DNA from: a bacterium | Lineage (GTDB): Bacteria; UBA8248; JACPRG01; G963555815 | Length of the DNA stretch: 64,000 nt | Reading direction: 5' to 3' | Assembly (NCBI GenBank): GCA_963555815.3 | Contig: CAUVWX020000002.1 | Span: 192,001 to 256,000, forward strand | Part shown: positions 1 through 64,000 of the stretch, piece after piece | Layout of the letters: the number at the start of each line of letters is the position of its first letter | Position numbering within the stretch: the first letter of the stretch is position 1 | Made by a program: the position numbers and the translations under genes | Notes under the pieces: model-generated | Database searches by the model: none | What the model saw: the letters and a program-made list of their open reading frames with translations, nothing else | Told to the model about the DNA's origin: nothing

Positions 1-767
1 AAACGGCGGATGGTCCTGGTGATGTAGTGGACGAGGAGGTCATTGAATGAGATCTTTGTCCCATAAGCCTTCCCCCAGAGGGCCTGATTCGTTTCCCGCA
101 TCTGGACGATTTCTGTCATATCCACGTCGATGATCTCGGTCACCCGAGCCACCTGAGCCCAACTCTGGGCCATGCGCTCGGCGATCACCTTCCGGATCCC
201 CTTGACGGCAATAGTCTCGGTTTTCCCGGCGGGGACGGGGGCCGCGCGCATCCCAGGGGGAGCCGCAGATTTTGTCTGGGCTGCCTGCTCGATGTCGGCT
301 TTGACGATTCGGCCATTTGGGCCACTTCCCCGAACGGCCTTATAGTCCACCCCCAGTTCCTGGGCGAGTTTCCGAGCGGCCGGTGAGATGGGAACCTTTT
401 CTCCGCGGGAGGGGGGGGCCTTGGTGGCCTCCGCGCCGGTGGGCGGGGAGGGAGTCGTGGCGGGCTTTGGAGGGGCAGCAGGGGAGGGCTTGACGGTCTC
501 TGGGGGGGCAACTTCGGGGACCGCCTCGCCAGAGGCACCGATGAAGGCGATGGGTCTCCCCGTGGGGATCACCTCTCCCTCTTTGGCAAGGGTTTTTAGG
601 ACCGTTCCCGCGGAGGGGGCCTCCAATTCATACTCCACCTTGTCGGTCTGGATGGAAACGAGGGGCTCCCCTTTTCCGATGGTCTCGCCCTCTTGCTTGT
701 GCCAACTCAGGATAGTCCCTTCCTCCATGGTTTGGCCAAGTTTGGGCATGGTGATCTGCGTTGCCAT
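1..767 (-). CDS. Dihydrolipoamide acyltransferase (2-oxo-acid dehydrogenase E2), 5' part only; runs off the window edge
   Basis: Manual translation from ATG at 767: MATQITMPKLGQTMEEGTILSWHKQEGETIGKGEPLVSIQTDKVEYELEAP (lipoyl domain, TDK lipoyl-Lys), then a Pro/Ala linker, a subunit-binding domain (ISPAARKLAQELGV) and the start of the catalytic domain. Not in the ORF track because it has no stop within the window. Confidence 0.93.
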   Translation of the reverse strand, partial: MATQITMPKLGQTMEEGTILSWHKQEGETIGKGEPLVSIQTDKVEYELEAPSAGTVLKTLAKEGEVIPTGRPIAFIGASGEAVPEVAPPETVKPSPAAPPKPATTPSPPTGAEATKAPPSRGEKVPISPAARKLAQELGVDYKAVRGSGPNGRIVKADIEQAAQTKSAAPPGMRAAPVPAGKTETIAVKGIRKVIAERMAQSWAQVARVTEIIDVDMTEIVQMRETNQALWGKAYGTKISFNDLLVHYITRTIRR

Positions 768-830
768 CCTCTTAAACCTCCTCCATCAGCCCACGTGGAA
801 GGGCATTTCTGTTTAGAAAAAGTTTTTTGT

Positions 831-858
831 ATCTTAGCATGCGAAGGCGGGTTGTCAA
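831..858 (-). promoter_or_regulatory. Putative sigma70 promoter for the E2 gene
   Basis: Minus strand TTGACA (858-853), 16-nt spacer with TG extended -10, TAAGAT (836-831). Confidence 0.6.
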
Positions 859-995
859 CCTCGAGCCCTTGCAGTATCGAGCCTCGCGGGGGGGGGGGCA
901 AGCCCGTCGCCCCGACCTTGACGCACGTAGGAAGGGGGTATAACTTCGTTCAAAAGGAGAAGGGGGTTTCTCAACGGATATGGGCCGGCACAGAG

Positions 996-1166
996 ATGAT
1001 GCAGGTATTTAGAAGACAGGGGATCGAGGGGGCGATTTTAATCGCCTGCGCCTTGGTTAGTGTTTTCTTTGGGCTCAAAGTGGGTGACTTGAATTACAAG
1101 CTCTTCCTTTTCCTTCTGGCGGGTGTCTTGGCCCTCGCCATTTTCCGCCCGAAGCACTCCCCGTAA
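996..1166 (+). CDS. Small membrane protein (56 aa, two hydrophobic segments)
   Basis: MMQVFRRQGIEGAILIACALVSVFFGLKVGDLNYKLFLFLLAGVLALAIFRPKHSP; follows TTGACG (918)...TATAAC (939). Confidence 0.5.
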   Translation: MMQVFRRQGIEGAILIACALVSVFFGLKVGDLNYKLFLFLLAGVLALAIFRPKHSP

Positions 1167-1185
1167 AGAGGGTCTCGGTTGGCTT

Positions 1186-1262
1186 GGCGGTGTAGCTCAG
1201 CTGGTTAGAGCATGCGGCTCATATCCGCAGAGTCCGGGGTTCGAATCCCTGCACCGCCACCA
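1186..1262 (+). tRNA. tRNA with CAU anticodon, most likely elongator tRNA-Met
   Basis: Cloverleaf: acceptor GGCGGTG/CACCGCC, anticodon arm TGCGG-CT CAT AT-CCGCA, T-loop TTCGAAT, encoded CCA. Confidence 0.93.
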
Positions 1263-1306
1263 TTTCACTGCTCTTGAACGAGGAGGTCTCAGCGAAGACC
1301 CCTCGG

Positions 1307-2755
1307 ATGAGCCCTTTTAAGAGGGCCAAGGTGATGCATCCCTTCCTGAAAAGTTTTTGCCGCACCCTCCAGAGATATGAGATGGTTTGCCCAGGGGAGC
1401 GGATCCTCGTCGGGGTCTCGGGAGGGCCTGACTCCGTCTCTCTCCTGCATGGTCTTCTTCACCTCGACCTTTCCCTTGAGCTCCGGATCCTTCATATCCA
1501 CCACAGCCTTCGGGGGGCCGAGGCCGACGAGGAAGCCAAGTGGGTGGAGAGTCTCGGGGCCCGCCTGGGTGTGCCCTACACCGAGAGAAAGATTGAGCCC
1601 GGGTCTCTTGTGACCCCGGGGTTTTCCCTTCAAATGGCGGCCCGAAAAAGGCGCTATGAGATCTTCCGTGAGGAGGTCGAGCGCCAAGGGGCCCATCGCC
1701 TGGCCCTCGGCCACACCGCCGACGACCGGGCTGAGACGCTCCTCATGGGACTCCTCCGGGGTGCCGGTCTCAAAGGGCTTTCCGGGATTCCTCCTGTGCG
1801 GGAGGGTTGGATTATCCGGCCCCTTTTGGAGACGCCGAGAAGTCTCATCGAGGAGTTTCTCTCCAGCGAGGGGATCCCCTTCCTTCAGGACCCCTCCAAT
1901 CTTCGTCAGGAATATCTTCGAAATTGTATTCGCCACCGCCTCCTCCCGGACCTCGAGGCCTCCTATAATCCACGCCTCCGAGAGACCCTCGCCCGGACAG
2001 CTGAACGGCTTTGGGCGGAGAATGAGTGGATGGAGGCCGAGACAGCCCGCGCCCTGGATCGACTTCTCGTCCGATGGCCGGAAGGGGAGGTGGCCCTTCC
2101 TGTCGCGACTTTAGCGGAGACCCATCTGGCCCTTCGACGACGCTTAATTCTGAAGATCTTGACGGACATGGGGGCTCCTGCCGCCCGCATCCGATCGGTC
2201 CATATCGAGGTCCTCTTGGAGAGCCTTTCCCGCTGGAGCGGGGAGCGTCGATTTCGGCTCCCCGGGGATTTTAACGTTACTCGAGATCGACACTGGCTCA
2301 TCTTTCGGCGGGGTGCCGAGCCACCCCGGCCTTCAGCTGAGGTCCCCCTTCAGATCCCGGGGCGGACTGCCCTTGAGCCTTGGGGTCTCACCCTCTCGGC
2401 CCAAATCTTCGACCGCGGGGACAAAAGCCCCTTCGAGGCGGACCCCCTTCGGGCCTGGTTCGATCTCGGGAGCGTGGGGGGAGAGCTCCTCGTCCGGTCT
2501 CGAAGACCAGGAGATCGTTTCCGGCCCTTGGGGTTCTCAGGGACGAAGAAACTGAAGGATTTTTTCATTGACGCCAGAATCCCTCGACGAGAAAGAGACA
2601 CCATCCCCCTCCTCGTCGCCGGGGAGCAGATTCTTTGGATCATTGGCCATCGTCTTGGGGAGGGGGCTGGAATTTCGGCGGAAACCAAGGCCATTTTGGC
2701 GCTTGAGGTGGATCAAAAGGGAAGGGCTAAAGAGAGCCCGGAGAAAAGATCTTGA
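1307..2755 (+). CDS. tilS: tRNA(Ile)-lysidine synthetase
   Basis: SGGPDS PP-loop, GHTADD..ET, IIRPLL, DPSN, RN.IR and C-terminal TilS domain (RRPGD, KKLKDFFID). Start uncertain (1307 or 1334). Confidence 0.96.
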   Translation: MSPFKRAKVMHPFLKSFCRTLQRYEMVCPGERILVGVSGGPDSVSLLHGLLHLDLSLELRILHIHHSLRGAEADEEAKWVESLGARLGVPYTERKIEPGSLVTPGFSLQMAARKRRYEIFREEVERQGAHRLALGHTADDRAETLLMGLLRGAGLKGLSGIPPVREGWIIRPLLETPRSLIEEFLSSEGIPFLQDPSNLRQEYLRNCIRHRLLPDLEASYNPRLRETLARTAERLWAENEWMEAETARALDRLLVRWPEGEVALPVATLAETHLALRRRLILKILTDMGAPAARIRSVHIEVLLESLSRWSGERRFRLPGDFNVTRDRHWLIFRRGAEPPRPSAEVPLQIPGRTALEPWGLTLSAQIFDRGDKSPFEADPLRAWFDLGSVGGELLVRSRRPGDRFRPLGFSGTKKLKDFFIDARIPRRERDTIPLLVAGEQILWIIGHRLGEGAGISAETKAILALEVDQKGRAKESPEKRS

Positions 2756-2846
2756 ATTTGCGCCATGATATGCTTAACTTTTTGAGTGGGATAAGAACTT
2801 CCCTGAGACCCTGTTGCGTTCGACCTCGAGAGAGGAGAGGGGCGTC

Positions 2847-4772
2847 TTGAATCAATTTTATAGAAACTTGGCCCTCTGGCTTCTGATCGGGCTGATGATG
2901 GTGTTTGTCTTCCAACTTTTCAGTAGCCGTCAGCTGCCCGAGACGGAGGTCATCTTTAGCCAGTTTGTCGAGGATGTGGAGGAGGGGCGTGTCCTGGAGG
3001 TGACGATCCAGGGAAACAATATCCACGGTCAATTCGCTGACGGTGGCGCCTTCAGGACTTTTGCTCCGGAAGACCCCGAACTCATTTCGATCTTGCGGGC
3101 GAAGAGCGTCAGCATCCGGGCGGAGCCTCCTCAGCAGAACGCTTGGTATACGAACCTCCTCCTCTCGTGGTTCCCAATGTTGATCCTCCTCGGCATCTGG
3201 GTCTTTTTCATGCGTCAGATGCAGGCCGGCGGGAGCAAGGCGCTCTCTTTTGGCAAAAGCAAGGCTCGCTTTCTCTCAGACCATAAGAAGAAGGCCACCT
3301 TCCAGGATGTGGCGGGCGTCCAGGAAGCGAAAGAAGAGCTTCAGGAGATCATCGAGTTTCTGAGAGAGCCCCAAAAGTTCCAGGAGCTTGGAGGAAAGAT
3401 CCCCAAGGGGGTCCTCTTGGTCGGTCCCCCGGGGACGGGAAAGACCCTTTTGGCCCGGGCCATTGCCGGGGAGGCGGGTGTGCCTTTCTTCAGCATCAGC
3501 GGCTCGGACTTTGTGGAAATGTTCGTGGGCGTGGGTGCCTCCCGCGTCCGTGACCTCTTCGAACAGGGTAAGAAACACGCCCCTTGCATCATCTTCGTTG
3601 ACGAGATCGATGCCGTCGGCCGACATCGCGGGGCGGGGCTCGGGGGCGGCCATGACGAAAGAGAGCAGACCCTGAACCAGCTCCTTGTCGAGATGGACGG
3701 TTTTGAGTCGAACGAAGGGGTTATCCTTATTGCTGCCACCAATCGCCCCGACGTCCTGGACCCGGCCCTTACGCGCCCGGGGCGTTTCGACCGCCTAGTG
3801 GTGGTTCCCCTTCCGGACCTTCGGGGCCGGGAGGAGATCCTCAAGGTCCATAGTAGGAAGGTCCGCGTTGGAGAATCGGTGAACCTCGCAGTGATCGCCC
3901 GGGGAACGCCGGGCTTCTCAGGGGCCGATCTTGCCAACCTCGTGAACGAGGCGGCCCTTTTCGCCGCTCGGATGGGGAAGAAGGCGGTCGGCATGTCCGA
4001 CTTTGAGCACTCCAAGGACCGGGTCATGATGGGCGCCGAGCGCAAGAGCATGATAGTCAGCGACGAGGACAAGCAGAAGATCGCTTTTCACGAGTCGGGG
4101 CATACGCTGGTGTCCAAGCTCATCCCTGGAACGGATCCTATCCACAAGGTGACCATCATCCCGCGGGGACTGGCCCTTGGCCTGATGCAGCCCCTTCCGG
4201 AGGAGAAATACACCCACTCCAAGACGTATCTGCTGAACCAGTTGGCCGTTTATATGGGCGGCCGAGCTGCTGAGGAGGTCGTCTTTGGCGAAGGGGAGAT
4301 GACCACTGGGGCGGCCAACGACATTGAGAAGGCCACGGACCTCGCGCGAAAGATGGTCTGTGAGTTCGGCATGAGCGATAGGTTAGGGCCTCTGGCCTTC
4401 GGGAAGAAGGACGAACATATCTTCCTCGGCCGCGAGTTTTCCCGCCACAAAGATTTTAGCGAGCGGACAGCCATCCAGATTGATGAAGAGATTACCCTGA
4501 TGGTCTCAGAGAATTATGACCGGGCCAGGAAGCTCCTCGCCGAAAATCGGGACAAGCTTGACGCCATCGCCCACGCACTTCTTGAAAAGGAGTCTTTGGA
4601 CGGGGCAGATGTGGACACCATCTTCGAAAAGGGCTTTTTGCCCGCGTCCAAGCCCGTCGCTGAGGAGACCCCGCCCGACGCCCCGGCCCCCGATGCCCAG
4701 CAGGAAAAAACGGACGTCGTCCCACGCGCTCAAGTCTCCGGCCCTCCCCCTCCCAGGGAGCAGCCGGCTTAG
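2847..4772 (+). CDS. ftsH: ATP-dependent zinc metalloprotease FtsH
   Basis: Two TM helices, [24 protein letters not shown] zinc motif; TTG start after GAGGAG. Confidence 0.98.
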
Positions 4773-4964
4773 AAGACCGAGGAGCTCTGGGCGAAGGAGG
4801 CTCGGCGATGGGCCCGAGGCTGACGCTCAGGCTCCCTAGAAACTCATCCCCCCAAAGCCGGATCCTGACTCCCACCGCCCGTGGCGGATCTCTCGTTTCC
4901 CTTTTGGGTACTCCCGGCCCAGGCGGCTCGGGGGGGCCTCTTTGGGTCCCTTGAGGAAGACGTG

Positions 4965-5699
4965 ATGGTTGATCTTTGTGTGAACGTGGACCATGTGGCC
5001 ACTCTCCGTCAGGCCCGAAGGGGAGTCGAGCCCGACCCCATTGCGGCGGCCCTCCAAGCTGAGATGGCTGGGGCGGTGGGGATTACGGTTCACTTGAGAG
5101 AGGACCGACGCCACATCCAGGAACGAGACCTTCGCCTCCTTCGAGAAGTGGTCCGGGGGAAGCTGAACCTGGAGATGGCCCCGGTGGAGGAAATGAAGAT
5201 TATTGCCATCGAGGTTCGACCGGATCAGGTAACCCTGGTCCCCGAGCGGCGGCAGGAGTTGACGACTGAGGGGGGGCTTGATGCCCACCGTCTGAAGGGG
5301 ACTCTGGAGGGCCTTCTCCCGGCGCTTCGGGATGCCGGTCTTCTTGTAAGCCTTTTCATTGACCCCGCCGAACTCCAGATCAAGGCGGCCAAGGAGTTGG
5401 GCGTTGACTCCGTTGAGATCAATACAGCCCGCTACTCCGAGGCCCGCAGGCCCGCCGACATCGACCGGGAGTTTGCGCAGATCCAGCAGGTCGTTGAGGA
5501 AGCCGGGGCCGCTGGGCTCGGCGTCCACGCCGGCCACGGACTCGATTACTTCAACACGGGCCGGGTGGCGGCGCTTTCCCAGATCTCGGAACTCAACATC
5601 GGTTATAGCATTGTTTCCCGCGCGCTCTTTGTGGGGGTGGAGCGGGCAGTCCTGGAGATGGTGGAGATCCTCAGGCGAACGGCTGCGGACGGAGGCTGA
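4965..5699 (+). CDS. pdxJ: Pyridoxine 5'-phosphate synthase
   Basis: VNVDHVATLRQAR, HLREDRRHI, ELTTEGGLD, AGHGL. Confidence 0.97.
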   Translation: MVDLCVNVDHVATLRQARRGVEPDPIAAALQAEMAGAVGITVHLREDRRHIQERDLRLLREVVRGKLNLEMAPVEEMKIIAIEVRPDQVTLVPERRQELTTEGGLDAHRLKGTLEGLLPALRDAGLLVSLFIDPAELQIKAAKELGVDSVEINTARYSEARRPADIDREFAQIQQVVEEAGAAGLGVHAGHGLDYFNTGRVAALSQISELNIGYSIVSRALFVGVERAVLEMVEILRRTAADGG

Positions 5700-5704
5700 G
5701 GGAA

Positions 5705-7267
5705 ATGCTGACACCCGTTGCCACGGCGGCAGAGATGGCGGCCATTGACCAGCGGACCATCGAGGAGTTCGGCCTTCCGGGGGTGTGCCTCATGGAGAAC
5801 GCCGGGGCCCGAGTGGTCGAGGCCATGAAGGCTCGCTACAGTGACCTTCGAGGCCGCCCCATCCGGCTTCTGGCCGGAAAGGGGAATAACGGCGGGGACG
5901 CCTTTGTGGCGGCTCGCCACCTGGCAAATCTGGGGGCCGACGTTGCCGTCTACCTGCTTTGTGCCCCCGAGGAGGCTCGGGGGGATGTCCGAATCCACCT
6001 AGAGGTCCTGCGGCGGATGGAGGTCCCCCTTCATCTTGTCACGAATGAGGAGGAGGTCCGAAAGGCCTTCCAAGACCGCGAGGAGGCCATTTGGGTAGAT
6101 GGGGTTTTTGGGACTGGCCTGGATTCGGAGCCTCGCGGCCACATCGCAGAGGCCCTCTTCGCCCTTGGGTCAAAGGGAGTCCCCATCGTCGCGATCGACA
6201 TCCCCTCGGGAGTCCACGCCGATACGGGAAGGGCCCTTCGGGGGGCACTGAGGGCCGACTTGACGGTGACCTTCGGCCTGCCCAAGCGGGGCCAACTCCT
6301 CTACCCCGGGGCGGAGCATGTGGGGGAGTTTGTCGTGGCCGACATCGGGATTCCCGAGGAGGCGGTCAAGGCCCAAGGGATCACCACCTATCTCCTCGAC
6401 GCCCCTGACGTGAGGGCCCTCTTTCCGCCGGTTTCGCCGAACGCCCATAAGGGGACCTTTGGCCACGTCTTGGTCGTTGCCGGGTCTGTAGGAAAAATGG
6501 GGGCGGCCCATCTTGCGACCTCGGCTGTCCTTCGCATGGGGGGAGGGCTTGTGACCCTGGCCTACCCGAAGGATGCCGAGGCCCTGAGCTCGGCACCTGC
6601 CGAGGCGATGACGCTTCCCCTTCCCGCGACGACCGAGGGGACCATCGCTAAAGGGGCCGTGGGGCGTGTTTTGGAGATGGCCGAGCGGGTGGATGCCGTT
6701 GTCCTTGGCCCCGGCCTCACCACCCAGGATGAAACGGTCTCTTTTGTGAAGGAGCTGGTGACAAAATGCTCACGGCCGATGGTGGTGGACGCCGACGGCC
6801 TGAACGGCCTCGCCCAGGGTTTTGAGGGATGGAATTCCCTTCCCGCTCCCCGCTGCCTCACCCCCCATCCGGGGGAGATGGGGCGCCTTGTGGGAGTGGA
6901 GACTGGAGAGGTCCAGGCCGACCGGGTGGAGACCTGCCGGGCCTTTTCGCGCTCCCGGGGGGTCTTCCTGGTCCTCAAGGGGGCAAGGACTCTTATCGCC
7001 ACCCCTCAGGGAGAGGTTTTTTTCAATCCCACGGGGAACCCGGGCCTGGCCACCGGGGGGAGCGGAGATGTCCTGGCCGGTGCCATCGGGGCCCTCTTGG
7101 GTCAGGGACTTTCGCCCAAAGAGGCCCTCATCGTCGGGGTCTACACCCATGGGCTTGCAGGAGACCTGGGGGCCAAGGAGGTGGGCGTGCGGGGTCTTTT
7201 GGCCTCGGATGTCTTGGACCGACTGCCCGCTGCTCGACAGGTCCTCCTCGAGTCCTCGAAGGGATAG
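5705..7267 (+). CDS. nnr: Bifunctional NAD(P)H-hydrate epimerase/dehydratase (YjeF)
   Basis: LMENAG, GKGNNGGD, DIPSG, HKGTFG, TPHPGEM, ATGGSGDVL. Confidence 0.96.
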   Translation: MLTPVATAAEMAAIDQRTIEEFGLPGVCLMENAGARVVEAMKARYSDLRGRPIRLLAGKGNNGGDAFVAARHLANLGADVAVYLLCAPEEARGDVRIHLEVLRRMEVPLHLVTNEEEVRKAFQDREEAIWVDGVFGTGLDSEPRGHIAEALFALGSKGVPIVAIDIPSGVHADTGRALRGALRADLTVTFGLPKRGQLLYPGAEHVGEFVVADIGIPEEAVKAQGITTYLLDAPDVRALFPPVSPNAHKGTFGHVLVVAGSVGKMGAAHLATSAVLRMGGGLVTLAYPKDAEALSSAPAEAMTLPLPATTEGTIAKGAVGRVLEMAERVDAVVLGPGLTTQDETVSFVKELVTKCSRPMVVDADGLNGLAQGFEGWNSLPAPRCLTPHPGEMGRLVGVETGEVQADRVETCRAFSRSRGVFLVLKGARTLIATPQGEVFFNPTGNPGLATGGSGDVLAGAIGALLGQGLSPKEALIVGVYTHGLAGDLGAKEVGVRGLLASDVLDRLPAARQVLLESSKG

Positions 7268-7275
7268 GGGCGGGC

Positions 7276-7773
7276 TTGCGCTGGAAGGTAAAATCTCGGG
7301 GTCCTCAAGTGACCCGTCGGCTTGGAGCTCTCCTTGGGGAAAATCTCTTTCGCGGGGCGGCCATTTGTCTCTCAGGTGATCTGGGGGCGGGGAAAACGCT
7401 CCTGACCCGCGGGATCATGGAAGGCCTTCGCGGAGACGACTCTGGGGTTCGAAGCCCCTCATTCACACTCATTAATCACTACACTGGTCCCACGGAGGTT
7501 TTCCACGTGGATCTCTATCGGCTCTCGGCCCGGGAGGAGGTAGAGGGACTGGGTCTTGAGGAGCTCTTCGAGGCGTCGGGTATCGTGGTTGTCGAATGGG
7601 CTGAGAAGCTGGGGGAGATGGCCCCGGCGGAGAGTTTGAAGGTCCAGCTTCAGGTCACGGGTCCCCTGGAGCGGGAGATCTCCTGGGAGACCTGTGGTGA
7701 AGCGTACGAGGTCCTCCTGACCCGAGTTCGAGGGGCATGGACCCCTTCCCGGGCCGAGGAGAGAGGGCGGTAA
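7276..7773 (+). CDS. tsaE: t6A37 biosynthesis ATPase TsaE
   Basis: GDLGAGKT, SPSFTL, HVDLYRL, VEWAE in the 3' half of ORF 6829..7773; TTG start just after the nnr stop. Confidence 0.93.
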   Translation: MRWKVKSRGPQVTRRLGALLGENLFRGAAICLSGDLGAGKTLLTRGIMEGLRGDDSGVRSPSFTLINHYTGPTEVFHVDLYRLSAREEVEGLGLEELFEASGIVVVEWAEKLGEMAPAESLKVQLQVTGPLEREISWETCGEAYEVLLTRVRGAWTPSRAEERGR

Positions 7774-7786
7774 GGCATCTTTTCAC

Positions 7787-7815
7787 TTTACAGTTATCAA
7801 AATCTGTGCCATATT
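7787..7815 (+). promoter_or_regulatory. Putative sigma70 promoter for the lptC-lptA-lptB-rpoN operon
   Basis: TTTACA-17 nt-CATATT with TG extended -10; AAGGAGG RBS downstream. Confidence 0.5.
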
Positions 7816-7842
7816 TTCCTTTATTCTTAAGGAGGGAGACGT

Positions 7843-8409
7843 ATGGCCTTTTGGAAAAATCTTCGTTTGTGGCTTCTCCTGCTCATAGTCTTCACGTCCG
7901 CCGCCGTCGGTTTTTTAGTGGCCACCAATTGGCAGGAGAAGACCCTACCCAAACGCTTTCATCTCTCAGGGACAGATGCAGACCTTCGCCTCCAGGATGT
8001 CTTCCTCCTGGAGGACAAGAAGGGGTTGAAGGCCTGGGAGCTCAAGGCCAAGTGGGCCAAGATGTATAAGGATATTGGAAAGACCTTCTTTGAGGACATA
8101 CACGTTGTTGTCTTCGTCGAGGACCGCCAGCCCGTTCATATCACGGCCCTGCGGGCGGAGATGGACAATGAAAGTCGAGACCTCACGGTAGAAGGCAATG
8201 TGGAGGTGGTCTCGGAAGAGGGCTACTCCCTCAGGACTGAACGGCTCATGTGGTTTTCCGACAAGCGGGAAATAGTGACCGAGGCCCCTGTGATGGCTGT
8301 GGGTAAAGACATCCAGATCTCGGGTAGGGGGCTGAGGGCCCACATTGACAATCAATTGCTCCGGCTGGACCACCGTGTGACGGCCCAGCTGATCCCGAGA
8401 AGAAGGTAA
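7843..8409 (+). CDS. lptC: LPS export protein LptC
   Basis: N-terminal TM anchor, beta-jellyroll-like sequence (WELKA..A, L.TE.L.W), position ahead of lptA/lptB. Confidence 0.85.
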   Translation: MAFWKNLRLWLLLLIVFTSAAVGFLVATNWQEKTLPKRFHLSGTDADLRLQDVFLLEDKKGLKAWELKAKWAKMYKDIGKTFFEDIHVVVFVEDRQPVHITALRAEMDNESRDLTVEGNVEVVSEEGYSLRTERLMWFSDKREIVTEAPVMAVGKDIQISGRGLRAHIDNQLLRLDHRVTAQLIPRRR

Positions 8410-8427
8410 GTACTCCCCTGTAGGGCT

Positions 8428-9099
8428 GTGGAGGAGAAAACCGTGGGGCTGAACCGTTGGCCAAAGACCTGGACGTTCGTAGCCGGGGTGACGATGGCTT
8501 GGACCCTGGGAGGACTGACGACCCTGGCAGGGGCCCAGTCGTTGAGGGAGGGCATTGAGGCCCCAATTTCCATTTATATCGTCTCAGACCGCATGGAGGC
8601 CGACAACAAGAACCAGTGGGTTTACTTCATCGGCAATGTAACGGCCACCCGGGGGGAAATGACGCTCCATAGTGACCGGCTGGAGATTTATCGAAATGAG
8701 GAAAAGGACGAGATCGACCGAATTGAGGCCATCGGTCACGTGGACATCAACCACCAGGGCAGGTTTGCCACCGGCGACAAGGCGGTTTTTCATGAGGCCG
8801 ATCAGAGTTTGGTTCTGACGGGAAACCCGAAGGCCTGGGAAAACAGTAATATCATCACCGGCGACAAGATGATCTTCTATTTAGAGACTGACCAGGTTGT
8901 GGTAGAGGGCAACGAGAACAAGCGGGTAGATGTGGTTCTCTATCCTGATGGGGAGGACAACCGATATATCCGAACTAGTCCCGCCCGTCGCGAGACCCCC
9001 AGCCCCGAAGAAGACGGGGTGGGAGGAGTCCAGGACAACGGCACCTCCGAGCTCCCGGCTGGCGGTCCAGGGGCTGGTGAAGTCTTATCGACGCCGTAG
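8428..9099 (+). CDS. lptA: LPS transport periplasmic protein LptA (OstA domain)
   Basis: Signal-like N-terminus; I.SD.M, F.GNV, LTGNP, ITGDK motifs. Confidence 0.87.
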
Positions 9100-9775
9100 G
9101 GTTGTTGATGAGGTTAGCCTGGACGTTCGCCCGGGGGAGATCGTAGGCCTCCTGGGCCCAAATGGCGCGGGTAAGACCACCACCTTCTACATGATCGTGG
9201 GGCTCATCCGGCCCGACGGCGGACAGGTGATGCTGAATGGGGTAGACGTCACCCATCTGCCCATGTACAAGCGGGCGAGGCTCGGAGTTGGGTATCTTCC
9301 GCAAGAACCCTCGGTCTTCAGAAAGCTCACCGTCGAAGAGAACATCCTGGCCATCCTGGAGACGAGCGGGGGTTACGGGCGCGAGGCCAGGAAAAAGCGG
9401 GCCCGAGCTCTCATGGAAGAGCTCAATATCTACCACATCCGCCGCTCCAAGGGCTTTTCCCTCTCAGGGGGAGAGCGGCGTCGGGTGGAGATCTCAAGGG
9501 CCCTGGCCACCTCTCCCTCCTACATCCTCCTGGACGAACCCTTCGCCGGGATCGACCCTATCGTCGTCATTGACATCCAGAACATGGTGACCCAGTTGCG
9601 AGATCGCGGGATCGGGGTCCTCGTGACGGACCACAATGTCCGGGAGACCCTGCGGATTGTGGATAGGGCCTACATTATCAACGAGGGCGAGATCCTGGAG
9701 AGCGGGAACCCGGAGACTATTGCCCAGAGCAAACGGGCCCGTGAGCTCTATCTGGGGGAAAGTTTTTCTCTGTAA
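8948..9775 (+). CDS. lptB: LPS export ABC ATPase LptB
   Basis: [50 protein letters not shown]. Start uncertain; overlaps the lptA 3' end. Confidence 0.95.
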
Positions 9776-9787
9776 GGGGGCCTCTTC

Positions 9788-11195
9788 GTGGACCTGGAGT
9801 TCCGACAAGAACAAAGGCAGACGCAGAAGCTGGTCATGACGGTCATGCTTCAACAGGCCATCCAGCTCCTGCCCCTCTCACGCTTTGAGCTTCAACAGCG
9901 AGTCCAGCAGGAGATGGTGGAGAACCCCTTCCTCGAAGAGGTGCTGATCGGTGAGAATGGGGGTGAAGGCCAGGAAGAAGAGGTGCAGACCCCAGAGGCG
10001 CCCGAAGGAGAGATCATGGACCCCGACCTCGCCTTGCTGGCTCCCTTCGGTGACACCCTTGATCTCGGCTATTACGAAGAGGACCTCCCGGCGCGCCCCT
10101 CTCCGGAGGCCACCCTCAGTTGCGAGACCTCCCTCTCGGACCACCTCCATTGGCAGCTCTCCCTCTCGGCGGCCGAAAGAGAGGAGAGGGTTTTGGGGGC
10201 CCTCATCATCGGGAATATTTCCGAGGAGGGTTATTTCCAGGGGGACCTTGAGGAGATCGCGAGAGAGGGCGAGACGACCACAGAGTGGGCGGCCGAGGTC
10301 CTAAAGCTCATCCGGTCCTTCGACCCGCCGGGGGGTGGGGGCTTGCTCCCTTCCGGAGTGTCTTCGCCCACAGGTGGAGTCTCTGGGGGACATGAGCCCG
10401 CTTCTGGACGCACTCTTGAACGACCACCTGGACAAGTTGGAGGACCGGAACCTTCCGAAGATCGCCCGGTTTCTTGGAGTCGAGGTTTCTGAAGTGGCGG
10501 CGGCTGCGCGACTCATCCGGGGACTGGACCCCTATCCGGGTCTTCGATACCAGCGGTCCCGTGCCGAGTACATCTATCCCGATGTCTATGTGATCAAGAT
10601 GGGCGATGAATATCAGGTCTATCTTAATGACGACGGCCTCCCGAGACTTCGGATCAACGGCTATTATCGAAGAATCATCCAGCAGGGGGCAAACGCCGCC
10701 GACAAAGCCTATCTGGGCGAGCGGTTTAAGTCGGCCCTTTGGCTCATCAGGAGTATTGAACAGCGCCGCCAGACGCTTCTAAAGGTCTCCCGCAGCATTG
10801 TCCACCACCAACGTGATTTCTTCGACGGAGGCCTCGAAGCCCTTCATCCCCTCGTGTTGAGGCAGGTGGCGGAAGACATCGAGATGCATGAGTCCACTGT
10901 TAGCCGTGTCACCACCCAAAAGTACATGCACACCCCGCAGGGGGTCCTTGAACTGAAGTTCTTTTTCAATGGGGGGCTGGGATTGCTAGACGGCGAAAGC
11001 ATGTCTTCTACATCGGTCAAGGAACAAGTGCGCCGTCTTGTGGAGAAAGAAGACCCTCTGAAGCCCCTTACGGATGAGCAAATCGGGGAGGCCCTCAGGG
11101 CCAGAAGCATCATCATTGCTCGAAGAACGGTGACGAAGTACCGAAAGGAACTGAAACTCCCCACGGCTGGAAAGCGGAAAAAGGTTTGCACCTAA
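9788..11195 (+). pseudogene. rpoN: RNA polymerase sigma-54 factor, split by a +1 frameshift (possibly a sequencing error)
   Basis: N-terminal LQQAIQLL..ENPFLE; C-terminal HESTVSR and RpoN box ARRTVTKYR. ORFs 9788..10492 and 10335..11195 join if one G is removed from the G6 run at 10330-10335, restoring FDPPGVGACSLPECL. Confidence 0.92.
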
Positions 11196-11292
11196 AGGCC
11201 CTTTGGGAGACGGCGATGTCCTCATATCGCTCCGAGGACAGCCGCTTCACACTCCTTGATCAGGGGTTCCCTGGGGTCACTTGGGGACAGAG

Positions 11293-12258
11293 ATGAGTTT
11301 GCTGACGGTTCAAGAGCTCCTGGAGGACCAGGGAAAGACCCTTGAGCTGGAAATTCTTGCGGGGGCCAAGGGGCTTCAGAATCCCATCGGGCACCCGCGG
11401 ATCCAGAAGTACAGCCTGGCCTTTGCGGGCTACTTCCGGTTTTTCCATCCCGACCGGGTTCAGATTATGGGCGAGACGGAGGTGTCTTACCTTCAAACCC
11501 TTCCGCCCCCCCGCCAGACAGAGGTCATCGATGCCCTTTTCGCCCATCCCATCTGCTGCGTGGTCGTGACGAAGAGTTTAGAAGTCCCGCCCAGCCTGTT
11601 GGCGGCCGCCGACCGAAGTCAGGCCCCGGTCCTTCGTTCCGCGCGCAAGAGTTCCGTCGTGATGACACAGCTTTCGGCCTATGTGGAGGATCGCTTGGCG
11701 CCCAAGACGACGGTCCACGGGGTTCTGATGGACGTCTATGGCGTTGGGGTCCTTATCTTGGGCAAGAGCGGGATCGGCAAGAGCGAGAGCGCTCTCCACC
11801 TGATTCAACGCGGGCACCGCCTGATTGCCGACGATGTCGTGGAGGTGCGTCAGAAAGAGAACATCCTGGTGGGAAGCGGTTTGGAGCTCCTTCGCCACCA
11901 CATCGAGATCCGGGGTATGGGGATCGTGAACATCCGCGACCTCTTTGGGGTTGCGGCCATCCGTGACCATAAGAAGATTGAGCTCGTGGTCCACTTGCAG
12001 GAGTGGGATCCCAGGCAAGATTATGACCGCCTGGGCCTGGACGAAGAGACCCACACGCTTCTTGGTCTGGATATTCCGCTGGTTCGGGCCCCGGTGAGGC
12101 CCGGGCGGAATATTTCCACCATCATCGAAGTGTCCGCTCGAAATCAGCTCCTTCGGGTTATGGGCTATCACTCCGCCGAGGTTTTAGACCGGGAGCTCCT
12201 CCAGCAGCTTATCGAGGTCCCCACCGCCTCTAAATCTTTCGAGCGCAATGAAGAGTAA
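11293..12258 (+). CDS. hprK: HPr kinase/phosphorylase
   Basis: HGVLMDV, GKSGIGKSE, LIADD, EIRGMGI, PVRPGRN. Confidence 0.97.
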   Translation: MSLLTVQELLEDQGKTLELEILAGAKGLQNPIGHPRIQKYSLAFAGYFRFFHPDRVQIMGETEVSYLQTLPPPRQTEVIDALFAHPICCVVVTKSLEVPPSLLAAADRSQAPVLRSARKSSVVMTQLSAYVEDRLAPKTTVHGVLMDVYGVGVLILGKSGIGKSESALHLIQRGHRLIADDVVEVRQKENILVGSGLELLRHHIEIRGMGIVNIRDLFGVAAIRDHKKIELVVHLQEWDPRQDYDRLGLDEETHTLLGLDIPLVRAPVRPGRNISTIIEVSARNQLLRVMGYHSAEVLDRELLQQLIEVPTASKSFERNEE

Positions 12259-12700
12259 GGGGTCCGAAGAGGGGGCTCGGCCGGCACCCCTGGGGGTCGT
12301 CCTCGTGACACACGGGCGACTGGGGGTGGAACTTAAGGAAATTGCGGAGGTTATCGTGGGGCCGCTTGCGGGGGTGAAGGCCGTTAGCATTGATAAGGAC
12401 GTGGACCGGGCCCGGACCGCCATCGGAGAGGCCATCGATGAGGTGGACCGGGGTCCTGGGGTCCTCCTCCTCATCGATATGTTCGGGGGCACTCCCTCTA
12501 ACCTCAGCCTCTCCTTCCTTGACCAGAAAAAGGTGGAGGTCGTCACAGGCGTCAATCTCCCCATGCTTCTCAAGCTCCCATTCATCTTGGACAAGATGGA
12601 CCTGAAAGAGGCAGCGGCCTTCATCCGGGACTACGGGAGAAAGAATATCGCCGTGGCCGGCGCGCTCTTGACCCCCTCTGAGGCGGGGCCGGAGGCTTGA
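12248..12700 (+). CDS. PTS mannose/fructose-family EIIA component
   Basis: VLVTHG, DMFGGTPSN, VTGVNLPML. Confidence 0.93.
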   Translation: MKSKGSEEGARPAPLGVVLVTHGRLGVELKEIAEVIVGPLAGVKAVSIDKDVDRARTAIGEAIDEVDRGPGVLLLIDMFGGTPSNLSLSFLDQKKVEVVTGVNLPMLLKLPFILDKMDLKEAAAFIRDYGRKNIAVAGALLTPSEAGPEA

Positions 12701-12975
12701 GCCTCGAGGTGAAGGCGGAGGTCATCATTCAGAACCGGTTAGGGCTTCACGCCCGGTCGGCGGCGGCGCTCGTGAAGGTGACCAATCGGTACACCTGCGA
12801 GGTGACGATCGCCAAGGATGGTCTGGTCGTGAACGGCAAGAGCATTATGGAAGTGATGATGCTGGGGGCAGCGAAGGGGACCCGCCTGACTTTGCGGGCC
12901 GAGGGACCTGACGCCGAGGCCCTTGTCACTGAGTTGGTCCACCTCATTAACCAGAAGTTTTACGAGGACTCATGA
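12697..12975 (+). CDS. ptsH: Phosphocarrier protein HPr
   Basis: GLHARSAA (His15) and GKSIM (Ser46). Confidence 0.96.
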   Translation: MSLEVKAEVIIQNRLGLHARSAAALVKVTNRYTCEVTIAKDGLVVNGKSIMEVMMLGAAKGTRLTLRAEGPDAEALVTELVHLINQKFYEDS

Positions 12976-14735
12976 CGACTGTTTCACCCAGAGAAGAAGA
13001 ACTCTACGGGGTCGGGGTTTCCCCCGGGATTATCCAGGGTGAGGTCCATCTCGTGGGCCGAAGACACCAGGAGGTTCCTCGGTATCGTATTTCCCCTAAT
13101 GAGGTGGAGGCGGAAGTGGAGCGCTTCCAGCGGGCCCTGGAGGAGGCCCGGGAGGAGCACTCCAGGTTTCTTAGACGTTTGAGCCCCGTCCTCAGGAGGG
13201 AACACCTCGGCATCCTGGATGTCCACCACCTCCTCCTCGGGGATGAGATGCTGATCCAGGCTGCCGTGAAGCACGTGCGCCAGGATCGCTGGAATGCCGA
13301 ATGGGCCCTTCAGATGGCCGTAGACCGGTTCAAAGGGGTCTTTGAGGCGATGGGCCATGAGTATTTGCGGGAACGGCAGGGGGATCTGCACCAGGTGAGC
13401 GAGCATCTCTTGAGCCATCTCCTCGGCACGGCCCGATCGGGTAGCCCGCTGGCCCAGAGACCGATGGTCTTGGTGGCCCACGAGCTCACGCCCGCCGAGC
13501 TGCTGGATCTCCACCAGGGACCCCTTCTTGGTTTTGTGACTGACCTTGGCGGCAAGACCTCTCACACCGCGATCCTCGCCGGTGCCCTGGATATCCCGGC
13601 CGTCGTGGGTCTCAGGGAGATCACACAACGGGTTCGAACGGGGGATGCGATCCTCTTGGACGGGGAGACGGGGCGTGTGGTCCTTCATCCCCTGAAGGAG
13701 ACCATCCGGGAAAGCGAATCAAGTCGCCGCCGATATATCCAGCATCAAGAGGCCCTGCAGAGGTTGAGAACCCTGGCCTGTGTCACCTTGGACGGGATGC
13801 GGTGCGCCCTGAGAGCTAACGTAGAGCTGGCTGGGGAAGTCGCCGCGGTCCAGGCTTGCGGCGCCGAAGGAGTGGGTCTTTACAGAACCGAATACCTCTT
13901 TCTCAACCGGCCCGACCTGCCCGGGGAGGAGGAGCACTTTCAAGCCTACCGGAGGCTGGCTGAGTCCGTCCTGCCCCACCCGGCTGTCATTCGAACCTTT
14001 GACCTGAGGGGGGACATCTTTCCGGCTTCCCTGGGCCTTCCTCATGAGCACAACCCCGCCCTGGGCCTCCGGGCGATTCGTCTGAGCCTGGAGCAAAAGG
14101 ATCTCTTCTTGCCCCAGCTCAGGGGGATCTTGAGGGCGAGCGCCTTTGGAAAGCTTCAGCTGATGTACCCACTCATCTCGGGAGTCGAGGAGGTCCGCAG
14201 GGCGAACGCCTTACTGGATGAGGTGAGGGAGGGACTTCGTGCCGAAGGGGTGGACTTCGACGAGAAGCTTCCGGTGGGAGTCATGATCGAGACCCCGTCT
14301 GCAGCGATTCTGGCCGATGTCCTGGCGCAGGGGGTGGATTTCTTCAGCATCGGGACGAACGACCTCAGCCAGTACACCCTCGCTCTGGATCGGGAGAACG
14401 AAAAGGTCTCGTCCTTTTACGAACCTTTCCACCCCGCCGTCCTTCGCCTCATCCGCAGTGTCATCGCACAGGCGGAAAAAGCTGGCATTCAGGTCGCCCT
14501 TTGCGGCGAGATGGCCGCGGACCCCCTTCAAGCCCTCGTCCTCATCGGGCTTGGGCTTCGAGACCTTAGCATGACCCCTCGCTCCATCCCCCGGGTGAAA
14601 CAGATTCTTCGGTCGATTTCCTTGGTCCAGGCGGAGGAGATGGCCCAAAAGGCCCTGGGGCTCGCAACGGCCGACGAGCTGAGGGCACTGAGGGCCTCGG
14701 TTCGCGAAGACCTGGCCCCCCAATTTCCCGACTAG
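12972..14735 (+). CDS. ptsI: PTS enzyme I
   Basis: GGKTSHTAI phospho-His, [33 protein letters not shown]. Confidence 0.97.
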
Positions 14736-14796
14736 TTACCCTTGGATCCAATCACTCTTTCGGCCCCGGTGTAAGCCGGGGGCTTGGGAGGCATCG

Positions 14797-15963
14797 ATGG
14801 GAAAGACGAATTTCTTATTTACGTCTGAGTCAGTGACGGAGGGTCACCCCGACAAGGTGTCCGATCAGATCTCTGACGCTGTCGTGGACGCTGTCTTGGA
14901 ACAGGACCCCTTCGGGCGGGTTGCCTGCGAGACCCTGGTGACGACGGGCCTTGCCTTTGTGTCCGGGGAGATCACGACAAAGTGTTATGTGCACATCCCG
15001 AGCATCGCGCGGCAGGTCATCCAGGACATCGGCTACACCCGTGCCAAGTATGGATTCGACTACGAGACCTGTGCCGTCATCACCTCCATTGACGAACAGT
15101 CGCCTGACATAGACTTGGGAGTCTCTGAGCGGGGGGGACATGAACAGGGGGCAGGGGACCAGGGGCTGATGTTCGGATACGCCACTCGGGAGACCGAGGA
15201 GCTTATGCCCCTTCCCATCTTGCTGGCCCACAGGCTCTGCGAACGCCTGGCCGAGATTCGAAAGAATGACATTGTCAGCTATCTTCGCCCTGACGGGAAG
15301 AGTCAGGTGACGGTAGAGTACGTCAACGGGACCCCCCTTCGGGTGGACACAGTCGTGGTGGCGGCCCAGCATAGCCCCGATGTCAAGCTCGAGGAGTTAC
15401 GAGAGGACATAATCGAGAAGGTCATCAAGCCGGTGATCCCTGCCCATCTCTTGGATGAGGAACGGGTCACTTATCATGTGAACCCCACTGGGCGGTTCGT
15501 GCTGGGAGGGCCCAAGGCCGACACCGGCCTGACCGGCCGGAAGCTCATCGTGGACACCTACGGAGGGGTTGGGAGCCACGGGGGGGGATCCTTCTCCGGC
15601 AAGGACCCCAGCAAGGTGGACCGCTCAGCGTCTTATATGGTCCGCCACATTGCCAAGAACCTCGTGGCGTCCTCTGCCTGCGACAAGTGCGAGGTCCAAC
15701 TCGCCTACGCCATTGGTATCCCTGAACCGGTCTCGGTCATGGTGGACGATTTCGGGACGGGCCGGGTTGAACTGGAGAAGATGCGACGAAGTGTCCGCGA
15801 GGTCTTCCCCCTGAAACCCAGGCAGATCATCGAATACCTGGATCTCCGTCGGCCCATCTTCCGAAAGACGGCTGCCTACGGACACTTCGGCCGAAACGAA
15901 CCCGAGTTCACCTGGGAGAAGACGAACCGGGTGGACGACATAAAAACCGCCCTCGGCCTTTAA
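14797..15963 (+). CDS. metK: S-adenosylmethionine synthetase
   Basis: [28 protein letters not shown]. Confidence 0.99.
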
Positions 15964-15993
15964 AACCTTTCTTCACCAGTCTGGAGGGACTTT

Positions 15994-17250
15994 ATGGACT
16001 ACGATATCGCAGACCCCGGCTTGACCGAAAAGGGACTGCTTCGAATCGAGTGGGCGAGCAGGGGGATGCCTGTCCTGAAAAGCATCAGCGCCCGCTTCGC
16101 CAAGGAGCAGCCTCTGAAGGGGATCCGCATGGGGGGCTGCCTGCACATCACCACAGAGACGGCAAACCTGGCCCTGGCCTTGAAGGCAGGGGGGGCCGAG
16201 CTGCGGCTTTGCGCCTCGAACCCCCTCAGCACCCAGGACGACGTGACGGCGGCCCTGGTCTCCCACCATGAAATCTCTGTCTTCGCCCGAAAGGGGGAAG
16301 ACCACGAGACCTACTACCGCCACATCCGTTCGGCCCTCGCCCACGAACCGCAGGTGACCCTGGACGACGGAGCCGACCTCGTCTCCACGCTCCATCAGGA
16401 GGCCCAGGCCATCATCCCCCGCATGATCGGCGGGACCGAGGAGACAACGACCGGCGTCATCCGCCTGCGGCAAATGGCCGAGGAGGGGATCCTCGGGTAT
16501 CCCATCGTCGCCGTCAACGACGCCAAGACCAAATATCTCTTCGACAACCGGTACGGGACCGGACAGAGCACCCTCGATGCCATCATGCGGGCGACCAACC
16601 GGCTCATAGCGGGCTCAGTCTTCGTGGTGGCCGGCTACGGCTGGTGCGGGAGGGGGTTGGCCCAAAGGGCCCGGGGAATGGGGGCGAACGTCATCATCAC
16701 GGAGGTGGACCCCCTGAAGGCCCTGGAAGCTATCATGGACGGCCTCCGAGTCCTCACTATGGAGGAGGCGGCGCCCTTGGGGGACTTCTTTGTCACCCTC
16801 ACCGGGGATACAGATATCCTCAGAGGAGAACATTTCGACCTGATGAAGGACGGGGCCATCGTGGCCAACTCCGGGCACTTCAATGTAGAGATCGACATCG
16901 CAGCCCTGGAGGCCATGGCGGTCGAGAGGGCGAAACTGCGGGACTCCGTCGAGGAATTTGTCCTTCCATCAGGGCGGAGGGTCATCCTTCTGGGGGAGGG
17001 GCGCTTGGTGAATCTGAGCGCCGCAGAAGGTCATCCCAGCAGCGTCATGGACATGAGTTTTGCCAATCAGGCCCTCTCGGTGGAATACCTGGTGAAAGAA
17101 GCGGGTCACCTGGAACACCGCGTATATCCCGTCCCAAAAGAGATCGATCAGGATATCGCTCGCCTGAAGCTGGAGGCCTTTGGCGTCCACATCGACTCTC
17201 TCTCTGAGAAACAATCGGCCTACCTGACCTCCTGGGCCCACGGGACCTGA
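15994..17250 (+). CDS. ahcY: Adenosylhomocysteinase
   Basis: [46 protein letters not shown]. Confidence 0.98.
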
Positions 17251-17281
17251 TGAGGGGGCAGGGCCCCTTTGTAGGAAAGAC

Positions 17282-17956
17282 GTGGAGCGTCTGCTCGAGC
17301 CCGAGGTGATGGACTCCCCCGAAGAGGCGGTCGAGTATGACCGGATGGACCACCGTCTGGCGAACGAGGCCTTCGTCGAGAGGGCCCTCGAACTTGGAGC
17401 AAAAGGGGGCGGCTTTCTGGATCTCGGGACAGGCCCTGCGGAGATCTCCGTCCTCCTCTGCCAGGGGCTTCCCGATCTGAAGGTCATCGCCTGTGACCTC
17501 TCGCAAGGCATGTTGGCGATCGCCGCCCAGCGGGTCGAAAACGCCGGTCTCCAGGACCGGATCGATCTTCACCGCCTGGACGCCAAGATTCTTCCTTTCA
17601 AAGACGCCTTCTTTGACGGCCTTCTCTCGAACAGCCTCATCCACCATCTCCCCGATCCGATCCTGGCCCTGCGTGAGATGGTCCGTGTGGTCCGAGACGA
17701 TGGGCTTTTCCTCGTCCGGGACCTCATTCGCCCTGAGACAGAAGAGCGGGCGCAGGAGCTTGTTCGAGAATACGCGGGGGAGGAGGGAGAAAGAGGACAG
17801 AGGATGTTCTACAATTCTTTCCTGGCTTCTTTGACTCTGGAGGAGGTGAAGGGACTCGTTGCCGATCTCCATCTTCCGGGAACCAGGGTCTTTCAGTCCT
17901 CGGACCGGCATTGGACTCTTGAGCGGCCGGCCGGCGGGGACCAGAGAAACTCCTGA
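17282..17956 (+). CDS. Class I SAM-dependent methyltransferase
   Basis: LDLGTG motif I; SNSLIHH; family-typical N-terminus MERLLEPEVMD. Confidence 0.88.
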   Translation: MERLLEPEVMDSPEEAVEYDRMDHRLANEAFVERALELGAKGGGFLDLGTGPAEISVLLCQGLPDLKVIACDLSQGMLAIAAQRVENAGLQDRIDLHRLDAKILPFKDAFFDGLLSNSLIHHLPDPILALREMVRVVRDDGLFLVRDLIRPETEERAQELVREYAGEEGERGQRMFYNSFLASLTLEEVKGLVADLHLPGTRVFQSSDRHWTLERPAGGDQRNS

Positions 17957-17972
17957 AGGGGGAGAGGATAGG

Positions 17973-19064
17973 GTGGTTTCGTCCTGCTGGGCCCCGGGCC
18001 ACAGGAGGTGGCTGTGGGGGGTTCTCTTGGTTTGGGCGCTTTCCGGATGCTCGAAGCCCGCTTACTTGGTGGGACTTGCCCGAGGACAGGCCAAGATCCT
18101 TGCCCACAAGGTCCCCATTGCGGACATTCTCAAGGAGCCCCCCGAAGACCTTTCCGAGGAGCACCTTGCAAGGCTCCGCATGGTCCCTGAGATTAAAAAC
18201 TTCTCTGCCCGTTTGGGACTTGAGGTTGAAGATCTCTACTCCACCTACTCGCCTGTCCGAGACTTTGAACTGTGGGTCGTCAGCGCCAGCGAAAAACTTC
18301 ATCTAGAGTCTTATCTCTGGCGCTGGCCCCTGGTCGGGTCCGTTCCCTACAAAGGTTTCTTCTCGAAAGAGGCCGCCCAGAAGGAGATGCGGGCTTTAAA
18401 AGCCCGGGGCCTCGATGTCAATCTCAGAAGCGTCCCGACCTACAGCACCATCGGCTGGTTTGAGGACCCTGTCCTCCCCCCGATGCTCCGCGCTTCGGAG
18501 ATCTCTTTCATCGGCCTTCTCATCCATGAGGCGGTCCACGCCACCATCTACCGCCCCGACGACGCAGTCTTTAATGAAGGGGTGGCGGCCTTCATTGAGC
18601 GGAAAGGGGTGGAGCTTTTTGTCCGGGAAAAGCACGGGATTTCTTCCGAAACCTATCAGCGCTATCTAAAGAGAGAACGGGGCCAGAGGGCCTTTTTGCA
18701 GGTCATCAACTCCCTATTTGAAGAGCTTGGGAGCCTGTATTCGCAGGAGATCCCGGAGGCCGAAAAGCTCAGCCGCCGCCAAGCACTCTTTGATCGATAT
18801 CTCTCGGCCCACGCCAACCTTCAGAAGAGGGTGGAGGCAGAGCAGCGTAAGGCGGGAGAGGGTGTGGACCTGAACAACGCTTTTCTCCTCTCTTATCGGA
18901 TCTATTTTGAAGAGGAGGAGAAGTTCGAGCGCCTCTACCGGGCCACGGGGAATGACCTCAAGCTCACACTCAAGCTTCTTACATCCCTGGGCCGAAGGGA
19001 AGGGGACCCCTTTGTTCTCATCGAAGAAGTCCTGGCAGAGCTTGCGGGAAACCCCGTGAGATGA
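17973..19064 (+). CDS. Putative zinc aminopeptidase lipoprotein (PF10023-like)
   Basis: Lipobox LSGC; VPYKGFF, YSTIGWFEDP, HEAVH plus downstream NEG zinc ligands. Confidence 0.85.
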   Translation: MVSSCWAPGHRRWLWGVLLVWALSGCSKPAYLVGLARGQAKILAHKVPIADILKEPPEDLSEEHLARLRMVPEIKNFSARLGLEVEDLYSTYSPVRDFELWVVSASEKLHLESYLWRWPLVGSVPYKGFFSKEAAQKEMRALKARGLDVNLRSVPTYSTIGWFEDPVLPPMLRASEISFIGLLIHEAVHATIYRPDDAVFNEGVAAFIERKGVELFVREKHGISSETYQRYLKRERGQRAFLQVINSLFEELGSLYSQEIPEAEKLSRRQALFDRYLSAHANLQKRVEAEQRKAGEGVDLNNAFLLSYRIYFEEEEKFERLYRATGNDLKLTLKLLTSLGRREGDPFVLIEEVLAELAGNPVR

Positions 19065-19194
19065 ACAGAAACGGTTTTGCCTTTCTCAACTTTTGGTAGA
19101 ACGTTCTCCCCATGTAAAGACATGCAGGGAGAAGCGCATGATCAGGGCGTCGGGTTGATTTTTCCCCTTAATGTGCCATATATTTTAGGGAGTT

Positions 19195-20385
19195 ATGAGG
19201 AGGGGGAAGCCCTTGTTGAAACGAAGGCCTAAAAAACTCGCGATCTGGGGTGGAGGACTCTTCGTTGCAGGAGCGCTTCTCGTCGGGACCATCCCGGGTT
19301 TGGTCCTGGCGCGATCCCTCTCAGTGACGAAAATTCTGGCTGAGACCCACCCCGATTCCACCCGGATCGTCATCCATGTAAGCGGTCCGACCTCCTATCG
19401 CCACGACCGACTCCATGACCCTGAGCGACTCTATGTGGACGTCCATGGGAGTGTGCTGAGGCTTCAAACGCCCGGGGACATTCCTAGTCACAGCAGTCAC
19501 CTAAAGCGGATCCGAACAGCTCAAAACAGCCCCTCCGTTGTCCGGGTGGTCCTCGACCTGAAGAAAAACCCGGGCTATCGGGTCTTCACGCTGGCCAATC
19601 CTTTTCGGATCGTGGTGGAGATCCAGGGGGGTTCACCCAACGGGGAGGGGAGGGTCGATCCCCTTGAACTCACATTGGTCGAACGTTTTAAACGGGGCCT
19701 CGGCAGGATTGTCATCGACCCGGGACATGGGGGGAAAGACCCAGGGGCCATCGGGGTGACGGGTCTCGAGGAGAAAAAGGTGGCCTTGGATATCGCAAGA
19801 CGCCTCGCCCCCATCCTTCGCAAAGCGCTTCGAGCGACTGTCTTTCTCACCCGGGAGAAAGACGTGTTTCTCTCCCTGGAGGCCCGCACCGCTTTTGCCA
19901 ATGCCAAGAAGGCCGATCTTTTCATCTCCATCCACGCGAATTCAAGCCCTCGGTCCAAAGTCAGAGGCATTGAGACTTTCATTCTCCGGGAGGCCTCGAG
20001 CCGGGATGCGCTGGAGACCGCTGCCCGTGAGAACAACGTTTCCATTAAAAAGCTCTCAGACCTTCAGATCATCCTGAGTGACTTGATGCTGCGCTCCAAG
20101 GCTGACGAGTCCCTGTTCCTGGCCCGGGCGGTTCATAACGCCTTGCTGATCTCCGTCAGGACGCGGTCCCCGAAGTCGCAGGATCTCGGCATCCGGCAGG
20201 CGCCCTTTTACGTTCTCCTCGGGGCTGAGATGCCGAGTATTCTCGTGGAGACAGGCTTTCTCTCCAACCGAAAGGACGAGAGGCAGATACGCTCGGCCCG
20301 CTATCGAAAGGCTCTTGCTTTGGCCATCGCCCAAGGCGTGAAAGATTTCGTCACTGGGGCTCCCATTACTGCCCAGGCCCGCTGA
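19195..20385 (+). CDS. N-acetylmuramoyl-L-alanine amidase (AMIN + Amidase_3)
   Basis: AMIN-like N-terminus; IDPGHGGKDPGA, SIHAN, PSILVETGF. Confidence 0.95.
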   Translation: MRRGKPLLKRRPKKLAIWGGGLFVAGALLVGTIPGLVLARSLSVTKILAETHPDSTRIVIHVSGPTSYRHDRLHDPERLYVDVHGSVLRLQTPGDIPSHSSHLKRIRTAQNSPSVVRVVLDLKKNPGYRVFTLANPFRIVVEIQGGSPNGEGRVDPLELTLVERFKRGLGRIVIDPGHGGKDPGAIGVTGLEEKKVALDIARRLAPILRKALRATVFLTREKDVFLSLEARTAFANAKKADLFISIHANSSPRSKVRGIETFILREASSRDALETAARENNVSIKKLSDLQIILSDLMLRSKADESLFLARAVHNALLISVRTRSPKSQDLGIRQAPFYVLLGAEMPSILVETGFLSNRKDERQIRSARYRKALALAIAQGVKDFVTGAPITAQAR

Positions 20386-20429
20386 GATCCTCTTAGGGGA
20401 ACCCGTCCACCCCATTTCGGATTGTCACC

Positions 20430-21785
20430 ATGCCCCCCTTGGTTGCCATTGTGGGCCGACCCAACGTGGGAAAGTCCACCCTCTTCAACCGTCTCGTAGG
20501 AGGCCGAGGGGCCATCGTCGAGCCAACCCCCGGCGTGACCCGGGACTACCACTACGGGGACGCCTCTTGGTCGGGGCGGGACTTTCTGGTAGTGGACACC
20601 GGCGGGATCGGCCTTGACTTGACGACCGATCTGGCCCGTTCAGTGGCCCACCAGACGACCATGGCCATCGAGATCGCGGACCTCATCCTTTTCCTGGTGG
20701 ACGGGCGGGCAGGGGTGACAGAGGCCGACAAAGAGGTGGCCCAGTCCTTGCGCGGCGCCGCCAAACCCATCGCCCTGATCGTGAACAAGATAGATGGCTC
20801 GGGACAGGACCCCGATGTTGCTGAGTTCTATCGTCTTGGCATCGAACCGATTTACGCCGTTTCAGCAGAGCATGGCCGCGATGTGGGAGATTTGCTGGAC
20901 GCCATCGTAGAGCTCCTACCCCCTTCCCCCTCGCCGGAGACCCCCGGGGAGGCCCCGGTGGCAGTGGCGGTGGCGGGGCGACCCAACGTGGGGAAGTCCT
21001 CCCTGGTGAACCGACTCTTGGGAGAGGAACGCGTCATCGTGAACCCAGAGCCCGGGACGACGCGAGACGCCATTGACACCCCTTTGAGAGTGCAGGGGCG
21101 GGACTATCTCCTCATCGATACGGCGGGGATCCGGCGAAAGGGAAAGCTGCGCCTCCCTGTGGAGCGTTATAGCGTCCTATCGGCCCTCAAGAGTTTCTCG
21201 CGCGCCGATGTGGTTCTCCTCTTGCTGGACGCTATCGAGGGACTGGCGGTGCAAGACGCCCGGATCGCAGGCTACGCCGCCTCGTCCGGAGCGGGCCTCG
21301 TCCTGGTGGTGAACAAGTGGGACGCAGTCCCTGAAGCGCGCAAGGATGTCCGGATCTGGACGGAGGAGCTTCGAGACCGGTTGAGGCACGTCAGCTTCGC
21401 ACCCATCCTCACCCTCTCAGCCCTGACAGGCCAGCGGGTCTCCCGCCTCTTCCCCCTCATCGACCGGGTGGCGGCCGAGCGCTCCAAGCGCCTCCCCCCG
21501 GCCGAAGTGAGCGAGGCCCTGGAAGAGATTTTCTTTCGCCACCCGCCCCCCCTCGCGGGCCGGCGTCCTATGCGATTCTATTCGGGGAAGCAGATTGGGG
21601 TCCGTCCTCCCACCTTCCTCTTCTCGGTAAACCGGCCCGAGGCGGTTCATTTCTCTTATGAGCGCTATCTCGCGAATCAGCTCCGCCGGCGTTTTGGGTT
21701 TGAGGGAGCCCCGCTTCGTCTGGTCTTTCGCACACGCCGGAGATCCCCTTCGCGAAGAGGAGGCCCCACCCGGGGCGCGCCTTGA
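20430..21785 (+). CDS. der: Ribosome biogenesis GTPase Der (EngA)
   Basis: Two GTPase domains (GRPNVGKS twice, DTGG/DTAG, NKID/NKWD) and KH-like C-terminus. Confidence 0.98.
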   Translation: MPPLVAIVGRPNVGKSTLFNRLVGGRGAIVEPTPGVTRDYHYGDASWSGRDFLVVDTGGIGLDLTTDLARSVAHQTTMAIEIADLILFLVDGRAGVTEADKEVAQSLRGAAKPIALIVNKIDGSGQDPDVAEFYRLGIEPIYAVSAEHGRDVGDLLDAIVELLPPSPSPETPGEAPVAVAVAGRPNVGKSSLVNRLLGEERVIVNPEPGTTRDAIDTPLRVQGRDYLLIDTAGIRRKGKLRLPVERYSVLSALKSFSRADVVLLLLDAIEGLAVQDARIAGYAASSGAGLVLVVNKWDAVPEARKDVRIWTEELRDRLRHVSFAPILTLSALTGQRVSRLFPLIDRVAAERSKRLPPAEVSEALEEIFFRHPPPLAGRRPMRFYSGKQIGVRPPTFLFSVNRPEAVHFSYERYLANQLRRRFGFEGAPLRLVFRTRRRSPSRRGGPTRGAP

Positions 21786-21847
21786 CAAGGGATCGGTGCC
21801 CTTGCTAGAGTCAAACCATCTCTGTTATCCCGAGGGGATGCCTGTGC

Positions 21848-23926
21848 ATGAAGGCCTATGATGTCCAGCATCTTCGCAACGTAGGTCTCATTGGCCAGGG
21901 CGGGGCTGGGAAGACTTCCCTGGCGGAGGCCATGCTTTTTGACGCCGGCGCCACCCAACGCCTGGGAAAGGTGTCGAACGGTTCCTCCATCTTCGACTAC
22001 GACCCCGACGAAGTCACGCGTCAGAAAAGCCTCAACGCGATGCTGGGGTTTTGCGAGTGGAAGAACCAGAAAATCAACATCGTGGACACCCCTGGCTACG
22101 CCAACTTCGCTGCCGACACTCAGGGTTGCATGCGGGTCCTGGAGGGGGCCATCGTCCTGCTGGACGTCTCGGCTGGCCTGAAGGTCCAGACGGAGAAGGT
22201 GTGGAAGTGGGCCGACGATGCCCAGGTGCGCCGCCTTATTTTTCTAAACCAGATGGATGAGGAGCGGGCGGACTTCGAGGGCACCCTGGATCAGGCCGCT
22301 CAAGTCCTCAGCCCAAAGCCCGTCGCGATCCAGATCCCCATCGGCAAGGGTCCGGACTTTCGTGGTGTGGTGGACCTTCTGGACCAGAAGGCCTGGTTGT
22401 TTGCCAGCGACGGCAGCGGGAAGATGGAGGGAGGGGAGGTCCCGGCAGAGCTCCAGAAGAAGGTTGGGGAGGCGCGGGAGAATCTTATCGAACTCATTGC
22501 GGAGACCGACGACAAGCTCCTGGAAAACTATCTGGAGACCGGGGAGCTGCCAGTCGAAGAGGCCAGACAAGCGATGGCGGTGGGCGTCCGGGCGGGGAAA
22601 CTGGTTCCCGCGCTCTGCGGATCAGCTGTGAATAATATGGGTGTCCAGCCTCTCCTTGATGCCATCTCGGCCTTTCTCCCATCGCCGCTGGAACGCCCCC
22701 CGGTGGAGGGCACGTCCCTGGACGGAGACAAAACCTCACGGGCCGAACCCAAGCCTGATGCCCCTTTGGTTGCCCAAGTCTTCAAGACTCTCTCTGACCC
22801 TTACGCCGGCCGGCTGACCTTCTTTCGGGTTTTCTCTGGGACCCTCCGCGCGGACTCCACCATTTACAATTCGGCCCAGAAGGAAAAAGAGCGCGTGGGG
22901 CAGCTCTTTTTCATCCAGGGCAAGGAACAAAAGCCCGCCCCGACCATCTCGGCTGGGGACTTTGGGGCCGTAGCCAAGCTGAAGATCACCAAGACGGGGG
23001 ACACCCTTTGCGATGAAAAGACACCCATGCTCTTGCCCCCCATCCCATTCCCCTCACCCGTCCTCTCCTTGGCTATCGTTCCCAAGGCCAAAGGGGACGA
23101 GGAAAAGGTGGGCCTGGCCCTTGGCCGACTGGTGGAGGAGAACCCAACCCTTCAGGTGGGCCGGGATCTCCAAACGAATGAGATGATTATCTCCGGGATG
23201 GGGGATCTGCACCTGGAGGTCATGGTAGAATGGATGAAGCGCAAGTTCGGCGTTGAGGTGGAAGCCAAGACTCCTCGGGTCCCTTACAAGGAGACCGTCC
23301 GCTCGTCCGCCAAGGCCCAGGGAAAATACAAGAAGCAGACGGGGGGGCGGGGTCAGTACGGCGATGCCTGGATTGAGATCAAAGCCTTGCCTCACGGTCA
23401 GGGTTTCGAGTTTGTCAACAAGATCGTGGGCGGCGCGATCCCGAGGCAGTACATTCCGGCTGTAGAAAAAGGGATCGTTGAGGCCATGGGGTCAGGCCCC
23501 CTGGCTGGCTACCCAGTTGTGGATCTGAGGGCCACCCTCTACGATGGGACCTTCCACGCCGTCGATTCCTCCGAAATGGCGTTCAAGATCGCCGGCTCTC
23601 TCGGGTTTAAAAAGGCGTTTCAAGAGGCCAAGCCGATCCTCCTTGAGCCCGTCATGAACATAGAGGTGGAAGTCCAGGACGAACTGGTGGGGGACGCCAT
23701 CGGAGACCTGAACTCCAGGCGGGGGAAGGTGCTGGGGGTCCGTTCAGCCTTCCGTTCTCAGGTGGTTTCGGCCCAGGTCCCCATGGTTGAAGTCCTCACC
23801 TACGCCTCGACCCTTCGGTCCATGACGGCCGACCGGGGGAGCTTCTCTATGGAGTTCTCCCATTACGAAGAGGTTCCAAGCCAGCTGGCCGAGAAACTGA
23901 TCTCCCAGAGCGCCAAGGAATCCTAA
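21848..23926 (+). CDS. Elongation factor G paralogue (EF-G2 type)
   Basis: [41 protein letters not shown]; divergent switch I; not in the str operon. Confidence 0.92.
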
Positions 23927-23931
23927 GACCT

Positions 23932-24357
23932 ATGAGAAACCTACAGGACGAAGTCTCGGAGGACGGGGTGGCAAAGGAGACCATTCCCGACAAGCTCTTC
24001 TTTAAGATCGGGGAAGTGGCCGATCTGGCCAGGACCAGACCCCACGTGCTTCGCTACTGGGAGTCGGAGTTCAAAGTCCTCAAGCCTGTCAAGAATGCCT
24101 CAGCGCAACGCGTGTACAGGCGAAAGGATGTCGAGCTGGTCTTGGAGATTAAGCGGCTCCTCTACGAGGAGCAGTACACCATCTCAGGGGCCAAAAAGAA
24201 GCTTTCCACCCGCAGGAGTTCTACGAAAGCGGATGAACCGCATCAAGGGAAAGGCGCGCGCCCCAGAGGTGCTGATAGGACCCGCCTCGACAAGCTCCTG
24301 AAGGAGATCGAAGAGGACCTTTCTTCCCTCCTAAACCACCTGGGGCCGCCCCCTTGA
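23932..24357 (+). CDS. MerR-family HTH transcriptional regulator
   Basis: FKIGEVA...VLRYWESEF...YTISGAK; usual position ahead of tRNA-Pro. Confidence 0.9.
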
Positions 24358-24383
24358 GTCCCGTCGTAGCCCTTTTGAATCCC

Positions 24384-24412
24384 TTGACGGAAATCCTGGC
24401 GGGTGCTAAGAA
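24384..24412 (+). promoter_or_regulatory. Putative sigma70 promoter for tRNA-Pro
   Basis: TTGACG-17 nt-TAAGAA with TG extended -10. Confidence 0.55.
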
Positions 24413-24431
24413 AGAATTAGAGGTTTTAGAT

Positions 24432-24508
24432 CGGGGCGTAGCGCAGCCTGGTAGCGCACCTGAATGGGGTTCAGGTGGTCAGGAGTTCAAATCTCCTCGC
24501 CCCGACCA
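24432..24508 (+). tRNA. tRNA-Pro(GGG)
   Basis: Acceptor CGGGGCG/CGCCCCG, anticodon arm CCTGA-AT GGG GT-TCAGG, TTCAAAT, CCA. Confidence 0.96.
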
Positions 24509-24822
24509 TTTTTCCCAATAACTTAAGGTTATTTTCCCTACAAAAACAGGAGAGTTTCTATAAATTAGTTCCATATAGGCTCCAATAAGCGCGCGCTAAG
24601 GGTTCCTTATGGCAGATTCGGGGCCTGGGATCTCAGGAATCTGACCTCCAGCGCCGGATGCCTTACTGCCCAGGGCGCAGGCTGGGAATTCATCCCCATG
24701 GGCTGGACTTCAGGTAATTCCGGCCCTAACTGAAAGCGTGGTACCACTCCTGGGGGCAGGTCAGTCGTCTCCTATTTGACAATAATCTTTTCCCTGATGT
24801 CTCAGGCCTTGAATGTGAGAAG

Positions 24823-25062
24823 TCCAAAGGCACCCTGCCGGACAAGCTCTATCAGAAATGGCTGCGGGGCGAGATCAATCTTATAACTTCCACTGCGCAA
24901 ATGGCTGCGGTAGCTGCGGTTCTCGCCCGGCCTCGTCTGAAAAAGTTTCTCGGCACTGATGAAGCGGAGAGCCTTGTCGAAAACGTCGGCACACGCGCCC
25001 TTATCCTTGACGAACTGCCCGGTGTGAACAAGGCCCCCTTGGCCCGGAAAAGGCCCTTATAG
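24823..25062 (+). pseudogene. Internal fragment of a PIN-domain toxin (TIGR00305-like)
   Basis: Manual translation SKGTLPDKLYQKWLRGEINLITSTAQMAAVAAVLARPRLKKFLGTDEAESLVENVGTRALIL; lacks the N-terminal DTN and C-terminal D..D catalytic motifs. Confidence 0.6.
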
Positions 25063-25204
25063 ACCGTCGCAATTACCAATAGGAGGAACGCCTGCGGGGC
25101 TGGGGCGCGCTGACCGCACCTCCTCTCGAATCGTGTCGGCGCATCTGAGCAATCTCTGTGCGACGCTATCTTCATGCAGTAACCCATATCGCGAATCCTA
25201 TGCC

Positions 25205-28200
25205 TTATTCGTCCAGGATATCCTTCAACGTCTTGCCGGGCTGCGGTTTGTCCACCTGTGTCATAAACTCCGGATGGGTGAACAGAGGGTTGCCAGACGA
25301 CCAGAGTTCCAGGCTTTCGGCGTGTTCCTCGAAATACTCCGGATCGGTGGTCACCCGCAGGCGCTCAGTCATGCCAGGGGCTAGCAGGCCGTATTCCCGG
25401 CTTCCCATGGGCTGGACATCGGTTCCCGCCGGCAGCAGGTTAGATAACCCGATCATTCTGTCGAGATCCTCCATGGTGACCGATGACGGCGCTCGCTCCG
25501 GCATGGCGAGGTCTTCATCCGTTACCGCATCGATATCGAAACCTCGCCCCTCGGCCGCCCGTGCCTGTTGCTCGATGGCATCGATGGCATTGGCGCGGCT
25601 CCGATCATCCCGGGTCTCCCCAGATAGCACGGTTTTAGAAATCATCCGGGGCAATTGCGCCAGAATCGGCTGCAAGCGCCCGACCACGGATTCGAATAGG
25701 CCGATGCGCTCCCGGAGTGCCCGGTAAACGTCCGCTTCGACCGTGTCTTCATAGTGCAGATTGATGATTCGGATGGTCTCATTCTGCTGGCCGAGACGAT
25801 CGATGCGACCGATGCGCTGCTCCACCCGCATGGGGTTCCACGGCATGTCGTAGTTGATCAGGGCGCCGCAGAACTGGAAATTAAGACCCTCGGCGGCGGC
25901 ATCCGTACACAACAGAATATCGGCTTCACCGTCACGGAACCGCCGTTTGGCATCGTCTCGGCTGATCCGCTGCCAAGAGCCGTCGCTGGAGGGTATTTCT
26001 CCGCCGCGTCCCGAGAAGCACATCAGCCTTTGATCGGTGTCCTTCAGGATTTCCCCGCGCAGAAAATCCATGGTATCGGTGTACTGGGTGAAGACCATCG
26101 CCTGGCGGTAGCCATCCTGACGCAATTCGGCAAGGCTGCTCTTCAGGCTTCCAAGCTTGCTGTCCGGCGGCAGTTGGCCGATACGGGCAAGAAGGCTTTC
26201 GATGTCGGCCTCCTCTTCAGCGGCGAGAGCCTCACGCTCCAGCACTTCCACTTCATCCGCATCCAGGATTTCATCCATGGTTTCATCGTCCGGCGCATCT
26301 TCGTCGAGCCCCACCCATTGCACCATGCCACCGGCTGCAATGGCGTCGAGGTGCCTCTGGAGAGTCTTGCGCAAGGCACTGAAGCTACTGGCGAGGCGCC
26401 GCCGGTAGATGGTCATGACGAACCCCACCGCCGTGCGCTCCTTGGCGCTGGCCTGGTTGTAGGTGCTGGCGATGTAATCCTCGACCGCGTCATAGATCGA
26501 CCGCTCTTCCAGCGTCATCTCGAGAAAGCGATCCTCGACCCGCCGGTCGGCGATCGGCGTGGTCAACAGGCCCACCTTGAAATACCGCCGCAGCAGTTCG
26601 CGGGTGTGCCGTGAGACCAACCGCCGGATCGGCGTGTTTGCCCGCATGATCTGGATCGCTGCCCGGCGCTCCGGCGTTTCCAATTGACGGCGCGGGATGC
26701 TGGCGTCGTCACGTAATGCTCGAAGAACCTTGCCGGCCTTCAGGGGCGACAGGTCGGCGAGGCATTGCGCGTCTTCTTGCATAACCTCGCCATAGTGTTG
26801 TTCAACCGACTGAAATAGCCGGGCCATACGGTCTAACGCATCCGATGACGGATTCGGCTGTTCAATGTCGTCAAAAAAGCCGAGAAACGCCCAGGCGGTC
26901 CACTCCGGCGGCAGGCCGAGCAGATTAAGCAGGTCCCAGACCTCGATGGGATGGACCTGCATCGGTGTTGCCGTCAGCAACACCAGCCCTTTAGTGCGGT
27001 CCTTCAGTCCCTGCATCAGGCGGAGAAGCGCATTCAGGCCGCCTTCCTGCGGGCTTCCCGCAGCCCGTCGCCGGGCATGATGGGCTTCGTCGAGCACCAC
27101 CAGATCCCAGGGTTCGGCTTCCTCCAGAAGCCCTCCCGCCCGGTCGCTCCGGCGCATCAGGTGGCTTGATGTAATCACCACAGGTTCATGATGCCATCGG
27201 TCGCGGGCGACCAGGCGCTCGTTCCGCCCACGACACGCCGGGGAGGGATACCAAACCAGCTTGCGGCCATCGTAGATCGGCCAATTGAGATTGAACTTCT
27301 CGCGGAGTTCGATCTGCCATTGTTTGAGGACGGCCTTGGGCGCCAGGATCAGGACCCGCCTGGCGAGTCCGGCAAGCCACGCCTGGCGGAGCAAAAGGCC
27401 CGCCTCGATGGTCTTGCCGAGGCCGACCTCGTCGGCGATCAGAAGCCTGGGCGGCCAATCGCGGTAGAGGCGCTCAAAAGCCTTCACCTGGTGCGGCCAG
27501 GGGGTGACCGCCGAGGTCATTTCTCCTACACGCTCGCCTCCGTCCGGTAATGAGGGCGCATGCTGGATGAAAGACCAGACGCGGCTTCTGAGATCGCCAG
27601 GTTGCAGCGCTGGCGGTATTTCGGGCTCCTTCGCCTCGGGCTCCGGCTTCTCCGGTGAAAGCTTTGCGGGTTTCTTCTCAGGCTCCTCCTTGAGGCGGGC
27701 GGGCTTATCGCTTGCCGGCATGAACCGCATCAGGTCTTGGCGCGCGGCATCGGGCACGTCGAGCACGATCACGCGCTGCGCCTTGTTGGCCCAGATGCGC
27801 GCGAAGTTGGCCTCCTCATCGCCGACCCGCCTGGGTTCCGGACCCCAGTTCGTATAAACGCTGATGCTCTCCCAGTTGTACCGCCAGCCGGCGGCGGTCT
27901 CGTTGAGGCTGCCGGTCCAGGCTATCTTGTCGCCGCCACGGTCCTCGATGATGCCGGCCTTCTCGTGAAAGATGCCATCCGCCGGGATCGGCTTGTTATT
28001 GGCGTCGCAGGGGACGGCCACCTTCACATCCAGATGGCCGCGCGCGATCATCCAGGCCAGCAGTTCCAGCGCGTCGGAAGAGGCCGGGTCTGGTGGAGCC
28101 AGGGGAAAGCTTGTCAAATGCCGTTCGACGAGAACGCAAAGCTGCTCGCCTTTCTCTATCGCCTCGATCTCGGGCGGTTCCAGGGTGCAGCCGACGACAA

Positions 28201-28390
28201 GCCGCATGCGGCCGCCGTTTCGGACCAGCCCTTCGATGCCGCGCGCCGCCAGCGTCAGGGCGCGGGCATTGAAGTATCCGGTCAGCCGGTCGTAGCGCTC
28301 GGCGTCCTCCAGCGCGGGGACGTAGAACAGCTTGACGAGATCGCCGTCATCGGGGGTGTATTTGAGGTTCCATGTGCGATCGCCGAGCAT
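25205..28390 (-). CDS. PLD-nuclease + SNF2-family helicase (effector of the restriction-like system)
   Basis: N-terminal FHEKAGIIED...GSLNET (PLD HKD-like); LIADEVGLGKT, DEAHH, LTATP, EGLNFQ, PWNPMRVEQRIGRIDR. Intact 1061 aa. Confidence 0.93.
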   Translation of the reverse strand: MLGDRTWNLKYTPDDGDLVKLFYVPALEDAERYDRLTGYFNARALTLAARGIEGLVRNGGRMRLVVGCTLEPPEIEAIEKGEQLCVLVERHLTSFPLAPPDPASSDALELLAWMIARGHLDVKVAVPCDANNKPIPADGIFHEKAGIIEDRGGDKIAWTGSLNETAAGWRYNWESISVYTNWGPEPRRVGDEEANFARIWANKAQRVIVLDVPDAARQDLMRFMPASDKPARLKEEPEKKPAKLSPEKPEPEAKEPEIPPALQPGDLRSRVWSFIQHAPSLPDGGERVGEMTSAVTPWPHQVKAFERLYRDWPPRLLIADEVGLGKTIEAGLLLRQAWLAGLARRVLILAPKAVLKQWQIELREKFNLNWPIYDGRKLVWYPSPACRGRNERLVARDRWHHEPVVITSSHLMRRSDRAGGLLEEAEPWDLVVLDEAHHARRRAAGSPQEGGLNALLRLMQGLKDRTKGLVLLTATPMQVHPIEVWDLLNLLGLPPEWTAWAFLGFFDDIEQPNPSSDALDRMARLFQSVEQHYGEVMQEDAQCLADLSPLKAGKVLRALRDDASIPRRQLETPERRAAIQIMRANTPIRRLVSRHTRELLRRYFKVGLLTTPIADRRVEDRFLEMTLEERSIYDAVEDYIASTYNQASAKERTAVGFVMTIYRRRLASSFSALRKTLQRHLDAIAAGGMVQWVGLDEDAPDDETMDEILDADEVEVLEREALAAEEEADIESLLARIGQLPPDSKLGSLKSSLAELRQDGYRQAMVFTQYTDTMDFLRGEILKDTDQRLMCFSGRGGEIPSSDGSWQRISRDDAKRRFRDGEADILLCTDAAAEGLNFQFCGALINYDMPWNPMRVEQRIGRIDRLGQQNETIRIINLHYEDTVEADVYRALRERIGLFESVVGRLQPILAQLPRMISKTVLSGETRDDRSRANAIDAIEQQARAAEGRGFDIDAVTDEDLAMPERAPSSVTMEDLDRMIGLSNLLPAGTDVQPMGSREYGLLAPGMTERLRVTTDPEYFEEHAESLELWSSGNPLFTHPEFMTQVDKPQPGKTLKDILDE

Positions 28391-28392
28391 GG

Positions 28393-31350
28393 TCAGGCAT
28401 CATCGTCCTGCCAGAGCCTGATCTGCTCCGGCTTGTCGATCTTGTCGCCGTAGGCGAGACGGGCGAGGCTGTAGAGGGCCTCGAAGTCGCTTCCCGAAGC
28501 CGCCGCATCGCCTTCGAGTTCAATGCCGGTAAAAATGCCGGTAAAGGCCTTGGAAACCGGCAGAATCTCAAGGACGGCCTCAAGGGCCGCGAAGAAGCGT
28601 GGATCCTGGTCCACCCGCGTGTTGGCGAGCATTTTCTGAGCGGCGGCGAGGGATCGGACGCACGCCGTGTTGGCCGTGTGATGAACGGCGTCGATCATGC
28701 CGCGCGAGCCGTCGGCCGGCCCCAGCGCCCCCTTGGCGGTGCGGCGCGCGCTGTCCCACAAAAGGATATCGCTACCCTTCTTTTCCGCGATCCTGCCGAC
28801 GATGTCGCTGTCGAGATCGATACCGACGGCGCGGGCGAGTCTCAGCGCTTCGTCGTAGGAAAACATCGGCGCCTTGAAGGCGTCCCAGGCAAGCACGAAG
28901 AAGGCGGTGGCCGGATCGAGATCGGCATCCGCCTTCAAATGGGTCAGTTGCTCCAGACGCCAGCGTTTGACCTCGCGCCGGGCCGCGTCCAGCGCATCCT
29001 TTGGCGTCGTGGCATAGGGGTTCCATTCCTCCTCAAACAGCGACTGCTGGTTCCGCCGCCGGCGTTCCTCCGGTATCTCTCGCGGCGTACCGCGTTTCAA
29101 CGGCCAGTGGCGCGAGAATTCCTCCAGAGCGGGGCCGAAGGAGGCAAGATACAGATCGACTCCGGCAATGCCCGCGTCCTGAAATTCCTTGACCCGCGTC
29201 CTCACCGCCTGGGCGACCCGCGGTTCCACGTCCTCCCAATAGAGCTCCTGTTCGGCCTCGAAATCGCCGATGCGCGGGCGGCAAACCAGAAAGATGGTGC
29301 TGTTGGCCGCCGCCTTGTTCCTGATGTGCAGGCTGCCTTCGGCCTCGGTGTTGATCGGCCATGACGCGGTGATGGCGAAACCCGCCTCCATCAGCCCCTT
29401 GGTGAGCGCGTCCCAGGCGCCGGTCGCCTTGTGCGTGAACATCAGGGTCATCACGCCCTCGGGCTTCAGGGTGCGGCGGCATTCGGCAAAAATGGACGCC
29501 ATCCGTCCTGCATAGTCCCGCCCCGCAAGCGCCTTCGCGCCCTTCTGGCCTCGGAACCTCGCCGGATTGGCGACGGCCTCGTTGTCCTTGTCGGTCAGGT
29601 GACGGCGGAACAGGTCGGGGAAGACATGGCCGGCGGTGCGCTTGAGCCAGACATAGAAGAAATCCGACAGCTCGGCGTACATGACGTTGTCGTAATAGGG
29701 CGGGTCCATGACCACCGCGTCGATGCTGCCGTCCTCGATATGGTCGAGGCTGTCGCCCGGCTTGCAGGTGATGGTGATCGGCGGCGAGGTGTATTCCGCC
29801 GCGTCGGCGCCGTTGAACAGATCGCCGGCGCCATTCGCTTCGGGGCGAATCAGCGCGACAAGCTCGTCGATGCATTTGGCAATCTGTTTGATGGCCCAGT
29901 CATAGCCCACGCCAGAGATGAGGGGCGCCATCTCCGCGCAGGACCACTTGAACGAGAAGTCGTGGCGATCGAACGTATTGACCATAACCTCACGGCCGAC
30001 ATGCCAACGGGTCATGCGGGAGTTGTAGTCTCGTAGCTTGTCGAGCGATAACGCTAAGTAGCCGTATGCTGCCCGACGAACCTCGGTCAACTTGCCATCC
30101 GCTCGGTCAGCGTCGAGCATTTCGCGGAAGACCTTAACGCTCGTGCCGTGACAAAGCAGTTGGCGCGGCGAAAACAGGTCGCGCCACAGCGGCATGCCGT
30201 ATTGGATGGGGCGGTCGTCGTTGCTTATTTCGGGAAACCTCTCGCTCGGCACGATGTCCAGTGCTTCCCACTCGGGCAGTTTCTCGGCAAGCCTCGCCTG
30301 GATTTCGGCGCTGTTGTCGTCCTCGCGTCGCGGCGCGCGGTAGCCGCGTATCCATTTGTCTTTGCCCCGCTTACCGGATTTGAGGATCTTTTCGACGCGC
30401 TTCTTGTAGGCGACCGCAAAGAGTTGCTCGCCCATTTGACCAGCCTGGGCTTGGCGCTTGATTTCGTTGCCGTCGATGACGCGACCGCAATCCGAGTAAA
30501 GGCATGTGCCGTCGCCGCGCGACACCGTGCCGGACGATTATTCCCTGGCGGATTTGACGATCTCGAATGAGCAGATCCGGCCATCGGAACCTGGGCCGGA
30601 ACGAAGTTCGGGTTTGAGCCTGACCCCGGTCCCGTCGGGAGCGAGACGCCAGTTCGGCGATAGCGGCACAAGACCGTCGCAATAGGGACAGGTTATGGTG
30701 CGCGCCCAGATGAAATTCGTGGATATGGCGTCTCGATTTTCTTCCGTTGGAAAACACGGTGCGAGGCGCTCTTCTCTCGTGCGAATGAAGCGCTCCGACA
30801 AATGTTCAAATTCGGACTTGAGATTACCGCCGTATCGTGAAGGCCACTCGACAGTTGCGCGCATTATTAGCGTGGACACCGGGTTGAGATCATTCGCAGC
30901 AGCTTCGGTGCCGAGCCGCACCACCTCGAAGGGAACGCTTCCACCTCCAGCGGTTGGGTCGAGAATCGTGAAACTCTCCAAGGAGCGACCAAGCGCGGCC
31001 ATCAACCATTTCTTGTCGTCCGAATCCGGAACGTAACCGAACGCTCGAGGATAGCTGTATGCCTGTCCCTCGAAGCGTTGCCCTCTCCTACGGGCAGCAT
31101 CAATTCTCCGTCTTGTAGCGACCGGATCCCCATGAATCCCCAGGACATGCATAAACTTTTCCCGGTCGGCATCCGCGGGCAGCAAGGAAGCGAGCACCGC
31201 CGCGCGCGACGCCACCAACGGCCGGCGCGCCCACCAGACGTGCAAGCGGTTCGGGGCGGGGAAGGGTGTCATGGGCGTCCGCTCGCGCGTGCTTTCGATA
31301 CCGAGCGCGGCGCTCGGCATCCAACGTTCTATGAGGCGGGTGTCAGGCAT
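28393..31350 (-). pseudogene. DUF1156 N6-adenine DNA methyltransferase with an in-frame TAA
   Basis: LHVWWARRPL (DUF1156), DPTAGGGS (motif I), CPYC, DPPYYDN (motif IV). ORFs 30538..31350 and 28393..30525 share a frame, separated by TAA at 30538-30540 (KSARE*SSGTV). Confidence 0.9.
28522..28545. repeat. 12-bp tandem duplication inside the methylase gene
   Basis: AATGCCGGTAAA twice; gives FTGI-FTGI in the protein. Confidence 0.9.
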
Positions 31351-31579
31351 GTGTCTCGTTCCTCGATCATCATCACCGCCTCATCCCTGGGTGATCTTTG
31401 GGTCGCCGTCGACGCCGTAAACAAGCTTCCCAAATTCGATGGACCAGGAGAAGTGCAGGCGGAGCGGCATGTGCCGTTCTTTACCGTGCCATCGATTTCT
31501 TCGTCACCGATCGACCGATCGGATCGTTGGGGTTCCATGGGGTTGTCGCTTTGCATCGTTTACGCACTGGATTGTCCGG

Positions 31580-32059
31580 TCATCGATTCGGCTCAGTCAG
31601 GAGGAGCCGCAACGCCGCAAGCACCCGGCGTGGATGCTTGCGGTGCATCGCCATGCCAAGCCAATAAGCGGCTTCCTCGTGCCCCATGGCATCAATGCCT
31701 CCGGCCACCGCCCGCATGTTGCCGCGGCTGCGCATCGGAGCAAGCGCACGGAACAGTAGCCCCAGCGTCAGCGCCAAGTCTTCCGTCAGCGTATAGCCGT
31801 CCTTTCTGTTGTCCACGCCTCGCCCCAGCTTTACGCCGGATTGCGAAAGTCGCCTCAGCACCCGGTGTTCAACTAGTTCGAAGTTGCGGCCGCGGAGCCC
31901 AGCGACACGTAGCGGTGATACAACCTGCGGCGTAGCTGTTGTGGGCATCTTCCAAATTTCATGTTCGGTATCGACAGGGCCGTGACGGCGCACCCGCAGT
32001 TCGTACCGGGGTGCGGATTCCGGTGTCTCGATCTGGGTGATTCTCTCCAACCGCGCCAT
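31580..32059 (-). CDS. Small accessory protein of the DUF499 system, probable remote DUF3780 equivalent
   Basis: Sits between the DUF499 and DUF1156 genes; ATG abuts the upstream TAG; C-terminal EEAAYWLGM...ALRLLL resembles the EERWWL...ALR pattern of DUF3780. Confidence 0.75.
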   Translation of the reverse strand: MARLERITQIETPESAPRYELRVRRHGPVDTEHEIWKMPTTATPQVVSPLRVAGLRGRNFELVEHRVLRRLSQSGVKLGRGVDNRKDGYTLTEDLALTLGLLFRALAPMRSRGNMRAVAGGIDAMGHEEAAYWLGMAMHRKHPRRVLAALRLLLTEPNR

Positions 32060-35000
32060 CTACGTTTTTACCTCCGCCGTGGCCGACACATAAGCAGCGC
32101 CGCTCGCGAACCGGGATAAGCGCTCGGTGAGCTTCTCCGCCGCGTCACCCTGCATGGGAAGACCCTCGGCGTAGGTTAACTGGAAACCCGCCTCGAGATT
32201 CTTGGAGCTTGCGTCCCGCAGTTGAGGTTCCAGAAACTCCTTCACCGGTTGCGCGTCCGGGACCGGCCCTCGGAACTCCAACTCGAACGATCCGCCCTCT
32301 TGGGTTTCATAACCACCCGTGATTGTGACGCACTTGTCCGCCCCGGATACGGCCCCCACTGCGCCGAGTAGCCGGAAAGCATCGCCGGATTCGAACATGC
32401 GGATGGTCAAAATCCCGATGTTCTCGACCTTTTTCGCCCGTGCCTGCTCCCACAACTGGACCAAGGCCTCTTTGAGGACGCCCTCGGCGGTCAACGATCC
32501 GGGGGGCTTCACGGTAGGCTGGCCTCGAGGCGGCACCACAACGGAACCCGGCTTCTCACCGGGTTTGACGGTCTCTTCCCCGCCTGGGACCAGCGGCTCG
32601 GGGTCCCCCGGCTTTTTCCGGGGCCAGATGCCGGCATTCTTCGCATAGGCCATGGTGAAGATCACGGATTGCTCATCGATCATGATGCCGGCCGCTGGAT
32701 CGCCCGGCCCGAACAGCAAACCTCCGCGTTGGTAGACGTATTCGCCCTGTTCGATGCCGCGCCGTACGCCGCGAATGAAGAGATCGTCGCCGATCAGGAT
32801 AGGTAACGCCGGATCGCGGCGGAACTCGTCGCGAAGCGCCAACGTGGTGATTTGACCCTTCTTGAGCGGTGTGCGGTCGCGTACATAAGCAGGCGAGTCC
32901 GGCTCGTCCTCGGACAGACGCAACTTGTTCAGTTCGCGCAACGCCCGAACAATCTGTTGCTGGCCCGCTCCGGGCTGATCGGAGGTGGACTGGATGTCAA
33001 TTGCCGAATGGGCCAGATCGACCTCACTCGCACCGACCCGGTTGCGGGATGGGTAGAAAACATGCCGGTAGCACTGTTGAATTGCGATCGCGAGTTCATG
33101 CTCGGACCGGGCTTCCATCTCTCGCACCTGGTCCTGCTGATGCTCCGCCAAATCGGCGAGGCGTTCCGGTTTTTTTAGTTCCTGCAAGGCCAGGCGATGA
33201 TAGGCTTTGCGGTGCATCTCTTCCTTGCGGGCGTCGTCCGCGACCACGAATACCAAATTGTTTCGAAGGGCCCTCAGAGCCGAACCTTCCGAGCCTTTTC
33301 GGGTGTAGATTCGCTCGATCAGTTCAGGCACGTTCTCGACTGATCCACCGATGGTCACGCCGTCATAGGCCAGAACGGCAAGCTTCGGCCGCCCGTCGCT
33401 GACCTCGTCGGGAACGTCGAACGGACCCCAGGAAAGGACACCGTCTCAAATGTCTTGCCGCCGAATATCTCGCGGATGCGGTCGTTGAGGTGGGCGCGCG
33501 CTTCCCCGGCATCGACGTGGCGTTCCTCGCGCCGGATAATCTGGCGCAGATTGGCCTCGACGAGAAAGCGCATCGGCGCGACGGGGCGGTCGTCAAGGTA
33601 GGCGGACTCGGCGATGAACTTCTTGCGCGCTTCCTCGATAAAGCTGATGTCCGTCGTGGGACCCAGGATCGAATAGCGCAACTGCTCGGGCGATATCCCT
33701 TTGAGCGGGTCGTTGAAGGCCAACGTGTGAATGAAGATGGTCCGGGCAACGTAGACCGCATAAGGCGGCAGGCCAACGTGATGGCTGGTGTCGATCTCCT
33801 CTGCTAGTGCCTTCTTCCCGACCGATCCGGCGGCGACATCGTTGGCAATAGCCGGCAGGTAGGCCGACTGCCCGAGGCGGGTCACGAGTTCCTGGCGAAT
33901 CGGTTCGTAGCCCGGATCGATATGGTGAAGATGAATCGCAGCCGCATCCCCGGGTTTCTCCTCCCAAAGATGTGAGATGGTTCGGGCCAATAGCCGTAGC
34001 ATTCCCCGCACCCGCTGAAAATTGCCGAGCGTCGCGGTCTTGCCCGTCAGGGTTTCCAGAACTTCCGGGTGCAGAGGATAACTCGATCGGAAGGTCTCCA
34101 CGGTCTCGGGCCGGGCGGCATCATCCGCCAGGGACTCCGCGTTGGCTCTCCAAAGCGCCCGGTAGGCATCCGTAACCGCCGGAATTGCCGCCTCGTCAAT
34201 GGATTTGAACAGGCGGCGGCGGAGCACCTGAACCGTCTCGTCTTCCTCGGTGGGATTCAACAGCGTCGCCTTGCGCGCCGAGACGCTCTCCGCTTCGGCC
34301 ATGTGATCGGCGATGAACTGGTTTTTTTCGTTATAGGCGTCGGTTGCACGTCCGTCCTTGCCGATCGCCAACGTATAGACGAGGGCGGCCTCAGGCGCGC
34401 TTTCGACGGCCTTGAACAACGAGGTCAGGAACGCCGTCAACTGATCGCGGGCATCCTCGAGGTTGCGTACCTTGCGCAGGTAAACCGACAACTCGTCGAG
34501 CAGGATTAGGGTCGGCTCGCCGCCGAACAACTCGCGCAGGGTCTCGGCGCCGGGCGCGATGCAGCTTTCGTCGCTCTTGCGCACCCGCTCATACCCATCC
34601 TTGCCGGCAAGCGCATAAGCGATCTCCCCCCAGGGAGTGTACGCGAGAAGGCCTTCTTCCATCGTCCGGCCATTGGCCGGATCCGCGTTTTCACCATCGA
34701 ATGCGGCGATACGGACTCGGCTCTGCGGAAGAAGGGAAGGATCGACAAAATCCGCAATACCCGGCACACCCTGCATGCCACGGGCGGCATGGCACAACGC
34801 GATCAGACCATGGGTCTTGCCGCCCCCGTACGAGGTATCGAGCCGGAAAATAGACGCAACTTCACCCCCCGCACCGGTCAGCCGCCGGCACACATTGGCG
34901 AGCAGGTTCTTGAGGCCCCTTGTGGGATAGGTGTTGGCGAAGAACCGCGCCGGGTCGAGATATTCCTCATTCCCCTTGCCGATGATGACCTGGGCCAGAT

Positions 35001-35085
35001 CCGCAGCAAAATCGGCCTCGGTAATCGCTCCTTTGAGAACATCCTCGCGTGGCCGGCAGGTTTCGAATATTGTTGGGACCGTCAT
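32060..35085 (-). pseudogene. DUF499 AAA+ ATPase, frameshifted
   Basis: FAADL, YGGGKTH (Walker A), LLDE (Walker B), SYPLHPE, FQRVRGMLRLLA. Adding one G to the G4 run at 33426-33429 restores PGGPFDVPD and joins ORF 32060..33358. Confidence 0.88.
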
Positions 35086-35277
35086 TGTTTCCGCTCCGCC
35101 TGCTCTCCTGAGGTCATCCGGCCCGACCGCGTTCGCTTCGGTCCATGGGTCGATCTCGCTTTTCCTGAACCGCCAGGAGCCCCCCACCTTGAAACCTGGA
35201 ATCGCTCTCTGGGAAACCAATCGGTAAATCGTACGGGTCTTGACCTTGAGGTATCCGGCCACCTCTCGCACGGTCAT
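35086..35277 (-). CDS. Excisionase-like HTH_17 DNA-binding domain, in frame with the DUF499 ATPase
   Basis: MTVREVAGYLKVKTRTIYRLVSQRAIPGFKVGGSWRF; no stop before the DUF499 ATG, which has its own GGAG RBS. Confidence 0.8.
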
Positions 35278-35590
35278 GACGTCGGTGTCGATTATAGTTC
35301 AATCCGTGTCTCGATCAGGCCTATTTGGATCCGAATGGTAAAATATAGCAAAATTGGCAACGTGGATGACAGCGCGATCCTGTGGATCAGCGAAAAAATC
35401 CTTCGCGGCTTCGCGTGCGGGTGGATCGCGAACGTATGCACTAAACCACCATTGAGGTATTGAAATCGCTTATCGATGATCCACCGCTCGATGTGCGCTA
35501 AGAAGAAGTGATTCCGCGCGAAGTCGAACAGATTGCGATTTTCCTTTTTCCGTTGCTCTCAGAGACTTGCTATGCGGCGTTCCTCTTCCA

Positions 35591-35809
35591 TTACCCGGGC
35601 TCCCGGGCGGGCGCGACGGCTATAGTCCAATCGAGGAGCCGCCCTGCGAAGAGGTCCTTAAGAATGTCTTTGAACCGTTCAGTAAAATCCGCACGGCCGC
35701 GACCCCGGTCGTTGTACTCTTTGCTCTGTGGCGCAAAGATCAAGTGAAGACGGGGTTCCAGTTTCTCGGTGTACGGCTCTTCTTGAGCTACCGGCGAAGC
35801 GGACGGAAG
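35591..35809 (-). pseudogene. C-terminal fragment of an unknown gene cut off by the IS remnant
   Basis: Startless open frame LPSASPVAQEEPYTEKLEPRLHLIFAPQSKEYNDRGRGRADFTERFKDILKDLFAGRLLDWTIAV...; closes at the IS junction. Confidence 0.35.
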
Positions 35810-35823
35810 TGAGTAGCCTGCTG

Positions 35824-36461
35824 GTGACGTCTAAGCAGATTGGAGTGACCGAACAAACCTGCTACCGATGGCGGAAGGAGTACAGAGGGCTGCGGATGGA
35901 CCAGGCCAAGCGGTTGAAGAACCTGGAGAAGGAGAATACCCGGCTCAAGAAGCTGGTAGCGGATCTGTCTTTGGACAACCAGATTCTGAAAGAAGTCTCC
36001 TCGGGAAACTTCTAGGCCCGGCGAAAAGGAGGCACGCAGTGGAGTGGGTCGGAGAATGATTGGGATCTGAGCGAGTCTCCGAACGCCGGGCCTGTAAAGT
36101 ACTGGAGCAACCGAGATCGACCCAACGACGAGGTCGGCAAATCTCCGAAGAGGAAGCGCAACTAGTGGCCCGAATGGTGGATCTAGCCAGTCAGTACGGC
36201 CGATATGGCTACCGAAGGGTCACGGCCATGCTCCGGGGGGAGGAATAGAAGGGCCTTTCGGCTGTTGACCATCTTGGAGGAATACAGCCGAGAGTGCCTA
36301 GCCATTGAAGTCCAAAGACAGATGAAATACCAGGATGTGTTGGATCAGTTAGCGGAGTTGTTCGTGAACCGCGGGGGTACCCCAATACATAGGATCGGAC
36401 AACGGCTCGGAGTTCACGGCTGGGGCAGTCCGGGACTGGCTCAAGACGGCAGGAGTCAAGA

Positions 36462-36467
<6 letters not shown>
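35824..36467 (+). mobile_element. IS3-family (IS407-like) remnant, truncated at both ends and internally deleted
   Basis: orfA end EQTCYRWRKEY...LVADLSLDNQILKEVSSGNF with GGGAAAC orfA/orfB junction; orfB pieces [36 protein letters not shown] and SDNGSEF (shifted frame). No terminal IRs seen. Confidence 0.88.
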
Positions 36468-38010
<1,543 letters not shown>

Positions 38011-38173
38011 CGAAGAACGCTCGATATACGCCCCTCTCGAACGCATTCAGGCGCATCATTGGCAGAACGATGGATTTTTCTCCTGTTTTCTTCTCTGTGT
38101 CCAGAATGTGTCTCGTGACAATACGGCGTATTAGATGGACGTCAGACGCTAGTTCCTGGGTTCTAAAAGGCGC

Positions 38174-38203
38174 TTGACAGCCAGGGGGGGGGCTGGTTAT
38201 CAT
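38174..38203 (+). promoter_or_regulatory. Putative sigma70 promoter with a G9 tract in the spacer
   Basis: TTGACA-18 nt (G9 at 38184-38192)-TATCAT upstream of the MBL gene. Confidence 0.55.
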
Positions 38204-38273
38204 AAGAAGATATGGACATAAGGGAAGTATCGTTGACGGTCGGGAAAAGCGATTTCGGATTGAGGGAGGAGTC

Positions 38274-39233
38274 ATGTTGAAAAAGGCTGTTTTTACAATG
38301 CTAGGTGTGTTCGTGTTTTTGTCCCTGGGCTGGGCACAGCCCGAATACGCCCCCGTTCCCGACGGAGCGAAGGGTCCCGCTATCCCGGAAACGGGTTATT
38401 TGGTTTCGGGGATTAGCGACGGGGTTTATTGGGTGACTAACGGAGTCTATCAGGCGCTGATTATCACCACTGGGGAAGGCGTCATTATGGTGGATGCGCC
38501 TCCGAATATTGGGCCAAACTTGTCGAAAGCAATCTCAGATGTGACGAGTGAACCAGTCAAATTTTTTATTTATAGCCACGAACACAAAGATCACGTTGGC
38601 GCCGCAGCCCTTTTCTCCGAGGACGCAACCTATGTTGCCCATGAGAAAGTGGCAGAACACCTGGCGAGGGCCAACGATCCAAACCGGCCGGTGCCCTCGG
38701 TCACTTTTACGGACAAGCACACACTAAAACTGGGGAACAAGAGGGTAGAGCTATCTAATAAAGGGGGAAATCACACGCCCGGAAGCTCCTTTATCCACTT
38801 GCCGGAACAGAAGATATTGATGCTGGTTGACGTCGTCTACCCCGGCTGGGTGCCTTTTAAGAGTTTCGGTGAGGCGAAGGATGTGGGAAGGTATATCGAA
38901 GCGCACGATCAGATATTGGAGTACGACTTCGAGCACTTCGTCGGAGGACATCTCACTCGCCTGGGCACTCGCCGGGACGTCGAGATCGCAAAAGAGTACG
39001 TTTTGGATGTTAAAGCCAACGCTCAAAACGCGATTGAGACCGTTGATTTCTCCGCGATAGCAGGCGAAGTCGGTTTTGAAAACCCGTTCGCCCTGTTCAA
39101 GACCTACTTGGACACGGTTGCAGATACGTGCACCAAAGGGACGGTGCCTAAGTGGGTTGATAGATTGGGGGGGACGGATGTCTTTACCTTTGATCACTGC
39201 CTCTCGATGCACTTCCATCTGACCATAGACTAG
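38274..39233 (+). CDS. Secreted metallo-beta-lactamase-fold hydrolase
   Basis: Signal peptide; SHEHKDH (HxHxDH), NHTPG, GGH; GGAGG RBS. Confidence 0.9.
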   Translation: MLKKAVFTMLGVFVFLSLGWAQPEYAPVPDGAKGPAIPETGYLVSGISDGVYWVTNGVYQALIITTGEGVIMVDAPPNIGPNLSKAISDVTSEPVKFFIYSHEHKDHVGAAALFSEDATYVAHEKVAEHLARANDPNRPVPSVTFTDKHTLKLGNKRVELSNKGGNHTPGSSFIHLPEQKILMLVDVVYPGWVPFKSFGEAKDVGRYIEAHDQILEYDFEHFVGGHLTRLGTRRDVEIAKEYVLDVKANAQNAIETVDFSAIAGEVGFENPFALFKTYLDTVADTCTKGTVPKWVDRLGGTDVFTFDHCLSMHFHLTID

Positions 39234-39361
39234 AGAAGGCTCAATTATAGAATTGCCATGGGTTCACAAGCGGGGCTTGCCCTATCTGGCCCAGAGAAAT
39301 AAGTGGCGACCACTCTGGAGCTCATCTCCATCCGAATGACCTCTTGTCCTGTGGACTCCCT

Positions 39362-39770
39362 TTATTCATCCAGGACGGCGATGGCCTCGATCTCCACCAG
39401 TATGTCCGGGCGAGCGAGAGTCGCCTGGACCGTGGATCGGCTTGGCTTGTTGCTGCCAGGGAAATATTTGGCGTAGACTTCGTTCATGGCCTGGAAGTTT
39501 CGTATGTCGGCCAGGAACACGGTGCACTAGACCACGTCTTCCATCATGGCCCCGCCCTCTCATCATGGCCCCGCCCTCTGCGAGGACAGCCTGAACGTTT
39601 TTCATCACCTGATCCGTCTGGGCCGGGACGTCACCAAGATCGACCAAATTTCCCCGGGTATCCAGGGGTATCTGGCCGGACGTGAAAACGAACCTTCCTT
39701 GCTTGACACCTGGGGAGTAGGGGTTTTTGGGGACAGCGACACTTGAAGGCTGAAGGGGGGGCTTTGGCAT
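39362..39770 (-). pseudogene. RidA/YjgF family protein, inactivated
   Basis: PYSPG...FTSGQIP...NVQAVL...FQAMNEVY...RSTV...VEIEAIA; broken by a 19-bp tandem duplication and an in-frame TAG (EDVV*CTVFL). Confidence 0.88.
39542..39579. repeat. 19-bp exact tandem duplication
   Basis: CATCATGGCCCCGCCCTCT at 39542-39560 and 39561-39579. Confidence 0.95.
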
Positions 39771-40338
39771 CTTCCGTCTCCTATATAGAGTTGAAACCAG
39801 GTTGGTTGGAAAATATATCTCCCCGGGGAAAGGCGGATGAGGAGTGTAAGCGATGGGGGTGAAGGGCACAAGGGAGAATCCCTGACGATGGACCCATGCG
39901 TTGAGAAAAGAGCGGGGTTTGAAGGTGGGAAGCGAAGGGGTGGCTGAGCGGGCCAAGTGGATAAAGCGGCTTAGCCGACGTCGGCTCCGGATCCCACCCG
40001 GGGGGGAGATCCCTGAAAAGGGGAAGGATCCGCAGGCTGCGCGGCGGCTTGGCAAGGGGGAGGCGCGTCGGGCCCTTTACGACCCCGACGAGGCAGAGGA
40101 CGAGGGAAAATAGTTGGCCGAGGATGGGACGAATCTGGGGGAAGGGGAGGGGCCCCGGAGGACGCAATCGTCTTAGGGCGGATCCGGGCCTCGGGAGGGG
40201 CCCGGCGGATCCCGCAACCCATCCGTCTAGCCCATCTCCTTGTGAACCGTCGTCGAGAGATCATCGAAAGGAAAAGGGCGCGTTGAGGGAAGAGATCGAG
40301 GGCGCAACTCCCTGAGAGGCTTCTTCAGTGGGGGGGGA

Positions 40339-41601
40339 TTGGAACGAATGACGCTTCGACAGGCCACACTCAGCAACGGCATCCGCTTGGTCACCGAGGC
40401 CCGAGAGACAGAGGCCGTCGCCTTTCATATCTACTTTGGCTGCGGAGGCCGACATGAGCCTGACGAAGTGGTCGGTGTGTCCCACGCCCTGGAGCATATG
40501 ATCTTCAAGGGGACGCCGACGCGGACTCATTTCCAGATTGCCCAAGAGATGGAGGGGGTGGGTGCCTCCATCAACGCCAACACCGGGGCCGAGCGGACCT
40601 GCTATCACTTTCTGGCCCCGGCTGAGGTGGTCCCCCAGGTCCTGGAGGTCTACGCTGATGCCGTGAATAACAGCCTCCTTGATGACGCGGAGTGGGAAAA
40701 GGAGCGAAAGGTCATCCTGGAGGAGCTCAAGATGTATGAGGATATGCCCCGTGTCTGGGTCAGCGACCGCCTGGGGACCACCATGTTTAATCTTCAGGTC
40801 GGCATCATCGGAGACCGCGACACCATCGGGAGCATTGAGATCCACCACATGCGTGAGCTGATGGAGCGTTGGTATCGGCCTGAGAACGCCGTCATCTCCG
40901 TGGCAGGCCGAGTCGATCACGACTCTATCCTAGATCTCGTTGAGAAGGCCTTTGGGGAGCGATGGCAAAAAAAAGGTCCCCTTCCAACCCTGCCCAAGCT
41001 CCCCGAGAAGAGCCGCCAACGCATGTGCTCGATTGTGCGCCAGACAGACCAGGTGAATCTTGCCATCGGCTTTCGGGCCTACGGCCACACGCACCCAAAG
41101 CTTGCGGCGCTTCGACTCCTGAATGACATTCTGGGCGGCAAAATGTCGAGCCGACTCTTTGAAGAGGTCCGCGAGAAAAGAGGTCTGGCCTACAGCGTGG
41201 GCTCAAGCGTTGACCCGTTCACAGATACAGGCTACGTTGAGCTGAAAGCGGGGGTTGCCCTTGAGAAGACGGTGGAGGCGAGCCGCGTTATCCTCTCCGA
41301 GGCCGCCAGGCTTCGCGAAGAGCTTGTCCCGCAGGAGGAGCTCACGGCAGCCAAGCGCCACCTTCGGGGCCTCATCCTGGTCGAGGAAGAGTCGGCGGAA
41401 TTTGCGGGTCGAAACGGGTCGACTTGGCTTTTAGAGGGACGGGTCCGCACCGTGGAGGAAGAACTGGCCGAACTGGACCAGGTGGAAGTCGAGGACCTGC
41501 AACAGGTTGCCCAAGAGGTCTTTCGAGATGAAGAACTCACCGCTGCCTTCATCGCGGAGAAGGACCTGAGAGAAGATCTGGCGCCGGCCCTCCACATCTA
41601 G
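40339..41601 (+). CDS. M16 family (pitrilysin-like) zinc peptidase
   Basis: SHALEHMIFKGT (HxxEH), NANT, SSRLFEEVREKRGLAYSV. Confidence 0.94.
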   Translation: MERMTLRQATLSNGIRLVTEARETEAVAFHIYFGCGGRHEPDEVVGVSHALEHMIFKGTPTRTHFQIAQEMEGVGASINANTGAERTCYHFLAPAEVVPQVLEVYADAVNNSLLDDAEWEKERKVILEELKMYEDMPRVWVSDRLGTTMFNLQVGIIGDRDTIGSIEIHHMRELMERWYRPENAVISVAGRVDHDSILDLVEKAFGERWQKKGPLPTLPKLPEKSRQRMCSIVRQTDQVNLAIGFRAYGHTHPKLAALRLLNDILGGKMSSRLFEEVREKRGLAYSVGSSVDPFTDTGYVELKAGVALEKTVEASRVILSEAARLREELVPQEELTAAKRHLRGLILVEEESAEFAGRNGSTWLLEGRVRTVEEELAELDQVEVEDLQQVAQEVFRDEELTAAFIAEKDLREDLAPALHI

Positions 41602-41715
41602 CAGGGGGCCTTCGCGTTCACGTGCAGGAGAGGAGCAGAATTGGAGATATTTAAGGAAGGGAAGGCTTGTAAAATCCTGTGTGCCCCATAAAGCTCTCCT
41701 GGGGAGAAAGGGTTT

Positions 41716-43095
41716 ATGACTTCTCTCGCATCTTTCCGCCGCCGGGCGGCCCGTTGGCTCGTCCTTCCCCTTCTTTTCGCCACCCCGGGGATGGGAGCGT
41801 CTGAGGAATCCTCCTGCCCGGGGGGGGCGGCTCATTTCCTTGAAGCGGCCGAAGGCGCCGAGGACCCCGTCGCCCGGCAATCCCTTCTTCAGAAGGCGAT
41901 TGATCTTTGTCCTGAGGACCCCGAGCCTTATTTACTCCTTGGGCGTCTCTACCAGTCTTTGGACCTTAAGTCCAGGGCCAGGAGGGCTTACGCCGACGCC
42001 CTAGGACGGGTGCCGCACCTGCGGGAAATCCTTCGAGAGATGAGCGAGCTTGACCCCGGGAATCAAGGCGACTCCCTTTTGCAGGCCCTCCTCTCTTCCG
42101 AGGCCGGAGAGAGAGTGGCGCTTGCTCCCGAGGAGTCGGCCGAGGAATTGCTGGTGAAGGAGCCGACGGATCCCAAGGCGCGATTGACCCTTGCTGAGGA
42201 GCTGACGGGCCGGGGTCAAGAGATGTTGACTCAGAATCTGCCCGGTCTCCCCCTCATTCAAAGGGCCGTTGAGCTCGTCCCGGACTATGGAAGGGCGCGT
42301 GAGCTCTTGGTGGAACACCACCGGACGCTTGGGGATTACCACTACAACGGTGAGCTGTATGAAAAGGCCTTGGCCCAATACCTCCAGGGCCTTGAGTATG
42401 ACCCAGAGGATCCTCTTCTTCACCTCCAAGCCGCGGAGAGCTATAGCCGTCTCGAAGGCCGTGAGGAGGACGCCCTGGGTCACTATCGGAAGGCTGACCA
42501 GGTATTTGCCGCACGGGTTGAGGAGATGAGTGAAGAAGATCAGACATCTCTACGAGAGCGGATCAAACGCGGCCTGACTCGTCTGGACGATACGCAGCCC
42601 GAATACCGTCAGGCCCAGGGGGCCCGCGTTCACACCGAGGGAAGACAATTGCTCGCCCGGGGAGACTACGAGGCGGCCTCCAAGGTCCTGAAGGATGCCA
42701 TCGGCTGGACCCCTGGAAACGCCCTCATACACTTCGATCTGGCCACCACCCTGAAACAGCTTCCGCCCCACCGGGAGGAGGCCCTGCGTCAGTTTCAGCG
42801 GGCCTTGTCCCTCTTCGAGACCCATCCTCCGCCCGAAGCGGTTTCCCGGGTAGACCGGTTCAAGGCGCGAACCCAGCTCGAAATCGACCACCTGTCTGGT
42901 CAAACTGGATCCTTGGCCTATATCCTGCGCCAGCTGGCCGTGGGGGCTCAAGCCCGAGCCATCGAGATAGGGCTCTTCGTTCTCTCCTTCGGGGCCATCG
43001 CGGCCTACCTTCTGCGGGCGGGGATCCGCTTCAGCGATGGAGGAGGCGCTGATGCCCCCGATGCCGAGGTGACCGAGACCGATCCCACCCAATAG
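41716..43095 (+). CDS. Tetratricopeptide-repeat protein with signal peptide and C-terminal TM
   Basis: Repeated A..L.P TPR patterns; hydrophobic N-terminal and C-terminal segments. Confidence 0.75.
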   Translation: MTSLASFRRRAARWLVLPLLFATPGMGASEESSCPGGAAHFLEAAEGAEDPVARQSLLQKAIDLCPEDPEPYLLLGRLYQSLDLKSRARRAYADALGRVPHLREILREMSELDPGNQGDSLLQALLSSEAGERVALAPEESAEELLVKEPTDPKARLTLAEELTGRGQEMLTQNLPGLPLIQRAVELVPDYGRARELLVEHHRTLGDYHYNGELYEKALAQYLQGLEYDPEDPLLHLQAAESYSRLEGREEDALGHYRKADQVFAARVEEMSEEDQTSLRERIKRGLTRLDDTQPEYRQAQGARVHTEGRQLLARGDYEAASKVLKDAIGWTPGNALIHFDLATTLKQLPPHREEALRQFQRALSLFETHPPPEAVSRVDRFKARTQLEIDHLSGQTGSLAYILRQLAVGAQARAIEIGLFVLSFGAIAAYLLRAGIRFSDGGGADAPDAEVTETDPTQ

Positions 43096-43456
43096 ACGCG
43101 CAGAGGACCCGGAAGGGGGATTGAGAGGCTAAGGTTACCACCCAGCAGTCATTCTCCCAGCGGTCGAACCTCCAGATTCGGTCAAAGACATAGACGTGCT
43201 TGACCTCGTAGGTGCCCGGCCCGCTTCGGCGGGCGAGCCAGTCGTAGGAACGGGCGTCGACGTTGTAGGCCGAGGCGGTGAGGTTCGTAGGCAGGTGGAG
43301 CTGGACGATCTCAATGGCCCGGGTGCGCTCCCGGGCCTCTTGAAGGTTCTTCCACCAGCAGGTCCCCCCGATTACAAGGAGGGCGGTGGTGAGAAGACCC
43401 AGCCCCATGAGGAGTCCAGGACCGCGTGTCCGGGCGATTTTTGCCTCCCCCGACAT
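43031..43456 (-). CDS. Hypothetical membrane-anchored protein
   Basis: N-terminal TM helix; starts 4 nt after the GT2 stop; 3' end overlaps the TPR gene. Confidence 0.55.
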   Translation of the reverse strand: MSGEAKIARTRGPGLLMGLGLLTTALLVIGGTCWWKNLQEARERTRAIEIVQLHLPTNLTASAYNVDARSYDWLARRSGPGTYEVKHVYVFDRIWRFDRWENDCWVVTLASQSPFRVLCASIGWDRSRSPRHRGHQRLLHR

Positions 43457-43459
43457 GGC

Positions 43460-44176
43460 TCAAAAACGATGCTTTCGAAGCAGGATGGCCCAGAGATACC
43501 AACGAAAGTAGCTGCGGGCCACACGGAATATTCGAAAGCTGGATGTTCCAAGTGTCCGACCTCGCCAGACGGTCGGAACCTCTGTGATGCGGTAGCCCTT
43601 CAAAAAGGCCTTGACGCAGATCTCCAGGGATGAAGCGAAGCCCGCCTCCTCCAAGGGGGTTCCGGTCAGGACTTGGGTTCGGTACATTTTAAATGCGTTG
43701 CTCACGTCGTGCGTGGGAATTCCCGTAAGACGCTTGAGAGAGCCACAGACGAAGCGCGAAAATACCCCTTGAAGCCACGGCCCCCCCAGGCGCTCGCCTC
43801 CCGGCATGTATCGAGAGGCACAAACGACATCATAACCCTGCTCGATTTTCTCATACATCTTCTCAATTGTGCGAGGGTCATCGGCCGCGTCTGCCATCAG
43901 CACCACGGTGACCGGCGTGTGCACCTCCTCGAATCCCGACCGCAGGGCGTTGGTGATCCCGCGGGGCCGCTGGCTTGAGACAAGCCGCAGGTGGGGATAC
44001 CGGGCCGACATCTGACGGACAACCTGGGCGGTCCCGTCATCAGAGCTGTCGTCCACGACGATCACCGCATGGGGAAGGCCCAGGGCCCCCTCCAGGGATT
44101 CCAGGGTCTCTCCAATCGTCTCCTCCTCGTTGAGCGCCGGGATGACGACGGTGAGCTTGGGATCTTCAGGCACCAT
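43460..44176 (-). CDS. GT2 glycosyltransferase (DPM1/polyprenol-phosphate type)
   Basis: VVIPALNEE, VDDSSDDGT, MADAADDP, DVVCASRY, EVP. Confidence 0.9.
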   Translation of the reverse strand: MVPEDPKLTVVIPALNEEETIGETLESLEGALGLPHAVIVVDDSSDDGTAQVVRQMSARYPHLRLVSSQRPRGITNALRSGFEEVHTPVTVVLMADAADDPRTIEKMYEKIEQGYDVVCASRYMPGGERLGGPWLQGVFSRFVCGSLKRLTGIPTHDVSNAFKMYRTQVLTGTPLEEAGFASSLEICVKAFLKGYRITEVPTVWRGRTLGTSSFRIFRVARSYFRWYLWAILLRKHRF

Positions 44177-44277
44177 ACCCCCCTTCACAAAAGGCAGTCG
44201 CCCCTTCACCCCGCCGGTCTGAGGGGTGGGGACAGGGAAATTTTAATTCATTGTTTGGGAAAGAGAAGAAAATTGAG

Positions 44278-44307
44278 AAAAAAGCCCCTCTTCAAAAGAA
44301 GAGAGGC
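44278..44307 (-). terminator. Intrinsic terminator ahead of the GT2 gene
   Basis: Minus strand GCCTCTCTTC-TTTT-GAAGAGGGGC followed by T6 (10-bp stem, one G-U pair). Confidence 0.75.
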
Positions 44308-44552
44308 AGCGCAGGCGAGCCCACAGTGTTCCCTTCCGAAGGGCAACGCGCCCTTCCTTCGGCAGCCATTGGCAGAGCCGGGGCAAAAAGCCCTCGGTGT
44401 CCTGGGTAGGTGCCGTTTGCGCTGGCCGCCGTCCGATTCCCTTCAGCCTATCTTCCTGTGTTATGTGCCTGCCAACGAAAGACTCGCCTGCGCCTCTCCC
44501 ACAAAATCACCGATTGGACCAAAAGGGGGCAAACCCAACATCTTGTACCCTA
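44278..44552 (-). ncRNA. Candidate structured leader RNA/attenuator, family not recognised
   Basis: Long-range helix 44483-44498 with 44301-44319, nested helices, terminal terminator and an upstream promoter. Confidence 0.5.
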
Positions 44553-44558
44553 CTATGC

Positions 44559-44587
44559 AGTAAAAGGCTAAATATTGGGCTTGTCAA
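44559..44587 (-). promoter_or_regulatory. Putative sigma70 promoter for the leader/GT2 transcript
   Basis: Minus strand TTGACA (44587-44582)-17 nt-TTTACT (44564-44559). Confidence 0.5.
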
Positions 44588-44647
44588 GAGAAATATGGGG
44601 TGTGATCTGTCAGAAGACGCCAGAGGCGACGGGAGGGAATTTTTTCC

Positions 44648-44708
44648 TTGACAGGCCAGTTAGGCCACGATATGTTCTGCGCCAGTTACATAGTTTTGTA
44701 AGCTAAAC
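44648..44708 (+). promoter_or_regulatory. Putative sigma70 promoter plus DtxR/SirR-like operator
   Basis: TTGACA-17 nt-TATGTT (44648-44676); imperfect palindrome GTTTTG-TAAG-CTAAAC at 44693-44708. Confidence 0.55.
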
Positions 44709-44733
44709 ATAAGTTCCTTTTGGGTTCTCCCCT

Positions 44734-45294
44734 ATGCTGACGTTTCAAATCAAAAAAGAGTTCTCTTTCACACCGAGTGAGCAGCACTACCTGCGGGCGA
44801 TATACGAGCTCCAGGAGGAACAGGGGTACGCCCGGGTCACGGATGTCGCTCGCAAGCTCAACATCGGCAAAGGGGCCGTCTCTTTGGCCCTGAAAGGGTT
44901 GGTCGAGCGCGATCTGATTCGCCACCCCCACTACCAGGTCATCGAGCTCTTGCCCCAGGGGGAAATGGCGGCCAAGCAGGTGATGAGCCGGTTTGCTGTC
45001 CTCAAACATTTCCTTGAACGGGTCCTGGGCATCAAAAAGAACATGGCTTACGTCGACGCCTGTCTGATGGAGCATTTCATCAGTGGCGAGACGGTGGATC
45101 GCCTGATTGACCTCATTCGTTTCTTTGAGTTGGAAGACGACCTGGTCCGAGAGGCCGTGCAGCGGTTTCAGGCCTACCGGCGAACCTGCGAGAGCACAGA
45201 GAATTGTCCGATCTGTGAGTTCAGCTGCGAGGTGGCCCTTCCCGAACTGGAGAATTCAGCTGCGGACCAGGGGACAGGCCACACGGTGAGGTGA
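44734..45294 (+). CDS. DtxR/MntR-family metal-dependent regulator with Cys-rich tail
   Basis: HYLRAIYEL, ARVTDVA HTH, DACLMEHFIS; C-terminal C-x5-C-x2-C-x3-C. Confidence 0.9.
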   Translation: MLTFQIKKEFSFTPSEQHYLRAIYELQEEQGYARVTDVARKLNIGKGAVSLALKGLVERDLIRHPHYQVIELLPQGEMAAKQVMSRFAVLKHFLERVLGIKKNMAYVDACLMEHFISGETVDRLIDLIRFFELEDDLVREAVQRFQAYRRTCESTENCPICEFSCEVALPELENSAADQGTGHTVR

Positions 45295-45474
45295 TATCAA
45301 GGCTAAAAGTTTCCAAAGGGAGCCTTTGGCCTGTTTCCAATTCCTGACCATTTTTCAGCCCTATCGAGGCCGCAAGGAAGCCCGCCAAGGAAGGAAAAAA
45401 ATCTCTTTCCTGGCTTTTTCATGAGTGAGAGGCAGACATCCGTCAAGCCTCCACCTCATTGAGGAGAGAAAGAA

Positions 45475-46509
45475 TTGAGGAGAAAAAGACTGATGGCACT
45501 GCTTAGATCTCGTGCGAGCGTTTTTCTTGTGATCGCCTGCCTTATTCTCGTCCCGCTTTTCCTTCTTATTGGGTCTTCCTCCTCAGGGGCCCAAGAGCTT
45601 GTGGTCTATTCGGGGCGAAAGGAGATCGCCATTAAACCGGTGATCGAGGCCTTTGAGAAGAAGACCGGCATCCGGGTGGCCCTGAAGATCGGAAAAACGG
45701 GGGGCTTCATTAATCAACTCATACAGGAGCGCCGCAACCCCCAGGCCGACGTCTTCATCTCGACGACGGCGGGGGCTGTCATATCGATCCTGGACCGGGG
45801 TCTCTTCTACCCCTACGTTTCCCCCGCCGCCGGCTCCCTCCCGGATGCCTACAAGAGCCCTGATGGCTTTTGGACGGGGATCTCCGGACGAGCGCGAATC
45901 CTGATGTATAACACCCAGCTTATCAAGCCTGAAGAAGTGCCAAGGTCTGTCTTCGATCTAACGGATCCAAAATACCGAGGTCTTGTGGCCATCGCCAGCA
46001 CTCGCGAGCGGACCACCCTGGGCTGGCTCAGCGCCCTGGTGGACTTCTTGGGCGAGGCAGAAGCCAAGGCCTATGTCGAGAAGCTTCGTGCTAACGGTCT
46101 TCACATCCTTCCGGATAACACAGACGTCCGCCGGGGCGTTGGAAATGGGGAGTTCGCACTCGGCCTGACGAATTCCCCCAATTTCTATCTCACCCAGAGA
46201 GAGGGGTCTCCCGTCGGGGTCATTTTCCCGGATCAGGGTCCCGGTCAGATGGGGGCCCTCATCAATCCCAACACAGTTTCCATCGTGAGAGGGGCAGGAA
46301 ATCTCGACGAAGCCAAGCAGTTTGTGGATTTCATCCTTTCCCCCGAGGTGGCTGCAACCCTTGTTCAAAATGCCTTCGAGATCCCCCTTCACCCCGATGT
46401 GACCCCCGGGGTTGTCCAAGGTCTCGGGGACTTTAGTCCAGCCGCGGTGAACCAAAGCCGACTGGGATCTCTCGCTGAGCGCACCCTAGAGATTTTCCCC
46501 GACTTCTGA
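45475..46509 (+). CDS. ABC transporter substrate-binding protein, FbpA/FutA-like
   Basis: Signal region; LVVYSGR, ADVF, W.GISGRAR..MYN, AKQFVDFILS. Confidence 0.88.
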   Translation: MRRKRLMALLRSRASVFLVIACLILVPLFLLIGSSSSGAQELVVYSGRKEIAIKPVIEAFEKKTGIRVALKIGKTGGFINQLIQERRNPQADVFISTTAGAVISILDRGLFYPYVSPAAGSLPDAYKSPDGFWTGISGRARILMYNTQLIKPEEVPRSVFDLTDPKYRGLVAIASTRERTTLGWLSALVDFLGEAEAKAYVEKLRANGLHILPDNTDVRRGVGNGEFALGLTNSPNFYLTQREGSPVGVIFPDQGPGQMGALINPNTVSIVRGAGNLDEAKQFVDFILSPEVAATLVQNAFEIPLHPDVTPGVVQGLGDFSPAAVNQSRLGSLAERTLEIFPDF

Positions 46510-46516
46510 GATATCG

Positions 46517-48127
46517 ATGACGCTGGAGACAATCACCAGGAGGCCCTCGCGAGTTCCGACCCGTCGTTATCTCGGCGCCGTCAAGTGGTCTATCCCCGTT
46601 GCGGTCCTCCTCGTATTCTTTCTGAGCCCCCTCGCCAATCTCCTCGTGGAGGCCGTTGGCATTAAGTCTCCTGCCCTGGCCGCCCTCTTTCGATCGACCT
46701 TGCCCTGGCTCATCCTTCGGACGCTCCTGCTGGCCCTGGCGACCACCCTGGCGGCTGTCTCCTTGGGGCTTCCTCTGGCTTGGTTTACCGTCAGGACCGA
46801 TGTCCCGGGGCGAAGGCTTTGGAGGTGGCTCGGCGCTCTTCCCCTGGCCATCCCCCCCTATATTGGGGCCCTTGCCTTTCTCAACCTCCTGGGTCCGGGG
46901 GGGGGTGTCAATGTCCTCTATCGAGAGGCGACGGGTGCCCCGGGCCTCATCGTCAACCTCTACAGCTTCGGGGGGACGGTCTTTGTCCTATCCCTTTTCA
47001 CCTATCCCCTTGTCTTCCTCTTCACCGCCTCGGCCCTGGAGAGGAGCCATTCCGCCTTCGAGGAGGTGGCCCGAAGCCTCGGTCACCGCTCGGGAGAGGT
47101 CTTCTGGCGGATCACCTTCCCCCTGCTTCGTCCGTCCCTCCTGGCCGGAGGCTTGCTCGTCTTCCTTTATGTCTTGGCGGACTTTGGCGCAGTCTCCGTC
47201 CTGCGTCAGCAGACTTTCACGACAGAGATTTTTCATCTCCTGAATACGCGCTTTGATCAGGCGGCAGTCGCGGCCCTCTCCATCATCCTGACGGTCATCA
47301 CTGTTTCTGTCCTCCTGGCGCAACGTTGGCTCCTCGGGCGGAGAAGCTATGTCCAGATTGAGGGCCGGGCCCGCCCGGCTCGCCCCAATCGCCTCGGACC
47401 TTGGAGGCCCATTGCCGCCCTTTATCCAGCGACCCTGATGGCCGTCTCCCTGGGTCTCCCCCTCCTGCTCCTCCTTTTACAGATTGAATCTTGGCCGGGT
47501 GCCGCGGCGACCGTCCTGGACCAGGCTGGTTTTCTCTGGGCAAGTGTCTGGACGGCCGCCGTCGCGGCCACGGTGGGAGTCGGCATCGGCCTCTTTGCAG
47601 GCTATCTAGCCCTTCGCAGGGCCCGCCAGGGTGGGGCCGCCCTCTTCTGGGGCCTTCAGCTCTGCTACGCCATCCCCGGGACGGTCCTGGGACTCAGCCT
47701 TATCCTCCTCTATAACTCTTGGCTGCCCTGGGTCTACGGGACGGCCGTCATGGTGGTGATTGGCTACACGATTCGTTTCATCCCTCAGGCCGTCCAGGGC
47801 ATCACGGGGGCCCTTCGACAAACCCACCATCAACTGGAGGAGGCGGCCAGGGGGCTTGGGCTTGGGGCCCTGGAGACTGTCCGGCGGGTCGTCATCCCCC
47901 TCATCCGCCCCGGTCTTCTGGCCACCTGGGTCCTCGTCTTCATCTCCTCCATGAAGGAGTTGGCGGCCACCCTCCTGTTGCGCCCTGCCGGCTTTGATAC
48001 GTTGCCCGTGCGCATTTGGATTCACACCATTGAGGCCGATTACTCCAAGGCGTCCACCCTGGCCCTGGTCCTTGTCGCGGTCTCCGCCCTTCCTCTCCTT
48101 TTGGTGGAATGGAGGAGGATCACCTGA
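46517..48127 (+). CDS. ABC transporter permease, FbpB-like (two EAA loops)
   Basis: RTDVPGR, PLAIPPY, FEEVARSLG, LEEAARGLG, KELAATLLLRP. Confidence 0.92.
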   Translation: MTLETITRRPSRVPTRRYLGAVKWSIPVAVLLVFFLSPLANLLVEAVGIKSPALAALFRSTLPWLILRTLLLALATTLAAVSLGLPLAWFTVRTDVPGRRLWRWLGALPLAIPPYIGALAFLNLLGPGGGVNVLYREATGAPGLIVNLYSFGGTVFVLSLFTYPLVFLFTASALERSHSAFEEVARSLGHRSGEVFWRITFPLLRPSLLAGGLLVFLYVLADFGAVSVLRQQTFTTEIFHLLNTRFDQAAVAALSIILTVITVSVLLAQRWLLGRRSYVQIEGRARPARPNRLGPWRPIAALYPATLMAVSLGLPLLLLLLQIESWPGAAATVLDQAGFLWASVWTAAVAATVGVGIGLFAGYLALRRARQGGAALFWGLQLCYAIPGTVLGLSLILLYNSWLPWVYGTAVMVVIGYTIRFIPQAVQGITGALRQTHHQLEEAARGLGLGALETVRRVVIPLIRPGLLATWVLVFISSMKELAATLLLRPAGFDTLPVRIWIHTIEADYSKASTLALVLVAVSALPLLLVEWRRIT

Positions 48128-48168
48128 TGGACCTCGCCGCGCCGCTCGGCCTGAAGGACGTGTGACCC

Positions 48169-49278
48169 TTGTCAACGCCCACCATCAAGGTTGAAGACCT
48201 TTCGATGCGCTATGGGGTGCGCGAGCCCTGGGCCGTCTCCGACGTCTCTCTTTTTTTGGAGGAGGGAGAGATCCTGACCCTCCTTGGCCCAAGCGGGTGC
48301 GGCAAGACGACCGTGCTCCGCCTCATCGCAGGCTTTGAGGTTCCCGAACGGGGCCGAGTCACCATCGATGGGCATTTGGTGGCGGGGGCGGGGGCCTGGT
48401 ATCCCCCCGAGCAGAGGGGCGTGGGGATGGTCTTTCAGAACTACGCCCTCTTCCCCCACCTGACAGTGGCAGAGAACGTGGGCTTTGGCCTGCACCTCTG
48501 GCCCCTTCCCCTTCGAAGCGCCCGGATCGGTGAAGTCCTGCGCTTGGTGGACCTGCTGGCCCTTCGGGATCGCTATCCCCACGAGCTCTCTGGCGGGCAG
48601 CAGCAGCGTATCGCCCTCGCCCGGGCCCTGGCCCCAGGTCCCCTGGTTATCCTCCTCGACGAGCCCTTCAGCAATCTGGACGCCGACATGCGGGTTCAGG
48701 TCCGCCAGGAGGTCCGAGACATCCTGCGGCGCTCCAAGATGACGGCCCTTTTTGTGACCCACGAGCAGCAGGAGGCCTTTGAGATCTCAGACCGGATGGC
48801 CGTCATGAATAAGGGTCGAATCGAGCAGTTGGACACGCCAGAGAACATCTTCCACAGCCCCGGCACCCCCTTTGTGGCTCGGTTTCTCGGCCAGACCGAC
48901 CTCGTGCCCGGCGTCGTCCGCGGAGATCGCGTGGAAACAGAGCTTGGCAGCTTCCCCTATTTCACCGACGGCGGGGGCCTCCCCGATGGGATGCGTGTTG
49001 AGGCGGTCATCCGGCCGGCCGATGTAGACGTCATCCCCTCCCTGCAGGGAACGGCCACGGTGAGGGGACGCCGCTTTCGGGGCTCAGACAATCTCTACAC
49101 GCTGATCCTCGCCTCTGGAACGAGAGTCCATAGCGCCGCGCCTTGGGATTTTGTCCTCCCTCTTGGGAGCAAGGTTTCGGTCTCGATGGAGCCCCTTCGG
49201 GTGGTCGTGTTTCCGGTGGGCGAGGGGGGGGGGGTGAGAAATAAGGTGCTAGCAAGGAGAGATGGTGCGCCATCCTAA
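48169..49278 (+). CDS. ABC transporter ATPase, FbpC-like with TOBE domain
   Basis: [35 protein letters not shown]. Confidence 0.95.
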
Positions 49279-49300
49279 ATTTTTGGAAGGAGGAAATATC

Positions 49301-49477
49301 ATGACCCTGAACTTACGAGAATTCCGGACAGTCCTGCACGGGATGGTCTTCGGGGCCATCTACCTCATCGCCTTCGCCGGAGGTTTTGCGGGTCTTTGGA
49401 GCCTTCGAAAAGAGTTCATCACGGTGGAAGAATCTCGGTTTTCACACTCGTCCTCCTCATATTGGGCGGGCCCCTGA
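49301..49477 (+). pseudogene. Probably truncated membrane protein (N-terminal ~45 aa)
   Basis: Strong AGGAGG RBS; TVLHGMVFGAIYLIAFAGGFAGLWSLR TM segment, then abrupt low-complexity end. Confidence 0.45.
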
Positions 49478-49660
49478 TGTTCCCTCCGATTTTTGAGGCT
49501 TTTTAAGGGCACTAGATAGGCGGCGGAATGGATCTTGCGGAGGTACAGCCCCCTGGGGGTGTTTCAAGAGACAGGCACAGGAACAATCTATTTAAAATAT
49601 AGCTGAATCCGATCAGTGAGCACCCCTGAAAACGTGCAAACCAAAAAGGAGGGTTGTGTC

Positions 49661-50995
49661 GTGCGACTAAAACGTCACTTGTTAATGGGCCTGGCCATCT
49701 GGCTCACCTTGATCTTTGCCGTCGGTGCTTCAAATTCCTTTGCCCAGGAGGCGGACCTTCTGGACATCTTGAAGCGGCGGGGGGTCATCACCGAGGAGGA
49801 ATTCCAGGAGCTCAAGGGACGACAGGCGGAGAGAGCGGCCCAAAAGAACTTTGAGGTCGGCTTTGATCGGGGCTTTTTCCTGCGTTCCCCGGACAAGCGA
49901 CATGAGCTCAAGTTCGATGCCCAGATCTTTGAGCATCTCACCGTCCTTCCCGAAGACACAAAGGAGAGCACCACATTCCGACTCCGGCGGGGCCGGGTGA
50001 CCCTCAGTGGTCATCTCTTCAAAGATATCACCTTCAAGTTGGAATTCGACGGGACCTCAGACCCCGTGGTCGATACGTCCGCTTACATCGGCTATGAGCG
50101 GTTCAAGCCGTTCAAGGTCCGCTTCGGCCAGAGGAAAGACCCGTTTGGCGGGGAGAAGACTTATAGCCGGTACAAGCAGTTCTTTATCGAACGCTCCATG
50201 ATTTCAGACAACCTGACGCCCTCCACGCAGCGCGGGGTCTGGCTCTTGGGCGACCTGTTCAACAAAAAACTCTCTTATGATGTGGGCATCACCAACGGGG
50301 CCGGCCGGGCCCAGGACAATAACGACGACAAGGACTACACCGCCCGCCTCGTGTGGCGACCCTTCCGGGATACCGGCATGCAGGACATTTTGCCGTTGGA
50401 GATCGGGGGGAACTTCAACATCGGGCACCAGCCTTTTAGCTCCAACGGGGCGCGGACCCGCCTCTTTATGAGGGACAATCGGAAAGTCATCTTCAATGCG
50501 AGCACCGAGGGGCTTCGCGTCCGAGGTGGCGGGGACGTTTTTTATAACAAAGATTACAAGCACGGGCGCGTGTCCCTCCTCGGGGAGTTCATCTGGCAGC
50601 AGAACGAGCGCGAGGGACCTGTGCTGACCGGGACGGGGACCCTCCCCAAGAACCCGGACTCCGTCATCCGCTACGGCTGGCACCTGACGGGAGGGGCCAT
50701 GCTCCTTGGGAGCCGCAAGAAGAATGGCCTTGAGTTTGTGGCCAGGGTGGAGCAGATCGACGCGGACGACTCGGGGAACAACGGCGGGGCCGACGAGCTG
50801 GTGGGTCAGCAGTTGACGACCTACGGTCTGGGCCTCAACTTCTGGCCTTACTCGCAGCTCCGTTTTTCGGCCAACGGTTTCATCTTTGACTTCGACCGGG
50901 CGACAGATCTGACGTCTGCGGACCCCTTTGATCAGGAGGGGACGACCTACGGCGTCATTTTCGCCGCCATGCTGAAGTTCAAAGGGGCTAACTAG
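49661..50995 (+). CDS. Outer-membrane porin, OprO/OprP-like
   Basis: Signal peptide; L..L..RGVITEEEF; FRLRRGR, FIERS, LGLNFW; AGGAGG RBS. Confidence 0.82.
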   Translation: MRLKRHLLMGLAIWLTLIFAVGASNSFAQEADLLDILKRRGVITEEEFQELKGRQAERAAQKNFEVGFDRGFFLRSPDKRHELKFDAQIFEHLTVLPEDTKESTTFRLRRGRVTLSGHLFKDITFKLEFDGTSDPVVDTSAYIGYERFKPFKVRFGQRKDPFGGEKTYSRYKQFFIERSMISDNLTPSTQRGVWLLGDLFNKKLSYDVGITNGAGRAQDNNDDKDYTARLVWRPFRDTGMQDILPLEIGGNFNIGHQPFSSNGARTRLFMRDNRKVIFNASTEGLRVRGGGDVFYNKDYKHGRVSLLGEFIWQQNEREGPVLTGTGTLPKNPDSVIRYGWHLTGGAMLLGSRKKNGLEFVARVEQIDADDSGNNGGADELVGQQLTTYGLGLNFWPYSQLRFSANGFIFDFDRATDLTSADPFDQEGTTYGVIFAAMLKFKGAN

Positions 50996-51127
50996 AGAGA
51001 CACGGATTTCCCAGAGGAAGCTAACGTTGGGTAGACTCCGAGCGGTGGATTAGGTATGGAAATGTCGGTTAAGCAATAAAAGCAAGGGCAAATGGCGGAT
51101 AGCGGACCAGGAGGAGGCAAGGTGACC

Positions 51128-51934
51128 ATGCAGCGCACACCTCTCTGGCGTTGGCGGCTGGATCATCTGTTGACGATTCTCAGGGTGGTGCTCGGTGTCA
51201 TCTTTATTATCGGGGGAATCAAAATTGCCTTTCCTGCTGATCCGGAGGTGTTCGCGGCAGGTTATGTAGACCCCGCCACGGGCTGGATTGCGCCGGTGTT
51301 TGCAGAGAGGATCACGGAAACGCTGGGTATCAGCGTCAGCTTGTTTCTGAAGATCCAGGGAGTCATAGAGATCGTCGTCGGTGGGCTGATGGTGATTGGG
51401 CTTTTTGCGCCCTTCACCCCCATCGTCATGGGCCTCATGTTTTGGGCGTTTATCATCGCCAACCCGGTGGTGGGGCCAGTTCGCTTGAACAGGGACATGG
51501 CGCTGATGGGGTTCTCTTTCGCCACGGCCCTCGCGGGGGGTGGAATTTTAAGTTTGGACGCAAAATACCGCGGACTCCAATCCAAATTCTCTGAGCGTAG
51601 GGACATCATTCTGATTATGATTCGACTGGGTTTGGCTTATGCTTTAGTCACGTCTTCTCTATTTTTCGGTGGCCCCCTGAACACCTCACTGAATACGACC
51701 ATCCCTCTTTTTCTAGTTTTTGTCATGGGGCTCTTGCTCGCCGTCGGTGTTATCCCCCGATGGGTAGCGGCGGCCGTCTTTATCTGGCTTCTCTTGCCTT
51801 TCGGCCAGAGCATCGCCGCGAAAGGGGTCTTCTGGGGACTGGAAGGGGTGAAGAGAGAGTTGGGATTGATGGCCGCTTCCTTTGTCTATTTGATGGCCGG
51901 CCCAGACCGATGGGTTTGGCCCAGGCGACGATAA
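51128..51934 (+). CDS. DoxX-family membrane protein (apparently duplicated domain)
   Basis: LRVVLGVIFIIGGIK, EIVVGG, RDMAL, LSLD; second half repeats IRLGLA...KRELGL. Confidence 0.75.
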   Translation: MQRTPLWRWRLDHLLTILRVVLGVIFIIGGIKIAFPADPEVFAAGYVDPATGWIAPVFAERITETLGISVSLFLKIQGVIEIVVGGLMVIGLFAPFTPIVMGLMFWAFIIANPVVGPVRLNRDMALMGFSFATALAGGGILSLDAKYRGLQSKFSERRDIILIMIRLGLAYALVTSSLFFGGPLNTSLNTTIPLFLVFVMGLLLAVGVIPRWVAAAVFIWLLLPFGQSIAAKGVFWGLEGVKRELGLMAASFVYLMAGPDRWVWPRRR

Positions 51935-52005
51935 TTTCGAGTCCGGCGTCCCCGTCACATCCTTTTGGGCTTCTATCTCGTCTCCTTTCCTAACAGGAGG
52001 AAGCG

Positions 52006-52938
52006 TTGTCCGTTGTCCTGGTTCACGCAGGGGCGGGAAACCAGGAGGTCCCCTCTCATGGAGAACTTTTAGTTCGGGCAGCCCTGGCTGGCTCAAAGGT
52101 GATGGCCGAGGGGCCCGAGGCCGCCGTGGTGGCCGCCGTCGAGGTGTTGGAGGACGCCCCGGAGACCAATGCGGGGACCGGCGCTTTCCTCAATCTTCGG
52201 GGGGAAGTGGAGATGGACGCGGCCCTCATGATCCCCGGGGATTTTGGGGCCGTGGCGGGCGTGAGGGGGATACGCCATCCGATTCGCCTGGCCTGGGATG
52301 TCCTCAGGGAGTCAGGCCATAAGCTCCTGGTGGGGGAGGGGGCAACGGAGTTCGCCCGAGCCCTCGGCTTTGAGCGTTATGACCCCAAAACCCATCGCCG
52401 CAGGACGGACTGGGAGCAGGCCATCCTTCGTATGAAGGAGGGCGAGAGCCCAGGCGGGGAATTCTCGACCGCAATGCGGCAGAAGATCATGGATCACTAC
52501 GGCCCGGGCGATACGGTCGGGGCCCTCGCACTCTCCGATGGCGGTCTTCTTGCGGCAGGGACCTCAACGGGCGGAATTTTTATGAAGCTTCCGGGCCGCG
52601 CGGGTGATTCCCCGCTTCCTGGGGCGGGGTTCTGGTGCACGGAAGAGGTGGCCATCATCTGCACGGGATACGGAGAGGCTTTCATGCGGACCCTTTGCGC
52701 CCGCCGCGCGGAAGAAATCTACCGGGGGGGAAGCGACCTCCTTGCCGCACTGGAAGAAGCCCTTCAGGAGCTTTGGCAAAAGACTGGGGGTCAGGGGGGG
52801 ATTATGGCCCTCAGTCGCTCCGGGCAAAAAGCCGCCGTTTATAACTCCGTCACCCTGCCTGTCACGGCTGTGGTGGGTCCCAGGGTCGACAAGGAATTTC
52901 TGCCAAAGCCCCTTGCCAGCCAACTGGATTGCCCTTAG
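52006..52938 (+). CDS. Isoaspartyl peptidase/L-asparaginase (Ntn hydrolase)
   Basis: VHAGAG, NAGTG, EMDAA, D/TVGA autocleavage site, TSTGG, GRAGDSP. Confidence 0.93.
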   Translation: MSVVLVHAGAGNQEVPSHGELLVRAALAGSKVMAEGPEAAVVAAVEVLEDAPETNAGTGAFLNLRGEVEMDAALMIPGDFGAVAGVRGIRHPIRLAWDVLRESGHKLLVGEGATEFARALGFERYDPKTHRRRTDWEQAILRMKEGESPGGEFSTAMRQKIMDHYGPGDTVGALALSDGGLLAAGTSTGGIFMKLPGRAGDSPLPGAGFWCTEEVAIICTGYGEAFMRTLCARRAEEIYRGGSDLLAALEEALQELWQKTGGQGGIMALSRSGQKAAVYNSVTLPVTAVVGPRVDKEFLPKPLASQLDCP

Positions 52939-53723
52939 TCCCCCTGTGCGCCGGGACTTGTTGACGGGACGGCTTCTTGGGCCTCCACGAGGCCTTCAAA
53001 TTGGGTAAGCTGAATTTTGTCCAGGTCTGGAAGACGTCGGACCTTCTCCAGGAAGCGCTCGCCTTCTCGATAAGCCATCTCGTTTAGCTCGGGTGCGACC
53101 CGGAAGGCCGCGGTGACTCCGCTCTCAAAGGCTCCTCGGACGAAGGGGGCCATCCACCGGAGGAGGGTGCCAAAGAAGCGGTTCTCAACGTGGAGATAGG
53201 CCCGAAGTCGAACCGTCTGTTCGTTGCCCAGATTTTCGATGGATACGGACTCGAACATCTCAAGGACGTATGAACGCGCCCGGAGTCTGATTCCTAAAAA
53301 ACGGAGGATCGGACGCTCAGATGTCCCTGTCGCCAGGTAGGCCACCCGCTCCGGCTGGCGTTCGGCAACCCAGAAGGTTCCGTGGTCGTGGCCGTAGGTG
53401 ATGTGGTAGCGCTCACCGTCCCTGTCGACCTGGAATTCATCCAGACCCAGCCCCCGGCTGACAGCCGCTGCAAAAGCGGGATGATCCACGAGGAAATGGA
53501 AGACAGCGGGGTCGGCCGGGAAGGTGACCTCACGATCGGTCTCTATCGTGACGTTGTTCAAGACCCCCTCGGCCATCGACCGGTCCTCCGGCCGATAGGC
53601 GTCCAGCGGAAAGATGCCCTCGGTCTGCGTCCCTGCGGGGATCTCGAGGAGGAGAATCGCGGGGACGAGAAGGGCGCTGAGGAGGAATTTGAGCATTAAA
53701 CGCCACCTCTTCTCAGGAGGCAC
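52935..53723 (-). CDS. Hypothetical exported protein
   Basis: 262-aa ORF with signal-like segment and host-like codon use; alternative start at 53696. Confidence 0.65.
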   Translation of the reverse strand: MPPEKRWRLMLKFLLSALLVPAILLLEIPAGTQTEGIFPLDAYRPEDRSMAEGVLNNVTIETDREVTFPADPAVFHFLVDHPAFAAAVSRGLGLDEFQVDRDGERYHITYGHDHGTFWVAERQPERVAYLATGTSERPILRFLGIRLRARSYVLEMFESVSIENLGNEQTVRLRAYLHVENRFFGTLLRWMAPFVRGAFESGVTAAFRVAPELNEMAYREGERFLEKVRRLPDLDKIQLTQFEGLVEAQEAVPSTSPGAQGD

Positions 53724-53970
53724 TCGACCCCCCTCTGCATAGCGTGTATTACACCTTTGTTATCATATAGATATATATTAATACTTGATTTAATATATAA
53801 TGCCATTCTACCTTTCAGCCGCCGGACCAAATCTTTTATGGTCTTAGCACGTCTGCATCGACAATCTCAACGCCTATGGCGTGGTCGAATCTATGGCTAA
53901 ATTTTGGTATCGTGTCATTCAATGCGACAACCGGGGTGGTTGGACAGGAATTTTAGCGGAGGGAGCCGCG

Positions 53971-54372
53971 ATGAAGCAGATCCTTTTTTTCATTTCTGTT
54001 CTCGCTTTCTTGGCGGGTGTTTTTAGTCTCTCTTGGGCCCAAGAGGCCCCCTCCCCGCTGAAGACGGCGAGCTCGGGCGAGCTGGGCGAAATCCTGACCG
54101 GGCCCAAGGAGATGACGCTCTATATTTTCGCCCTGGACAGAGAGCCGGGCGAAAGTGCGTGCAACGGCGCCTGTGCTCGGAACTGGCCGCCTTTTCAGCC
54201 AGCCTCGGACGCCCCGGCACCCGAGGGGCCCTTGAGCGTCATCACGCGCGAGGACGGGACAGAGCAGTACGCTTATCAGGGCAGGCCCCTTTATTACTGG
54301 TCGAGGGATAAGAAGCCTGGCGATACCAATGGGCACAACCTCGGAGGCGTGTGGGCCGTGGCGACACCCTAG
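53971..54372 (+). CDS. COG4315 secreted repeat protein (Yx(FWY)xxD)
   Basis: MTLYIFALD, C.GACA.NWPP, PLYYWSRDKKPGDTNG, GGVW. Confidence 0.9.
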   Translation: MKQILFFISVLAFLAGVFSLSWAQEAPSPLKTASSGELGEILTGPKEMTLYIFALDREPGESACNGACARNWPPFQPASDAPAPEGPLSVITREDGTEQYAYQGRPLYYWSRDKKPGDTNGHNLGGVWAVATP

Positions 54373-54470
54373 GCTGCGCAGTTTCTCCAACGGATGAGAT
54401 CGCCCCACAGTCGGGAAGACAATCTTCATGCGCCGGGAGATCTGAAGAGCGCCCGGCTGATTCGCCAAAC

Positions 54471-54509
54471 AAACGCCCCCGGGGGTTTTTCTCAGGGGGC
54501 GTTTTCTTT
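54471..54509 (+). terminator. Intrinsic terminator
   Basis: AAACGCCCCC...GGGGGCGTTT hairpin followed by TCTTT. Confidence 0.6.
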
Positions 54510-54588
54510 GTCGCGAGCATAGCTTCGCCCGCGCGGTGCCGGTATGATGATGCGTCTTCAACTTGCACCCTAAAGGGAGCCAACGGAA

Positions 54589-55044
54589 ATGGAAGGCGTC
54601 GTAGAATGGATATATACCGCTCCGGAAGGCGGCGTGGACATGAAGCAAGTTGACGAGATCGAAGCGGTGGCCCATCGCGGACTCCAGGGCGACCGTTATT
54701 CCAAGAGCGCCGGCTACTGGTCTGGCAGGGACGAGTGCGAGGTGACCCTGATAGAGGCCGAGGGTCTCGAGGAAATCCAGCGGACAACGGGCCTCCATGT
54801 CGGCAACGGTGAGCATCGGCGAAACCTGATCACCCGGGGCCTCAGGCTGGAGAGTTTGGCAGGAAGGCAGTTTCGGGTGGGCGAAGCGGTTTTGGAATAT
54901 GACAGGCTCCGGCCGCCGTGCGCCTATATTCAATCCATCACTGAACCGGGCATGACGAGGGCGCTCTTTGGCCGCAGCGGGATTTGCGCGAGGGTTGTCC
55001 AATCGGGCGTGATCCGCGCAAAGGATGCCATTGTGATCCTTTAA
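54589..55044 (+). CDS. MOSC-domain protein
   Basis: GLQGDRY, VTLIE, RRNLITRG, PC, G.I..GD-like end. Confidence 0.9.
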   Translation: MEGVVEWIYTAPEGGVDMKQVDEIEAVAHRGLQGDRYSKSAGYWSGRDECEVTLIEAEGLEEIQRTTGLHVGNGEHRRNLITRGLRLESLAGRQFRVGEAVLEYDRLRPPCAYIQSITEPGMTRALFGRSGICARVVQSGVIRAKDAIVIL

Positions 55045-55086
55045 TGTCCGAGGGCTGGAAATGCCGGCGAATACAAGGAGAGAACG

Positions 55087-55518
55087 ATGGTGAATATAGC
55101 GAGCAGGATGTGGGATCAGATAGGACTCAATCTTCTGCGCATCATGACAGGGTTTCTGATCGCCCCGCATGGCGCCCAAAAGCTTTTCGGCGTTCTGGGT
55201 GAGGAAGCGGTTGAGTTCCCTTCTCTCCAAGCACTGGCGGGGGGCCTGGAGTTATTCGGAGGCCTCGCGATCTTGTTGGGGTTCTACACGCGCTCAGCGG
55301 CGTTTCTGTTGGCGGGGGAGCTGGCCACGGCTTACTGGATGGTTCATGGCCCCAGAGCGTTTCTGCCAATCGTCAACCGTGGAGAGCTGGCTGTCCTGTT
55401 TTGTTTCGCCTTCTTTTTCTTGTTTACGAACGGAGGCGGCAATTTCTCGATTGACGGGTGGCTGCGATGGAGACGGAAGGGGCGGGTGAGCTGGAGAGAA
55501 AGGGACGTAGTGGCGTAG
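55087..55518 (+). CDS. DoxX-family membrane protein
   Basis: HGAQKLFG, ELFGG, TRSAAFLLAGE, NRGELA, G.FSID. Confidence 0.92.
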   Translation: MVNIASRMWDQIGLNLLRIMTGFLIAPHGAQKLFGVLGEEAVEFPSLQALAGGLELFGGLAILLGFYTRSAAFLLAGELATAYWMVHGPRAFLPIVNRGELAVLFCFAFFFLFTNGGGNFSIDGWLRWRRKGRVSWRERDVVA

Positions 55519-55643
55519 CTTTTCAGGTTCCAGCACCCTGCGGGGAGGTCTACATGGAGCCATGCCCTAGCCAAAAGGGGGATCAGGGCAAAGACGAGCC
55601 GAGGGCCTGCAGCTGTTAATCCCATCAAAGGGAGAGGGCAACC

Positions 55644-55835
55644 ATGGTGGCTTTTCTGATAGGCCTTGTAGAGGCGGCGAGCGTGATCGGAGTCATCAGC
55701 GTCATTCTGGGGATTATCGCAAAATTCACTGGCGGCATTCTGTGGACAGTGACCGCTCGGGCCTACTTGCGTTTTGCACGAACCAGCTTTCTGGGGGCAA
55801 TCGCGGTGGGCGTGCTGGCGGCGCTCCTCACTTAA
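55644..55835 (+). CDS. Small membrane protein (63 aa)
   Basis: GGAGAGG RBS; two hydrophobic helices. Confidence 0.6.
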   Translation: MVAFLIGLVEAASVIGVISVILGIIAKFTGGILWTVTARAYLRFARTSFLGAIAVGVLAALLT

Positions 55836-55918
55836 GCTGCACTCCCAGCTGTTGGATCCTGTGTGAACACCCGGGTCATTGACGCCGGAGTCGGCGTCAG
55901 CTAAGTATCTACATCTGT

Positions 55919-55995
55919 GCCCCCGTAGCTCAGCGGGACAGAGCGAGGGATTCCTAATCCCTAGGCCGCGCGTTCGAGTCGCGCCGGGGGCACCA
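55919..55995 (+). tRNA. tRNA-Arg(CCU)
   Basis: Acceptor GCCCCCG/CGGGGGC, anticodon arm AGGGA-TT CCT AA-TCCCT, TTCGAGT, CCA. Confidence 0.95.
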
Positions 55996-56113
55996 TTAAA
56001 CGATCCGTCTTGCCTTTTCTCTAAGCACATATTAAAAGTGCCAGGGAGGAATGGAGGAGTTCTCCGCCAGATTTTGGCTGAACTCCAAGCCCTTCATTAA
56101 GGAGGAAACCTCC

Positions 56114-57091
56114 ATGAGGCGTTTTTGGAAAATGGGGGTCTTGGCAGTTTTTCTGAGCGCCTTTGCGACTGTCGCCGGGGCCGAGCAAGAGGTCTGGGTC
56201 ACCAACATGAGATCCGGCGACGTCACGGTCTTCGACGGCCGGACCCTCAAAACCCTTTCCACCGTCCCAGCGGGCGATGGCGCCCGCCACGTCTCCTTCA
56301 GCAGGGATGGCAGGTTCGCCCTTGTCGCCAACGTCGGGGCCGACAACGTGAGCCTCATCGACGCCAGGGCGATAAAAAAGATGGACGACATCCCGGCGGG
56401 CCCAAAAGCCCATCACGCCCTCTTTTTGCCCGACGGAAGGACGGCTTACGCCTCGAACATGGGGGCAAACAGCGTCACCGTGATTGACCTCGTCTCCCGA
56501 AAGCCCCTTAAAACCCTGGTCACGGGAGAGGGGGCCACGATGACCGCGTTGCTCAAGGGAGACAAGATGGCCTATGTGCTCAATGCCGAGGCTGGGAACA
56601 TTGCGCTCGTGGACCTGAAGAACCACAGCGTCGTGAAGATTTTTAGGGGAGGGAAGGGCGCCGAGGTTATCAGGTTCTCGCCCGACAGGAAGACGGCCTG
56701 GATCAGCGCGGGTGAAGAGGATGTCGTCATCGCCATTGACACGGAGACTCATGAGGAGATCGCGCGCGTGCCTCTCCCGGGGAATCCTCACGGAATCATC
56801 TTGAGCCCGGATGGAAAGCGGGTCTACGTGGCAGTTCGGCAAAGAAACGAGATCGTTGTCCTAGACACCAAAAGCAAGAAGGTCATCAAGAGGGCCTCGG
56901 TGGGGATGCGGCCGGACATGGTGGTGAGATCCGACAGCGGGAGGACGCTCTATGTCACGAGCCGCAGCGAGAACAAACTCCTCGCCGTAGACACCGCTAC
57001 CCTTGAGGTCATCGCCCAAGCCGACACGGGCGACGAGCCCCACGGGATCGCCATTCGCCCTGAAGGCGGCAGAAATCCTTGCGGGTTTTAA
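56114..57091 (+). CDS. Secreted YVTN-type beta-propeller (YncE-like)
   Basis: Signal peptide; about 7 blades with SPDG..YV.N and VID repeats; AAGGAGG RBS. Confidence 0.88.
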   Translation: MRRFWKMGVLAVFLSAFATVAGAEQEVWVTNMRSGDVTVFDGRTLKTLSTVPAGDGARHVSFSRDGRFALVANVGADNVSLIDARAIKKMDDIPAGPKAHHALFLPDGRTAYASNMGANSVTVIDLVSRKPLKTLVTGEGATMTALLKGDKMAYVLNAEAGNIALVDLKNHSVVKIFRGGKGAEVIRFSPDRKTAWISAGEEDVVIAIDTETHEEIARVPLPGNPHGIILSPDGKRVYVAVRQRNEIVVLDTKSKKVIKRASVGMRPDMVVRSDSGRTLYVTSRSENKLLAVDTATLEVIAQADTGDEPHGIAIRPEGGRNPCGF

Positions 57092-57158
57092 TTTAAGTCA
57101 ATTCTTTCGGACGCTGGCAGGTGTAATCTTTTTTCCCACTTCAAGGAAATCCTAAACC

Positions 57159-58154
57159 ATGACGCTTCAGATCGCCCTCGGCCTTCCGATGGGCCTTCTT
57201 TTTGGAATCGTCTTGCAGCGGGGGCGTTTCTGCATGAACACCGCCTTCCGGGAGGTGATGGTCTCCCGAGACGTCGCTCTCTTTCAGGCGTATCTGGTGG
57301 CGGTGGTCGTGCAATCCGTGCTCATTCAGCTGGGCGCCTCTCTGGGGCTGCTTGAGATGTCGCTGATTCCCTTCTACTGGCGGGCGGCGGTGGTTGGGGG
57401 GCTGATCTTCGGCATGGGGATGACCCTGGCTGGGGGCTGCACCACAGGGACGTGGTACCGCGTCGGAGAGGGGATGATCGGCTCATTCGTGGCGCTGGTG
57501 GGTTTTGGCCTTTCGGCCTCGGCGACGCGCTGGGGGCTTCTCAGACCATTGGGGTTGGCGGTCCGGGGGTCGACGCCTCTGGAGATCGGAGGCGAGGTTC
57601 CCACCCTGGCGAACCTCCTCAACGTGAACCCCTGGGTAATCATCGGATTGGTGGCGGCAGGCGTGGCCGTGTGGGTGCTCAGAAGGCCGGGAAAACCCTC
57701 CCTTTTTGGCTGGAGCTGGGGGAAGACCGGCCTCCTGATCGGCCTGCTGGCGGCGGCGGCCTGGTACATCTCAGGCCTCACTGGGCGCCACTATGGGTTC
57801 TCCATCACGGGCCCGACAGCCAACATGGTGAATTTCGCCATCGCCCGGGAGCCTGTATCGCTGAGCTGGGCGGTCTTTGTGGTCCTGGCCATTCCCTTCG
57901 GGGCGTTCGCGGCGGCGAAATGGAGCGGCGAGTTTGCTTGGCGCGCACCGTCGCCCAAAAAATTTCCCCAACAGTTCGTGGGCGGGATCCTAATGGGCTT
58001 TGGCGCGGTGACTGCGGGGGGTTGCAACATTGGCCACGGCCTGACAGGGCTCTCAGCCTTCGCGGTGAGCAGCCTGGTGGCCACCGTCTTCACCATCCTC
58101 GGCGTGTGGACGGGCACCTACGTGTTTTTCGTGCGAAGGGCTCGAGGGACGTGA
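57159..58154 (+). CDS. YeeE/YedE family sulfur (thiosulfate) transporter
   Basis: Three conserved Cys: RFCMN, GGCTTG, GGCNIG; multiple TM helices. Confidence 0.93.
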   Translation: MTLQIALGLPMGLLFGIVLQRGRFCMNTAFREVMVSRDVALFQAYLVAVVVQSVLIQLGASLGLLEMSLIPFYWRAAVVGGLIFGMGMTLAGGCTTGTWYRVGEGMIGSFVALVGFGLSASATRWGLLRPLGLAVRGSTPLEIGGEVPTLANLLNVNPWVIIGLVAAGVAVWVLRRPGKPSLFGWSWGKTGLLIGLLAAAAWYISGLTGRHYGFSITGPTANMVNFAIAREPVSLSWAVFVVLAIPFGAFAAAKWSGEFAWRAPSPKKFPQQFVGGILMGFGAVTAGGCNIGHGLTGLSAFAVSSLVATVFTILGVWTGTYVFFVRRARGT

Positions 58155-58375
58155 CGGAGCGCACGCTGGCCCTGCACGGGGTCATCTGCCCTGACCCCCT
58201 CCTTCAGGTTCAGTCGGCCATGCGGGCCCTGGCGAAGGGAGACCGGCTAGTCGTCCTCCTGGATTATCCGCTCTCTGTGGACACCATTAGTCGCTGGGCT
58301 CAGGGCAACGGGCATGAAACCGAGTTGGAAAAGACGGGTTCGAGCGAGTGGCGACTGGTGTTGATTAGAGGCTAA
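58151..58375 (+). CDS. TusA/YeeD family sulfurtransferase
   Basis: MTERTLALHGVICPDPLL (CPxP); GTGA overlap with the yeeE stop; 3' part of ORF 57452..58375. Confidence 0.9.
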   Translation: MTERTLALHGVICPDPLLQVQSAMRALAKGDRLVVLLDYPLSVDTISRWAQGNGHETELEKTGSSEWRLVLIRG

Positions 58376-58568
58376 AAGGCTTTAATTTCAAAGTATTACA
58401 TGCCAATATCTAATGTACTATAATAGGATTTACGGCCCTCGATCTTACCGATGGCTTTTCGACGGCCTTCTCATCATGAATTTGAAATGTCAGACAACTC
58501 TCCGGCGTGGAGAAACAGTCTCCCTTTGGACCTTGAAGGTTTTAGGCCCTAAAACTAACAGCCCTGAC

Positions 58569-58841
58569 TTAGGCCAGGGCCTCCTTGAGCTTGCCCGCGG
58601 GCGAGAATTTCGGGACGTTTCGGGCTGAGATCTGGACGGGCTCCCCAGTCCTCGGGTTTCTCCCCACTTTTGCCTTTCGATGGCTGACTGAAAAGCTCCC
58701 GAATCCCGACAGGACCACCCTGTCGCCCCGCGTCAGGCCTGTGAGGATAGCCTCAAGGACTCCATCAATCGCCTTCTCGGCCCGGTCCTTTGGGATGTCC
58801 GCGTAGCTTGCGACGGCCTCGACGATGTCCCCTTTGTTCAC
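58569..58841 (-). CDS. hup: DNA-binding protein HU
   Basis: MNKGDIV...GFGSF...GRNPRTGE...PKFSPAGKLK; GTG start after GGAGGAG. Confidence 0.95.
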   Translation of the reverse strand: MNKGDIVEAVASYADIPKDRAEKAIDGVLEAILTGLTRGDRVVLSGFGSFSVSHRKAKVGRNPRTGEPVQISARNVPKFSPAGKLKEALA

Positions 58842-59084
58842 GTTCTCTCCTCCCATTCTGGGCCACAATATCTTGTGGCTTTACCCAATTCTCGTTCAAT
58901 ATGTGGTATTTTGGGGGAGTTTGTCAACCATTTTCTGGGCCGCTGGGGGGGGTCTCATTTTTGGGGAGAAATGAAGGGTTTTTGAAAATCCCGCTGAAAG
59001 AGCTGAGAAGTGTGTGGGAATCTCCCGAAAATCGCCAGATTCCTTTAGTCCACAGTCCCTGACCCTGTCGTGTGCTCCTTTTTT

Positions 59085-59765
59085 TCATCTCTCTCCACCC
59101 TCCAATAGGAGGCTTTCTCGGATGAGGCGCTCTGCCTCTCGGAGGTCTTCTTTCACCCGGGCGACGGCCATTTCAGGGGTGAAGTGGGCGCGTCTTTTCT
59201 CAAAGGCCCTGGGGTAGAGGCCTCGCGCGATCTCCTCCGGGCCGTCGCCGGCGCCAGCGCGATCCCAGACCTCTAAATACCTTTCGAAGATCTTCAATTC
59301 TTCGTGCTCTTCCTCTCCAGGGGCTTCGGCCAGGGTTGGCTGGTGTTCGCGGTGCCTCCCGAGGAGATCTTCCAGGAAGAGGGAAAGGAGCGGGACGAGA
59401 TAGCTCAGGGGAGCCCTGAGGTCCACCTCCAGAGTGACCCGGTAGGGGTTTTCTTCCCCCTCGGAGATTTTGAAGGCGGGAAACCCTGAGATCTCGGGGT
59501 GGTCGCTGTAGGGATACATAATGGGAAGGTGAATCCCCTCGGCGCCCTGAGTGGGATCGGGAAGGGCCCCCAGACGGTATTTCGCCATGAGTCGGAAGGT
59601 TTCGTCCCGCACCGGCTGGGCCTCGGAAGTTCCGTGGGTCTCAAGGAGTTGGTGGTAGTGGGCATAGTCCTGGCGGTAGTCCTCATTTCGCCTGAGAAAC
59701 TCCCAGCGAAGGTCGAGCAGTTCCCGCAGTTGCAGGAGGAACTCTTTCTTGATAGTGCGAGGCAT
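59085..59765 (-). CDS. DUF6499/DUF2285-like (FseA-like) putative transcriptional activator
   Basis: WEFLRRNEDYRQDY N-terminal motif; C-terminal YLEVWD..AG...EEIARGLY...ARVKEDLREAERLI HTH-like region. Confidence 0.62.
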   Translation of the reverse strand: MPRTIKKEFLLQLRELLDLRWEFLRRNEDYRQDYAHYHQLLETHGTSEAQPVRDETFRLMAKYRLGALPDPTQGAEGIHLPIMYPYSDHPEISGFPAFKISEGEENPYRVTLEVDLRAPLSYLVPLLSLFLEDLLGRHREHQPTLAEAPGEEEHEELKIFERYLEVWDRAGAGDGPEEIARGLYPRAFEKRRAHFTPEMAVARVKEDLREAERLIRESLLLEGGER

Positions 59766-60135
59766 GATTTAATCTCAGTTCCACAGGGCGTGAAGAGAAT
59801 CCATAGGGTATGAATTCTACCGCATGCTCTTTTTTATCGCATGCTGGGTTGGTTTTTTTCTCGAGTCCCTTCGGCGGATCTGGATTCCGAAGGCTTTTTG
59901 GAACGCTTCGCGGTTCTTTGCAGGTTGCCCAGATTGGCCCTTTTGAAGGAGCTGAGGGGTGAAAGATTTAAAAAACCAAGAAAAGCCTTTCAAAATTGAT
60001 GGGATTTGATTAAATTAGTGGGATAGATTCTCTTCGCGCAAAAGGAGCCCAGGGAACCACCATTGCTGGGCTGAAATAACCAAGAGGACTCAGTTCCTGT
60101 CTGGATTGTGTTTCTGAAAAACAAGGAGGTCCCTT

Positions 60136-61188
60136 TTGGCTGGGGTTACGAAGCAGAAGAAGGCGACCGCTCGTCCAAAGGGGGGCGCGGCGAAAAGTAC
60201 GAAGAACGAGATCCCGCTTCCGGCGAAAGAGCTCCGTAAGCTCCTCCGGAAGATGCAACTTCTCCGCGCATTTGAGGAGGCGACGAGGGCCAAATACCTG
60301 GAAGGGAAGGTGTACGGCTTTTGCCACCTCTATCTGGGGCAGGAGGCTACTGCGGTCGGCTCCATTTCCATCCTTAGGCCTGATGATTATGTCATTTCCA
60401 GCTATCGTGACCACGGACACTGTCTTTCGGTGGGAACGGACTCGGGCCGCATCATGGCGGAGCTCTTCGGCCGTGAGACGGGCGTCTCCAAGGGACGGGG
60501 CGGCTCCATGCACCTCTTCGACGCCGAGCGGAACTTCCTCGGGGGGGATGCCATCGTGGCCGGTCAAATCCCCCTCGCCGTCGGTGTTTCCGTGGCCCTG
60601 AAGCAATTGGGAAAAGGGCAGGTCATCCTTTGCTTTTTTGGGGATGGCGCATTGAACGAAGGTGGCTTCCATGAGTCCATGAACTTGGCCTCCCTGTGGA
60701 AGCTTCCTATTATCTTTATTTGCGAGAACAACATCTACGGGATGGGGACCTCCATCGAACGGGCCTCGGCCGTCACCCAGGCCACCAGGCGGGCCGATGC
60801 TTATGACATGGCGACGGACCGGATCGACGGGATGGACGTCCTGGCCGTCCGGATGGCCACCGAGAAAGCGCTCCGGAGGGCCCGCGAGGAGAACCTGCCG
60901 ACCTTCTTGGAGATGATCTGCTACCGGTTCGTCGGTCACTCCATGATGGATCCGGCCAAGTACCGGACTCGGGATGAAATCGAAGAATGGGTCCGCAGGG
61001 ACCCCATCGAGCAGCTCAAGGCAAGGATGACGGGGTGGAGCCTGCTGACAAAGGCCGATTGGGAGGCCATGGTCAAGGACGTGGAACGAGAGGTGGCTGA
61101 AGCCGTCGCCTTCGCCGAGACCTCTCCCGAGCCTCAGATCGCCACCCTGGAAGACTGGGTATACTCCGACCCGGGAAAGGGGGTCTGA
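60136..61188 (+). CDS. pdhA: Pyruvate dehydrogenase E1 alpha
   Basis: GFCHLYLGQEA, GRGGSMH, GDGA..N TPP motif, YRFVGHSMMDP. Confidence 0.95.
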   Translation: MAGVTKQKKATARPKGGAAKSTKNEIPLPAKELRKLLRKMQLLRAFEEATRAKYLEGKVYGFCHLYLGQEATAVGSISILRPDDYVISSYRDHGHCLSVGTDSGRIMAELFGRETGVSKGRGGSMHLFDAERNFLGGDAIVAGQIPLAVGVSVALKQLGKGQVILCFFGDGALNEGGFHESMNLASLWKLPIIFICENNIYGMGTSIERASAVTQATRRADAYDMATDRIDGMDVLAVRMATEKALRRAREENLPTFLEMICYRFVGHSMMDPAKYRTRDEIEEWVRRDPIEQLKARMTGWSLLTKADWEAMVKDVEREVAEAVAFAETSPEPQIATLEDWVYSDPGKGV

Positions 61189-62168
61189 TGGAGATCACCA
61201 CTCGCGAGGCCTTGAATCAGGCTCTTCGGGAAGAGATGCAGCGGGACGAGCGCGTCTTCATAGTCGGAGAAGATGTGGCGGAGTACGACGGGGCCTACAA
61301 GGTGAGCCGAGGTCTCCTGAAGGAATTCGGGCCGGGCCGGGTGATGGACACTCCCATCTCCGAAGAGGTTATCGCGGGTGTGGGGGTCGGGTCCGCTTTG
61401 GTGGGCTTTCGGCCGGTCGTCGAGTTCATGACAGTAAATTTCTCCCTTCTGGCCATGGATCAGATCATCAACCATGCGGCCAAGTGGCGCTATATGTCGG
61501 GAGGCCAGTTCAAGGTCCCGGTCGTGTTTCGGATGCCGGGGGGGGCGGGCCTCAGCCTAGGAGCGCAGCATTCCCACAGTCTCGAGGCCATCTTCACGCA
61601 CATCCCAGGCCTCAAAGTGGTCGCCCCAGGCTCCCCGCGGGATGCCAAGGGGCTTCTCAAGTCGGCCATCCGGGACGATGACCCGGTCATCTTTCTGGAA
61701 AACGAGATGCTCTACAATCTCAAGGGGGAAGTCCCGGAAGGAGAATACCTCATCCCCTTGGGCTTAGCTGAGGTGAAGCGGGAAGGCAGTGATGTGACCC
61801 TCATCGCCTACCGGCGGATGCTCCAGATGGCCCTGATGGCGGCCGACCTCCTTGCAAAGGAGGGGATCGAGGCAGAGGTCGTGGACCCGAGGACGCTGCG
61901 TCCCCTCGACCTGGAGACACTGGTGAAGTCCGTTCGCAAGACGGGCCGGGCGGTGGTCGTCCACGAGGGATGGGCCCGATGTGGCGTTGGGGGCGACATC
62001 GCCAACCTTCTCTACGGGGCTGCCTTCGATCACCTGGACGCCCCGATCCAAGTGGTCTCCGCGGTGGAGGTCCCAATGCCCTACAACCAGGCCCTGGAGC
62101 AAGCGGCCATCCCCTCGCCGGAGAAAGTGGCTGCTGCGGCAAGGGCCGTTCTCTCTATGGCCTCCTAG
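61188..62168 (+). CDS. pdhB: Pyruvate dehydrogenase E1 beta
   Basis: GEDV..YDGAYKV, DTPISE, EFMTVNF, AQHSHS. Confidence 0.95.
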   Translation: MEITTREALNQALREEMQRDERVFIVGEDVAEYDGAYKVSRGLLKEFGPGRVMDTPISEEVIAGVGVGSALVGFRPVVEFMTVNFSLLAMDQIINHAAKWRYMSGGQFKVPVVFRMPGGAGLSLGAQHSHSLEAIFTHIPGLKVVAPGSPRDAKGLLKSAIRDDDPVIFLENEMLYNLKGEVPEGEYLIPLGLAEVKREGSDVTLIAYRRMLQMALMAADLLAKEGIEAEVVDPRTLRPLDLETLVKSVRKTGRAVVVHEGWARCGVGGDIANLLYGAAFDHLDAPIQVVSAVEVPMPYNQALEQAAIPSPEKVAAAARAVLSMAS

Positions 62169-62185
62169 TCTTTTAGCGAAAAGGC

Positions 62186-62983
62186 TTGCCCCCGCTCTTT
62201 CGAATGGAACTCGACGATCGGGCCCACCATGTCCGCGAGCTCTTCGCCCGGATCTCTCCGCGATACAACCTTGTCAATGATTTCATCACAGCCGGGCTGC
62301 ACCGGTGGTGGCGGCGAAGGTCTGCCACCCTGGCCTTCTCTCTCCTCCGGTGGGATGGCACCCCCCCCCTAAAAGTCATCGACCTCTGTTGTGGTACCGG
62401 GGACTACTTGGTCCTCTTCTGGCGGCGTTTCGGGAAGAGGGCCTGGCTGCTGGGGGTCGATTTCTGTCCTCCCATGTTAGAGGAGTCCCTGAGGCGGGTG
62501 CGACGCCTCGGGATCGGCAAACAGGTCAGGTTCCTCCGTGGAGATGTCACCAACCTGTCGGCCCTGAGGGGCAAAAGTTTTCACGTCGCCACGCTGGGTT
62601 TTGGGCTGCGCAATGTGTCAGACGTCAGAGGGGCTCTCTCGGAGGCCAGGAGGATCCTGCGGCCCGGAGGTGTCCTCGTTATCTTGGACCTGACCTGGCC
62701 GAAGAATGTCCTGCTTCGCTCCCTCGTCCTCTTCTATCTGAGGTGGATCCTGCCGCTCCTCGCGCGGTTGGCCAAGGGGGGTCGGGAGGACTACCTGTGG
62801 CTTCGCCGTTCTCTGACAGATTTTCCCAAGGCCGACCGTCTGATCCAATTGATGGAAGAGGTGGGCTTTGAGGGCGTGCAGGTGAAGCCTTTTGGCCTGG
62901 GGGGCGTCGCAGCGCACGTGGGCCGCCGCCCGCAAGGGCACCCCAGCGAAGCTCGTACGGCACAAGAAAAGTGGTCGAGTTGA
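62186..62983 (+). CDS. UbiE/MenG quinone C-methyltransferase
   Basis: F..I..RY...ND..T.GLHRWWR, DLCCGTGD, GFGLRNV, Y.WL..S...FP. Confidence 0.9.
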   Translation: MPPLFRMELDDRAHHVRELFARISPRYNLVNDFITAGLHRWWRRRSATLAFSLLRWDGTPPLKVIDLCCGTGDYLVLFWRRFGKRAWLLGVDFCPPMLEESLRRVRRLGIGKQVRFLRGDVTNLSALRGKSFHVATLGFGLRNVSDVRGALSEARRILRPGGVLVILDLTWPKNVLLRSLVLFYLRWILPLLARLAKGGREDYLWLRRSLTDFPKADRLIQLMEEVGFEGVQVKPFGLGGVAAHVGRRPQGHPSEARTAQEKWSS

Positions 62984-63114
62984 TTTTCTTGCACTGGACA
63001 ACGGGATTGTTGTTGATGCAGGACTGGATACGGCAGTGCCATGCGCACTGGGGTACCCAAGAAGAAACACTGGAGAATTACATCGCCAGCATTGAAAAAG
63101 GTCGGAAAAATTAA
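62946..63114 (+). pseudogene. 3' remnant of an ArsR/SmtB-like regulator (frameshifted)
   Basis: KLVRHKKSGRVDFLALD then, in another frame, GLLLMQDWIRQCHAHWGTQEETLENYIASIEK*; resembles the wing plus C-terminal helix of ArsR proteins. Confidence 0.45.
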
Positions 63115-63138
63115 CCACTTTAAAAAGGAACAAATAAT

Positions 63139-63369
63139 ATGAAAAAATTAACCTGTAGAGATCTTGGTGGTCCTTGCGATGAAGAGATCACTGGAAATTC
63201 ATTTAAGGAGATAGGAAATAATTGTGAAGCTCATGTAATGGAACAAATTAAGGATGGTGATGAAGCTCATGGAGCTGCTGTTGCCGAAATGATAAATGCA
63301 TCACCAGAAGAACAGAAGTCTATGATGACAGGGTTCGAAAAGAGATATAACGAAGCTCCGGATATATAA
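63139..63369 (+). CDS. DUF1059-like small metal-binding protein (low GC)
   Basis: MKKLTCRDLGGPCD...H...H; AAGGA RBS; AT-rich codons. Confidence 0.8.
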   Translation: MKKLTCRDLGGPCDEEITGNSFKEIGNNCEAHVMEQIKDGDEAHGAAVAEMINASPEEQKSMMTGFEKRYNEAPDI

Positions 63370-63395
63370 ATCAAAAACCACGACCAAGATCTTCC

Positions 63396-64000
63396 CTACG
63401 CCGTAGAAGAATCCCCAGCCTTTTCTTCGAGATCAATCCCAAGGGAGGAAAGGGCACCCTCGAGAGCCTTCAGGGCGTGCCCGAGGTATTCCTCGGCCTC
63501 CGCCCTCTCTTTAGCTCTGGACGCCAGGGTGAGACGAAGGCGGACGCCCTCTTCAAAAGGGCGGGCCCGGGACTTGATGTAAACCTTCGGGTGCGCCCGG
63601 TTGACCTTCTCAAGGACGGGCGCGAGGAGGGACTCGTCCGAACAGGAGGCCAAGAGATCCCTTCGGGCATAGGCCCCGGCGCCGAAGCGCTGCTGGAAGT
63701 GCGTCTGCACCTCCGTTTGAAAAATACCCTTCATTTCGGTGGGGACCCCCGGCAGGCAAACGACCTCTTGGGCGCCCACAGCCAAGCGCACGCCCGGGGC
63801 GGTCCCGACGGGGTTTGGCAGGGGGTGGGACCCCTTGGGAAGCCTTGCCATCTTTTGCCGGGCCGGGTTCAGGCCGGCCAACAGGCTGGAGCCCTGCCGG
63901 GAGAGGATGTCATACCGTTGAGTCACCAGGGAGAGGGCCTGGGGATGGAGTTCAAGAGGGACCCCCAGGGCCTCGGCGACCCCTGCCAGCGTGAGGTCAT
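63396..64000 (-). CDS. CinA-like molybdopterin-binding protein, 3' part only
   Basis: DLTLAGVAEALG, KMARLP, NPVGTAPG, LPGVPTEM, ES.LAP, VYIKS; open to the window edge. Confidence 0.85.
   Translation of the reverse strand, partial: DLTLAGVAEALGVPLELHPQALSLVTQRYDILSRQGSSLLAGLNPARQKMARLPKGSHPLPNPVGTAPGVRLAVGAQEVVCLPGVPTEMKGIFQTEVQTHFQQRFGAGAYARRDLLASCSDESLLAPVLEKVNRAHPKVYIKSRARPFEEGVRLRLTLASRAKERAEAEEYLGHALKALEGALSSLGIDLEEKAGDSSTA

Follow-up and report, generated by a model that had tools for sequence, protein, structure and literature searches.

Judged from its conservation, the intergenic stretch that separates a GT2 glycosyltransferase gene from a DtxR-family repressor gene appears to encode, on the minus strand, a real, selected and uncatalogued structured RNA, which was found in two genomes. 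The explanation tentatively favoured is a stand-alone, self-terminating structured RNA of approximately 275 nt that may act in trans by protein binding. Taken separately, the stand-alone character of the RNA is considered reasonably probable, and protein binding, once a stand-alone RNA is granted, is considered distinctly probable.

The RNA lies in a window of 64,000 nt (the whole stretch of DNA that was analysed). The source genome (G000) comprises 2.08 Mb and is 95.7% complete, and absences are to be read against this incompleteness. Close GT2 relatives carry the NCBI name Nitrospinota bacterium, and the host lineage is presumably Nitrospinota-related. One GT2 relative, P0002, shows 88% identity. 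The locus contains the following features:

43460..44176, minus strand: GT2 glycosyltransferase gene, 238 aa (PF00535, E=1e-29), downstream neighbour of the RNA
44240..44252, minus strand: box resembling a promoter or an operator (TAAAAT at 44245-44240), located 3' of the terminator, with 7 invariant columns in 6 family genomes
44278..44307, minus strand: intrinsic terminator (terminator scan), 10-bp stem (44307-44284) and U6, directly abutting helix P1
44308..44494, minus strand: structured core, with the 15-bp closing helix P1 (44494-44480 with 44322-44308) at its base
44495..44500, minus strand: invariant linker GGGAGA, which with the next three bases can extend P1 over 44307-44299
44502..44552, minus strand: predicted 5' leader with the tentative hairpin P0 and its 14-nt C/U-rich loop (44533-44520)
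44559..44587, minus strand: predicted sigma70-type promoter, TTGACA (44587-44582), 17 nt, weak -10 TTTACT (44564-44559)
44648-44676 and 44734-45294, plus strand: promoter and gene of the DtxR-family repressor, divergent neighbour (promoter scan and domain match)

The RNA is oriented as the GT2 gene and is located 100 nt ahead of its start codon. According to the ORF list and Pfam, GT2 is a single gene at the locus, with no polysaccharide operon, and the DtxR-family gene is the head of an iron-type ABC importer block. GT2 is followed, here and in four other family loci, by a gene (43034-43456, minus strand) for a predicted membrane-anchored protein of 141 aa that matches no Pfam family. Elsewhere in the window (33355-38046, minus strand), the ORF list shows a broken mobile/defence island, presumably composed of an ATPase-like ORF that is truncated, IS3-like transposase fragments and a type I methyltransferase divided between two ORFs.

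Predicted fold and its conservation

Pair probabilities of P1 were close to 1.0 in G000, and the helix is invariant in the second genome (G001). The long helix with a 3-nt bulge described in the initial annotation (44498-44483 with 44319-44301) was found in place, as were its TTGGCAG/CTGCCAA helix and both hairpins on the minus strand. The predicted elements inside the core are as follows:

44475-44469 with 44375-44369, minus strand: helix P2 of the MFE fold of G000, invariant
44378..44397, minus strand: predicted hairpin P4, 7 bp with one bulge and a U5 loop, invariant
44338..44356, minus strand: predicted hairpin P5, 7 bp, with both G001 changes inside the loop
44431-44423 with 44368-44360, minus strand: predicted pseudoknot helix of 9 bp crossing P2 (duplex -16.8 kcal/mol), invariant

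The crossing helix, which had been overlooked in the initial annotation, is the second-strongest helix of the RNA. Its 3' strand runs straight on from the 3' strand of P2, and in the modelled fold the two would form a coaxially stacked pseudoknot. The energy of the crossing helix was matched by 12 of 2000 and 2 of 2000 shuffles of the otherwise unpaired residues. Under nested-only folding, P2 reached a probability of 0.71 in G000 and 0.12 in G001. A nested fold in which the crossing helix replaces P2 lay only 1.7-3.2 kcal/mol above the minimum, so that the two helices could be alternatives rather than a knot. For the region as a whole, the folding z-score was -1.5, with 13 of 200 shuffles folding equally well. 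Among 38 terminator-like sites of the genome, the terminator of this RNA had the longest abutting long-range helix, with 14 bp (12 of them Watson-Crick), and the runner-up had 8.

The sole homologue found is that of G001, which belongs to the same genus, and the two sequences are 96% alike. From P1 to the terminator, 0 of 110 paired positions were changed in G001, as against 9 of 101 unpaired positions (Fisher p=0.0011), with the split assigned by hand from the helix list and the underlying structure derived in part from the single-sequence fold of G000. The invariance of the crossing helix is favoured in this count because the helix was picked among those compatible with both sequences; when it was left out, the changes amounted to 0 of 96 paired and 9 of 115 unpaired positions (p=0.004). 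On these counts, pairing appears to be under purifying selection. The 45 core pairs never vary between the only two sequences, and the core helices and the pseudoknot are therefore without covariation. The longest invariant run, 92 nt, takes in interior helices as well as unpaired runs.

Divergence at four-fold sites between the two genomes was 11.1% genome-wide, as determined on crude gene calls, and 16.3% in 11 genes of the window. The core and terminator diverged by 4.0%, compared with 1.5-1.7% for SRP, 6S and tmRNA, and the best 200-nt segment of the RNA was the 13th-14th most conserved of 210 intergenic regions. Two intergenic stretches outside the tRNA and tmRNA calls, G000:C1:318385-319172 and C2:368197-368540, were more conserved against G001 than the RNA (2 differences per 200 nt) and may be missed genes or further RNAs.

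No second copy was found in the source genome. Beyond G001, no homologue was recovered by DNA search in 61 and 51 genomes, or with models R1, R2 and R3 in 51, 41 and 39 genomes, respectively, and in 5 family genomes. The covariance-model searches covered the host's own phylum and the family genomes, and remote homologues can be missed because each model was built from just two nearly identical sequences. In the 51 genomes, 28 non-self loci were obtained with a 17-nt pattern (2 mismatches allowed), none of them supported when scored with R2, and a 26-nt pattern gave 0 matches in JGI metagenomes. With a 22-nt degenerate pattern, 4 matches were obtained in GTDB contigs, consisting of G001 and three without extension, one of which was antisense to a signal peptide. 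Viral patterns yielded 3, 0 and 25 matches, none supported, and the plasmid and phage search yielded short chance matches only.

The weak model matches that were inspected were rejected as terminators, a glycine-riboswitch-like stretch, a palindromic repeat and sequences antisense to lipoprotein genes. A long GC-rich palindromic element, probably a MITE-like repeat, was noted in at least two places of one genome, G017 (L167:2603-2714 and L301:1501-1734). In G011, a stretch with motifs like those of a glycine-riboswitch aptamer, but below the Rfam gathering threshold, was observed at L035:1501-1619 on the minus strand.

Transcription signals and gene context

Of the promoter proposed in the initial annotation, the perfect -35 hexamer stood and is identical in G001, whereas the -10 hexamer is weak. 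The -10 hexamer has no A at position 2, which is why the promoter scan did not list the site, and the spacer in G001 is one base shorter than in G000. Transcription would start near 44552, a position counted as inferred because the promoter is weak and unlisted and its spacer is shorter in G001. The statement that the region holds no credible ORF agreed with the alignments of G000 and G001, in which no ORF was conserved. Candidate leader peptides were rejected: a 26-codon ORF from 44543 is frameshifted in G001, a 25-codon ORF from 44370 is without a ribosome-binding site, and changes in other frames are mostly non-synonymous.

Hairpin P0 of the leader is a tentative prediction. It was derived from the fold of G001, where its stability is -14.0 kcal/mol, versus -3.9 kcal/mol in G000, and RNAalifold selects a different leader fold. 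All 14 pairs are kept between the two genomes, with one double and four single changes, most changes in P0 being C/U transitions opposite G. The P0 loop is invariant in G001 and complementary to the terminator 3' arm at 9 of 10 positions.

The 10-bp terminator with U6 was found again by the terminator scan and showed 0 changes over 30 nt in G001. The long helix and this terminator had been described as mutually exclusive. This applies to the outer 7-9 bp of the long helix, which are reached via a 3-nt register slip, but not to the 15-bp core helix, which coexists with the terminator at p~1.0; the linker extension onto the terminator 5' arm (44307-44299) is the only part that excludes the terminator. 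The antiterminated fold was worse by 7.5 kcal/mol in G000 and by 8.6 kcal/mol in G001, the terminator thus being favoured at equilibrium. Before the terminator 3' arm is made, the invariant outer helix was predicted at 0.57-0.71 in both genomes.

The linker and the leader loop are invariant complements of both terminator arms; complementarity this good is reached by 0.6% and 1.3% of random genomic words. For the duplex of the loop with the 3' arm, -12.6 kcal/mol was calculated with the pseudoknot penalty uncounted, and adding this duplex brings both folds close. Invariant upstream complements to both terminator arms are unneeded by a plain stand-alone RNA. As both folds share the P1 core at p~1.0, there is no evident route from the core to a switch.

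Downstream of the terminator, the neighbourhood of the box showed 1 change in 44 nt between G000 and G001, versus 8 in the next 57 nt. In the family genomes, the box is located about 65-75 nt ahead of the GT2 coding region, and by its sequence it is likely GT2's own ancestral control site, either a -10 element or an operator. Since this family-conserved box follows the terminator, GT2 seems to keep its own control site. GT2 orthologues are present in all 6 other family genomes. The RNA was not found upstream of any of the 4 GT2 orthologues of other genera for which upstream DNA was available, at 80 metagenome loci related to GT2, or at 23 dtxR orthologous loci, and it therefore travels with neither neighbour. 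In relatives, the GT2 block and the dtxR block each lie beside other genes. Upstream of the GT2 gene of G006 (L026:2400-2530), a structured leader of another kind was observed, which has two strong hairpins and no Rfam support at E<=5; its motifs resemble those of Moco/Wco riboswitches.

Contigs from RNA libraries cover 44319-44478 and 44369-44534 in 2 of 3 runs. They indicate neither abundance nor ends, because their depth of about 3 is the same as that of neighbouring genes. A second mapping of the data gave no new core variants.

The DtxR-family repressor was present in 49 of 51 genomes of the phylum. An operator-like palindrome is located just 3' of the dtxR promoter (44690-44710, plus strand), ranking 128th genome-wide with a rough matrix, and in relatives a GTTAA-N7-TTAAC-type palindrome lies over the dtxR -10. 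The sequence suggests that the repressor is autoregulated. Control of the RNA promoter by DtxR was rejected, as this promoter ranked 5612th compared with 128th for the dtxR leader, with a rough DtxR-box matrix several of whose training sites were mis-picked.

Known families, protein partners and targets

The initial annotation could assign the RNA to no known family, and the Rfam search (Rfam 15) bore this out, giving nothing at the gathering threshold for the region. Rfam matches in the window were limited to 3 tRNAs. At E<=10, 5 matches were obtained for the region, the best being PyrR with 21.8 bits against a threshold of 54 bits, on the terminator only. The identities 6S, SRP RNA and RNase P were rejected because the genome's copies lie elsewhere, above the Rfam cut-offs (66, 161 and 304 bits, respectively), and tmRNA likewise has its copy elsewhere (ARAGORN). 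Model searches for the lysine riboswitch and HEARO gave no match at the RNA. A putative resemblance to glycine, TPP, cobalamin and ykkC aptamers was not borne out by Rfam at E<=10. No description of the RNA was found in the literature searched, outside of supplements, which could list unnamed motifs.

The SRP RNA of the genome (G000:C2:5846-6222) is of the large type (RF01854) and lies directly after tRNA-Ser(GGA). Beside the normal tRNA-Pro(TGG), two extra over-long ARAGORN calls were obtained (G000:C1:814217-814303 and C1:981508-981595), which are possibly integration-site remnants.

The usual protein partners were sought as well. The 95.7% complete genome gave no PF02599 match for CsrA, the partner of CsrB/Rsm sponges, no PF05731 match for Ro60/TROVE, the partner of Y RNAs, and no PF00078 match for a retron or RT-associated ncRNA; neither Hfq nor ProQ was found in it. 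The OMEGA partner TnpB was found in 0 of 7 family genomes, and the IscB (RRXRR) search was silent, as was its positive control. DUF3800 genes numbered 0 in G000 and G001 and were seen in 1 of 7 family genomes. Of the general RNA chaperones sought, only KhpB/Jag was found, and it is present in 7 of 7 family genomes.

An internal motif had been compared with the ops/JUMPstart element. This comparison was not supported, as the check for a NusG paralogue gave one PF02357 match only and base pairing is predicted for the motif; in the modelled fold, the letters are better read as the 5' strand of the 9-bp pseudoknot helix.

Predictions of mRNA targets rested on crude gene calls throughout. For the single-stranded core segments, no target exceeded 8 shuffles each, and J5/1 fell within the shuffle range. 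The best mRNA match of the whole 52-nt leader reached -51.4, compared with -41 to -48 for shuffles (n=8), at a G-rich site whose start call is uncertain. For the leader loop, the best conserved target (-21.3 kcal/mol) was an ORF that is presumably IleS, by its N-terminus, and this value was matched by 16 of 60 control loops. As a loop target, GT2 ranked 153 of 1661. Ribosome-binding sites with G-runs are common in the genome.

Explanations and related systems

Of the alternatives raised in the initial annotation, the best supported is now an independent ncRNA outside the known families, and a terminator/antiterminator leader of GT2 is weakened by the folding energies, by GT2's own box and by the 4 of 4 orthologues without the RNA. 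Under the favoured explanation, a non-coding RNA gene of about 275 nt would be transcribed from its own promoter to its own terminator. P1 would close a core in which an uninterrupted strand lets P2 and the 9-bp crossing helix stack on each other; the terminator would form directly after P1, so that most transcripts would end at 44278. The product may be an end-protected, stable RNA whose invariant unpaired residues bind protein as a scaffold or decoy. Base-pairing and Csr-sponge modes are less likely because no core segment gave a target above shuffles, control loops equalled the best conserved target of the leader loop, and the searches for Hfq, ProQ and CsrA found none of them. For a protein-binding RNA whose fold is demanding, confinement to a single genus is unexpected.

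The main rival, considered rather unlikely, is that the RNA acts in cis on the GT2 operon, as an attenuator or a new riboswitch. This would explain the invariance of the linker and loop, their complementarity to the two terminator arms, and the orientation and distance of the RNA with respect to the GT2 start codon. In this case, the linker would extend P1 co-transcriptionally over the 5' arm, the 3' arm would pair with the C-rich loop, and occupancy of the pseudoknot core by a ligand or protein would bias a kinetic choice towards read-through; the probability of the outer helix before the 3' arm emerges, in both genomes, and the near-equality of the folds once the loop duplex is added fit such a choice. 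Weighing against it are the core shared by both folds with no evident route to a switch, the conserved GT2 box after the terminator, the single copy in the genome with none found in 51 phylum genomes, and the lack of a NusG paralogue among the matches found. A trans base-pairing sRNA of the RsaE/FsrA type is distinctly unlikely. Its C/U-rich leader loop would block G-rich ribosome-binding sites, with the core serving stability, and the invariance of this 14-nt loop, the frequency of G-run sites in the host, the presence of KhpB/Jag and the fact that C-rich-loop sRNAs can be Hfq-independent (PMC4152353, in the part of that article consulted) are all in keeping with it. The control loops that equalled the best conserved target, the low rank of GT2 as a target and the weakness of P0 in G000 speak against it. 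An iron-sparing role for such an sRNA is possible given the adjacent DtxR-family gene, but by its sequence the RNA promoter lacks a DtxR box, as its rank with the rough matrix indicates.

Very unlikely is a mobile-element relic or domesticated piece, MITE-like, situated at a rearrangement junction and bounded by 15-20 bp terminal inverted repeats, that would now serve mainly as a promoter-terminator insulator between gene blocks. The restriction to one genus, the long terminal inverted repeat and the position at the boundary of the GT2 and dtxR blocks, which lie apart in relatives, would suit this origin; it is opposed by the single copy, by interior helices and unpaired runs that are also invariant (the 92-nt run), and by the absence of any TnpB, RT or HEARO match in the searches. 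Quite improbable, finally, is a new pseudoknotted two-state RNA class in which the conserved linker and C-rich loop unzip both terminator arms, and a core-bound ligand or protein switches between two outcomes, a terminated RNA whose anti-Shine-Dalgarno-like loop is exposed and read-through into GT2. If true, it would be a new riboswitch class doubling as a trans-acting RNA and controlling a cell-envelope glycosyltransferase.

Several known systems share properties with the RNA. Among C-rich-loop sRNAs such as RsaE, FsrA and RNAIII, a long closing helix and a pseudoknot are atypical. As far as the consulted part of the source describes them (PMC4152353), the RNA resembles these sRNAs in having a C-rich unpaired segment that could base-pair with ribosome-binding sites, in a host where no Hfq was found, and differs in that no target rose above controls here and the loop hairpin is uncertain. 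With the RfaH/ops system (PMC6391919), taking the consensus as in the initial annotation, it shares GGCGG..AGCG-like letters in a leader before a glycosyltransferase; unlike in that system, no NusG paralogue was found here, the motif is predicted paired, and a single GT2 gene follows.

The motifs skipping-rope, drum, FuFi-1 and DUF3800-I combine a complex fold with a following intrinsic terminator and, in the sections seen, were judged improbable riboswitches and were associated with nearby proteins (Weinberg et al. 2017, PMC5737381). The predicted complex fold of the RNA likewise directly precedes an intrinsic terminator. It is unlike these motifs, to the extent that those sections describe them, in being without an Rfam match, in occurring in one genus and in being tied to no neighbouring gene, and unlike the DUF3800 motifs in that no DUF3800 gene was found in G000 or G001. 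The raiA motif RNA, or ModT (RF03072), has helices P1-P8 with two pseudoknots and is known from >2,700 species belonging to two phyla; at about 200-260 nt it is single copy, has its own housekeeping promoter and acts in trans, and its long form ends in a terminator (PMC10861870, PMC11706538, both as seen in part). On this partial description, the size, the single copy, the predicted promoter of its own, the pseudoknotted multi-helix predicted fold, the terminator and the proposed trans action of the RNA are similar, whereas it has five helices, one predicted pseudoknot, two genomes and no Rfam match. By analogy, the RNA may work like the terminator-ended Weinberg motifs and raiA/ModT, being by Rfam a member of none.

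The weight of the RNA is limited by its occurrence in two genomes and by a core without covariation. The 2.1-Mb genome of an uncultured, presumably Nitrospinota-related lineage nevertheless keeps a predicted-pseudoknot RNA of 275 nt that is none of its housekeeping RNAs, and for which none of the usual partners sought (Hfq, ProQ, CsrA, Ro, RT, TnpB) was found. Orphan structured RNAs such as raiA/ModT and skipping-rope are where new RNA biochemistry is sought. The RNA is small enough for in vitro synthesis and probing, and its predicted fold gives sharp tests.
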